Assembly: GCA_021798355.1 (NCBI GenBank)
Contig: JAJZMG010000001.1
Coordinates: forward strand, 1-42,803
Length of the DNA: 42,803 nucleotides
Reading direction: 5' to 3'
Origin: Nanobdellota archaeon
Lineage (GTDB): Archaea; Nanobdellota; Nanobdellia; Parvarchaeales; Parvarchaeaceae
The position numbers and the translations under genes are program-made. Shown here piece after piece: positions 1 through 42,803 of this stretch. The stretch's first letter is position 1. Each line of letters starts with the position of its first letter. Under the pieces are notes generated by a model. It saw nothing but the letters and a program-made list of their open reading frames with translations, searched no databases and was not told the origin of the DNA.

Positions 1-44
1 TAATAATAGAAAAGCTTAAATACTAGAACTATTATAGAATAGAA

Positions 45-52
45 TTATAAAT
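45..52 (+). promoter_or_regulatory. Candidate TATA box (TTATAAAT) about 23-30 nt upstream of the rpoH start
   Basis: An AT-rich TATA-like octamer lies 23 nt before the TTG at 75. An AGAGG purine run at 62-66 could alternatively act as a Shine-Dalgarno site for a transcript started further upstream (AAAGCTTAAATA at 11-22). Confidence 0.3.
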
Positions 53-74
53 TATACTTTAAGAGGTTTCCCCT

Positions 75-308
75 TTGGACATCGATGTATTTAATAACCG
101 TTTATCGCCGCAATATAGAATTATGCTCAAAGAGGAACTTGATAAACTGTTAAGCGAGTACAATATTGTCGTGAAAGATCTACCTAAAATCAAGTTAAAT
201 GACCCTGCCGTCAAACTTTTGGATGCAAAAGAGGGAGATGTTTTGGAGGTAAAGCGTAGTAGTAAAACTGCAGGCAAGTACAGCTATTACAGGCTTGTTG
301 TAAAATAA
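75..308 (+). CDS. rpoH: DNA-directed RNA polymerase subunit H (Rpo5)
   Basis: 77 aa. It carries the LPKIKLNDPAVKLL...GDVLEVKRSSKTAG..YYRLVV motif typical of archaeal RpoH and sits directly upstream of rpoB. The apparent start codon is TTG. Confidence 0.9.
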   Translation: MDIDVFNNRLSPQYRIMLKEELDKLLSEYNIVVKDLPKIKLNDPAVKLLDAKEGDVLEVKRSSKTAGKYSYYRLVVK

Positions 309-309
309 A

Positions 310-1788
310 ATGGAAAATAACAATTATAAGACATTATTAAGAGCCGCTTTAGGTTCAACCGCTTTGGCTGCTCATCATATATCCTCATTTGAGTATTTTA
401 TAGATAAGGGACTTAAGAAAATCGTAGAAAGCGAAGGTTTAATAGAGCCAGTTATAAAGCCAGTTGGCGTAGAAGATTTTAAGATAAGAGTGAACAAAAT
501 AACTATTGGTAAACCAGACATAATAGAGGCTGATAGCATAGTTAGGTTAATTAAGCCTATGGAAGCAAGGGTAAGAGATCTTACATACGATGCTCCTTTG
601 ATGCTTTCAATCTCGTATCTGGCCGATGGCAAGGACATAATAGATGAAGACGTTTTCATAGGACGCATGCCAATTGTAATTAAATCTAAATATTGCAACC
701 TTTACGGGCTTTCATCCAGTGAGCTAACAGAAGCGAAAGAAGATCCCACAGATCCTGGCGGTTACTTCATAATAAATGGCACTGAAAGAATAATAATAAC
801 TACGGAAGATCTTGCTCCAAATAACATATTAATTTCAAAAGATAATCAAGAAGGATTTAAGTTCAGCGCAAAAATATTTGCAGATGCAGAGTCTATAAAG
901 GTTCCGCATACATTACAAATATCAAGTAGTAACCTACTTTATATTACTTTCGGTAAGTTAAAGAGGGTACCTATTATTACCCTAATAAAGGCACTTGGAG
1001 TAACTAATGAAAATGAGATGATCAAAAAAATAGGAAAGGAAGACGAAGACATAATAAACACTATAGACATGAACCTTATAGCTTTTAATATAAGCTCGGA
1101 AAATGATGCATTGGATACTATAGGAAAAATGCTCCATTCTATCCATACAAAAGAGACTGCAGAACTAAACATAGACTCTTTACTTTTCCCATTCTTAGGC
1201 AGAGATAAAGAATCCAGAAAAATAAAGGCAGAGTACATCATGTACGTTTCAAATCTTCTAATAAAAAGCGCATTAGAAGGAAAAGAAGTAGACAAAGATC
1301 ACTACTCCAACAAAAGACTGCATGCTGAAAACTACAATTTGGATATGCTGTTTAGATTCATATTCAAGCAAATACTGAACGATGCTAAGTACAATTTTGA
1401 GAGAGGAATAAGGAAAGACAGGGTGCCTGATCCTAAATACATTTTTACTTCCGATCAATTGACCGCTAGGTTAAGGTCTGCACTTGCTACAGGCCAATGG
1501 GTTGGTGGAAGGGTAGGAATAACTCAGCATCTCGACCGCAGAAGTTTCCCATCAACAGTTTCTCATTTAAGAAAAGTAGAGTCTTTACTTACTTCGAATA
1601 GGGAAAATTATAGGGCCAGGGATCTTCACGGAACCCAATTTGGCAGGTTCTGCGCGGTAGAAACTCCAGAAGGTCCAAAGATAGGTTTGACTAAGAACCT
1701 GGCTGTGTTGTCTATGATGTCTAAAGACGGGATAGATACGGAAACAGTTAAGAATTTGCTAAAGAACTACGGGGTTAAAAAAATATGA
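310..1788 (+). CDS. rpoB2: DNA-directed RNA polymerase subunit B'' (N-terminal half of split Rpo2)
   Basis: 492 aa with N-terminal RpoB-like blocks (GGYFIINGTERIIIT, HYSNKRL, RFCAVETPEGPKIGL). It ends in an ATGA overlap with the next gene, which is the classic split-B arrangement. Confidence 0.97.
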   Translation: MENNNYKTLLRAALGSTALAAHHISSFEYFIDKGLKKIVESEGLIEPVIKPVGVEDFKIRVNKITIGKPDIIEADSIVRLIKPMEARVRDLTYDAPLMLSISYLADGKDIIDEDVFIGRMPIVIKSKYCNLYGLSSSELTEAKEDPTDPGGYFIINGTERIIITTEDLAPNNILISKDNQEGFKFSAKIFADAESIKVPHTLQISSSNLLYITFGKLKRVPIITLIKALGVTNENEMIKKIGKEDEDIINTIDMNLIAFNISSENDALDTIGKMLHSIHTKETAELNIDSLLFPFLGRDKESRKIKAEYIMYVSNLLIKSALEGKEVDKDHYSNKRLHAENYNLDMLFRFIFKQILNDAKYNFERGIRKDRVPDPKYIFTSDQLTARLRSALATGQWVGGRVGITQHLDRRSFPSTVSHLRKVESLLTSNRENYRARDLHGTQFGRFCAVETPEGPKIGLTKNLAVLSMMSKDGIDTETVKNLLKNYGVKKI

Positions 1789-3587
1789 GTTTTGTATTCG
1801 TAAATGGCGTGCTTTCAGGAGTTACTGACGATCCAAATAAACTCGTTAAAGAAATTATAGAAGATAGGAGAGAAAGCAATATACCAAAAGAAATAAACGT
1901 AAGGTATAGAAAAGATACAGATAGCGTAATGATAAATTCTGATAGTGGAAGATTGCTAAGGGCACTTATAGTGGTAAAAAATGGGAAGCCGATGGTGACA
2001 AAGGAAGACGTAAGTTTACTATCAGAAGGGCACATAACTTGGCAGGATTTAATTGATAAAGGTAAAATAGAATATCTAGATGCCGATGAAGAAGAGCTTG
2101 CTTATACGGCATTGACCGAAGAAGAATTAACCCCTGCTCACACTCATCTTGAGATAACTCCTCTTTCTGTTTTTGGAACGCAGGCATCGTTACTTCCCTT
2201 TATAAATCACAGTAACGCGCATAGAAATGTTACGGCTGTTAAAAGCGTGCAGCAAGGGGTTGGTTTGTATACTACAAATTATCTTATAAGACATGATAAC
2301 GATTCTATGATAGCTATTGATCAGCAGATGCCCGTAGTTAAAACCGAAATGTATGAAAATGAAAACTTCAAGTCTCACCTTTCTGGACAGAATATAGTTG
2401 TAGCCGTACTCTCGTATTTGGGATATAATATGGACGATGCAATAATAATAAATAAATCTTCTGTGGAACGTGGGCTGTTCAGAGCGATGTTTTTCAGGCC
2501 ATATAAAGTGGAAGAAATAAAATATGTTGGTGGGCAGAGCGATGTTATAGCCATTCCAGAAAAAGATGTAGCAGGTTATAGATCAGAGGATTCTTATAAA
2601 TATTTAGATGAAGACGGTATTGCTGCAATAAACTCTCATGTCAGTGGGGGAGATGTTCTTATAGGGAGGGTATCTCCACCAAGATTCGTTTCGTCTATAG
2701 ATAAATTTAGGTTGGGAGTGCAAAAGCAGGTTGAGTCCTCAATTGAATGTAGGACTGGAGAAAGTGGAGTAGTTGACAATGTATTTGTGACTTCAACAGC
2801 AGAAGGAAATAAGTACGTTTCACTTAAGATAAGAGAGGATAGACCAGTTGAAATAGGAGATAAATTTGGGCCTAGAAGTGGACAGAAAGGAGTCGTTGGT
2901 ATGCTTTTAAATCAAGAGGATATGCCGTTTACTTATTCCGGAATAATTCCTGATTTAATATTCTCACCTTACTCTATACCCTCAAGGATGTCAATGTCTT
3001 ACTTGCTAGAATTAATAGGTGGAAAAGTTGGTGCGCTTGGCGGAAGATATGTAGATGGCACTTCGTTTACGGGAGAAACCGAGGAAGATCTTAGGAAAGA
3101 ACTAATGAAGTATGGGTTTAGGGAGAATGGAGTAGAAACAATGTATAATGGTATAACTGGCGAAGAAATGAAAGTCAGAATATTCGTAGGAGATATGACC
3201 TACATAAGATTAAAGCATTTAGTAGAATATAAGATACAATGGAGGGCCCGTGGTCCAATTCAGCTGCTTAATAGGCAACCAACAGAAGGAAAATCAAAAC
3301 GTGGGGGGCTTAGATTAGGAGAAATGGAGAAAGACTGTTTCGTAGCCTACGGAACCGCATTGGCTCTTAAAGAGCGATTTGATTCAGATAAAGTAACGAT
3401 ACCTGTATGTTCAAAGTGTGGGATGATAGCAGTTTATAATGTGAAAAAGAAGACAGGTTACTGTCCGATAGACGGAGAGGATGCGCAAATAAAATTAATA
3501 GACGTCTCTGTTTCGTTTAAGATATTGCTTGATGAATTAAAATCAGTAGGAATCTATCCAAAAATGGTTTTAGGGAGTAAAGTATGA
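1785..3587 (+). CDS. rpoB1: DNA-directed RNA polymerase subunit B' (C-terminal half of split Rpo2)
   Basis: 600 aa with GDKFGPRSGQKGVVG, YIRLKHLVEYKIQWRARGP, GGLRLGEMEKDC and a C-terminal Cys-x2-Cys...Cys zinc-ribbon region. Confidence 0.97.
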   Translation: MSFVFVNGVLSGVTDDPNKLVKEIIEDRRESNIPKEINVRYRKDTDSVMINSDSGRLLRALIVVKNGKPMVTKEDVSLLSEGHITWQDLIDKGKIEYLDADEEELAYTALTEEELTPAHTHLEITPLSVFGTQASLLPFINHSNAHRNVTAVKSVQQGVGLYTTNYLIRHDNDSMIAIDQQMPVVKTEMYENENFKSHLSGQNIVVAVLSYLGYNMDDAIIINKSSVERGLFRAMFFRPYKVEEIKYVGGQSDVIAIPEKDVAGYRSEDSYKYLDEDGIAAINSHVSGGDVLIGRVSPPRFVSSIDKFRLGVQKQVESSIECRTGESGVVDNVFVTSTAEGNKYVSLKIREDRPVEIGDKFGPRSGQKGVVGMLLNQEDMPFTYSGIIPDLIFSPYSIPSRMSMSYLLELIGGKVGALGGRYVDGTSFTGETEEDLRKELMKYGFRENGVETMYNGITGEEMKVRIFVGDMTYIRLKHLVEYKIQWRARGPIQLLNRQPTEGKSKRGGLRLGEMEKDCFVAYGTALALKERFDSDKVTIPVCSKCGMIAVYNVKKKTGYCPIDGEDAQIKLIDVSVSFKILLDELKSVGIYPKMVLGSKV

Positions 3588-6106
3588 AATTAGACTCGAA
3601 CTTTGTTTTCAGTAAAATAGATGCATTGGAATTCGGTATAATGTCTCCTAAAATGATACAAAAGATGAGTGCCGTATCTATAACTTCATCTGAACTTTAT
3701 GACATTGATGGGTTCCCGGTAGATGGCGGTCTTTCTGATTTGAGGATGGGCGTAATTGATCCAGGTTTGACATGTAAAACATGCGGAAACACAATAAGGG
3801 ACTGCCCGGGTCACTTCGGTTATTTGGAGCTTGCTAGGCCAGTATTTAATGTAAAAACGGTGCCATACGTTTACAACCTTGTGAACTCTACATGTAATTC
3901 GTGCGGTAGGATACTCATATCTGACGAGCATCTTAAAAAACTAAGTGAAGAGATTATATCTGCAGAGGTCAATGAAGGACATAAAAAGAAAATAAAAATT
4001 ATTAAAGCCATTATAAAGCACGCAAAGAATGTAACGATATGTCCCTTTTGTAGAGCAAAACAGAAAAAGGTAAAACTTGAAAAGCCATACACTTTTGTAG
4101 ATGGTGATCAAAAACTTACCCCAATAGACGTGCTTAACAGATTAGAAAAAATAAAGGATTCCGATTTACAGTTTTTTGGTTTAGATCCAGATTACTCTAG
4201 GCCTGAATGGATGATGGTGTCTATTTTGGCAGTTCCGCCCATAACTATACGACCTTCAATTACTCTCGAGAATGGTCAAAGAAGTGAAGATGATCTTACT
4301 CACAAGCTTACTGATATAGTTAGGACTAATCAACGACTTGCTGAAAATATAAGATCGGGAGCTCCGGAGATAATAATCGATGAACTTTGGGATTTGCTGC
4401 AGTATCACATTACTACTTTTATATCGAATGGCTCAGCACAGGTTCCTGTTGCAAGGCAGAAATCTAACAAAAAACTTAAGAGTTTAGAAGATAGGATAAA
4501 AGGAAAGGAGGGAAGATTTAGAGGCTCTGCACTTGCAAAACGTGTAAATTATAGTGCTAGGTCAGTTATTTCACCGGATTCTTTTCTAAGGTTTGATGAA
4601 GTAGGAGTTCCTATAAAAATCGCGAAGGAGGTAACTTACCCAGAGTACGTTACAGAATTAAACATTGACAGGCTTAAAGCTACTATTAAGAATTTTAATT
4701 CTCACCCTGGTGCGAATTATGTCATAACTCCAGACAATATTAAGAGGAAAATAACCGAAACAACTATAGACAATATTATTGATGAACTAAAGCCAGGTTA
4801 CGTAGTTGAGAGGCACATAAAAGACGGCGATATAATACTATTCAACAGACAGCCGTCTCTGCATAGATTATCGATAATGGGTCATAGAGTGAAAGTACTG
4901 CCTTACAAAACACTTGGTATTAACCCTGCATCCACTCTTCCATATAACGCAGATTTTGATGGAGACGAGATGAATATACACGTTTTGCAGAATGAAGAAG
5001 CACTTGCAGAGGCAGACATGATAATAAACATAAAAAATAATATAGTTTCGCCAAGGCACGGTTTACCATTGATAGGGGCAGCACAGGACTATATTTCAGG
5101 TTGCGCTTTGCTTACATCTAAAGAAGCGGAATTCACGAAGGAAGACGCCGAATTCTTACTCTCAAATATAGGGGTAGTAAAAGATCTGAAGAAAAATAAA
5201 TATATGGGTAGAGAGCTTTTTAGTATGATTCTGCCAGAGGACCTCAATTTTGAAAGTCAAAGCAGTACTTATAAGATAACAAAGGATGAAGATTCAATTG
5301 TAAGAATTAAAAATGGGAAATTAATCTCAGGGGTAATAGATGCAGCAACCATCGGAAGAGAAAGCGGAAGCCTGCTTCAATTTTTATTCGTAAGATATGG
5401 TTCAGAAGTAACCGCTAAATTTATAGATCAGGCAAACAAACTTGGGTTAATGGCTATTTTCAGTATAGGGATGAGTGTAAATATTAGAGACTTCGATATT
5501 CCAAAAGCAGCATACACCGAAATAGAGAAAACAGTAAAAGACGGAGAAGCTAGCGTAGCCGAGCTATTGAAAGATTATGATGACATAGCTGAGGCTAAAA
5601 TACTTAGCATAGCTAACAGAATAAGAATAAAAGTTAGGAATATAATTGATGCTTACATAGACAAGAAGAATAATAATGTGGAAGCAATGATTACGACCGG
5701 CGCTAAAGGAAGCATAACGAATCTTATCCCAACTGTGGGCCTTGTAGGTCAGCAGATGTTAAGAGACGTAAGGATAAGTAATGGATTCTCAGACAGACTT
5801 ACTTCTCATTTTAAGAAGGGAGATAATGGCCTTATTGCCCGTGGTTTCATAGTTTCAAATTACAGGCAGGGACTTAATCCTGTAGAGTACTTCCTTCATG
5901 CTGCAAGTAGCAGAGAAGGGTTAATGGACAATGTTATACGTACGCCAATATCAGGGTACATGCAGAGAAGATTGTCATCAGCGCTTCATGATCTTAAAGT
6001 AAGAGATGACCTATCAGTAAGACTTGGAAGTGCAATAGTTCAGTTTAAATATGGAGAAGACGGGTTAGATGTATCCGCAAGTGACAAAGGGGATCTTAAA
6101 TTATGA
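3584..6106 (+). CDS. rpoA1: DNA-directed RNA polymerase subunit A' (Rpo1N)
   Basis: 840 aa with an N-terminal zinc motif (CKTCGN..CPGHFG), [15 protein letters not shown] and the catalytic [10 protein letters not shown] motif. Confidence 0.98.
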
Positions 6107-7230
6107 AAATAGAAATACCTGAAAAATACATTGTAGCGTTTAAAGAAAAATACGGGGAGAATGCAGACTTATCAGAGCTTGAAAAAATATATGTAAGGTC
6201 TTTAGTAACTCCTGGAGAGGCAGTGGGCGTTATAGCTGCACAGAGTATCGGGGAAGCAAGTACTCAGCTTACGCTTAGAACAAAACACGCAGCAGGTCTA
6301 TCCGTAATTAACACTACTACCGGTTTACCAAGGTTGGTTGAAATCTTTGATTCAAAAAAAGATATCTCAACTCCTTTTATGGATATATACTTAAAAAATG
6401 AATATGCAAAGTCAAAGCAGAAAGCAAGCGAAATTGCAAATAAAATAATAGAAATAAAGATAGGAGATATAACATCTTCTTATACTGTTTCTCTTAGAAA
6501 GAAATCAATAGAATTTGTGTTGGATAGAGACATGCTGAAGGAATATGGTTTTACGGCTAAGGATGTTACAGCGAAGCTTTCGAACTTAAAAGTATCCACT
6601 TCGCTCGAAGGAAATATGCTTTCAGTTATAGATAAATCCTCAGATAGCGTTAAAAAGCTTATACGATTAAGAAATAAAATAGTAGAAATAAATCTATCTG
6701 GTTTATCAGGCGTTTCAAGAGCGATATTAAATCAGGATTCTCAGGGAAATTACTGGATAAAAACTATAGGTACAAATCTTTCGGAAGTGCTTAAAATGGA
6801 GGAAGTGGACCAGAAAAATACGGTTTCAAACGATATAATTGAAGTTTCAAAGGTATTAGGGATAGAAGCGGCAAGAAATCTTATAATAGACGAGGTAAAT
6901 GCCACATTGCAAAATGTTGGGTTAACTGTTGATTTAAGACATATATTTTTGATAGCGGATGCAATGTGCCTTGACGGTACTGTAAGAGGGATAGGTAGAT
7001 ACGGTTTAAGCGGAGAAGCCGATTCAGTACTTGCAAGAGCTTCATTCGAAGTTCCATTAAAACATCTTATTGAAGCAGGGCTCTATCATGAGTCAGATCC
7101 ATTTAAATACGTTGCAAATAATATACTTTCTAATCAAGTAATACCCATAGGAACAGGAGGGGTTAAATTAGTGGTGAAGGACAATGGAAAACGGAATAGC
7201 GAAGAAAATTCAGGAAAAGATAAAGAGTAA
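6103..7230 (+). CDS. rpoA2: DNA-directed RNA polymerase subunit A'' (Rpo1C)
   Basis: 375 aa with [24 protein letters not shown] (trigger-loop region). It overlaps rpoA' by ATGA. Confidence 0.96.
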
Positions 7231-7441
7231 TAAAGTGTTTATAGGTTTAAACTCTACATTGAGAGCTTATAAAAATGGTGAGGTTTCTTTTGTAGTATAC
7301 GCAAGCAATGCAAGTGATAAAATTATAGAAAAGTTAAATGAACTTGAAACTGAAAAGTATAAGTACGATGGAGACAGCGATGCACTTTCAATTGCTTGTG
7401 GTAAGTCATTTGGTATAACTGTTTTGGGGATAAAGAAGTAA
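7184..7441 (+). CDS. rpl30e: Ribosomal protein L30e (eL30)
   Basis: 85 aa showing the L30e/L7Ae-fold pattern ([27 protein letters not shown] ... [17 protein letters not shown]) and the conserved position after rpoA''. The only Met start gives a 47-nt overlap with rpoA''. Confidence 0.85.
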
Positions 7442-7444
7442 GTT

Positions 7445-7855
7445 ATGAACATAAAATTTGACAGTGATATCATATTATCAATTAATTTATTCTCTGATGT
7501 AACTAGTGTAATGCCAAGAGACTGCGTAAATTTTGAAGATAAAATAGTATTTGTAGTAAGTCAGGGCCAAGCCGGTTTAGCTATAGGTAAAAATGGGATG
7601 AAGATAAAAATGCTTCAGGAGATGTTAAAAAAAGAGGTAGTTGTTATCGAATACTCTGATGATCCTGTAAAACTTTTTGAGAATGTCATAAGACCAAATA
7701 AACTTATATCCGGTTATATAACTGCAAATAAAAAAGGGGATGAAGCTAAGAAAGTAGAGGCTTCCGTTGATGGAAAAATAAGCAGTAATAAAATAAAACT
7801 AATTAAAATGCTAATGCAAAGGTATTTTAATATAGTTAGTATAAATATTAAGTAA
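7445..7855 (+). CDS. nusA: Archaeal NusA-like transcription termination/antitermination factor (two KH domains)
   Basis: 136 aa with a KH GxxG motif (GLAIGKNGMKIKMLQ) and the canonical position between L30e and S12. Confidence 0.85.
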   Translation: MNIKFDSDIILSINLFSDVTSVMPRDCVNFEDKIVFVVSQGQAGLAIGKNGMKIKMLQEMLKKEVVVIEYSDDPVKLFENVIRPNKLISGYITANKKGDEAKKVEASVDGKISSNKIKLIKMLMQRYFNIVSINIK

Positions 7856-7861
7856 AAAATT

Positions 7862-8299
7862 ATGGGAAACAAGACGCGTGGGCTGTTTAATGGCAAGATG
7901 TTGCTAAGAAGGAAGGAGAGAGTACGATTTAGTAAGAACAAAAGTAAGTCTTACTTTAGCGGTAGCTGGAAAAAGAATGATCCACTTGCAGGTGCACCAC
8001 AGGCGAGAGGCATTGTTTTAGAAAAAGTTGAAATAACGCCTAAGAAGCCTTCATCCGGAAAAAGAAAATCGTGTAAAGTTCAGCTTACAAAGAATGGTAA
8101 GATTATAACTGCGTACATCCCTTGGAGCAAGGGAGTCTCATTTGTAGACGAGCACAACGATGTTATAATTGAAAGAATCGGAGGTGCTCAGAAGGGTGCA
8201 AGAGGCGACCTGCCAGGTGTAAAATTCAAGATAACAAAAGTTAATGGTATCTCATTAAAAGAATTAGTCAAAGGAAGAAAGCAGAAACCTGTTAGATAA
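7862..8299 (+). CDS. rps12: Ribosomal protein S12 (uS12)
   Basis: 145 aa with PQARGIVLEKVEITPKKPSSGKRKSCKVQL...GDLPGVKFK, which is the uS12 signature. Confidence 0.96.
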   Translation: MGNKTRGLFNGKMLLRRKERVRFSKNKSKSYFSGSWKKNDPLAGAPQARGIVLEKVEITPKKPSSGKRKSCKVQLTKNGKIITAYIPWSKGVSFVDEHNDVIIERIGGAQKGARGDLPGVKFKITKVNGISLKELVKGRKQKPVR

Positions 8300-8300
8300 A

Positions 8301-8930
8301 ATGGAAGAAGAAAAATCATTGGAAATTGTTAAAAAAGAAAAGGAAATAAAGCTTTTCGGAAAATATAGCTTTGAAGATGTAAAAGTAAATGACGCCGGTC
8401 TTAAAAATATAATTTCTCTTAAACCCGTAATAGTGCCAAAGACCTCTGGTAGGTTATCCCAGCAAAGGCTCGCAAGAGAGAAGATGAGCATAGTTGAGAG
8501 GCTTATAAGTCACCTCATGGTTCCAGGCCACAGAGGGAAGAAACATTTAAGGACCAGCAAGTTAATGTCAGGAAGGTTTAATACTGCCTCTAATCTGGTT
8601 GAAAGCGCATTTGATATGATAAGTAATGATGGTTTAAATCCTATACAGATTCTTGTAAAGGCCATAGAGAACTCCGCACCCAAAGAGGAAGTAATGACGC
8701 TTTTGGTAGGAGGGCAAAGGCTTGCAAAGCAGGTTGATACTGCACCAATAAGAAGGGTAGATTTAGCATTAAGGTGGATAGCAGAGGGGACATACCAGCT
8801 TTCAGCGACGGGTAAAAAAGCAGATAAAGCACTATACGAAATACTTACTCAGTCAGCTAATAACCAGGATATTGCATTTCCTATTTCAAAACGGATAGAC
8901 ACGGAAAGGCAGGCAGCATCTAGCAGATAA
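8301..8930 (+). CDS. rps7: Ribosomal protein S7 (uS7)
   Basis: 209 aa with archaeal uS7 blocks (ERLISHLM.PG...GKK, AIENSAPKEEV, RRVDLALRWI). It follows S12 directly. Confidence 0.95.
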   Translation: MEEEKSLEIVKKEKEIKLFGKYSFEDVKVNDAGLKNIISLKPVIVPKTSGRLSQQRLAREKMSIVERLISHLMVPGHRGKKHLRTSKLMSGRFNTASNLVESAFDMISNDGLNPIQILVKAIENSAPKEEVMTLLVGGQRLAKQVDTAPIRRVDLALRWIAEGTYQLSATGKKADKALYEILTQSANNQDIAFPISKRIDTERQAASSR

Positions 8931-8944
8931 ATCCATGCACCTGC

Positions 8945-8951
8945 TTTTTTT
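8945..8951. terminator. Oligo-T tract between the convergent rps7 and trmI genes
   Basis: A T7 run lies immediately after the rps7 stop and reads as A7 on the other strand. Archaeal RNA polymerase terminates at oligo-T, but no strong hairpin is present. Confidence 0.35.
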
Positions 8952-9696
8952 AAATTGCTACTTTTCTTATAAACAGTAGAAAGGCAGTGTGCAGTATGCC
9001 ATTACTTTCTGGTCTGAGTATGTCTCTGTCTATTTCTACTTTCCAGTTTATTTCATTATTTTGCAATAATCGTTCTACTTTCATGTTTTTAGGAAGAGCT
9101 CTTATTGTTTTTTCTATTTGTATAATCGATGGAGAGTAAGTGACTATTCTTGCGCCAATCTTAAAGTTTTTTTCTATAACAGGTAATACTTCCCAAGGGT
9201 CTGGGAGATCAAGTACTCCACAGTCAAAATTCTTCTCCTTTACGCCGTTTTTAACGTCTAAGTTGCTGAATTTTATATTATCTAAATCAAATAGTTCCGC
9301 GTTTTTCTTTGCCACTTTCATAAATTCTTTTCTTACTTCATATGAGAAAACTTTTATGTCTTTTGATAGGTTTGCCAGTGAACATGCCACAACTCCAGAA
9401 CCGGTTCCAGCATCAAATACTTTACTGTCTTTTTTCAACCCTAAGTACACTATTATGCTTCCGATATCTTTTAATGTGACTATTTGCGGCAGCCTTATAA
9501 TCTTTTTAATCAGATCAGGAGTTCCAGGTTCTACAATGTAAAATAAATTTCCATTATGGGTTTTTATTTTTGAACCTGCTTTTTTCCCCTTTATTTTTTC
9601 TGGCTTAAATATGCCAAACTGCGTGTTGCTTTCTTTTTTATCATCTATAGCTATAGAATGGTCTTCATTCAATAAAAATATCTTTGTTTTTTTCAT
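8950..9696 (-). CDS. trmI: tRNA (adenine-N1)-methyltransferase, TrmI/GCD14 family
   Basis: 248 aa with a SAM motif (VFDAGTGSGVVACSLA), a downstream VLDLPDPWEVLP block typical of TrmI/Gcd14, and a small N-terminal beta domain. Confidence 0.8.
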   Translation of the reverse strand: MKKTKIFLLNEDHSIAIDDKKESNTQFGIFKPEKIKGKKAGSKIKTHNGNLFYIVEPGTPDLIKKIIRLPQIVTLKDIGSIIVYLGLKKDSKVFDAGTGSGVVACSLANLSKDIKVFSYEVRKEFMKVAKKNAELFDLDNIKFSNLDVKNGVKEKNFDCGVLDLPDPWEVLPVIEKNFKIGARIVTYSPSIIQIEKTIRALPKNMKVERLLQNNEINWKVEIDRDILRPESNGILHTAFLLFIRKVAI

Positions 9697-10484
9697 ATTT
9701 CAGTTTTTATAACATTCACCATATTCCCAAAATTTTTATTTCCCGATATTTTTTCAGCATTTGTAAGTATAAAAGTTATTGTTTTATATGCAGTCCCGTA
9801 CCCCATTGCATTTATAAAGTCTTTCTTTGCTATCGTTTTTTTATTTAGTATCTGTACGACTGCTTTTATTCCATACTGGCCGTAGGAGCATATAAATACT
9901 CCTTTTTCAATTTCTTTTGGTTCTTGAAAACCCGTTTTTATCAGTAGGTTATACATTTCATTGTTTAGATTTTCTTTGTTTTCTCTAGGTTTTTTAATAG
10001 TCGTTTCATGTATAGCTTGCTTTGGTTTTTCATCTTTTGCGTTTATAATAGATTTTACAGTATCCAGGCTTAATCCTATCTCATATAAGTAATCTGCCTT
10101 TTGGCCCGTTTGGTTATCCTGTGCAGAAACCTTCTTCATGAAATCCGTAAGGTTCTGCGAAATGTACCTTTCTGCAGAAGAAAGTGATTCCGTATTTACA
10201 ACTTTTTTATCTCTTATTTTAGTTATTAAAGCTTTTTCCTGGGAATTTAATGTCTGCATTAGTATATTCAAGGCCTTTTCTCTATCTTTTTCAAGGAAGT
10301 AAACCGGCGAAGATCCAAATTTTCTTATGGTCTTTTTTATCTCCCCCTTTCCAGCAAAATAATCAACTATTGTCTGTGTCTGTAGAGTATCCTTCTCTAT
10401 TCTTTCAGCCAGCTCTAATATAAGAGCGGGACCTTCTCTCAGCTTGAGCATTATTTTATCGTAAATTTCATTTATGTCTTCCAT
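9693..10484 (-). CDS. Hypothetical protein with tandem winged-helix-like N-terminal modules and an uncharacterised C-terminal domain
   Basis: 263 aa. The N-terminus (ALILELAERIEKDTLQTQTIVDYFAGKGEIKK...PVYFL) resembles a winged helix-turn-helix and a second similar module follows. The C-terminal roughly 90 aa loosely recalls a restriction-endonuclease/Mrr-like core but shows no clear catalytic motif. It overlaps trmI by ATGA. Confidence 0.4.
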   Translation of the reverse strand: MEDINEIYDKIMLKLREGPALILELAERIEKDTLQTQTIVDYFAGKGEIKKTIRKFGSSPVYFLEKDREKALNILMQTLNSQEKALITKIRDKKVVNTESLSSAERYISQNLTDFMKKVSAQDNQTGQKADYLYEIGLSLDTVKSIINAKDEKPKQAIHETTIKKPRENKENLNNEMYNLLIKTGFQEPKEIEKGVFICSYGQYGIKAVVQILNKKTIAKKDFINAMGYGTAYKTITFILTNAEKISGNKNFGNMVNVIKTEI

Positions 10485-10659
10485 TAATAATCTTCCATTC
10501 TATATTATTTATAACTTGTAATCCCTTATTAAATAATAAAAACTCAGCTTGCAATATTATACTATCGATGAAGAAGTTATAAGCTTGCTTTATTCCTTTT
10601 TATATAGTGGGCGTAATGGTATAATTTAGGGATTAATATTATGAAATATTTATAAATTT

Positions 10660-11187
10660 ATGGATAAGAAGGGACAGATATTTACTATCGATTTGCTTAT
10701 TGCTTTATTTATATTCCTGCTTCTATTTACGACAGTTTTACTTTTTCTCTATTCAAATGCAGACATAAATAATTCTTATTCATCTTATTATTCTCAGATA
10801 ACCTCAAATTACATAAATAATCTAGCAGTCCAAGGTGCTAATTCTTTGCTCGGTTCTGAAGGTTATCCTTCTAACTGGTATGATTTTACATGCAACCAGA
10901 TAAAACAGCTTGGTGTACTCCATAATACTTTAGAGGTATCCCCAATAAAACTCTACAATATCACAACCCTCCCTGTGCAATGTATATCTTCACTGCTTAA
11001 ATCAGGCAATTCTTTCAACATAACTTTTTATTATTTAAATGGATCAGTATTAGAATTGAATGGCAAAAAGATAACTGCGGGTTTTCCTATAGACTACTCT
11101 TCTAGCTATGTGGCAGCTATACAAAGATTTGCAGTAGTTTACCCTGGCAATGAAATAATAAGGCTTTCTTATACGGAGTGGTCATGA
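10660..11187 (+). CDS. Archaeal type IV pilin-like protein (class III signal peptide)
   Basis: 175 aa. The N-terminus MDKKGQ/IFTIDLLIALFIFLLLF has a short basic n-region, G-Q, then a roughly 20-aa hydrophobic helix. The Ser/Asn-rich mature part contains N-x-S/T sequons. Confidence 0.7.
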   Translation: MDKKGQIFTIDLLIALFIFLLLFTTVLLFLYSNADINNSYSSYYSQITSNYINNLAVQGANSLLGSEGYPSNWYDFTCNQIKQLGVLHNTLEVSPIKLYNITTLPVQCISSLLKSGNSFNITFYYLNGSVLELNGKKITAGFPIDYSSSYVAAIQRFAVVYPGNEIIRLSYTEWS

Positions 11188-11894
11188 AAAAAGGACAAGT
11201 TTTTACGATAGATCTCGTTATAGGGAGTATAATAGTGCTTGCCGTTATAACCTCCGCTTACGCAATAACTAGTTATTATCTTACCGTGAACAGCTCAATA
11301 ACTTCCAATAGCGATTTTATTTCGCAGGTTTATTCTGCCGTCTCTTCCTTTTCAGTAGTTTCTTCTACCAATAATGGTTTACTCTTATTTCAGAATGGTG
11401 GCTCCGCCTCAGCCTTAAATTCCTACATTTCATCAGTTTTAGGACGTGAAATTTCAAGCCCTTTCCTTCTCCAAGTTTTTACAAAGTCAAATTACTCTAC
11501 AAACGATACGCCAAGTAATCTTATATTCACATACAATTCTAGATTCTCGTCTTCTGGTTCCTATTCAGCTTTTTATGAGCCGTTACTTATAACCAATTAC
11601 AGTATTGCATGTGGCTCGTCCTGTAATTCGTCTTTATCAATAAAAAGTGTTTTTCCGTCTTATAATGACACAATAAACGCTCCAAATTGCAACGTACTTT
11701 ACGGAAACGGTACTGTGACGGGGTGGACCACATTAGATAATACGCCAGCAGGGTACTGTACAATAGAAGTCCCGTCTTACGCAGATCCAAATAGTTATGA
11801 TGTCGTTACATCCGCTTCAAATGGCGCTTCCACCGGCTCTGCCACACTGTATATTCTTTCTATAGACCTCTTGAAATTTGAGGTTCAAAAATAA
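11184..11894 (+). CDS. Archaeal type IV pilin-like protein (class III signal peptide), paralog of the preceding gene
   Basis: The N-terminus is MKKGQ/VFTIDLVIGSIIVLAVI. I prefer the ATG at 11184, which makes an ATGA overlap with the upstream stop, over the GTG at 11178 in the ORF track. The mature part is Ser/Thr/Asn-rich with many sequons. Confidence 0.7.
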   Translation: MKKGQVFTIDLVIGSIIVLAVITSAYAITSYYLTVNSSITSNSDFISQVYSAVSSFSVVSSTNNGLLLFQNGGSASALNSYISSVLGREISSPFLLQVFTKSNYSTNDTPSNLIFTYNSRFSSSGSYSAFYEPLLITNYSIACGSSCNSSLSIKSVFPSYNDTINAPNCNVLYGNGTVTGWTTLDNTPAGYCTIEVPSYADPNSYDVVTSASNGASTGSATLYILSIDLLKFEVQK

Positions 11895-11895
11895 T

Positions 11896-12138
11896 CTATA
11901 TAAATATTATAGATTTATTTCGCTCTTCATCTCTCAGCTTTACTTCCATTGCAGTTAATTCAGATTCAGCATCTCCTCTGTAAATTCCCATTTTTATTGC
12001 AAGGTTGTTTATATCCATCAACAGCTTACTTACTTTCTTGGCTTTCTCGAAATCCACGTTATTTTTGTACTGGTTGTATAAAGTTATTTGCTGCAGTAGC
12101 TTTTCATATAAATTTCCCGTTTCCTCCACAATTTCCAT
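11896..12138 (-). CDS. Small helical hypothetical protein
   Basis: 80 aa, charged and probably helical or coiled-coil. It lies co-directionally downstream of ABCE1. No recognisable motif. Confidence 0.4.
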   Translation of the reverse strand: MEIVEETGNLYEKLLQQITLYNQYKNNVDFEKAKKVSKLLMDINNLAIKMGIYRGDAESELTAMEVKLRDEERNKSIIFI

Positions 12139-12242
12139 TTTTATCCCCCCTCATACCTATTCTAGAGGGATTCTAAATAAAAAGGGCGGGTTTGTATTAC
12201 TTACATATTATCAAAATCTGTTTATTATTAACTCTTATGTGG

Positions 12243-13961
12243 TTATTCAGCAAAGTACGTATTGGCCGATTTTTGCTCAATGTCAAGTCTGCTGCCTTTT
12301 TGGTTAATTCTTGGCCTTCCGCTGTCCTTGTCCCTCCTTATAGTAACATCTATATTTTTAAGGAAATTGTTTATTGCTTTACCTGTACTTTCTATCTGGT
12401 CTGTCATCCCTGTTACTCCTTTTTTGCCGCTGAATAATATACTCTTTGGGCAGGTAGAATCAAGAAAGGAAAGGTCATGATCCACTACTATTGCACACTT
12501 GTTTCTTGATGAAATAAACAAGGATATTATACTCATACACTCCAGTCTATCTTCTATATCTAGATTTGCTGACGGTTCATCTATAAGATAAACATCTGCT
12601 GGCTTCATAAGTGTAGTTATTATTGCGAGCTTTTGAAGTTCTCCCCCCGAAAGATTGTTAACATTCTTGTTCAGCAGTTTGTTTATTCCAAGTTTGCCAA
12701 TTGCGGATAAAATTCCCAAGTCCTTTTCGTATTCTGGATTTATGTTCAACAGAGCGTTGCTGACAAGCATATCAAACGGCTTTAATATCTGCGGTTTATA
12801 TGAGATCTTTATACCCAAGTCAAGTTTACCTATGCTAGTTTCAATGAGGCCGGCAAGCGCTTTTATAAAGGTGCTTTTTCCTATGCCGTTTTCCCCTATT
12901 ATACCTATAATATCTCCTCTATAGAGTTTCCCGCCCTTTGTATCCAATTTAAAGTCTTTTAAATCAACAATAAATTCGGGCCAGGAAATAAATGGCTCAT
13001 TTGTAACTGGTGGTAGTGTTTTCTTGATTTTTATGCTGTAATCTCTGAATCTGACGTTTTCAGTAGGGAGGTATCCCTCCAAATAGGCATTTATACCATT
13101 CCTAGATGGCATGATGTGCGAAGCTATCCCATAGTTGGATTCAGATCCGTATAAAACTTGTATAAATTCTGTAAGGTAATCAAGCATTACCAAATCATGT
13201 TCAACTATAACAACTGTTTTGTTTTCCAGCGCCCGCTTTATCTCTGTAGCGACGTTTATTCTTGTATTTATATCTAAGTAGTTCATAGGCTCATCAAATA
13301 TGTATACCTCTGCTTCTTCATCTAATGTTTTGGCTATTTCAACGACCTGCGCCTCTCCTCCAGACAAAGTTTCCGCATCTCTGTTTAAAATGTCTTCTGT
13401 TACAAGCTTAAAGCGGTTGTTTTTCACTATATCCCTGACTTTTCCAGTCTGTGTGAATGACTGGGCTTTCTTTGCTATTCTTAGATTGTTGCTGTAAAGC
13501 TTTGTAAGGTAAGGTTGTATGTCTTTTCCACGGAATGCCTTCATTACCTCTTCGTACGAGTATTCTCTTTTGAAATCTCCGAAATTTGGAACCAATTCGT
13601 TTGAAATAAGTTTTATGTTTGTGGTCTTTCCTATTCCATTTCTCCCTATTAACCCGACTATTTTGTTTTCTATAGGGGTTGCAATATTAAAGGTTCTAAA
13701 GGTATTAACACCGTATTGAAATGTAATATTTTTAGCCATTTCGTCTGGAAGATTTATTATCCTTATAGCGTCAAATGGACACCTTTTTACGCAGATTCCG
13801 CAGGATATACACAGACTTTCCGTTATTGCCGCTTTACCATTTTCTCTTGCATATACCGTTTCCTTTGCGCCCTGTCTTACTCTTGGACAAACCTCTGCGC
13901 AGATGTAATTGCAATTATCCGGCGCTTCGCACTCCGATTCCTTTATTACGGCAACTCTCAT
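12243..13961 (-). CDS. abce1: ABCE1 / RNase L inhibitor-type ribosome recycling ATPase
   Basis: 572 aa. The N-terminus has a double 4Fe-4S ferredoxin Cys cluster (CxxxxCxxxC...CPR; CISCGICVKRCP). Two ABC cassettes follow (GLIGRNGIGKTT and GIIGENGIGKST, LSGGE signatures, Walker B IFDEP/LIDEP). Confidence 0.95.
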   Translation of the reverse strand: MRVAVIKESECEAPDNCNYICAEVCPRVRQGAKETVYARENGKAAITESLCISCGICVKRCPFDAIRIINLPDEMAKNITFQYGVNTFRTFNIATPIENKIVGLIGRNGIGKTTNIKLISNELVPNFGDFKREYSYEEVMKAFRGKDIQPYLTKLYSNNLRIAKKAQSFTQTGKVRDIVKNNRFKLVTEDILNRDAETLSGGEAQVVEIAKTLDEEAEVYIFDEPMNYLDINTRINVATEIKRALENKTVVIVEHDLVMLDYLTEFIQVLYGSESNYGIASHIMPSRNGINAYLEGYLPTENVRFRDYSIKIKKTLPPVTNEPFISWPEFIVDLKDFKLDTKGGKLYRGDIIGIIGENGIGKSTFIKALAGLIETSIGKLDLGIKISYKPQILKPFDMLVSNALLNINPEYEKDLGILSAIGKLGINKLLNKNVNNLSGGELQKLAIITTLMKPADVYLIDEPSANLDIEDRLECMSIISLFISSRNKCAIVVDHDLSFLDSTCPKSILFSGKKGVTGMTDQIESTGKAINNFLKNIDVTIRRDKDSGRPRINQKGSRLDIEQKSANTYFAE

Positions 13962-14602
13962 TTTCTTGATATCATATCCTTATGAATAAATAGGTTGTTC
14001 TTTCTTTTTAACTTATCTATATCCTCCCTTTCTTTTAGAACCCTGTCAAATATCTCTTCATACGTCAACTGTATCGTATCAAGTGCATTTTTTGCGAATT
14101 CATACCCGTAACATTTAGAAGCAAATTCTTTGTCTTTCCATTTATCTGCACCGTCATGTTTTAGAAGGCAGTCCACTATCTCCTTTGGTTCTTTGAGTGT
14201 TTGATTAAACTTGGAAAGCGCATCCCCTACAATGTCAGATATGGCCGCTACCTCAATTATATAATCCTCAATGCTTCCCTTGTCTATGGCGTAAAGCTCT
14301 GCGATTGCTTCATCGAATGCGTATTCTTGATTTTTTCCGTAAGTCTTAGCATGCCCTATCTCATGGTAAACAGTCATCTTGAGCGTCGACAAATACCTTT
14401 TATCATATTTACTTAGATTTTCCACTTCTGATAAAAGCTTTTCATCTATTCCTATTAAATGTTCTTCGTCAACATTTTTGTAATATGAAAAAGATGCTCG
14501 TATAAATTTATATTCATTTACATCTTTACAGCATTCTCCTATTATTTTTTCTAGCTTAGATACATCCTCTGTGCCTTTTCCGGAGTCATAATCATTTTTC
14601 AT
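13958..14602 (-). CDS. Hypothetical HExxH (HEIGH) zinc-metallopeptidase-like protein
   Basis: 214 aa. VYHEIGHAKTYGKNQEYAFDEAIAELY gives HExxH plus acidic residues about 14-18 aa downstream, which is gluzincin-like spacing. No signal peptide or transmembrane segment. It overlaps the ABCE1 start by ATGA. Confidence 0.45.
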   Translation of the reverse strand: MKNDYDSGKGTEDVSKLEKIIGECCKDVNEYKFIRASFSYYKNVDEEHLIGIDEKLLSEVENLSKYDKRYLSTLKMTVYHEIGHAKTYGKNQEYAFDEAIAELYAIDKGSIEDYIIEVAAISDIVGDALSKFNQTLKEPKEIVDCLLKHDGADKWKDKEFASKCYGYEFAKNALDTIQLTYEEIFDRVLKEREDIDKLKRKNNLFIHKDMISRK

Positions 14603-14662
14603 TCCTTAGTATGAATACACGCGCTATAAATACTTTTTATATTTATAATGCCTTCAATCTGA

Positions 14663-15136
14663 ATGGAAAGTAATGATCCGGAGTGCTCTATTGAAGAACA
14701 TGAAAAGATGCTGCAAATGCCAAAAGACGGTCACAGTGATGAGGAGATAAAGGATATCCTCTCAAAATACAAAAAGGTAGCAGTTGTAGGGATGTCAAGG
14801 GAAGACGGAAAAGAAAGCCATGAAATACCTCAGTATCTGATAGGTAAAGGGTATGATGTGATCCCCGTGAATCCAAATGCCGATTCTATATTGGATAAAA
14901 AATCATACCCATCAATTTTAGATGTTCCAGGAACCATTGAGATAGTTGATATTTTTAGACCCTCAGACAAGGTCTTTCCAATTGTTCAGGCTGCAATAGG
15001 CAAAACTCCAAAAGTTATATGGATGCAGGAAGGAATTTCAAACGATGAAGCAAGGAAACTCGCTGAAAGCAAAGGAATAACGGTAATATTCAACAGGTGC
15101 ATGATGAAGGAACATATTAGATTGTTTGGGGATTAA
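14663..15136 (+). CDS. CoA-binding domain protein (YccU/YneT-like)
   Basis: 157 aa with KKVAVVGMS...IPQYLIGKGYDVIPVNPN...IEIVDIFRPS...KVIWMQEG, matching the CoA_binding_2 family pattern. Confidence 0.75.
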   Translation: MESNDPECSIEEHEKMLQMPKDGHSDEEIKDILSKYKKVAVVGMSREDGKESHEIPQYLIGKGYDVIPVNPNADSILDKKSYPSILDVPGTIEIVDIFRPSDKVFPIVQAAIGKTPKVIWMQEGISNDEARKLAESKGITVIFNRCMMKEHIRLFGD

Positions 15137-15181
15137 TAGAAATATATATAATTAATTGTCAAAATATAATTATTGAAATTT

Positions 15182-15592
15182 ATGGTAACTGCAGTTTGTC
15201 AATGCTATAAGTGTAACTACAGATTTAATTATGAATATATCATGGGCGTTTCTTACCATTCAATAAGGCTTGGACATAAACGAATATTCCGCTGCCCAAA
15301 CTGCAAAACTCTGCAGAAGTTTGATTTGACCAATAAAGTGCAGGATAACTCATTGAAAACTTATGGCGACAGTTCAGAAGTGGGCATGGGCGCAAAGATC
15401 TGGGTTATGATGATTTTGCCAACTTTTGTGCTTACATTTGCAGGAGCCTTTTCTTTCTCTATATTCATACAGCCTTTGTATCTTCATTTCGCTTTGATTG
15501 CTTTTGGAATAATGTGGGTATTTGCATATCTGGCATATTTAATAATGACGACTGGCCCAAAACCGGTAAAAATAAATGGTGGAAGTAAGTGA
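15182..15592 (+). CDS. Zinc-ribbon membrane protein
   Basis: The N-terminus has CxxC...CxxC (CQCYKCN ... CPNCKT), followed by two or three hydrophobic helices. I prefer the ATG at 15182 to the TTG at 15173. Confidence 0.5.
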   Translation: MVTAVCQCYKCNYRFNYEYIMGVSYHSIRLGHKRIFRCPNCKTLQKFDLTNKVQDNSLKTYGDSSEVGMGAKIWVMMILPTFVLTFAGAFSFSIFIQPLYLHFALIAFGIMWVFAYLAYLIMTTGPKPVKINGGSK

Positions 15593-16140
15593 TGGTATAC
15601 AGCTTTGCAATTTCAACAGGTAACTTAAATTTTATACTCATTCTGCCTGTAATACTAGGGATAATCGTTATAGCCCTCGGTCTTTTTACCAAGAAAAAGA
15701 ATGAAAATACGAAAGGGATAAAAAATACATTTTATATCACAGTAGGAGTAGGACTTTCTCTTATAATTTTAGGTTTAGTTCTTTTCTTTATATTAAATGT
15801 TCCTTATAAGGTTAAAATAGGAAGCGGCTACATATCAGTATCCGGTCCGAGTATAGCAGGAGGTAGTTTAAATGTAACTTCTAATGAAATTAAATCTGCA
15901 TATGTCGGTAATATTATAACCGGAAATCTTACTATTTCTGTACGAACCGGCGGTACAAGTATAGGCAATTTAAACGCTGGCAACTTTTTACTTAGTAACA
16001 ATGCGAAAGCGTACCTCGCATCAGAAAACAGCACCGATATAATAATAAAATTGAAGAGTGGTAACTATCTTATTATAGGAAATAATGATACGAATGCTTT
16101 GGCGGCAATAGTTTCAAGGTACGTTTACAATTTAAGCTGA
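15592..16140 (+). CDS. Membrane protein, two N-terminal TM helices plus a possible bacterial-PH-like beta domain
   Basis: Two transmembrane helices are followed by a Gly/Asn/Ser-rich beta-type domain. The start overlaps the upstream stop (TGATG). The domain assignment is tentative. Confidence 0.45.
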   Translation: MVYSFAISTGNLNFILILPVILGIIVIALGLFTKKKNENTKGIKNTFYITVGVGLSLIILGLVLFFILNVPYKVKIGSGYISVSGPSIAGGSLNVTSNEIKSAYVGNIITGNLTISVRTGGTSIGNLNAGNFLLSNNAKAYLASENSTDIIIKLKSGNYLIIGNNDTNALAAIVSRYVYNLS

Positions 16141-16195
16141 AGTTTGTTAAAAAGCAATAAAAAAGCATTTATCTTATGATTATCAATACTAATCT

Positions 16196-17923
16196 ATGAC
16201 AGAGTATATACTAAATAGCAAGTTCAACGACCCGTTCAATAAGGTTCAATTCGGAGTTTCTATAGGAGAAAGAAATCAGCTAGAAGAGTTTTCTAAAGTT
16301 CTAAGAAGCGGTGCAAAGATGGTTGAGGTTGATATAGCAAGTGTATATGGTTTAGGCGGAGAGCAGGGCAATGCCGCTGATACTATCGGCAAGACCGAAA
16401 GAGAAGCAATAGCCAATCTTGCAAAGACAAATGATGTTGATTTGAGCGTTCATGCTCCTTGGGCAATAAACTTTTCAGGTATAGATCCGCAGTCTAGAGC
16501 TAAATCCGAGATATATGAACACGCTGTTGAAAGGGAGATTAGTACTGCTCTGGAGTTTGCTGATGATATAAGCAAAAAGATCGGTAGACAAAATATGCCG
16601 GTTATTTTTCATGCTTCTTCTGATCAGCTTTCAGATCCAGATAAAAATTTGGTTTATTCAGTTTATGACCAAAAGGATGAAAAGGTTCTTCAGATCCCCA
16701 AGCAGGAGATCGAATTAGGTATAGACAAAAACACATTAAGTAATCCTGATGAAATAAAAAAGCTGGCATTGCAGAAGTTTAGGGATATCTATGGAGAAAG
16801 TTTCTATCAAAAAGTTTTTGAAAACGATGATAATAAGAAACTCGGATTCGTTTCTGACGATGGTAAAGTAATACTAAATCCAGAAGGTTCGCTTGAATTT
16901 CAGAAAAAGAATATATCACAGCAGCTTAATCAGGAGAGGGCAAGCCTCAACATAAGTTTAAGGAATCTCGAATATCAAGAGACTGACCTTTTAGCTAGAC
17001 TCAGTCTTGCAAAGGCAAGATCTGATAAAAAAGACTTTGAAAAAACTCAGAAAGACCTTGAAAATATACAAGAGATGGTTAAAAATCTAAATCAAAAATA
17101 TTCCGAGCTTGAAATCGACGAAAAAAATCTTGCTACTAGGTTTGTACCGTATGATAAAAAGGCACCAGAACTTGCTGCTGAGGGAATAACGAAAGCTGCA
17201 ATGTTCTCTTATAACCATACTCAGTCAAAGCCAATGATACTTGTTGAAAACCCCATGTCTCCAGAAATGTCACTAAGTGATCCTAGGGACACAGCAGAAG
17301 CAGTAAGAATAGCAAGAGAGCAATTTGCAAAAGAGCTTCATGAAAAACAGCATTTGTCGCTTAAAGAAGCAGAACGGGTAAGCAGCGATCTTATAGGCAT
17401 AAATTTGGATGTAGGCCATATAAATGTCTTTAAATCCTACATAAATCCAAAGACCGGACAACTGTACTCCGATAAAGATATAGTCGAAATGGCAAAATCT
17501 GCAGGAGATTATTTAAAAAGATACCACTTAAATGATAATATGGGAAATAAAGACAGCCATCTCCCTTTAGGCCAGGGAAACGCTCCAATAAAAGAGATTT
17601 ATGATGCAATGATGGATAAAGGATTAGATGTTCCTGCTATAATGGAGGTTTTCGGTGGATTGGGAGGACTTGAAGGTGGAACGATTCAGTCACTTCAGTA
17701 CATGGGCGCTCCTTTATATGGAAATCTGCCTTATATGTCTCTGCCTTCTTATCTGGGCCAGCCGTACTCCTCAATAATAGGAGATTATTCCTCCTATTCT
17801 AATCTTGGATTAAAACAGGACATGTTTTCGTATGGCGGCTTTTCAGGAATATTTCCGTCAATAGGAGGAGGTTACATGGAAAATAAGGGCAATTCAGGCT
17901 TTTCGGGGGTGCCAATGGCATGA
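16196..17923 (+). CDS. AP-endonuclease-2/xylose-isomerase-like TIM-barrel protein (Endo IV-like metal ligands) with a large coiled-coil insertion and low-complexity tail
   Basis: 575 aa. Ordered motifs VHAPW, IFHAS, LVENP, LDVGH, YHLNDN..KDSH.PLGQG and AIMEV match the Endo IV-type metal-ligand series. About 200 aa of charged heptad-like sequence interrupts the barrel between the FHAS and VEN blocks. The last roughly 85 aa are G/S/Y-rich. Confidence 0.6.
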   Translation: MTEYILNSKFNDPFNKVQFGVSIGERNQLEEFSKVLRSGAKMVEVDIASVYGLGGEQGNAADTIGKTEREAIANLAKTNDVDLSVHAPWAINFSGIDPQSRAKSEIYEHAVEREISTALEFADDISKKIGRQNMPVIFHASSDQLSDPDKNLVYSVYDQKDEKVLQIPKQEIELGIDKNTLSNPDEIKKLALQKFRDIYGESFYQKVFENDDNKKLGFVSDDGKVILNPEGSLEFQKKNISQQLNQERASLNISLRNLEYQETDLLARLSLAKARSDKKDFEKTQKDLENIQEMVKNLNQKYSELEIDEKNLATRFVPYDKKAPELAAEGITKAAMFSYNHTQSKPMILVENPMSPEMSLSDPRDTAEAVRIAREQFAKELHEKQHLSLKEAERVSSDLIGINLDVGHINVFKSYINPKTGQLYSDKDIVEMAKSAGDYLKRYHLNDNMGNKDSHLPLGQGNAPIKEIYDAMMDKGLDVPAIMEVFGGLGGLEGGTIQSLQYMGAPLYGNLPYMSLPSYLGQPYSSIIGDYSSYSNLGLKQDMFSYGGFSGIFPSIGGGYMENKGNSGFSGVPMA

Positions 17924-18705
17924 TGGAAGAAAACAATGAAAAAGGACACTTGGAATTAAGGGGATACGATGCTGCTTATAAGTTCGCAAAAGGGATATTC
18001 GAGATGTATCCAAAAGTAATGAAAACAATAGTTTTATTTGGTTCTTACAGCAAAGGCAAAGAAACAGAAGATAGCGATGTAGACATTATGATAGTAATGG
18101 ATGATGTTTTGAATAAACTTGATGAAAAAGTTCAATCGCTGATATTCTCAGATGTTGACAAGCTTGTGAAAGAAAGTCAGGCCAAACTGCATATAAATTT
18201 TGTAACGTTAACAGCATTTTGGCGCGGCGTAATAGCTGCAGACCCAGTTTCAGTAAACGTTCTAAAATATGGCGTTCCTCTGATAGATACGGGTTACTTT
18301 GAACCTTTGCAGGCCCTGCTTAATATGGGAGAGATAAAGCCTACAGAAGAATCAATATATGCTTCTTTAACAAGGAGCGAACTTTATATGAATTCTGCAA
18401 AGCTTAAACTTGCTTCCGTTGTGACAGACACGTACTGGGCTGTTGTAAACTCTGCACAAGCTGCTATAATGCGGCAGGGAGACATACCTCCCTCTCCAGA
18501 AGTAATACCTGAAATGCTTTTAAAGCTTGAAGGAAGGGGGTTAATTCACAAGAAACAGGTTGATGATTTCAATGAAATATTCACGCTTGGTAAAAGATTA
18601 TTCCATGGAGAAAAAATTGATATAAACGGGGAAAAAGCGCAAGAAATAATAGTAAAAGGAATCGAGTTTAATTTAAAGATGGTTAATATCGTGAAACCTA
18701 AATAA
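17920..18705 (+). CDS. Nucleotidyltransferase-domain protein with a C-terminal helical HEPN-like domain (KNTase-like architecture)
   Basis: 261 aa with a Pol-beta-type NTase motif (VLFGSYSKGKETEDSDVDIMIV, that is GS...DxD). The C-terminal helical half has only a non-canonical RLFH in place of Rx4-6H. It overlaps the upstream gene by ATGA. Confidence 0.65.
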   Translation: MMEENNEKGHLELRGYDAAYKFAKGIFEMYPKVMKTIVLFGSYSKGKETEDSDVDIMIVMDDVLNKLDEKVQSLIFSDVDKLVKESQAKLHINFVTLTAFWRGVIAADPVSVNVLKYGVPLIDTGYFEPLQALLNMGEIKPTEESIYASLTRSELYMNSAKLKLASVVTDTYWAVVNSAQAAIMRQGDIPPSPEVIPEMLLKLEGRGLIHKKQVDDFNEIFTLGKRLFHGEKIDINGEKAQEIIVKGIEFNLKMVNIVKPK

Positions 18706-19249
18706 GTACATTTATTAATATTCCTAGAAAAGCGCTTATAACCGCTATTAGTAATCCTACACCGGCTGCCTTTAGCCCTTCCTTTATCTTTTGGGTTTTG
18801 TTTTCCTGAGAATAACTTCCTATTATTCCAAGTATTACCAAACTTAAACCCAGCGAAATAATGCTTGTGTTAATGGTTTGTTTGGCGTTTAACAAATAAT
18901 AAATCAAATATGGGAAAAGCACTATAAAACTGCCTAGTAATGTAGATATGCAACCAAGTTCTGCGTATTTTAGATTTTTAGCTTTTTTAAGTTTTGTAAT
19001 TTTCTTGGGGTTATATTCCTTTGCGAAAAGTATCTTTCTGTATTCCTTCATCTGCTGTCCCAATACAAAGTTTTCTGCATTATAAACTGAGAAGAAATTT
19101 GATAAAGAACCGCTTATGCCTACCAATAAAATTGATGTAAATGTCAGTTGGTAGCTATGAAAGACCGAGATTCCAAGAGATATACCCAAACCAAGGAATA
19201 ATCCGTCGCTTAAACCTAATATTATGTATCTATTTTTTGCTCTTTCCAT
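18698..19249 (-). CDS. VIT1/CCC1-family-like membrane protein
   Basis: 183 aa with about five transmembrane helices and an N-terminal GLSDGLFLGLG motif reminiscent of the VIT family. It is paired with a DUF211-type gene upstream. Confidence 0.5.
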   Translation of the reverse strand: MERAKNRYIILGLSDGLFLGLGISLGISVFHSYQLTFTSILLVGISGSLSNFFSVYNAENFVLGQQMKEYRKILFAKEYNPKKITKLKKAKNLKYAELGCISTLLGSFIVLFPYLIYYLLNAKQTINTSIISLGLSLVILGIIGSYSQENKTQKIKEGLKAAGVGLLIAVISAFLGILINVLI

Positions 19250-19502
19250 TGGAACTTACTGTGGCTTCATCTAAACTATTTATAACTGCCCCTCTATCCT
19301 TCAAAGCCTTCTGTATCCCTTCAAAGTTTATTTTTGAGCCTTCGATGACCACTTTTAATCCTTCAGTATGTATATCTACCTCTAAAACTTTTATGAAAAC
19401 CTCTCCATTCTTGACATGTTTTGCGATATCATTCGCTAGGTCTATTATGCTATATTCACCAATAGGCTTTACTGCGTCTATAACTAATCTGCTCAAATAC
19501 AT
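19230..19502 (-). CDS. DUF211-family small protein
   Basis: 90 aa. RLVIDAVKP...IIDLANDI......IKVLEVDIHTEGLKVVIEGSKINFEGIQKAL...GAVINSLDE matches the archaeal DUF211 pattern. Confidence 0.65.
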   Translation of the reverse strand: MYLSRLVIDAVKPIGEYSIIDLANDIAKHVKNGEVFIKVLEVDIHTEGLKVVIEGSKINFEGIQKALKDRGAVINSLDEATVSSNGKSKK

Positions 19503-19620
19503 ATGACGTGTATTTTATATCTGTTTAGATTAATAAATCTTTATTGAGGTTACTTTCTAGCTATTTAGTTAAAAGGAAGCCGTTGCATAATTCGTTTGCA
19601 GACGCCTTACTAAAAGGAAA

Positions 19621-19629
19621 TATTTAAAT
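19621..19629 (+). promoter_or_regulatory. TATA box (TATTTAAAT) for the pilin gene at 19653
   Basis: It starts 32 nt upstream of the ATG and is preceded by a purine-rich AAAAGGAAA (BRE-like). This spacing implies a leaderless or very short-leader mRNA. Confidence 0.45.
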
Positions 19630-19652
19630 AGTATCACTTTTAGTATGTAGAT

Positions 19653-20039
19653 ATGGTTTTAAACAGGAAAGCGCAGGGTTTGCCTATCAATACGATTATA
19701 CTTATTGCAGTAGGTCTGCTTATACTTGTTCTATTAGTTACTTTCGTATTAGGAGGGTTTAAAGGGTTAAGCGGTGGCGCGAGTAGTGGTAACAGCGCTG
19801 TTAGTGCCTTTGAAGCACAGTGTCAAACAACTGCTTCTTCTGCCGCCTCGTCAGGTTCGTTTCCTTACGGTTGGTGTTCTGCAACAATGACAGAATCTAA
19901 TGGTAAAGTTTTATGGTGTTACACTAATCCATCAAGTTTAACTAATACCACAACTACGACTTTGTACAATGGGTCTGTGTTGGCAGCGCCTCTTCCTATA
20001 GGTAACTCGCCTGCTCCTAACACAGTTTATTGTCCATAG
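19653..20039 (+). CDS. Archaeal type IV pilin (class III signal peptide)
   Basis: 128 aa. The N-terminus MVLNRKAQG/LPINTIILIAVGLLILVLLV is followed by a Ser/Thr/Cys-containing mature domain with NTT and NGS sequons. Confidence 0.75.
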   Translation: MVLNRKAQGLPINTIILIAVGLLILVLLVTFVLGGFKGLSGGASSGNSAVSAFEAQCQTTASSAASSGSFPYGWCSATMTESNGKVLWCYTNPSSLTNTTTTTLYNGSVLAAPLPIGNSPAPNTVYCP

Positions 20040-20087
20040 TTAATCTCGATTAAAAAGCTTTTTATTTACTGACTTTGTTTTTAGTAA

Positions 20088-20723
20088 ATGAAGAGAAGAT
20101 CTGTTATGACTAATGTGTTGGTGGCCGTCCTTCTAATAATAATTCTAGCGGCTATATTTTACGCATTTAAAACGCACATAGTGCTTTTCAATTCGTGCTA
20201 TTTTTCAAATGAAACTTTGGCAGTAAACGGTTCCGGGCCATTCTGCCTGCCAAACAACGGCGTCAACATAATAATAAACAGTTCTATACTTTCGTATTAT
20301 CCAAACTCTACTTTGGCCATACATAATCAGAATGTTTCTGCTTTGCCTTTCTCGTTTTTAAATGGTAAACCTTTGATAACCATATGGAATGAGCCTACCT
20401 CATTATCCTTAGATTCATATTCTTTTCTGACAATCCCAGATACTTTCAAGGTACACATGGATTATAATGCTTCTGTAACTACCTATTTCGCTGTCATGAC
20501 CAATCAGCAGTATGTTAACTGGGTAAACACAAAAACCCTGAAGAATAATTATGTATCTCTGCAAACAGGCAAAAATATCTCATTTTGGTTTAATGAAAGC
20601 ACAGGGTGTGCAGGGTATGTAGCAATAATTGAATCCGTTTCTGGTAGTACGGTAACTATCTCCCCTGATGAGAAGATATTGTATGATCCTGCAAGTTCTC
20701 CTACTGGAGCATGTGCTGGCTAA
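20088..20723 (+). CDS. N-terminally anchored extracellular protein rich in N-glycosylation sequons
   Basis: 211 aa with a single N-terminal transmembrane helix (VLVAVLLIIILAAIFYAF). There are at least eight N-x-S/T sequons (NET, NGS, NSS, NST, NVS, NAS, NIS, NES) and paired cysteines. Confidence 0.55.
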   Translation: MKRRSVMTNVLVAVLLIIILAAIFYAFKTHIVLFNSCYFSNETLAVNGSGPFCLPNNGVNIIINSSILSYYPNSTLAIHNQNVSALPFSFLNGKPLITIWNEPTSLSLDSYSFLTIPDTFKVHMDYNASVTTYFAVMTNQQYVNWVNTKTLKNNYVSLQTGKNISFWFNESTGCAGYVAIIESVSGSTVTISPDEKILYDPASSPTGACAG

Positions 20724-20762
20724 AAAGGTCAATTTTAAATTCTTTAAAATGTATCATATAAC

Positions 20763-21374
20763 ATGGAAATTGATATTTTCGATGCAGTAAATGAGCTAAA
20801 GAGCTTTTATGATGAGAATGCGCCCCTTTCAAAAATAAGTGGTTTAATAACATATAAAAAGGCGTCAATAGGGCTTGAATATAAAGAAGGAGTAATAAAC
20901 TTAAAAGCCCAACATCCTCTAAATATTAAGATATATAAAATATATAACATCTTGATAAGACTTTTCCTTGTAAAATCAGTAAAACTTACCATTGACTTTA
21001 TTGAAAATAATCAACAGAAAACGGTATCAAAGCAATTTGGTTCCGATGAAAATATAGATCCGGTTATAGAGGATCTTAAGGGGTTACCGCATGACAGGAT
21101 AGTAGATATAGTAATAGATACCGATTATTTTAAGATAGTTGAAACACAAGACATGAGCGATAATGTCTCTATAATGCTTAAAAAGAATGGTAAAAAAGAG
21201 CTGTTTAAAAGCCTTTCAAACTATCTTTTTCCATTTATAAATTTTCCAGCAAATGAATCTCTATTAGAAGAAATAAACTTTTCAAAACAGGATGACCAAT
21301 TAACCGTGGATATTTTAATGAAAGTTGACGGGTCTCCAATGGGCATTAAATCAAAAAAGGTTAAATTAGTATAA
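20763..21374 (+). CDS. Hypothetical cytoplasmic protein, first gene of the KaiC-like/GTPase/Roadblock cluster
   Basis: 203 aa with no recognisable motif. Its stop is separated by a single nucleotide from the next start, which implies co-translation with the KaiC-like gene. Confidence 0.5.
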   Translation: MEIDIFDAVNELKSFYDENAPLSKISGLITYKKASIGLEYKEGVINLKAQHPLNIKIYKIYNILIRLFLVKSVKLTIDFIENNQQKTVSKQFGSDENIDPVIEDLKGLPHDRIVDIVIDTDYFKIVETQDMSDNVSIMLKKNGKKELFKSLSNYLFPFINFPANESLLEEINFSKQDDQLTVDILMKVDGSPMGIKSKKVKLV

Positions 21375-21375
21375 T

Positions 21376-22044
21376 ATGGAAGGGATAAAAACAGGTTTTA
21401 AAAATTTTGATCAGCTTACAAACGGATTAGATTATAGAAAGGTGTACTCTCTTTTTGGAGATAAAGAATCGGGAAAAGAGCAGTTTTTGTATAAGCTTGT
21501 TCAATCGGCACTTTCCTCCAACATTGCAGTAGTCTACGTATTAACCTCCAAATCCTATTCAGAGTTAATAAACGAATTCAATTCCAGAGGTATAAATATA
21601 AATCCTTACTTGGGAGAGTCTTTCAAAATATTAGATGATTTCAGTAGAACCAATTCTCCAAGTGCTACCGATAATGCATACGCTAAGATACTAAATGGGC
21701 CAATTGATTTAACAGGGCTATCGGTTTCACTTTCCAGCGTAAACAGTGATTTTATAAAGGACGCTAAACCGGTTATAAATATCTTCGACAACTTGTCAAA
21801 TCTTTTAATTTATAACAACCCTGTAACAGTCTATAGGTTTCTGCAATTTGTGTGCGGCAAAGATAAATTAGCAGGTGTCACTATTCTGTTCTCTGTGGAT
21901 ACTGCGATGCACCCTCCAGAAGTTATAGAAACCATAAAGAACTTATCAGATGCTATACTGGATTTGAAACTTCAAGACGGCAAACGGTATTTTAAACTTT
22001 CAGGAACAACCAAAGAAGTTCTTGAGTTTAAGGAGCTTGAATGA
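21376..22044 (+). CDS. KaiC/RecA-superfamily ATPase-like protein (single domain, atypical Walker A)
   Basis: 222 aa. GIKTGFKNFDQLTNGL...VYSLFGDKESGKEQFLYKLV follows the KaiC/RadA-like N-terminal pattern. Walker A is GDKESGKE, with Glu where Ser/Thr is expected. The Walker B-like strand is VINIFDNLS. Confidence 0.65.
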   Translation: MEGIKTGFKNFDQLTNGLDYRKVYSLFGDKESGKEQFLYKLVQSALSSNIAVVYVLTSKSYSELINEFNSRGININPYLGESFKILDDFSRTNSPSATDNAYAKILNGPIDLTGLSVSLSSVNSDFIKDAKPVINIFDNLSNLLIYNNPVTVYRFLQFVCGKDKLAGVTILFSVDTAMHPPEVIETIKNLSDAILDLKLQDGKRYFKLSGTTKEVLEFKELE

Positions 22045-22046
22045 TA

Positions 22047-22055
22047 TATTTAAAA
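22047..22055 (+). promoter_or_regulatory. TATA box (TATTTAAAA) for the KaiC-like::GTPase fusion gene
   Basis: It starts 31 nt upstream of the ATG at 22078. The same TATTTAAA core appears upstream of neighbouring genes. Confidence 0.4.
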
Positions 22056-22077
22056 GTAATAATCTCTATATGTTTAT

Positions 22078-23319
22078 ATGGCATACTATAAAGGGTTAGA
22101 TGGGGTATCTGAAGAAGACTTGGACCCTTACTTTGGTATAGCTAAATTGGATGAACAGTTAAAAGGCATACCTCCTAAAAAAGTAGTGTTAATATCAGCA
22201 TCTCCTTCAGTAGGTAACGAAGTATTCGGTTATCAAATAATACATAAAAATATAACTTCAGGGGTAAAAGTACTTGTATTTCTTAATAGGACCTCTCCTC
22301 AATCTTATCTTACTGACATGAAGGAATATGATTTTCCTCCAAATGATAATCTAGTTATAATAGACGCTTACAGCGGTATAACCGGAATAAAATCCGAGGA
22401 AACAGACCATATACGAGTTATAAATAATCCTTATGACAAGGAGGAAGTAAAAACAAAAATAATAAAAGAGCTTAACGAAGGATACGGATTGTTAGTAATA
22501 GACTCTTTTTCGCTACTTGCTGACTTCTTTGATTTTTCCTTTGCCATCTCATTCATGAACGATATAAAGCAGGTTATAGTGGCTAAGGAGTCTGCTGCAG
22601 TACTTCTTTTCACTGACTGGGGTTATGAAAAGCAGAATGTTGATAAATTACTTTCTAATGTTAATTCAACAATAGAAATTAAGGGCATAGAAAAGAGGGT
22701 AATCTTTGGTCAGTACTTTGCAGTTCTAAAATGCGATTGGCTTGAAGAAAAACCAACATTTTCATCAGTTCTGTTCAAGGCAATTAAGCCGGGAGGGATA
22801 AGAGTTTATTTCCCTAAGATTTTGGTCACAGGTCCAACGGATGCTGGTAAAAGCTCATTTATACACAGTGCTTCTAAGAACGCTGTTAGCGTAGATAAAC
22901 TTGGAGGAACTATCGCACTAGACCACGGAACAGTTGATTTTGAGGGCTATCGTGCGGACTTATTTGGAACTCCTGGACAGGAAAGATTTGATCCCCTGCT
23001 TAAAATGCTTGGAGGAGAAGCAATCGGTGTATTCCTTGTAGTAGATTCGACCAAACCAGAGCAATTTCCAAGGGCAGTGGAAATGCTTAGAAAAACTGAA
23101 ACTTACGGTTTGCCTGTAGTAGTAATTGCAAACAAAGCAGATCTTAAAGGTGCGCTAAAAAAGGAGGAATTACGTGAAAAACTTCACTTGGATTCTGCGA
23201 TAACTTTAGTGCAAACCGTAGCGGAAGATCTTTCAAAAGTAGATCCAAATGAACCTACAAAATTAAAGGAGGTTAATATTCACGAGGCATTATCCGCCTT
23301 ATTTAAACAATTAACATAA
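22078..23319 (+). CDS. Fusion protein: degenerate KaiC/RecA-like domain (no P-loop lysine) plus MglA/CvnD-type (COG2229-like) small GTPase
   Basis: 413 aa. The N-terminal roughly 230 aa follow a KaiC-like pattern (KLDEQLKGIP...VVLISASPSVGNEVFGYQII; LLVIDSFSLL) but Walker A is ASPSVGNE. The C-terminal part has G1 GPTDAGKSS, G3 FGTPGQERF and G4 ANKAD. Confidence 0.7.
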   Translation: MAYYKGLDGVSEEDLDPYFGIAKLDEQLKGIPPKKVVLISASPSVGNEVFGYQIIHKNITSGVKVLVFLNRTSPQSYLTDMKEYDFPPNDNLVIIDAYSGITGIKSEETDHIRVINNPYDKEEVKTKIIKELNEGYGLLVIDSFSLLADFFDFSFAISFMNDIKQVIVAKESAAVLLFTDWGYEKQNVDKLLSNVNSTIEIKGIEKRVIFGQYFAVLKCDWLEEKPTFSSVLFKAIKPGGIRVYFPKILVTGPTDAGKSSFIHSASKNAVSVDKLGGTIALDHGTVDFEGYRADLFGTPGQERFDPLLKMLGGEAIGVFLVVDSTKPEQFPRAVEMLRKTETYGLPVVVIANKADLKGALKKEELREKLHLDSAITLVQTVAEDLSKVDPNEPTKLKEVNIHEALSALFKQLT

Positions 23320-23320
23320 T

Positions 23321-23329
23321 TATTTAAAT
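23321..23329 (+). promoter_or_regulatory. TATA box (TATTTAAAT) for the Roadblock/LC7 gene
   Basis: It starts 29 nt upstream of the ATG at 23350. Confidence 0.4.
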
Positions 23330-23349
23330 GAGAAACTTATAAATTAAAT

Positions 23350-23724
23350 ATGGCTACAAAATCGGAACAGTTAAAAAGCGTTTTACAGCGGTTGAGTACC
23401 GTTGGTGGTATTAAAGCATCTGCGGTTATATCCTCTAATGGTTTGCCGATGGTATCTTTAATGCCAGAAGACGTAGATCCTAATACTTTCGCTGCAATGT
23501 TGGCTTCAATGGTTGGATCAGCAGAAACAGCTATTAAATCGTTAGGCTCAAAGAATACCCTAGAGAGAGTAGTCGCAGAATCTAAAGATATAAGAGTAGT
23601 GGCTGTGCAAGCAGGAACAGACGCAATACTTACAATAATGATTGATCCAAATACAAATTATGGTTTGATTCTTTTGGAATCTTCTAAGGCGTCGACAGAA
23701 ATTGCGGGAATAATGAAGCAGTAA
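23350..23724 (+). CDS. Roadblock/LC7 (MglB-like) domain protein
   Basis: 124 aa. GGIKASAVISSNGLPMVSLMPEDVDPNTFAAMLASMVGSAE......VVAESKDIRVVAV is the typical Roadblock/LC7 pattern. It lies immediately downstream of the GTPase. Confidence 0.8.
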   Translation: MATKSEQLKSVLQRLSTVGGIKASAVISSNGLPMVSLMPEDVDPNTFAAMLASMVGSAETAIKSLGSKNTLERVVAESKDIRVVAVQAGTDAILTIMIDPNTNYGLILLESSKASTEIAGIMKQ

Positions 23725-23733
23725 TTAACTTGG

Positions 23734-24144
23734 ATGTCACTTGTTCTTTTCATTTGCAAATACAATAACGGTAGAAGCCAGGTAGCGGAAGCCTTTTTTA
23801 ATAACCTTGCTAAGGAGCACAACTCCATAAGTGCAGCAGGCAGCTCAGTCGGCAAAGGAATAAATTCTTTAGACATAAAATTAATGAAGGAAAAATTTGG
23901 GATAGATATGAGCAGGCAGTTTCCAAAGCCCCCTTCCGATGATTTACTAAAAAATGCGGATAAAATAATAATAGTCTGTGATCCTAAGGACTGCATACTT
24001 ATACCAAAAAGCTATGTAGAGAAGGCAGAGCATTGGCATATTCCTGAATTGGATGGCCGTTCTGTCGAAGAGAAAGTGAAAATAATGGAAGAGATTCAAC
24101 AAAAGGTTAAAGAACTAATTTCAGAGTTAGCTGGGGAAAAATAA
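23734..24144 (+). CDS. Low-molecular-weight phosphotyrosine phosphatase family protein, ArsC-like (thioredoxin-type arsenate reductase) cysteine pattern
   Basis: 136 aa with the Cx5R(S) P-loop VLFICKYNNGRSQ. A second Cys pair (VCDPKDC) sits about where Cys82/Cys89 lie in Staphylococcus-type ArsC. Confidence 0.7.
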   Translation: MSLVLFICKYNNGRSQVAEAFFNNLAKEHNSISAAGSSVGKGINSLDIKLMKEKFGIDMSRQFPKPPSDDLLKNADKIIIVCDPKDCILIPKSYVEKAEHWHIPELDGRSVEEKVKIMEEIQQKVKELISELAGEK

Positions 24145-24149
24145 AAACC

Positions 24150-24422
24150 TCAGCTTTTTAGGGTTTTGAGTATTTCATCAACCTTATCTATACTGTCCTG
24201 CTTTATTGCTTCTATTATTGCAAGCTTGTCCTTTTTCCTTACCTTTACTTTTTCCCCGTTTTTGGTTATCTTTAATTGTTCTTTGTCTATGTTTACAGGT
24301 AGTTTTTCGTTTCTTGGCTGGAAGTCCTCATGCTCTTCTTTCTTGACGTATTTTACTTCATAGCCGTTGAATTTTACTTCTTTTACAGCCTTACCTTGCT
24401 GATGTTTATACCATTCTTCCAT
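24150..24422 (-). CDS. Small Lys/Glu-rich hypothetical protein
   Basis: 90 aa, highly charged, with no motif. A TATA-like AAAATATTTAAT on the minus strand lies about 30 nt upstream of its ATG. Confidence 0.4.
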   Translation of the reverse strand: MEEWYKHQQGKAVKEVKFNGYEVKYVKKEEHEDFQPRNEKLPVNIDKEQLKITKNGEKVKVRKKDKLAIIEAIKQDSIDKVDEILKTLKS

Positions 24423-24501
24423 GATTATTATTGTATTTTAGAGATTAAATATTTTATGATAGGTATTTATAAGTTACTTTAAATTATAATATATGTCCTA
24501 A

Positions 24502-24585
24502 GCTCAGGTTGCGTAACCTGGCATCGCGTAAGCCTGGAGAGCTTATGGGAGCAATCCCTTGAGGGTCCGAATCCCTCCCTGAGCG
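24502..24585 (+). tRNA. tRNA-Ser (anticodon GGA), class II with long variable arm
   Basis: Hand-folded. The acceptor is GCUCAGG/CCUGAGC with discriminator G. The anticodon stem is UAAGC/GCUUA with loop CU-GGA-GA. The variable arm is GGGA-GCAA-UCCC. The T stem is GAGGG/CCCUC with loop UCCGAAU. No CCA is encoded and there is no intron. Confidence 0.85.
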
Positions 24586-24766
24586 CTTTCTTTATTTTTA
24601 TATTTTTTATGCTATATTTTGTTAACTACTACAGCTTTTGCATATGGCTTCCAGTTCTTAGGAAAATGTTGTTCCTCCATGTACATACCTGTTGGTTCCT
24701 TACAAATAACACTTTACTAATCGCTTTTGAAGATATAATCCGCAGTGGACTTGTTAAAATCGACAT

Positions 24767-25309
24767 TTATTTAACTCTAAATTCGTTTGCCCTGTTAAGA
24801 ATTCCAGCTTTCTGCATTATGTATTTAGACCCGGCTAAAATAAAAATGCCTATTACAAGCGTTATTACTCCATATATAGGTATTTTAAAGATCATAAAAG
24901 CCACTGCTATCCCAATTGCAGGAGGATGTTCACTGTCAGTTTCAAATAGGAGGAATGACACTACAAATACAACTATCCCAGCAATTAGGTAAAAATTTAT
25001 AAATTTTGAAAGAAAGAATCCAGCGTAACCAAAAAGACCCGCGATAAGGTAACTTTTAATAAATCTAGTTTTCTTCGCTGCTTTGGAGTAAGGCATTAAA
25101 AATAAAATGAATGCGCTGCTAGCAAAAGATGTAAATATCAATGCAGATGCTCCGCTTATCTCTCTTATATCAAAGTTTATTTCGTGTAATATAAAAATTA
25201 GAAGTACAACTACAAAAGAAGTAGCAATAAGCGGAATAAAAATGTTGTTTTTATTAAGATGGTGTTTTAATTTTCTGTATTCTCTATGAGTAAGTTCATT
25301 TTTCTTCAT
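24767..25309 (-). CDS. HPP-family integral membrane protein
   Basis: 180 aa with four or five transmembrane helices and the eponymous HPP motif (SEHPPAIG). It overlaps the 3' end of thrS by 14 nt. Confidence 0.7.
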   Translation of the reverse strand: MKKNELTHREYRKLKHHLNKNNIFIPLIATSFVVVLLIFILHEINFDIREISGASALIFTSFASSAFILFLMPYSKAAKKTRFIKSYLIAGLFGYAGFFLSKFINFYLIAGIVVFVVSFLLFETDSEHPPAIGIAVAFMIFKIPIYGVITLVIGIFILAGSKYIMQKAGILNRANEFRVK

Positions 25310-27203
25310 ACTCTGTTCTATTCTTTATATTATTTAAAATATCACTTATGAACTCACTTACGTCCACATTGTATCTGGTTTTTCCCTTCCTGTTTCTTAC
25401 AGCGATCGTTTTCTTTTCTTCTTCTTTATCGCCTATGACTATTACGAAAGGAACTTTTTCAAGTTGTGCCTTCCTTATCCTGTAATCAAGCGTGCCATTC
25501 TCCATGTCGCTTTCAACCCTTATGCTACTTTCTTTTAGTTTTTTAACAGTTTCTTCAGCATATTTATTGTTTCTTTCAGTTATAGTAAGCACTTTAACCT
25601 GGATAGGCGAAAGCCACACTGGAAGGTCCCCTTTCGAGTTTTCAAGTATTATTCCCATAAATCTTCCTATTGTACCCATTATCGAACGGTGTATAACTAT
25701 CGGGAAGTGCTCTTTATTATCATTTCCAACATATTTTGCTTCAAATCTTACTGCAAGGTTAAAGTCCAGCTGTATTGTTGATACGGCGTAAGCGTCTTCA
25801 ACTCTTCCGCTGAAATCAAGCACATAAATATCAATTTTAGGCCCATAGAATGCACCATCCCCTTCCTTTACTTCGTATTTATAACCTCTTTTTTCCAAAG
25901 TATCTTTAAGTATGCTTTCTGCCTTATCCCAAAGTGCATCATCTCCTATCCTTTTTTCAGGCCTTGTAGCAAGCTTCATTATGGGTTTGAGATTAAATGG
26001 TTTGTATGTTTCGTCCATTATGTCGAACATTCTAAGTATCTCACTTTCTATCTGTTCTTCTGTAACGTATACGTGTGAATCATTCTGCTCCATTAAGCGC
26101 GTTCTTAAAAGTCCATCAAGCGTGCCTTCCAACTCATACCTGTGTAGGAATCCATAATCTGCTAGCCTCATAGGCAGGTCTCTATAGCTTCTCGTTTTTG
26201 ATTTAAACAGCAAAGCAGAAAAGGGGCAATTCATCGGTTTCAGTCCGTATTCTTCATCGGATTCAAAAGGTGTAACCTTAAACATGTTCTCCCTGTATTT
26301 GTCGAAATGTCCACTTATTTTCCAAAGGTCTATTTTTGCAATCAAGGGCGTTATTATCTCGGTATATTCATATTTTTTGTCTAGTTCTTTTGCTAATTTC
26401 AAAAGCTCGTTATAAATTATAGTCCCCTTAGCAGTAAAGAACGGCGAGCCAGGGGAAAGCTCTGAAAACTCGAAAAGATCCAAGTCCTTTCCAATTTTTT
26501 TGTGGTCATGCTCCTTCCTCTCCTCTACTAATTTTAAATAGTCCTCTAATTCTTTCTTAGATGGGAAACTAATTCCATAGATTCTTGTCATTACTTCTCT
26601 CTTGCTGTCTCCTTTCCAGTAAGCCCCCGACACTTTTAAGAGCTTTACTGCTCCCAAGTATCCTGTGGAAGGAATATGCGGCCCTCTACATAAGTCATAG
26701 AATTCTCCATTTTTGTATATGCTTAAATTACCGTTTACACCTTCTATTATTTCAAGCTTGAATTTGTTATTTTTTAATAATTCCCTTGCCTCATCTTTTG
26801 ATATATCCTTTCTTTCAAAATGAAGTTTTTCTTTAATTATTTTCTCCATCTCCTTTTCTATCTCTTCTAAGTTGTTATCTCCTGCTTTAAGATTATAGAT
26901 ATCATAGTAAAAACCTTCTTCTATTGCAGGGCCTATCCCAAGCACCGCCTCAGGATAAAGCCTTTTTACCGCAGTTGCAAGTATGTGAGCAGAGGAATGC
27001 CAGAAAACCTTCTTGCCTGTTTTATCATTAAAAGTAAAGAATTTTATTTCCCCATCTTCTTTTACTTCCGCGGATAAATCAATAAGTTTTCCATTTATCT
27101 CAGCTACAATTATGTCTTTTGGTGCCTTTAATTCTCTTGCAATCTCTATAGCTTTCTCTCCCTCTTTGAATTCTGTTTCTTTGCCATTGTATACAATTTT
27201 CAT
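25296..27203 (-). CDS. thrS: Threonyl-tRNA synthetase with N-terminal TGS and bacterial/eukaryal-type editing domain
   Basis: 635 aa. It has a TGS-like N-terminus, the editing motif FWHSSAHILATAVKRLYP, a class II core (FRYELEGTLDGLLRTR-type motif 2 region, GTIGRFMG motif 3) and a C-terminal anticodon-binding domain. Confidence 0.95.
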   Translation of the reverse strand: MKIVYNGKETEFKEGEKAIEIARELKAPKDIIVAEINGKLIDLSAEVKEDGEIKFFTFNDKTGKKVFWHSSAHILATAVKRLYPEAVLGIGPAIEEGFYYDIYNLKAGDNNLEEIEKEMEKIIKEKLHFERKDISKDEARELLKNNKFKLEIIEGVNGNLSIYKNGEFYDLCRGPHIPSTGYLGAVKLLKVSGAYWKGDSKREVMTRIYGISFPSKKELEDYLKLVEERKEHDHKKIGKDLDLFEFSELSPGSPFFTAKGTIIYNELLKLAKELDKKYEYTEIITPLIAKIDLWKISGHFDKYRENMFKVTPFESDEEYGLKPMNCPFSALLFKSKTRSYRDLPMRLADYGFLHRYELEGTLDGLLRTRLMEQNDSHVYVTEEQIESEILRMFDIMDETYKPFNLKPIMKLATRPEKRIGDDALWDKAESILKDTLEKRGYKYEVKEGDGAFYGPKIDIYVLDFSGRVEDAYAVSTIQLDFNLAVRFEAKYVGNDNKEHFPIVIHRSIMGTIGRFMGIILENSKGDLPVWLSPIQVKVLTITERNNKYAEETVKKLKESSIRVESDMENGTLDYRIRKAQLEKVPFVIVIGDKEEEKKTIAVRNRKGKTRYNVDVSEFISDILNNIKNRTEYEEK

Positions 27204-27332
27204 TTAATTTTCTGTATCCTAATATATTAATATCTTTAATGTCAGTTTATTCTCTAAAATAACTTATTTTACTTTATTCTGTTATTAACCTAGATAATTA
27301 AAATATTAATGTGCTAAAATACATAAAAATGT

Positions 27333-27509
27333 ATGGTTTTTAACAAAAAAGGAATGGAGCTTGGCATTACAATTGTTGTAATTATAGTGATTGCTCTTGC
27401 ATTGTTGGTAGTTTTGTTATTCCTTTTAAAAGGAGGCATATTTACTCCCGTAAGCCATCTTATAAGCTCTTCGCCGAATACTTCCTCTATAAACAACAGT
27501 TTACCTTAA
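27333..27509 (+). CDS. Unlisted 58-aa mini pilin-like protein (class III signal peptide)
   Basis: My own translation is MVFNKKG/MELGITIVVIIVIALALLVVLLFLLKGGIFTPVSHLISSSPNTSSINNSLP*. It has a basic n-region, Gly, a roughly 25-aa hydrophobic helix, then a short tail with NTS and NNS sequons. An AT-rich TATA-like stretch lies about 25-35 nt upstream. It is antisense to the 60-aa track ORF 27314..27496, which has no features. Confidence 0.5.
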   Translation: MVFNKKGMELGITIVVIIVIALALLVVLLFLLKGGIFTPVSHLISSSPNTSSINNSLP

Positions 27510-27670
27510 TTTTTATAGTATAGAGCTAAATTCTTACCTAAATTCATATATTATGCCTTATTTTGCATCAGATAACCACCCTGCTTTACCATAAATCCTA
27601 GTTTCTAAGAAGAATTTATGATCTGTAAACAAAATTACTGTGCCTAGCTATTATGCCCTGTTAATAAAAT

Positions 27671-28111
27671 TTAACAACTTGAATAATCTAATTTATAGCC
27701 TTTGCCCGCAGTTACTTTTGTTATGTAAGGTTTTGTGGTCGAGGTGCTATTGGCACATTCTTCTCCCGCGGGTAATAGTATTGGATATGCTTCTAACGAG
27801 TAATTTCCCTTCTCAGAAACTGCGTTTATACTACTATTTATGTAAGCAGAATAATTCTGTCCATTATAATTTATTGTCCAGCTATACGCTTGGTTTTTAA
27901 AACTTCCACAATAAGAACTGCAATTATATGCTGTAAAGTTGGTTGTAAATTCTGTAGGTAAACTGTTGTTAAATCCAGAGGTAACTTTTCCTATGCCTCC
28001 CAGGTTAGTTACTATGTAACTCCTTATTGCAGAGTCAAATACGACAAGTATTATTATTGCTATTACTGCAGTTATTAATACAAATGCACTAAAATTTATT
28101 TGGCCTTTCAT
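27671..28111 (-). CDS. Archaeal type IV pilin-like protein (class III signal peptide)
   Basis: 146 aa. The N-terminus MKGQ/INFSAFVLITAVIAIIILVVF is followed by a mature domain with several N-x-S/T sequons and cysteines. It overlaps the upstream methyltransferase gene by ATGA. Confidence 0.7.
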   Translation of the reverse strand: MKGQINFSAFVLITAVIAIIILVVFDSAIRSYIVTNLGGIGKVTSGFNNSLPTEFTTNFTAYNCSSYCGSFKNQAYSWTINYNGQNYSAYINSSINAVSEKGNYSLEAYPILLPAGEECANSTSTTKPYITKVTAGKGYKLDYSSC

Positions 28112-28701
28112 ATTTGTTTTATACTATAAATAACTACAATTGGTAAGATATAATTGTTTTTTTTGTGAAAGTTCATGGTTTTTCCTAGTTTCATATTGCC
28201 TAAATATCTTAAATTTAGATTATTTTTTTCTGCAATTTTGGCTATATTACTGTTGTCCTTGTATATGAAAAATATGTTGTCCGCTATACCCTTCAATTTT
28301 TTTATAAAAGCTTCGATATTAAAATTACTTTGAAATCCAAACGGCGGGTTAGAAATCACAATATCATATCTAGTATCTATATCAAAAAGATCTAATTCGA
28401 TGGCATTAACGTTAACTATTCCAATTTTTAATATATTACTTTTTGCAGTAGCTATTGAATTTTTGTCAATGTCATACATGTCAACCAACCCCGCGCCAAA
28501 AATCGAAGCGGTTATACCCAATATCCCGTTTCCACAACCAATATCAGCTATTTTTTTATCCTTAATTGAAATTTCCGAATCTATAAAACTAATTAAGTCA
28601 TAAGCAAGGTCTATGTCTATAGAGTATTGCTCTAATTTTGTGATACTTCTGTTTGTGTTGTCAAGTTTTGATAACTCCTTATAAACTTCAATTTTTTTCA
28701 T
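28108..28701 (-). CDS. SAM-dependent N6-adenine-type methyltransferase (NPPF motif; COG2263/METTL5-like putative RNA methylase)
   Basis: 197 aa with SAM motif I IADIGCGNGILG, the acidic loop MYDID and catalytic VISNPPFG. Confidence 0.65.
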   Translation of the reverse strand: MKKIEVYKELSKLDNTNRSITKLEQYSIDIDLAYDLISFIDSEISIKDKKIADIGCGNGILGITASIFGAGLVDMYDIDKNSIATAKSNILKIGIVNVNAIELDLFDIDTRYDIVISNPPFGFQSNFNIEAFIKKLKGIADNIFFIYKDNSNIAKIAEKNNLNLRYLGNMKLGKTMNFHKKNNYILPIVVIYSIKQI

Positions 28702-30511
28702 TTTTAATTATCTCAGATGCAATTTTATAGGCTTCTTTTGCTTCAAAAGTATTGCCCACCCTGTCTTTTAGATTTACTATAAGAGAATCTATCCTCATAC
28801 CATCGTTATCCTTTACTAATTTTTCAATTTCTTTTTTCAATTCTTTATTGGTTTTTTTTACAAGGTTTCTTTCTTGGATTATTTCCTCAACGTTTTTACC
28901 AGTCAAAGCGATATTTTCCATTATTATCCTTGCCGAATCTCTGACTATTCGGTTGTTTTTTATCTGTTTTAATATTTCCTCTATACTTTGTAGGTCTATT
29001 TCCTTTCCAAATTTTCTTTTTATATATTTCCAATCTTCAATTGCAATTTGAAGTATTACGTTAAACTCTAAACCGGTTTTCTTGTTTAAGTACATTGCTT
29101 CATTAAGCCTTCTAGATGAAATAAGCTGATCTAAAAATTCATCCGAGACATTTAGAGCCGTTTTTAATGATTCAACGCTCATTCCGATATAGCTTTTTCC
29201 TTTCTCCAAAATAGCTTTATTTATTTGTAGCACTGGCAGATCTGTTTCAACATACATTCTATCCTTCCCCCCCATAGGCCTTAAAAACTTAGTGGTGTTG
29301 TCTTCTTGAACCAATCTTACTTCAGAGGGTACATCTTTGAGAAGTGAGGTAATTCTCTCTTTAATGACATTCATGGTAACGTTTTCATGGCCTTTGTCAC
29401 ATATTGAAAATAAAAATGAGTCGTTTTCATCACAAGCCAATAGCTTGCTTATACTTTTCTTTTCATTTTCGCTTATTCCATACGCAGGTAGTTCATCAGA
29501 ATGTATTATCCCGTAACCCAGTTTGATTTTCAAGTAGTCACTAATCTCTCCCCCAAATCTTTTATTCTCGCATAGATAGGTACCCAAAATCCCTTTTAAT
29601 CCACCCATCCTTATCCCAATTATACTTTTTTCGTTTTTTATTGCAGTTTTTATTAAGTTTGATTCTGTGTTGCTTAATGTCGATTTTATATCTTTCCAAT
29701 CCCAATTTGCAATTTCATTAGCAAGGTATCCTTTATCCTTTTTTATTTTTATCAGAGTCTCTTGTCGCTTAGCTTCATTTAATATTACCTTATCCATCTC
29801 CCTTATATTTTGGAAGCCCTTTAATTCTACCCGTTTTCCCCCTTCGATTGAAAGATTTACGTCTTGTCTTATGGTGCCAATCCCTCTCTTTACATTGAAT
29901 AATCTTGTAAACTTCCCAAATTGCATCGCTATCTCTTTTGCTTCATTTTCATCTGTATCTATAACCCCTGTAGCAATTTCTATTAAGGGTATACCTATCC
30001 TATCCAGAAAATAGACCGTTTCATCCTTATTTTCTGTTTCTTTTCTCGCAGAATCTTCTTCTATAGAGATGGTATCAATTTTTATTTTTTTATCCTTAAA
30101 CTTAAATTCACCATTTACAGCTAATACCGCCGTTCTCTGAAAACCCGTAGTATTAGATCCATCAACTATCGTTTTTCTCATGAATACAAGGTTATTTAGA
30201 ATGTAAGTGCTTAATGCATAGGATATATTAACGCCAGTTGAGAGAGCTTCTTTGTCTATTTCATGAGGCGGTTCTTCGTCTATGTCTACAAGGCAATCTG
30301 TATCATTAAATAGCTTATACCGTATTCTTTTTGTTTTCTGGCCTTCAAATTCCGCGCTTACATCTATTTTGCCGCTTTCACCAAATGAAGGTTTTATTAT
30401 TCTTTCTATTTCTACATAACCTTTGTTTTCCTTTATTTCTGAGCTGCACCTACAAAAAAGCTTGCCGGAATCTATTTGTACATGCCATTCAAAACCGCAT
30501 TTTATTTTCAT
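28688..30511 (-). CDS. gatE: Glutamyl-tRNA(Gln) amidotransferase subunit E
   Basis: 607 aa with the GatE N-terminus (KCGFEWHVQIDSGKLFCRC), a GatB/E catalytic core and a C-terminal YqeY-like tail. It overlaps gatD by ATGA. Confidence 0.92.
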   Translation of the reverse strand: MKIKCGFEWHVQIDSGKLFCRCSSEIKENKGYVEIERIIKPSFGESGKIDVSAEFEGQKTKRIRYKLFNDTDCLVDIDEEPPHEIDKEALSTGVNISYALSTYILNNLVFMRKTIVDGSNTTGFQRTAVLAVNGEFKFKDKKIKIDTISIEEDSARKETENKDETVYFLDRIGIPLIEIATGVIDTDENEAKEIAMQFGKFTRLFNVKRGIGTIRQDVNLSIEGGKRVELKGFQNIREMDKVILNEAKRQETLIKIKKDKGYLANEIANWDWKDIKSTLSNTESNLIKTAIKNEKSIIGIRMGGLKGILGTYLCENKRFGGEISDYLKIKLGYGIIHSDELPAYGISENEKKSISKLLACDENDSFLFSICDKGHENVTMNVIKERITSLLKDVPSEVRLVQEDNTTKFLRPMGGKDRMYVETDLPVLQINKAILEKGKSYIGMSVESLKTALNVSDEFLDQLISSRRLNEAMYLNKKTGLEFNVILQIAIEDWKYIKRKFGKEIDLQSIEEILKQIKNNRIVRDSARIIMENIALTGKNVEEIIQERNLVKKTNKELKKEIEKLVKDNDGMRIDSLIVNLKDRVGNTFEAKEAYKIASEIIKNEKN

Positions 30512-31803
30512 ATTAAAAACTCATTTATCTTACTCCTTTCCTTTATCTCTCCTGCTAAGTTCATCGACATTATATTTTTAATTTCATCTAATTTTTTAGA
30601 ATTTCCAAGCGCAAACATAAGTTTTACAAATGCAGTTTCTGTTGTCATATCCCCTACATATACAATGTTGCTAAATTTTGAAATTTCACGTAAAGTGCTG
30701 TACACAAATTTATTTGTGGAGCCATAAATAGTCTGGGAGGTTATAATTATCGGTATATCTTCTTTTTCAGCTTTTTTCAATGCATTTATAATTGTTTTAT
30801 CCTCTAGCGGAAGATTACCAAAACCGGTAGCAGCAATTACAAGTCCATGAACTTTACTGTCAATGTAATAATCTATTATGTCCCCTCCCATAGAAGGGTA
30901 GCTATATATCAATTTTACTTTATCATCAATCTTACTGTTAAATCTAGTATCCTCTTTTCTCGGTATTATATTATCAGATACTTCATTAATTTCCCCTGTA
31001 GTATGTACTTTAGCAAGAGGTTCAATATTTATTGGCCTAAATGCATCTCTTCTCTCCGTATGCATTTTCCTTGCCTTGTTCCCCCTTAGTACGTAGTTGT
31101 ATCCATCATTTAAGTTAGCATGCATGCATATTACGGATTCGCCCCCAGGAAAATTCTTTGCAGTGAAAGCAGATAAAAGAAGATTCGTAGAGGCATCTGT
31201 AGAACCTCTATCTGTACTTCTTTGCGACCCTGTAAAAACTATTGGCGTAGATAATGGGTTTAAAAGAAAAGAAAGTGCTGAAGATGCAAAATGCATAGTA
31301 TCTGTACCGCTAGTTATTATTATCCCCCTGCTGCCTTTATTTATGGAGCTATACGCTTCTTTTGCAATTTTTACCCAGTCAGAAGGTAACATGTTTTCGG
31401 AAAGTTTTTTCATTAAATTTACTATCGAGATTTTTCCTTGTTTATCTAAGTTAGGAGAAATCTTAAAGTAATATTCACTGTCTACCGAAGGAGAAACTCC
31501 TCCTGTCTTATAATCGATTTTAGAAGATATTGTCCCGCCAGTGGTTATTATGGTTATGTCTGGGTTTTCAACCGTTTTTTTATTTTCTTTTTGTTCCTTC
31601 TCTACTTTCTTACCTTTCTCTATAATTTTTATATTATCAATAGAGCCCTTTGGGATTGCAATGTCATAGCCAGATTTAAGTTTTATTACTGCAAGGTCTT
31701 TTTCTTCTTTTATGAACTCTCCATTAAAAATTTGATCCTTTATTTTTATTTCTATCAAATCCCCAAATGAGAGATTATTCATTTCTATTTTTTTAATAGC
31801 CAT
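30508..31803 (-). CDS. gatD: Glutamyl-tRNA(Gln) amidotransferase subunit D (asparaginase-like)
   Basis: 431 aa with a small N-terminal beta domain, then the asparaginase signature ITTGGTISSKIDYKTGGV and GIIITSGTDTM. Confidence 0.92.
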   Translation of the reverse strand: MAIKKIEMNNLSFGDLIEIKIKDQIFNGEFIKEEKDLAVIKLKSGYDIAIPKGSIDNIKIIEKGKKVEKEQKENKKTVENPDITIITTGGTISSKIDYKTGGVSPSVDSEYYFKISPNLDKQGKISIVNLMKKLSENMLPSDWVKIAKEAYSSINKGSRGIIITSGTDTMHFASSALSFLLNPLSTPIVFTGSQRSTDRGSTDASTNLLLSAFTAKNFPGGESVICMHANLNDGYNYVLRGNKARKMHTERRDAFRPINIEPLAKVHTTGEINEVSDNIIPRKEDTRFNSKIDDKVKLIYSYPSMGGDIIDYYIDSKVHGLVIAATGFGNLPLEDKTIINALKKAEKEDIPIIITSQTIYGSTNKFVYSTLREISKFSNIVYVGDMTTETAFVKLMFALGNSKKLDEIKNIMSMNLAGEIKERSKINEFLI

Positions 31804-31952
31804 TATAATATTTGCTGCTATAATGTTTTAACTCTTTTCATTTGCATTTTTACAGCTTTATTTGGATTAATAAGAATATAGATGTGTATACTCTATGACA
31901 ACAATCTTTTTAAATGAGTAAAAGTTATTATTGTTATTTAAATAAATAGAAT

Positions 31953-31982
31953 AAATTTGAATGTTGGGGAACATTCAAATTT
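31953..31982. repeat. Perfect 13-bp inverted repeat with GGGG spacer (AAATTTGAATGTT-GGGG-AACATTCAAATTT) in the gatD/ftsZ divergent intergenic region
   Basis: Verified base by base. The arms are 31953-31965 and 31970-31982. It lies about 100 nt upstream of the preferred ftsZ ATG. Confidence 0.8.
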
Positions 31983-32082
31983 TAATCGTAACGTTGTAAG
32001 TTTTGGGGTCACTTACTTGTTTTTCTTAATAAAATATAGGCACATTGGGAATATAAAGCTTTCGCTTTTTGTTTCCAATGCA

Positions 32083-33180
32083 ATGGAGGGGAAAATGGTA
32101 ATGGATTTGCTTGTTGAAAGCGCATTAAAAGCCAGTAGAGAAGGAGGTATGAATGAACCTTTATTCAACCAGGCTTTAATAAAAGTTGTAGGAGTCGGCG
32201 GCGGCGGAAATAATATGGGCAATTGGCTCTTTAAAAAAGGAGTCAAAGGCGCAGAAGTAATTCTCGCTAATACAGATCAAATACAGTTAAATGCAAGGAA
32301 CGGAGATAAGAAAATTCTTATAGGGAAGGAGTTAACTAAAGGATTGGGTGCAGGCGGCTTTCCTGAAAAAGGAAAAATGGCAGCAGAAGAATCTTCTAGG
32401 GAACTTAAAGAATCTTTGAGAGGTGCAGACCTTGTTTTCGTATGCGCAGGTTTGGGCGGTGGGACAGGCACGGGTGCAGCGCCTGTAATTTCAAAACTCG
32501 CAAAGGACATGGGGGCTATTGTTATAAGTACTGTAACAATGCCATTTAAAACTGAAAGGAAAAGGGTAGAATCTGCAGAGGCAGGTTTAGAGGAACTAAG
32601 AAACAGTTCTGACACTGTTATTGTAATAGACAATAACAGACTTGTAAGCATGGCAGGTAATCTTCCAATAGACCAAGCATTCAATGTGGCAAATGAGGTA
32701 GTTGCAACGATGATAAAAGGAATAGTTGAAACAATCTCTGATGCAAGTGCATTAGTACACCTTGATTTTGCAGACATTAAAGCCATAATGAACAAAGGAG
32801 GAGTATCTGTAATCGGTATAGGAGAGACAGATGCCTCAGATTCAAGGGTAACTGAGGTTGTAAGAAGAGCTCTTAACAATCCACTTTTGGATGTAAGTTA
32901 TAAAGGTGCAAAGGGCGCTCTTATACACATTTCAGGAGGGCCTGACTTAACTCTTGCAGAAGTAAATCAGATCGGAGAGATGGCAACTCAATCTTTAGAT
33001 CCGGATGCAGTCGTTATCTGGGGTGCAAAGGTAGATGAAGCTCTTTCTGGAAAACTAAGGGTCATGACAATAATAACAGGAGTAAGTTCTCCATATTTAT
33101 TGGGACCTGAAGAGATAAACACTCTTTCCAAAACTACTGGTGCTATAAACCAGGAGCTAGGAATAGAGATACTTAAGTAA
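32083..33180 (+). CDS. ftsZ: Cell division protein FtsZ
   Basis: It has VVGVGGGGNN and the tubulin signature GLGGGTGTGAAPV. I prefer the ATG at 32083 (MEGKMVMDLL...). The track's TTG at 31957 adds 42 non-FtsZ residues and starts inside the inverted repeat. Confidence 0.93.
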   Translation: MEGKMVMDLLVESALKASREGGMNEPLFNQALIKVVGVGGGGNNMGNWLFKKGVKGAEVILANTDQIQLNARNGDKKILIGKELTKGLGAGGFPEKGKMAAEESSRELKESLRGADLVFVCAGLGGGTGTGAAPVISKLAKDMGAIVISTVTMPFKTERKRVESAEAGLEELRNSSDTVIVIDNNRLVSMAGNLPIDQAFNVANEVVATMIKGIVETISDASALVHLDFADIKAIMNKGGVSVIGIGETDASDSRVTEVVRRALNNPLLDVSYKGAKGALIHISGGPDLTLAEVNQIGEMATQSLDPDAVVIWGAKVDEALSGKLRVMTIITGVSSPYLLGPEEINTLSKTTGAINQELGIEILK

Positions 33181-33188
33181 ATTAGTTT

Positions 33189-33204
33189 GGCCCCAATTGG
33201 GGCC
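33189..33204 (+). terminator. GC-rich palindrome GGCCCCAATTGGGGCC just after the ftsZ stop
   Basis: This is a perfect 16-bp palindrome (6-bp G/C stem, AATT loop) 9 nt after the stop, followed by T-rich sequence. It stands out in an AT-rich genome. Confidence 0.45.
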
Positions 33205-33238
33205 CTTATATTTATCAAAATTTCCTCAAAAAAATAAA

Positions 33239-33258
33239 CGGGGGGTTAAAACCCCTCG
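33239..33258 (-). terminator. Hairpin plus T-tract downstream of the PadR-like gene
   Basis: On the minus strand the sequence CGAGGGG-TTTTAA-CCCCCCG is followed by TTTATTTTTTTT. The stem has one mismatch on this strand. Confidence 0.45.
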
Positions 33259-33263
33259 TCCCC

Positions 33264-33557
33264 CTATTTTTTAATTTCTGAATATAATCTTTCAAAGTAT
33301 GCTAAAGCTTTTTTCTCTTCCAAACTGCCTTTTTTGGTGATTGAATATACCTTCCTTTTTCCGTTTTTCTTCCCAGTTATGAATCCACTGTTAGATAATC
33401 TTTTAAGTGCAGGATAAATTGTGCTGGCAACTGGTTTTTTTCCGCGGTATTTCTCTATATTTTTAGCTATTTCTTCACCACATAGGTTTTTTTTCTTTAG
33501 CATGCTTAGTATCTGAAATGAAAGCATACCGCGCATGTCGCAACCATTTTTTGCCAT
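33264..33557 (-). CDS. PadR-family winged-helix transcriptional regulator
   Basis: 97 aa. SFQILSMLKKKNLCGEEIAKNIEKY.....VASTIYPALKRLSNSGFI.........KVYSITKKG matches the PadR pattern. Confidence 0.8.
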   Translation of the reverse strand: MAKNGCDMRGMLSFQILSMLKKKNLCGEEIAKNIEKYRGKKPVASTIYPALKRLSNSGFITGKKNGKRKVYSITKKGSLEEKKALAYFERLYSEIKK

Positions 33558-33666
33558 ATTTTATTATGAAGTTATTAGTTTTATATAGTTTATTACGTTT
33601 AAATCTTCAAAGTATTAAAATAAAGTAAATGTTAAAGATTATAACGTAATGTTGTTATAGATTAAA

Positions 33667-34197
33667 ATGGGAAAGATAGTTTATAACTCTCCATTCAATA
33701 CACTAAGAGTAGAAGAGGATTATTCAACTGTAAAAGGCAAAAAATTAAAGGATTTTAGGATACTTAAAAATGACGCTGTAGTTATACTCCCTTTTTTGGA
33801 TAATAGAACCTTAATTATCGAAAAGCAATTTCGTTTTGCTGTAAATCGAAAATTATTTGAATTACCCGCAGGCTCCATAGAAAAAGGGGAGAAAAGAGAG
33901 GCAGCAGTTAAAAGAGAATTAGCAGAAGAAACCGGTTATTACCCTAAAAAAGTCAAATTTATGTTTAAAACCTGGAGTAATCCTGCGTTGATGAATTACT
34001 CAGAATATTATTATATTGCCTGGGATTTAGTAAAAACCACAAGAAATCTAGATGAAAATGAAGTTATAACTCCTATAAAAATAAAATTAAACGATGTAAT
34101 CAAGATGGTTTATAACGGTAAAATAAAAGATACAAAAACTATACTTGCTTTAATGTTTTATATAAATATGAATAAAAATAGTAAAACAAAAACATAA
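33667..34197 (+). CDS. NUDIX hydrolase (ADP-ribose pyrophosphatase-like)
   Basis: 176 aa with the Nudix box GSIEKGEKREAAVKRELAEETGY (Gx5Ex7REUxEExGU). Confidence 0.85.
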   Translation: MGKIVYNSPFNTLRVEEDYSTVKGKKLKDFRILKNDAVVILPFLDNRTLIIEKQFRFAVNRKLFELPAGSIEKGEKREAAVKRELAEETGYYPKKVKFMFKTWSNPALMNYSEYYYIAWDLVKTTRNLDENEVITPIKIKLNDVIKMVYNGKIKDTKTILALMFYINMNKNSKTKT

Positions 34198-34198
34198 A

Positions 34199-34822
34199 AT
34201 GGAAGAAAAGTTTGTTTCGTTGCACTGCTTCAGGATTAATTTAATTACTGGTAAAATTAACAGAAAAGAATTAATTAACCAAATAAGCGCGCTTGCGGAT
34301 AAGAACTCAACTCATAGGATGTTTACCTGCAGGCCATATTTTTCAATAAAATACAATGCAGATTTAATACTTTTCAACATAGCAGATTCTTATGAAACTC
34401 TTTTATCCTTTAAAGAAGCTCTAGTTGAGCTTTTTTCCAATGTACTAATTGAAACTTATAGTTACTTTTCAGTTTATGAGCATCCTAACGCCAATTATCT
34501 GAAAGAAGATAATAAATTAAAATACTTAGTAGCATATCCGGTAAAAAAAGATCCTAACTGGTACTTGCTTAAAGAAAGTGAACAAAACAGAATTACAAAA
34601 GACCATGTAAATCTAGCTGTAAATGATCCAGATAATAAAAATATTCGGTCTTATACAACATACTCTTTCGCTATTGATGATTTTGAATTCTTAGTTTTAT
34701 ATGAAGTAGATTCGCTTATTAACTGGATGAAAGTAGCGAGAAATCTCAGAAAAGCTGAAGCAAGAAAGTGGATAGTTATTGAAAGCCCAGTTTTTGTTGG
34801 CAGAAAGGCAACAATTATTTAA
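34199..34822 (+). CDS. Chlorite dismutase/HemQ (coproheme decarboxylase)-family protein
   Basis: 207 aa. The C-terminal blocks KDHVNLAV, YSFAIDDFEFLVLYE, LRKAEARKW and PVFVGR match the Cld-family pattern. It is somewhat shorter than typical two-domain members. Confidence 0.65.
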   Translation: MEEKFVSLHCFRINLITGKINRKELINQISALADKNSTHRMFTCRPYFSIKYNADLILFNIADSYETLLSFKEALVELFSNVLIETYSYFSVYEHPNANYLKEDNKLKYLVAYPVKKDPNWYLLKESEQNRITKDHVNLAVNDPDNKNIRSYTTYSFAIDDFEFLVLYEVDSLINWMKVARNLRKAEARKWIVIESPVFVGRKATII

Positions 34823-35142
34823 TTTTCTTCTTTTACTTCATTGAATATTCGGTGGTAAGGCCTGCCTTCTATTATCCCTTTTCCGTACTCAGTCGTTTCA
34901 TGAAAAGCTTTAGCAGTAGTAAATTCCCTAAATGAATTTGCGTCCTTCCACTCACTGTATATCATGTACTCGGAGGTATTACCTTCATTTCCCACCTTTT
35001 TGTATATGCTTGCCTTTTCAAAACCTTTTACGTTGCTTTTGAGGTAATCAACTACCTTGCCAAAGGTATTTTCAAATTCCTGCTCATGCCCTTTTTTAAC
35101 ATTATAATACATGCCTACGTTTATCATATTACGATTTATCAA
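34819..35142 (-). CDS. Antibiotic biosynthesis monooxygenase (ABM) domain protein
   Basis: 107 aa with a ferredoxin-like ABM pattern (INVGMYYNVKKGHEQEFE......YMIYSEWKDANSFREF). Confidence 0.7.
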   Translation of the reverse strand: MINRNMINVGMYYNVKKGHEQEFENTFGKVVDYLKSNVKGFEKASIYKKVGNEGNTSEYMIYSEWKDANSFREFTTAKAFHETTEYGKGIIEGRPYHRIFNEVKEEN

Positions 35143-35283
35143 TTAACGTATATTAAGATTTGTATTTACAAATTATGTAACTTATATGGCTATTTACAAA
35201 CCTAATACACTCCCATAAAGAACAAAAAGCCCAATTTAAAGGCATAGGCTAAACTTATTATAATCTTATTATATAACATAAGT

Positions 35284-35748
35284 ATGCAATCTTTTATAAA
35301 AGGGGTCATACCAAATGTTTCATACGCTGCTAAAAGTAGTAAAATTCTTTATATGTTCTTTAGTTCATCCGCATTGTTCTTAGTAGCTGATTCAAAGGTG
35401 GATGATATTCTATCCGAATCTCCAGTAGGGATGTGGCCTGCGAGCGGCGCAGTTATAGATGCCAATCCTCCATCAGATATTCTGTCAAATTTTAAAGACC
35501 AGCAAGAGGAAAATTATTCTGGGAATTTGGATTCCAGTCATTTAAGGGAATTGTGCGATATTACAATAAGTTACCTAGAAATAAACAGTATACGATTAAG
35601 TTCAGACAAAAGTAATTTCATAAAAATTGAAATTAAAACAAGCAAAGAAACACTAGAGTTTATAACAGACTATATAGATCTTGCTCTTCTAAATGAATAC
35701 AAAAGTATGCTATCTGCATTGTTTGGAAATAAATTTTCGTTTGTTTGA
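35284..35748 (+). CDS. Hypothetical protein
   Basis: 154 aa, acidic, with no recognisable motif. Confidence 0.35.
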   Translation: MQSFIKGVIPNVSYAAKSSKILYMFFSSSALFLVADSKVDDILSESPVGMWPASGAVIDANPPSDILSNFKDQQEENYSGNLDSSHLRELCDITISYLEINSIRLSSDKSNFIKIEIKTSKETLEFITDYIDLALLNEYKSMLSALFGNKFSFV

Positions 35749-36024
35749 TCAATCCAGTCTTTTTATTATATGATAGCCAAATTGAGTTTTAATCGGTTGC
35801 GATACTTCTCCCTTAGCCAAAGAGAAAGCGGCTTTTTCAAATTCCTTTACCATAACTCCCCTTCCAAAATAACCTAAATCACCGCCTCTTCTTCTTGAGC
35901 TGTCAATAGAAAACTGTTCTGCCAGCTTTGAAAAGCTTTCTCCTTTGTTTATTCTTTCAAGTATGCTATATGCAATAGACTGCTTTTCTACCAATATATG
36001 TGCGCATTTTATCTTATCTACCAT
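35749..36024 (-). CDS. Parvulin-type peptidyl-prolyl cis-trans isomerase (PpiC)
   Basis: 91 aa with CAHILV...FSKLAEQFS.D.SSRRRGGDLGYFGRG.MVKEFE.AAF.L..GEVS.PIKTQFGYHIIK, the full parvulin signature. Confidence 0.9.
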   Translation of the reverse strand: MVDKIKCAHILVEKQSIAYSILERINKGESFSKLAEQFSIDSSRRRGGDLGYFGRGVMVKEFEKAAFSLAKGEVSQPIKTQFGYHIIKRLD

Positions 36025-36032
36025 TTTAATAG

Positions 36033-36105
36033 TGGGCCCAGGGAGATTCGAACTCCCGGCCTTCTGCGTGTAAGGCAGACGTCATAACCGCTAGACCATA
36101 GGCCC
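36033..36105 (-). tRNA. tRNA-Val (anticodon TAC)
   Basis: Hand-folded on the minus strand. The acceptor is GGGCCUA/UGGGCCC with discriminator A. The anticodon stem is UCUGC/GCAGA with loop CU-UAC-AC. The T arm is GGGAG-UUCGAAU-CUCCC. No CCA is encoded. Confidence 0.9.
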
Positions 36106-36160
36106 TTACAACTTTTTAAGTAATGTTTATTATTTAAATTATCACTTATCTCATAATAGT

Positions 36161-36742
36161 ATGAAAAGGCTATCTGTGATAGTGTCTGATTTTGACGATA
36201 CCTTATTTTTTAATAAAACGGCACTAGTTTCGGCAGCAAAGGATCTATACGAAACCGTACTGATGGAGAAAAACAGTGAGGAGGACTATAAAACGCTGAA
36301 TGATCTTGAAATTACTATAGGAAAGGGCAAAATTCCCAAAGGCTTCAGCAAAAAATGGAAGAGCGAGTTGTATACGCTTGCTTATGTGAAATATAACGGC
36401 AAGCTTTTGCCAAATGAACCACTTATTAAATACTTAAATGAAGGAATCATGGGTGGAAACCAGCTTATAATCTTAAGTGCAAGAGGGGAAGAATTTAGGG
36501 AGCAGACAGAAGCACTGTTAAATGCGTATAGTTTGAATTACAGTGAGGTAATACTTGCAGAAAATCATGAGTTAAAAGATGAAGAATGGAAATTGTTGAA
36601 AATAAAGGAACTCAGCGAAAAATACGATCATTTGATTTTATTTGAAGACAAGGAGGAAAACATAAGGTATATCCTAAATAATCTAAAGGTAGACAATATC
36701 GAATGTTATTTAGTAGACCATTCAATTATTACAAAAATTTAG
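36161..36742 (+). CDS. HAD-superfamily hydrolase-like protein
   Basis: 193 aa with motif I VIVSDFDDTLF (DxDxT), motif II ILSARG and a distal acidic motif LFEDKEEN. Confidence 0.6.
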   Translation: MKRLSVIVSDFDDTLFFNKTALVSAAKDLYETVLMEKNSEEDYKTLNDLEITIGKGKIPKGFSKKWKSELYTLAYVKYNGKLLPNEPLIKYLNEGIMGGNQLIILSARGEEFREQTEALLNAYSLNYSEVILAENHELKDEEWKLLKIKELSEKYDHLILFEDKEENIRYILNNLKVDNIECYLVDHSIITKI

Positions 36743-36797
36743 TTGCGTCCTAAAATAAACATTTTTATTGTCTGCGCAATTAAATGGTTTGTTAAAT

Positions 36798-36871
36798 GGG
36801 CTCGTAGCTTAACTCGGTAGAGCATCCGGCTCTTAACCGGATTGTTGCGGGTTCAAATCCCGTCGAGCCCA
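36798..36871 (+). tRNA. tRNA-Lys (anticodon CTT)
   Basis: Hand-folded. The acceptor is GGGCUCG/CGAGCCC with discriminator A. The anticodon stem is UCCGG/CCGGA with loop CU-CUU-AA. The T arm is GCGGG-UUCAAAU-CCCGU. No CCA is encoded. Confidence 0.9.
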
Positions 36872-37069
36872 TTTATGTGCGGGGGTATATGATATCTCAT
36901 TCTTAATTTCCCACTTTCCAAAAATACCATAAATATCGTAATACGATTCCAAAGTAATGTCGAATAGACTTATCAGTGATATAAGGATATTTTCAAGGTA
37001 ACTTCTACTATAACTCGAGGCTAATTTAGGTAAAATATCAATAATTATTGAGTTTTATTTCCAATGAAA

Positions 37070-37085
37070 AGTTCGAGAGTTCGAG
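37070..37085. repeat. Tandem 8-bp direct repeat AGTTCGAG x2 in the tRNA-Lys/pilin intergenic region
   Basis: Read directly from the sequence. It is followed at 37099-37119 by an imperfect palindrome, TTGAG(G)GATA-TAGC-TATCTCAA. Confidence 0.6.
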
Positions 37086-37180
37086 ATATTAAATTGTTTT
37101 GAGGATATAGCTATCTCAAGGAAATGGGACTAGCCGCACCAGTAAAATGGCAAGTGTCTTTTTGATGGTTTTTGTTAAGG

Positions 37181-37193
37181 AATATATATATAA
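37181..37193 (+). promoter_or_regulatory. TATA-like element (AATATATATATAA) upstream of the large pilin gene
   Basis: It lies 19-31 nt upstream of the ATG at 37212, consistent with a leaderless transcript. Confidence 0.4.
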
Positions 37194-37211
37194 TTTGTTA
37201 ATATTAATTAT

Positions 37212-38750
37212 ATGAGCTTGACGCATAAATCGCAATCAGCATTGGAGTACATGATGACCTATGGCTGGGCAATTTTAATTATAGTCATCGTAGCTGTAAT
37301 CCTTTACAGCATGGGAATCTTTAATCCAAGTTCCAGTATAACATTCACAAGCTCTGGTTTCTCACCCTTTACAATATCCTCAGTCATCTGCTCACAGGAT
37401 GGTTTATCATTCTCCGTTTTAGCCGGGCCAATGCCCAATGGAGCATACTCAATGTCAATAAATAGTTTTTACATAGTTTCCTCATCAGGCACAAATACCT
37501 CTAGAATAAGTTACACCTTGTCAAGTCCAATAACATTGACATCAGGAAAAACAGGAGTAATAGCAGTTCCAAATGTAGTTTGTCCTTCAGCTGGCACAAA
37601 AGTTTCCATGTCTGCCAATCTTGAGTATAGCTATTCAACAACTGCAGGCAAGGTAGTAACAAATACTACTGGCACATTGGCAGGAACTGCCACTCATGGT
37701 CCAACTTTGCCGGCAGGCATAGCATACTATTCACAGTTAACAGTATCAAACAGCCAGTCAACAGCAACCCCTTCACCATTCCAGCAGATGGTTAACTTTA
37801 CATCTAGCGATCCAGGCTGGACAAGCATATCTACTAACAATTTTGGCCAGAATGTTGAATTCTTCTATTATAATGGAACAGTCATTCCTTCTTGGCTAGA
37901 AAATTATACATCAAGTCATGCGTTATGGTGGGTAAAGGTCGGCAGCATTCCGGCTTCATCCTCAATAACAATTTACATGGGCTTTGCTTCTTCATCAACA
38001 AATTTTTTCAACACTAATGATGTAGGAGAAGCGCCACAACTTTCTTCGACATACGCAGAATATGATGATGGGGTTAATATATTTGATATATATTTTAATG
38101 GTAATGCCCCTATATCTGATTTTACTTCACCTGTAACTGGTTCAATCACTCAAACAACATCAACATTTAGTAATGGAAACACAGTTAAAGTTTTAAATTT
38201 TACAGTAACGACCCCCTACGCAGAAGCATCAAACGATGCATTCATATACGTAGCTTCATCAATTATAAATGCTCCAGATTATTATATAGGAGAGGCTAGT
38301 TTTGCCTCAGATGGTACTAACCAACCTTTTAGTGTGGTTGGATTAGGAGAAAATTCTGGTAACGGGTTATCTGATAATGTTATAACTAGTATGACCCAAT
38401 GGAATAATGCATATTTTGGGCAATCATATGTTTTAAATGGGGCTCTTTATGGCTCTTTAAATTTGCAAGGAATAACAACAGCAACTTGGAGATATTCTTC
38501 ATTAACCTATTCATCATCTTCGGGTTATAGTAGCTATATAGCTCCTCAACTATACTCAACAATAGGAGGATATTCAGGAACAATTGGGGCGAATCCTATT
38601 TCAAGTATTACACCACTTTATTTTGTTATTTATCCCGACACTTCTGTAGGCTCCGATTCTACACGAATATTAATGATAAATTGGGCTCGTGTCCGTGCCT
38701 ACCCTCCAAATGGAGTCATGCCTTCCGTGAGCTTCGGCAGCGTTTCTTAA
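37212..38750 (+). CDS. Large pilin-like surface protein: class III signal peptide plus DUF2341-like/lectin-like extracellular domains
   Basis: 512 aa. The N-terminus KSQSALEYMMTYGWAILIIVIVAVIL is the classic PF04021-type class III signal. The central block YSQLTVSNS...PFQQMVNF...NVEFFYYNGTVIPSWLENYTS.HALWWVKVGSIPASSSITIYMGF resembles DUF2341. The protein is Ser/Thr/Asn-rich with many sequons. Confidence 0.7.
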   Translation: MSLTHKSQSALEYMMTYGWAILIIVIVAVILYSMGIFNPSSSITFTSSGFSPFTISSVICSQDGLSFSVLAGPMPNGAYSMSINSFYIVSSSGTNTSRISYTLSSPITLTSGKTGVIAVPNVVCPSAGTKVSMSANLEYSYSTTAGKVVTNTTGTLAGTATHGPTLPAGIAYYSQLTVSNSQSTATPSPFQQMVNFTSSDPGWTSISTNNFGQNVEFFYYNGTVIPSWLENYTSSHALWWVKVGSIPASSSITIYMGFASSSTNFFNTNDVGEAPQLSSTYAEYDDGVNIFDIYFNGNAPISDFTSPVTGSITQTTSTFSNGNTVKVLNFTVTTPYAEASNDAFIYVASSIINAPDYYIGEASFASDGTNQPFSVVGLGENSGNGLSDNVITSMTQWNNAYFGQSYVLNGALYGSLNLQGITTATWRYSSLTYSSSSGYSSYIAPQLYSTIGGYSGTIGANPISSITPLYFVIYPDTSVGSDSTRILMINWARVRAYPPNGVMPSVSFGSVS

Positions 38751-38970
38751 AAGTATTTGCTTTTATTGGCTATCTGAATTAGAATTCGCTCCTACTAGAG
38801 TCCTTAGTCCCCGTCTAGCGGCAGCCTTGCTGCGCGCGATAACCAAACTATCTATTATAGTTAAGTTTAATTACTTCTTAATTATCCCCTCCTTTTATAT
38901 TTTGGGGTATAGTCTCTGGCTTGTTACTGTGAAGATATTTGAAAGTATTTATACTAATTAAAATCTAGAC

Positions 38971-38979
38971 TATTTAAAA
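38971..38979 (+). promoter_or_regulatory. TATA box (TATTTAAAA) for the tandem kinase-like gene
   Basis: It starts 23 nt upstream of the ATG at 38994. Confidence 0.4.
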
Positions 38980-38993
38980 GTGATAATAATTTT

Positions 38994-40433
38994 ATGGAAG
39001 AACACACTACTGATTCGCGTAAGCTTGAAGATATTCTCAAAAATAACAGCAATATTAATATGGCTGAAAGCACAAGAAAACGCCTTTCGGATTTTGATGT
39101 GGAAATGCTTAGCGGGCTTGTTAAGGAGGAGTTAAAAACCGATAGTTTAGAGGGCTATTTCTTCAAAAATTTTATAGAAGATGTGCATCTGCCTCCATAT
39201 AATTTGGAAGGCCGTTTTGAGCTTATGAAAAAACAGTATGAAGCGGCTCCCAAATACATAGTTAAGCCCATTCTGGCTGTTAAAGTAAATGGAGAAAAAG
39301 AGAAAATATCCGGATATATCTTAGAAAAATTAAGTGGCATAACACTTCACGAAGCAATAAACAATGATCTAGTAAGTAGCTACAACTATAGTATCCCGGG
39401 CGAGCTTAATACGGCTATAAAGGAACTAAATAGAAGAGGATGCGTTCATGGGGATATACACCCTAGCAATATTATCTTAACAGAAACAGGAATAAAACTG
39501 ATAGATTCTTTATATGTTGTAGATGGGCAAAAATACGACAGATTTTTTGAAATGCTGCGAGAACGCGATGTAATAATGTTTAAAGCTTTAAAAAAGACTC
39601 TGCAAGTCGCAGCTAATGGATACTTTAATAAAGCAACTCAGGACGGGTTCTCTTATTTCAGAAGTCTTGTCAATAACTACCTACCATCACAAGATTTTTT
39701 CTCATTTAAGCTAATTCTAAATAAGAAAGACCTGAAAAATGTAAAAGGTAATTTACCTTTGATAAAATGGTTTATTACTGAGGATATGGCACCAAAATAT
39801 TGGGAATCATTCTTTTTCAGGCCAGAAAAAGAATCCTTTACTGTAGACGAAATAAAGAGTGTATCCGCTTACAAAGATCTTGATCATTTTATGAAGGAAA
39901 AATTTACCTATATGAAAAATCTCCATGATATATGCCCAGACAAAGTAGTCTCTCCTATAAAGGTAATGCTGCCGGCGTCAAATTGTAAAGGTGGGTACAA
40001 AATCGGAGAAAAATATTTATCCTATGAAAATAATTACTCCTTTAAATACAAAAGCAACCTGGAAAAAATTCCAGGAGGGTATATAGTTGAAGGGGTGGAA
40101 GGTGAATCACTATATTCTGTGCTTGAAAAAGGGCATATAAATAATTACAAAAATATCTTTGAGCAGGTAAATGAAACCATACAAAAGCTCCATAGCAATG
40201 GATATGCTTATGGAGATCTAAATGATAGAAAAATAATGCTAACTAGACACGGCATAAAGTTGCTTGATATTTTTGATTCTTTAGGTTACGTAGTTTTAAA
40301 GCCGAAAAATGGGATTCTGCCCTTGGATGTTTTCGACTGCGATTACAAAATTAAAAAGATGGAAGCTTTGATGGTTTCTGATAATTCTAACCTCAAAAGA
40401 TTAGAAAAGACTTTAAACGAATACAAAGATTAA
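38994..40433 (+). CDS. Tandem atypical (Bud32/RIO/Kdo-like) protein kinase fold: probable active repeat plus degenerate repeat
   Basis: 479 aa. Repeat 1 reads GYILEKLSGITLHEAI ... LNRRGCVHGDIHPSNIILTETGIKLIDSL (HGD..xxN catalytic loop and D of the DFG-equivalent). Repeat 2 reads GYIVEGVEGESLYSVL ... LHSNGYAYGDLNDRKIMLTRHGIKLLDIF, where His is replaced by Tyr and Asn by Lys. Confidence 0.55.
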   Translation: MEEHTTDSRKLEDILKNNSNINMAESTRKRLSDFDVEMLSGLVKEELKTDSLEGYFFKNFIEDVHLPPYNLEGRFELMKKQYEAAPKYIVKPILAVKVNGEKEKISGYILEKLSGITLHEAINNDLVSSYNYSIPGELNTAIKELNRRGCVHGDIHPSNIILTETGIKLIDSLYVVDGQKYDRFFEMLRERDVIMFKALKKTLQVAANGYFNKATQDGFSYFRSLVNNYLPSQDFFSFKLILNKKDLKNVKGNLPLIKWFITEDMAPKYWESFFFRPEKESFTVDEIKSVSAYKDLDHFMKEKFTYMKNLHDICPDKVVSPIKVMLPASNCKGGYKIGEKYLSYENNYSFKYKSNLEKIPGGYIVEGVEGESLYSVLEKGHINNYKNIFEQVNETIQKLHSNGYAYGDLNDRKIMLTRHGIKLLDIFDSLGYVVLKPKNGILPLDVFDCDYKIKKMEALMVSDNSNLKRLEKTLNEYKD

Positions 40434-40488
40434 GTGTCAAAATATAATTTTTATAAAGCTATTAATCCTTTGATTTGTATCTAATATT

Positions 40489-41241
40489 ATGCAGTCTTTA
40501 CAGGGATTTTTCAGCAGGCACGCAAAGGAATACGCAAGCAGCGAGAGCCACATGCACGGAAAAGACCTAGATTTACTTATTTCAATGCTGGATTTGAAGA
40601 AAAGCTACAAAGCGTTGGACATAGGCACAGGCCCAGGATTCGTAGCGTTCGAAATGTCAAGTAAGGTAGCAGTTTCCGTCGGTTTAGACATGAATGATCA
40701 TATGCTTGATATTGCTGTTAGAAAAGCGGAAGATGAAAATAATTATAATGTTGTTTTTGTAAAAGGAGATGCTTTATCCCTGCCGTTTCCAGATAACTCC
40801 TTTGATATAGTAACGTGTAGGAGGGCTATGCATCACATTAAAGACAAGAAGAAGTTTATAGAAGAAGTATGGAGAGTACTTAAAAAAGGAGGCAAGTTTG
40901 GCATAACCGATTTATTAAAGCCGATGGGAGACAAGAAAGACATTTTCAACAAATTTGAAAAAGCAAGAGATATGACTTATGTTGGCTCGGAATCACTCGA
41001 TTCTTGGTTCAAAATGCTAAAGAATAATGCATTTGAAATAGACAATTTTAACACATTCGAAATGAAAGAAACTTTTCAATCTTGGCTTTCGCCTTTAAGC
41101 GAAAATAGTTTAGAAGGCAGAAGATCTAAAAAGCTACTTGACAGTAATATTGATTATTTTGAGAAGGTCTTTGGATACAACAAAGAAAGTGGTTATTTTA
41201 ATAAATCCAGGATGGTTATAATTGCGAAGAAGCCGAAATAA
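40489..41241 (+). CDS. Class I SAM-dependent methyltransferase (UbiE/Methyltransf_11-like)
   Basis: 250 aa with motif I ALDIGTGPGFVA, post-I GLDMN and a motif II/III region (GDALSLPFPDNSFDIVTCRRAMHH). Confidence 0.8.
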   Translation: MQSLQGFFSRHAKEYASSESHMHGKDLDLLISMLDLKKSYKALDIGTGPGFVAFEMSSKVAVSVGLDMNDHMLDIAVRKAEDENNYNVVFVKGDALSLPFPDNSFDIVTCRRAMHHIKDKKKFIEEVWRVLKKGGKFGITDLLKPMGDKKDIFNKFEKARDMTYVGSESLDSWFKMLKNNAFEIDNFNTFEMKETFQSWLSPLSENSLEGRRSKKLLDSNIDYFEKVFGYNKESGYFNKSRMVIIAKKPK

Positions 41242-41284
41242 AAAAAGGTATAATTTTTAAAAGATAGAAAGTACTAAACTAATA

Positions 41285-42193
41285 ATGATAATTGCTTTGT
41301 TATCGGCTAAGCCGTTTGAAGAGGAAAAGCTTAAGAAAATAATATCTAAAAAATTAGATCTTATAAATAATGTACAGATAGCTTTAGACAAAAATGACAA
41401 TTTGATTCTCTATTCTGTAGATTTCCCCAAATCAATACTTTCTGTTCTTTATATTTTATCAATTGCAAACTATGCTTATTTTATTGCAGATAGTGAAATA
41501 AACGCATTAGATGCAGAGCTTGCACTTTGCATTGAGAATTCAAGCGTAGAGGAAGGTTTAATAATAAAAGATGAATACTCCGATATAAATTCTTTCGACA
41601 AGTTCTTCGAAAAATATAAGATAGGAAAGTTCAAAAAAGCTGATTTAACTTCAATTCCATCCGAATTAACAAAACAAACGGAAAAAGATTTTAAGTATGT
41701 CTCTATAGACAAGCATTTTATTGTTAAAGGGATAGGGTCAGTCGTAATTGGTTTTGTATTAGGCCAATCAATTAAAAAAGGGGAAAAACTGCTGCTTCTG
41801 CCGTTATTAAAGCAGTGCAGTATAAAGAGCATACAAATAATGGATTTAGACAGCGAATATGCGGACACAGGATCTCACGTAGGTTTGGCCTTGAATAATG
41901 TTTCGGAGTCAGATTTATCTAATAATTATGCAGTATCTTCAATAAGCAAAGTTAATGACGTGTTTGATGTTAAATTAACATTATCCCCATTTTACAAGGA
42001 GAATCCGTTCTCTAAACAACTCTCCTGCTCCTTTTTTGGTGAACCGCTAAGCCTTACTCTTTCAAAGAATGAAAATTCTATAAAAGTTCATTTTAATAAG
42101 AAGGTACCTGAAATAAAAGGAGCCTATTTGATTACAGACTCAAGTCTTGCCATAGGTAAAAACAGAGTGGTTGGTAAAATTGAAGTGATATAA
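41285..42193 (+). CDS. EF-Tu/SelB/aIF2-gamma-like protein with degenerate (motif-less) G domain and intact beta-barrel domains II/III
   Basis: 302 aa. The central FIVKGIGSVVIGFVLGQSIKKGEKLLLLP..KQCSIKSIQIMDLDSEYADTGSHVGLAL is a translation-factor domain II pattern. The N-terminal roughly 135 aa align in order with G-domain strands, but P-loop, DxxG and NKxD are replaced by IIALLSAKPF, VDFPKS and IIKDEYSD. Confidence 0.55.
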   Translation: MIIALLSAKPFEEEKLKKIISKKLDLINNVQIALDKNDNLILYSVDFPKSILSVLYILSIANYAYFIADSEINALDAELALCIENSSVEEGLIIKDEYSDINSFDKFFEKYKIGKFKKADLTSIPSELTKQTEKDFKYVSIDKHFIVKGIGSVVIGFVLGQSIKKGEKLLLLPLLKQCSIKSIQIMDLDSEYADTGSHVGLALNNVSESDLSNNYAVSSISKVNDVFDVKLTLSPFYKENPFSKQLSCSFFGEPLSLTLSKNENSIKVHFNKKVPEIKGAYLITDSSLAIGKNRVVGKIEVI

Positions 42194-42195
42194 CT

Positions 42196-42803
42196 CTAGA
42201 ATATATCAGGAAGCTTTTTTAGTGTTTTATAATAGTTTAATGCCCTTTTTATGCCTTCATCCGCGCCTACCATTGCAGAGAAGCCTAATTTTTCCCGGCT
42301 TTTTTGAGTATCTGCATGCACTATATCAACATAATTTTTAAGAGGGTTCTCTATGTTTTTTGTCTTTATTTTCTTTCCCATGGCATTTCCCACTTTTTCT
42401 ATTATCTCATTAAATGAATAGGATGTACCTGTTCCAACATTAAATATCCCGTTCTCCCTGCTTTTAGATGCAATTAAATTAGCAGATACGACATCCGATA
42501 TATTTACTAAATCCCTCTTCTGCGTACCATCTCCATATACTATAACTTCTTTATCTAGCATGCCTTTCCAAATTATCTGTGATACCATATTTGCAAATGT
42601 TTTTTTACTTTCTTCTCTATCTCCATATACACTAAAATACCTTAGGCCACAGTACTCCAATCCATACATTTGCCGAAAAAGGTCTGCGAGTCTTTCCATA
42701 GAGTACCTTGCTTCTGTATAAAAATCTTTTACTTTTGGGATTGCCACTTCATTATGTGGGGGAGGATACCCGTTGTATATTGATGAGCTGGAAGCAAAAA
42801 CAA
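42196..42803 (-). CDS. NAD-dependent epimerase/dehydratase (GalE-like), 5'-truncated by the window edge
   Basis: The C-terminal blocks CGLRYFSVYGDRE and VYGDGTQKRDLVNISDVV are present. The frame stays open upstream of the GTG at 42747 to the window end (..FASSSSIYNGYPPPHNE..), so the gene continues beyond 42803. Confidence 0.8.
   Translation of the reverse strand, partial: VFASSSSIYNGYPPPHNEVAIPKVKDFYTEARYSMERLADLFRQMYGLEYCGLRYFSVYGDREESKKTFANMVSQIIWKGMLDKEVIVYGDGTQKRDLVNISDVVSANLIASKSRENGIFNVGTGTSYSFNEIIEKVGNAMGKKIKTKNIENPLKNYVDIVHADTQKSREKLGFSAMVGADEGIKRALNYYKTLKKLPDIF

Follow-up and report, generated by a model that had tools for sequence, protein, structure and literature searches.

Four co-directional genes from a Nanobdellota archaeon of the acid-mine type include a conserved unit of three, in which a single-domain KaiC-like protein (g2), a fusion of an inactivated KaiC-fold domain to a small GTPase (g3) and a Roadblock/LC7 protein (g4) are encoded side by side. 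With moderate confidence, we regard the locus as the Parvarchaeota form of a signalling switch that is conserved among archaea and in which a GTPase/Roadblock pair operates on inactive KaiC scaffolds. The initial annotation of this DNA had suggested a composite switch of this kind, with impaired RecA-fold scaffolds linked to a GTPase and a Roadblock protein, and the folds, the motif states and the gene linkage described below support it. It had also not recognised the combination as a described system. In agreement with this, our literature search found no characterised family with such an architecture and no experimental characterisation of the module, though an earlier comparative-genomics listing of the family is possible. 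Archaeal genomes commonly contain the module, under no other annotation than "GTP-binding protein".

A three-gene core and a Parvarchaeota-specific addition

The window, i.e., the whole stretch of 42,803 nucleotides that was analysed, carries the following genes in the region of interest:

19653-20039, + strand: pilin-like gene (ORF) with a class III signal peptide, RKA/QGLPINTIILIAVG
20088-20723, + strand: gene (ORF) for a 211-aa protein with a membrane helix at its N-terminus
20763..21374, + strand: g1 (ORF, 203 aa), Parvarchaeota-specific accessory gene of no known family
21376..22044, + strand: g2 (ORF, 222 aa), single-domain KaiC/RecA-fold protein of the DUF7504 type
22078..23319, + strand: g3 (ORF, 413 aa), inactivated KaiC-fold domain plus MglA-type small GTPase
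23350..23724, + strand: g4 (ORF, 124 aa), Roadblock/LC7 protein
23734..24144, + strand: LMW phosphotyrosine phosphatase/ArsC-family gene (Pfam LMWPc, 7e-15), starting 9 nt past g4

The exact ORF coordinates match the four + strand genes first described, with gaps of 1, 33 and 30 nt. Relatives of the g3 fusion are found in at least 567 stretches of a one-genome-per-species collection, and 79 fusion loci were fetched for linkage counts. These span DPANN, Methanosarcinales/ANME, Archaeoglobi, Methanocellales, Thermoplasmatota, Thermoproteota and Methanobacterium. In 57 of the 79, from many phyla, both g2 and g4 lie on the same strand within 150 nt of the fusion, and 55 of these 57 have the order g2-g3-g4; g4 adjoins the fusion in 69 of all 79. 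Dozens of unrelated genomes of archaea thus share this gene order, which is beyond chance. Coding regions overlap between g2 and g3 in 20 loci and between g3 and g4 in 29, which suggests co-translation.

The four genes had been taken for one module whose linkage should be surveyed in other genomes. The survey shows that g2-g3-g4 is the conserved unit, kept across phyla, whereas g1 does not belong to the core and is linked to it only in three divergent Parvarchaeota-type lineages. Orthologues of g1 lie immediately 5′ of g2 in loci L001-L008, L081 and L086 (the L081 orthologue is recognised by hhalign with a probability of 98%, E 1e-13). A word-based search returned 24 homologues of g1 at 51% identity or more, all of those with an organism name being Parvarchaeota, and only nine profile matches were obtained among 1.8 billion cluster representatives. 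Hence, g1 is a Parvarchaeota-specific add-on to the three-gene core.

Other lineages add V4R, PAS, FIST, HAMP, TrmB or canonical KaiC genes in place of g1, as in the gene strings TrmB - fusion - V4R - Roadblock - PAS - DUF7504 and fusion - Roadblock - FIST - HAMP - Roadblock - PAS - DUF7504, while Parvarchaeota versions of the module have no sensor domain at all. The commonest tightly linked neighbour families are V4R (12 of 132 neighbours scanned) and then canonical KaiC (6 of 132), in a scan that excluded the housekeeping neighbours already identified (YhbY, S19e, PDCD5-like). The flanks of the Methanosarcinales loci are of this housekeeping kind (YhbY, S19e, PDCD5-like, TruD) and give no clue to the output.

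Within the window, several genes of the cluster are preceded by TATA-like boxes:

19623-19628: TATA-like box before the pilin-like gene
20733..20740, + strand: TATA-like box TTTTAAAT, about 29 nt 5′ of the g1 ATG
22049-22054: similar TATA-like box before g3
23323-23328: similar TATA-like box before g4

The hexamer TTTAWA occurs at -22 to -38 in nine of the 44 window genes, as compared to a background of 4.8%, and four of the nine belong to this cluster. The box before g1 is kept in seven of eight Parvarchaeota loci, and one of the same form precedes g4 in four of the seven Parvarchaeota loci that include this gene; L005 and L006 have a shorter TTTAAAT/TTTAAATT box at equal distance. As motifs these boxes are promoter-like only, but the internal ones suggest that the cluster genes of the window need not share one transcript.

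Folds and motif states of the encoded proteins

The domains and motifs on which our reading of g2 and g3 is based are the following:

21457..21480, + strand: deviant Walker A of g2, GDKESGKE (residues 28-35)
22135..22809, + strand: N-terminal pseudo-KaiC domain of g3 (residues 20-244)
22198..22221, + strand: degenerate P-loop of g3, ASPSVGNE (residues 41-48); the family consensus PGVEN replaces GxGKT
22810..23316, + strand: C-terminal small-GTPase domain of g3 (residues 245-413)
22831-22854, + strand: G1 of g3, GPTDAGKS
22966-22980, + strand: G3 of g3, GTPGQ
23131-23142, + strand: G4 of g3, NKAD

The g2 protein matches Pfam KaiC (PF06745) with 35.5 bits (cut-off 26.6) and DUF7504 with 33.6 bits (cut-off 27), and its family profile finds KaiC 8zn5 with an E-value of 1.6e-29, which confirms it as the KaiC/RecA-like protein with Walker A GDKESGKE that it had been called. 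Since the sequence reads LFGDKESGKEQF, the motif occupies residues 28-35, with Glu35 after Lys34. Of 70 homologues, 51 have Glu or Asp directly after the P-loop Lys, and 12 have Ser or Thr there. Among 19 diverse homologues, Lys34, Asp87 and Arg154 are invariant and the Walker B Asp interchanges with Asn or Glu; furthermore, the catalytic Glu-Glu of KaiC is substituted, by Thr57-Ser58 in the window and by T-d in the family consensus. In g2, the P-loop Lys is thus kept, whereas the Mg-binding Ser/Thr is lost together with the catalytic Glu pair and, in many cases, the Walker B Asp; judging from these residues g2 probably binds nucleotide without hydrolysing it.

For the KaiC-like domain of g3, residues 20-244 match KaiC PF06745 with 29.8 bits (cut-off 26.6), and the family profile finds PH0284 with an E-value of 5.9e-22. 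The AlphaFold2 model of the whole protein (pLDDT 88.3, pTM 0.84) was matched by Foldseek to PH0284 (2dr3; TM 0.82, rmsd 2.8), and matches to the domain also include SSO2452 and FlaH. The P-loop Lys is absent from all 24 homologues aligned residue by residue, as had been noted for the window protein from its ASPSVGNE motif. In a set of 81 sequences with at least 40% identity to the window protein, Asp25, Pro43, Phe50, Asp96, Asp149, Trp181 and Tyr183 of this domain are invariant, though no invariant Arg or Lys able to act in trans on the nucleotide site of g2 is found there. An hhalign comparison of the domain with the g2 family gave a probability of 99.7% (E 5e-27); the two are close paralogues. 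The RecA fold of both proteins, set beforehand as a test of the proposal, is therefore upheld by HMM searches, and for g3 also by the structure search, and their odd Walker motifs are conserved family traits rather than local decay.

The C-terminal half of g3 is a small GTPase, with residues 247-390 matching Arf/Ras and a score of 63.7 bits against TIGR00231 small_GTP (cut-off 42.5). It had been credited with intact G1, G3 and G4 motifs, and the motifs are intact; its G3, however, is not the canonical DxxGQ but the MglA-type GTPGQ, which lacks the Asp. Invariant in the 81 sequences are Gly252, Gly257 and Lys258 of G1, Thr278, the GxPGQ of G3 and the Asn-Lys of G4. MglA proteins of Groups 2-5 are marked by GTPGQ and the lack of an Arg before the G2 Thr, and this type is defined by its coupling to MglB/Roadblock genes (PMC4316618). 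This signature places the g3 GTPase in the MglA family, with the type of Groups 2-5. The two domains are joined without a linker, such that KPGGIRVY, the last strand of the KaiC domain, runs into FPKILVTGP, strand beta1 of the G domain. Among the 1113 proteins found with g3 at E <= 0.001, small-GTPase Pfam domains are present in 120 of the 120 relatives listed, and most of those listed also carry KaiC.

The assignment of g4 as Roadblock/LC7 is borne out by a score of 52.6 bits against Robl_LC7 PF03259 (cut-off 23). Its family is nearest to archaeal Roadblock proteins (profile matches to 9jue at 4.5e-30 and 7f8m at 1.7e-24), then to CvnB (CvnB5, 3leq, 1.3e-12) and then to MglB (6e-8). As in the first description, g1 has no recognisable motif, with no Pfam, NCBIfam or PADLOC match above the curated threshold. 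Its AlphaFold2 model is confident and of alpha/beta architecture (pLDDT 89.5, pTM 0.83), yet it corresponds to no known family or fold: a Foldseek search of the PDB gave nothing below E 0.028, with weak Roadblock/LAMTOR-like matches only, and comparison to a Roadblock profile by hhalign gave a probability of 1.9%.

A possible switch and other readings of the locus

We propose that the central player is the MglA-family GTPase, permanently fused to a KaiC/RecA-fold domain without a P-loop. The degenerate RecA-fold modules of g2 and g3 would co-assemble, in the manner of KaiC-family proteins, and the resulting hetero-oligomeric scaffold would hold the G domains in position; the matching structures of KaiC homologues were deposited as multi-chain entries (six chains for 2dr3, six or 12 for KaiC). 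By analogy with MglB and CvnB, a g4 dimer may bind the G domain at its switch face and control GTP hydrolysis and/or nucleotide exchange. Thus, g4 presumably regulates the fused GTPase, as GAP and/or GEF, with GAP activity being an analogy, because the Roadblock proteins that accompany MglA of Groups 2-5 have no known conserved catalytic residue (PMC4316618). Whether the G domain carries GTP or GDP, as determined by the Roadblock protein, and whether nucleotide occupies g2 would then decide which partners are bound. In Parvarchaeota, these would include g1, with the neighbouring pilin-like genes as possible targets, and elsewhere the V4R, PAS, FIST, HAMP, TrmB and canonical KaiC proteins.

It is conceivable, though in our view unlikely, that the module instead regulates the assembly or placement of type IV pili or surface filaments, as an archaeal counterpart of the way in which MglA/MglB/SofG control type IV pili and the KaiC-like ArlH controls the archaellum motor. 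The pilin-like and membrane protein genes stand directly 5′ of g1 on the same strand, in the window as well as in all eight Parvarchaeum-type loci (L001-L008), and in a Nanoarchaeia genome (locus L082) genes for a T2SSE ATPase and a canonical KaiC and four to five pilin-like genes precede the fusion. Also, many type IV pilus loci of archaea are reported to contain KaiC-family ATPases and Roadblock proteins (arCOG02603; Makarova et al. 2016, PMC4858521). However, the shared pilin synteny is weak evidence, because the eight Parvarchaeum loci are closely related. The gene pair is missing in the deeper Parvarchaeota locus L081, which has no pilin genes, and in most other lineages compared, convincing pilin-like neighbours were seen in only the Parvarchaeum-type and Nanoarchaeia lineages among the 79 loci (by a crude signal-peptide screen), and the window has neither a pilus ATPase nor a TadC gene. 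The pair is possibly a lineage-specific output or context of g1-g4.

We give little credence to the idea that the RecA-fold pair are RadA-paralogue-like mediators of DNA repair, recombination or another nucleic-acid transaction, which the GTPase and Roadblock protein merely regulate. The nearest solved structures include SSO2452, a Sulfolobus RadA paralogue, there are weak DnaB_C and RadA matches, and some neighbours are related to DNA or RNA (RNase HII, PDCD5-like dsDNA-binding protein, HhH-GPD). But both domains lack the hydrolytic residues, such neighbours are limited to related Methanosarcinales genomes, and those that recur across phyla are V4R, PAS, HAMP and FIST sensor or ligand-binding proteins and KaiC rather than repair proteins.

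A timer or oscillator of the KaiC type, in which g2 and g3 undergo an autophosphorylation cycle that is reset by the LMW phosphatase, is very improbable. The KaiC fold and the phosphatase gene 9 nt 3′ of g4 invite this reading; against it, g2 lacks the catalytic Glu pair and the g3 domain the entire P-loop, both are single domains as compared to the double-domain KaiC, and the NCBIfam KaiC score is 22 bits against a cut-off of 408. Only in L001-L004, the four closest loci, does the phosphatase gene follow g4, and it is doubtful that it is part of the module. Equally hard to credit is that the genes are neighbours with independent functions, or remnants that are decaying as a DPANN genome is reduced: g1, g3 and g4 each have a separate TATA-like box and both RecA-fold domains look catalytically dead, but the genes stay next to each other across phyla, with reading frames that overlap, the ORFs are intact and the degenerate domains retain invariant residues in the set of 81 sequences. 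Parvarchaeota of the ARMAN type have small genomes of about 1 Mb, and retention of the module in them argues for a function.

Comparison with known systems

The proposed GTPase/Roadblock switch on inactive KaiC scaffolds has a close parallel in MglA/MglB of Myxococcus and Thermus, with which the archaeal module shares the Ras-like G domain, the GTPGQ version of G3, a Thr instead of Arg before the G2 Thr, and a Roadblock/LC7 gene adjoining the GTPase gene. It differs in that the G domain is not free-standing, but continues with no linker from a pseudo-KaiC domain of 230 residues, in that a gene for a second KaiC-like protein is an obligatory part of g2-g3-g4, and in that g4 lacks the C-terminal extension of MglB and falls short of the NCBIfam MglB equivalog model (15.8 bits against 200). 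The MglA survey of Wuichet and Sogaard-Andersen (2015) left out proteins of more than 240 aa (PMC4316618).

The actinobacterial conservon (CvnA-D; mfp operon) likewise is a multi-gene signalling cassette, with CvnD as GTPGQ-type small GTPase and CvnB as Roadblock protein. The archaeal module has neither a CvnA-type histidine-kinase-like sensor nor CvnC/DUF742, KaiC-fold components taking the place of sensor and adaptor, and G4 of g3 is the canonical NKAD, in contrast to the NxFD of Group 2 MglA (PMC4316618).

The single-domain KaiC/RecA fold is shared with ArlH/FlaH, PH0284, PH0186 and SSO2452. However, the module is not part of an archaellum operon, and scores against ArlH/FlaH are 39-41 bits (cut-off 194) and 18-27 bits (cut-off 215). 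The concept of inactivated KaiC proteins (iKaiC) as signalling hubs precedes our work (Makarova, Galperin & Koonin 2017, cited in PMC5847659); as far as it is relayed there, such hubs resemble the module in their degenerate Walker motifs and their gene links to sensors and regulators. A small-GTPase fusion or an obligatory Roadblock pairing of KaiC-like or iKaiC proteins was not found in the accessible literature.

The Roadblock/longin platforms of eukaryotes differ in having no RecA-fold component, and the window in turn has no V4R gene; no membrane-targeting feature was seen in the module. Nevertheless, Rag-Ragulator and TRAPP (with its Bet3/V4R-like subunits) also place a small GTPase under Roadblock-fold regulators, and a V4R (Bet3-like) protein, encoded by 12 of the 132 neighbour genes in the linkage scan, joins the archaeal cassette.

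A four-gene cluster on a Parvarchaeota chromosome

The window is a stretch of ordinary chromosome (RNA polymerase subunits, S12/S7, ThrRS, GatD/E, FtsZ, tRNAs) with a GC content of ~35%. For all four proteins of the cluster, the closest relatives come from Candidatus Parvarchaeota (ARMAN-type DPANN archaea), and ARMAN-4 carries this locus too, its g3 being 86% identical. The open reading frames, separated by 1, 33 and 30 nt and all on the plus strand, match exactly the positions, strand and gaps that the initial annotation had given:

20763-21374, +, g1, 203-aa ORF
21376-22044, +, g2, 222-aa ORF, single-domain KaiC-like protein
22078-23319, +, g3, 413-aa ORF, fusion of an N-terminal KaiC-fold domain with a C-terminal MglA-type small GTPase
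23350-23724, +, g4, 124-aa ORF, Roadblock/LC7 protein

HMM scans agree with the domain calls made earlier for g2, g3 and g4, and with the description of g1 as motif-less. Rfam and tRNA scans of the window returned only tRNAs, none of them within the g1-g4 cluster. A tRNA-Ser (GGA) at 24502-24586 (+) is called by ARAGORN and is absent from the Rfam gathering-threshold scan. At 16196-17923 (+) lies a gene for a 575-aa protein that matches the xylose-isomerase-like TIM-barrel family (AP_endonuc_2) in two separate stretches, the best being residues 389-502.

The spacers ahead of g1, g3 and g4 measure 30-39 nt and each contains the sequence TTTAAA, which is also found ahead of a pilin-like gene upstream of g1, in all cases 27-30 nt before the ATG:

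19623-19628, TTTAAA box of the pilin-like gene
20734-20739, TTTAAA box of g1
22049-22054, TTTAAA box of g3
23323-23328, TTTAAA box of g4

Boxes at this distance are overrepresented in the window (before 9 of 44 genes; background 4.8%) and are conserved among related Parvarchaeota loci. This suggests leaderless transcripts, such that the cluster may use several promoters, some of them internal, rather than being a single operon.

The first gene, g1, matched no HMM of Pfam or NCBIfam, and its homologues were found only in Parvarchaeota-type genomes, where it precedes g2 (loci L001-L008). A further homologue is a 193-aa ORF of locus L081 (hhalign probability 98%, E 1e-13), whose g3 protein is 50% identical to that of the window, and another is protein P0150 of locus L086; both genes overlap the start of the adjacent g2-type (DUF7504) gene by 4 nt. 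The AF2 model of g1 is an alpha/beta protein with a pLDDT of 89.5, for which Foldseek returned no significant match in the PDB, only weak hits to Roadblock/LAMTOR proteins at E 0.04-0.18 and TM < 0.3. We considered whether g1 is a disguised member of the Roadblock, V4R or another accessory family, and reject this on the Foldseek result, on hhalign comparisons with the Roadblock profile (probability 1.9%) and with 25 recurrent neighbour families including V4R (<=1.9%), and on Pfam scans of g1 relatives, which came back empty. g1 is a Parvarchaeota-specific fourth component without a known fold. Two distant relatives, P0148 (L080, 5001-5645; profile E 3e-10) and P0151 (L087, 4001-4636; E 9e-7), are not encoded next to the triad, and each lies immediately downstream of a Sec61-beta gene.

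The triad of g2, g3 and g4

The architecture of g3 is not confined to this locus. A protein search with g3 listed 1113 proteins at E <= 0.001; the best 120 of them all carry small-GTPase Pfam domains (120/120), and most of these 120 carry KaiC as well. When one genome was scanned for each prokaryotic species, at least 567 stretches proved to encode a relative. We fetched 79 of these loci, from Parvarchaeota, Woesearchaeota/Nanoarchaeia, Altiarchaeota, Methanosarcinales (including ANME-2 and Methanoperedens), Archaeoglobaceae, Methanocellales, Hydrothermarchaeales, Thermoplasmatota, Thermoproteota and Methanobacterium, and compared every ORF with the proteins of the window. Of the 79, 70 contain a g2 homologue and 75 a Roadblock homologue. 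The initial annotation had made its reading depend on the linkage of the four genes in related genomes, and for genes 2-4 this linkage is borne out: in 57/79 loci, both partners are on the strand of the fusion and no more than 150 nt from it (55 of them in the order g2-g3-g4), several of the exceptions being contigs that end at the gene. The Roadblock gene, which is 30 nt downstream in the window, adjoins the fusion in 69 loci, and reading frames overlap between g2 and g3 in 20 loci and between g3 and g4 in 29. The conserved unit is the triad g2-g3-g4.

In two Halobacteriota MAGs (L014, 991-7158; L021, 5276-11161), two copies of the fusion occur within ~6 kb, each with Roadblock genes, as if the module had been duplicated locally. 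A contig labelled 'Anaerolineales bacterium' (L060, 1939-4183) carries the archaeal triad arranged as in a Methanosarcinales contig (L059); the label is probably a binning error in a public MAG.

With respect to the KaiC-fold parts, g2 exceeds the Pfam KaiC gathering score (35.5 bits versus 26.6) and also matches DUF7504, while residues 20-244 of g3 match KaiC at 29.8 bits. The RecA-like fold that had been assigned to genes 2 and 3 holds up in profile comparisons, in which the g2 family finds KaiC (8zn5) at E 1.6e-29 and the family of g3 N-terminal domains finds PH0284 (2dr3) at 5.9e-22, as well as in the AF2 model of g3 (pLDDT 88.3, pTM 0.84), which superposes on PH0284, SSO2452 and FlaH with a TM of ~0.8. 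By hhalign (probability 99.7%, E 5e-27), g2 is a paralogue of the g3 N-terminal domain.

The unusual P-loops that had been read from the sequence are present as described, GDKESGKE at residues 28-35 of g2 and ASPSVGNE at residues 41-48 of g3, and both recur across their families. Of 70 homologues of g2, 51 follow the P-loop Lys with Glu/Asp and 12 with Ser/Thr. Among 19 diverse members, Lys34, Asp87 and Arg154 are invariant, other residues stand in place of the catalytic Glu-Glu of KaiC (in the window, T-S), and D, N and E alternate as the Walker B residue. All 24 g3 homologues that were aligned residue by residue have PGVEN or PSVGN in place of GxGKT, and an alignment of 81 sequences shows Asp25, Pro43, Phe50, Asp96, Asp149, Trp181 and Tyr183 to be invariant in this domain. 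Judging from these alignments, the aberrant motifs are selected family traits, with both KaiC-fold modules under purifying selection and both stripped of hydrolytic residues, the P-loop Lys being kept in g2 only.

The C-terminal part of g3 (residues 247-390) matches Arf, Ras and Roc, as well as TIGR00231 at 63.7 bits. Its GTPase motifs had been described as intact, which is correct for G1 and G4; G3 does not have the canonical form DxxGQ and reads GTPGQ in the window. Across 81 family sequences, G1 (GxxxxGKS), the G2 Thr, G3 (GxPGQ) and G4 (NKxD) are invariant, and switch I, LGGT in the window, is LGTT in most members. Between the final strand of the KaiC fold (KPGG-I/V-x-V-Y) and strand beta1 of the G domain (PKILVTGP) the chain runs on without a break, which argues for a fixed geometry in g3. 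The G domain, intact and of MglA type, is rigidly joined to the KaiC module that lacks the P-loop Lys, and it has a Roadblock partner. That partner, g4, is a Roadblock/LC7 protein (Robl_LC7, PF03259, 52.6 bits versus a cut-off of 23) whose family profile matches the Roadblock structures 9jue, 7f8m, 3leq and 6h5b. The closest are the archaeal Roadblock proteins 9jue (4.5e-30) and 7f8m (1.7e-24), followed by CvnB5 (3leq, 1.3e-12) and MglB (6e-8), and g4 stays below the threshold of the NCBIfam MglB equivalog model (15.8 bits versus 200).

Neighbouring genes and possible functions

Little is understood of how archaea transduce signals. Proposals have cast KaiC-like proteins as the hubs, and small GTPases that have Roadblock partners occur widely. 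To our knowledge, neither has a defined mechanism in archaea. The triad physically joins these two worlds in one polypeptide, and its conservation extends from nano-archaea of the DPANN to methanogens and Thermoproteota. Since it spans this range and is kept in small DPANN genomes, it probably does something important.

The company that the triad keeps is suggestive of its role. Two Nanoarchaeota/Woesearchaeota-type contigs have expanded cassettes, with the order TrmB, fusion, two small ORFs, V4R, Roadblock, PAS and DUF7504 in one (L083, 6111-11460) and fusion, Roadblock, FIST, HAMP, Roadblock, PAS and DUF7504 in the other (L084, 7001-13188). Among tightly linked same-strand neighbours (n=132, leaving out the housekeeping genes already identified, YhbY, S19e and PDCD5-like), V4R is the commonest (12), followed by canonical KaiC (6), and PAS and HAMP occur too; the remainder are lineage-restricted housekeeping genes. 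At Parvarchaeota triad loci, there are no TrmB, V4R, PAS, FIST, HAMP or canonical KaiC accessory genes, and g1 is found instead. Sensor or ligand-binding proteins thus share triad cassettes in other lineages, and the accessory genes, which vary by lineage, point to signalling.

Our preferred reading, to which we give slightly better than even confidence, is that the module is a general GTPase/Roadblock signalling switch. In such a switch, the two RecA-fold modules would co-assemble as a scaffold, as may be supposed from solved KaiC-type relatives that are deposited as multi-chain entries. g2 would sense nucleotide rather than burn it, and the Roadblock protein, by analogy, could act as GAP and/or GEF for the fused GTPase. 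The GTP state would then gate the binding of lineage-specific partners, of which g1 would be the one in Parvarchaeota. One paralogue with GK[E/D] and one whose P-loop is wholly lost, next to a G domain that is intact, lead to clean hypotheses: that nucleotide is sensed and not hydrolysed, that Roadblock regulates the GTPase, and that a hetero-oligomeric scaffold assembles.

A more elaborate version, which we put forward as a rather doubtful speculation, sees the triad as an ancient pan-archaeal composite NTPase switch, a hetero-oligomeric ring of two degenerate KaiC paralogues bearing several MglA-type G domains, each governed by a Roadblock dimer and often by a V4R/Bet3-like protein. It would be a prokaryotic platform akin in mechanism to Rag-Ragulator or TRAPP, with g1 as a new-fold adaptor. 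If true, this would join the archaeal KaiC signalling network to small-GTPase signalling. The frequent V4R/Roadblock company is also relevant to where the GTPase platforms of eukaryotes have their prokaryotic origins.

Less probable still is a regulator specific for pili. Two small ORFs with archaeal prepilin-type signal peptides and a DUF2341 protein are encoded in the window:

19653-20039, +, pilin-like protein upstream of g1, class III (prepilin-type) signal peptide RKA/QGLPINTIILIAVG
27671-28111, -, small ORF elsewhere in the window, class III (prepilin-type) signal peptide MKG/QINFSAFVLITAV
37212-38750, +, 512-aa DUF2341 protein

Together with the second co-directional gene ahead of g1, encoding a 211-aa protein with an N-terminal membrane helix, the pilin-like gene forms a pair that is kept in 8/8 Parvarchaeum-type loci. 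Furthermore, in a Nanoarchaeia contig (L082, 1-7221, same contig as L013), the fusion directly follows a type IV pilus-like set consisting of a T2SSE ATPase, a canonical KaiC, a 691-aa pilin-like adhesin and four small pilin-like genes; there, neither an adjoining g2 nor a recognisable Roadblock gene occurs up to the contig end. The window has no gene for a pilus assembly ATPase or TadC. A general type IV pilus link is rejected, a class III signal-peptide screen of the 79 loci supporting it in two DPANN lineages only. Because most other lineages, as well as L081, show no such link, control of pili is a lead at the level of lineages and not the general function.

Given the RecA-like folds, a DNA function like that of RadA paralogues might be considered, and we judge it very improbable beside the signalling neighbours. 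A KaiC-style phospho-timer, suggested by the fold and set against the replaced catalytic residues, is scarcely credible, and so is a set of unrelated or decaying genes, despite the degenerate P-loops, given the invariant residues and the linkage.

One further neighbour was tried as a core member and rejected, being linked in the four closest genomes only (L001-L004):

23734-24144, +, low-molecular-weight phosphotyrosine phosphatase/ArsC-family gene, motif CKYNNGRS, 9 nt after g4

Relation to known systems

No paper describing the fusion or the triad, and no experiment on either, turned up in the literature searched, PDB entry 9JUE included; the 2017 survey that introduced iKaiC domains lay outside this coverage and may list the family. 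Anti-phage defence was rejected, the best PADLOC hits (E-values 3e-4 to 7e-3) covering short P-loop stretches only.

Bona fide KaiC has two tandem RecA-like domains with an intact Walker A (GxxGxGKT/S), a catalytic Glu pair and Walker B, whereas g2 is a single domain with GK-E, T-S for E-E and D/N in Walker B, and the N-terminal domain of g3 lacks the P-loop Lys. Scores against NCBIfam exclude membership both in the clock KaiC proteins (22 bits versus a cut-off of 408) and in ArlH/FlaH (equivalogs at 27 and 18 bits versus 215, and at 39 and 41 bits versus 194), and the window has no archaellum genes. The term iKaiC, for the inactivated KaiC signalling-hub proteins of archaea (Makarova et al. 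2017), is taken here from PMC5847659. Such proteins have a KaiC fold with disrupted ATPase motifs and are fused or linked to signalling components; the module shows these features, with PAS, FIST, HAMP, V4R, TrmB and KaiC genes linked to it.

Wuichet & Sogaard-Andersen define the MglA family by coupling to an MglB/Roadblock gene within four genes, with GTPGQ for DxxGQ and a Thr, not an intrinsic Arg finger, before the G2 Thr as the signature of Groups 2-5 (PMC4316618). g3 has these G3 and G2 motifs as well as the Roadblock coupling, and differs in its 413 aa and N-terminal KaiC-fold domain. Their survey kept single-domain proteins of 150-240 aa and dropped those of >240 aa (PMC4316618), and the fusion therefore fell outside their set. 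The actinobacterial conservon consists of CvnA (histidine-kinase-like sensor), CvnB (Roadblock), CvnC (DUF742) and CvnD (GTPase), of which only CvnB- and CvnD-like parts are present here; without a histidine-kinase or DUF742 match in the cluster, conservon membership is rejected. To both MglA/MglB and the conservon, the triad bears a functional resemblance, and g3 is not a single-domain GTPase. The module is real, widespread and uncharacterised, and its parts belong to known kinds: an MglA-family GTPase, a Roadblock regulator and an inactivated KaiC domain.
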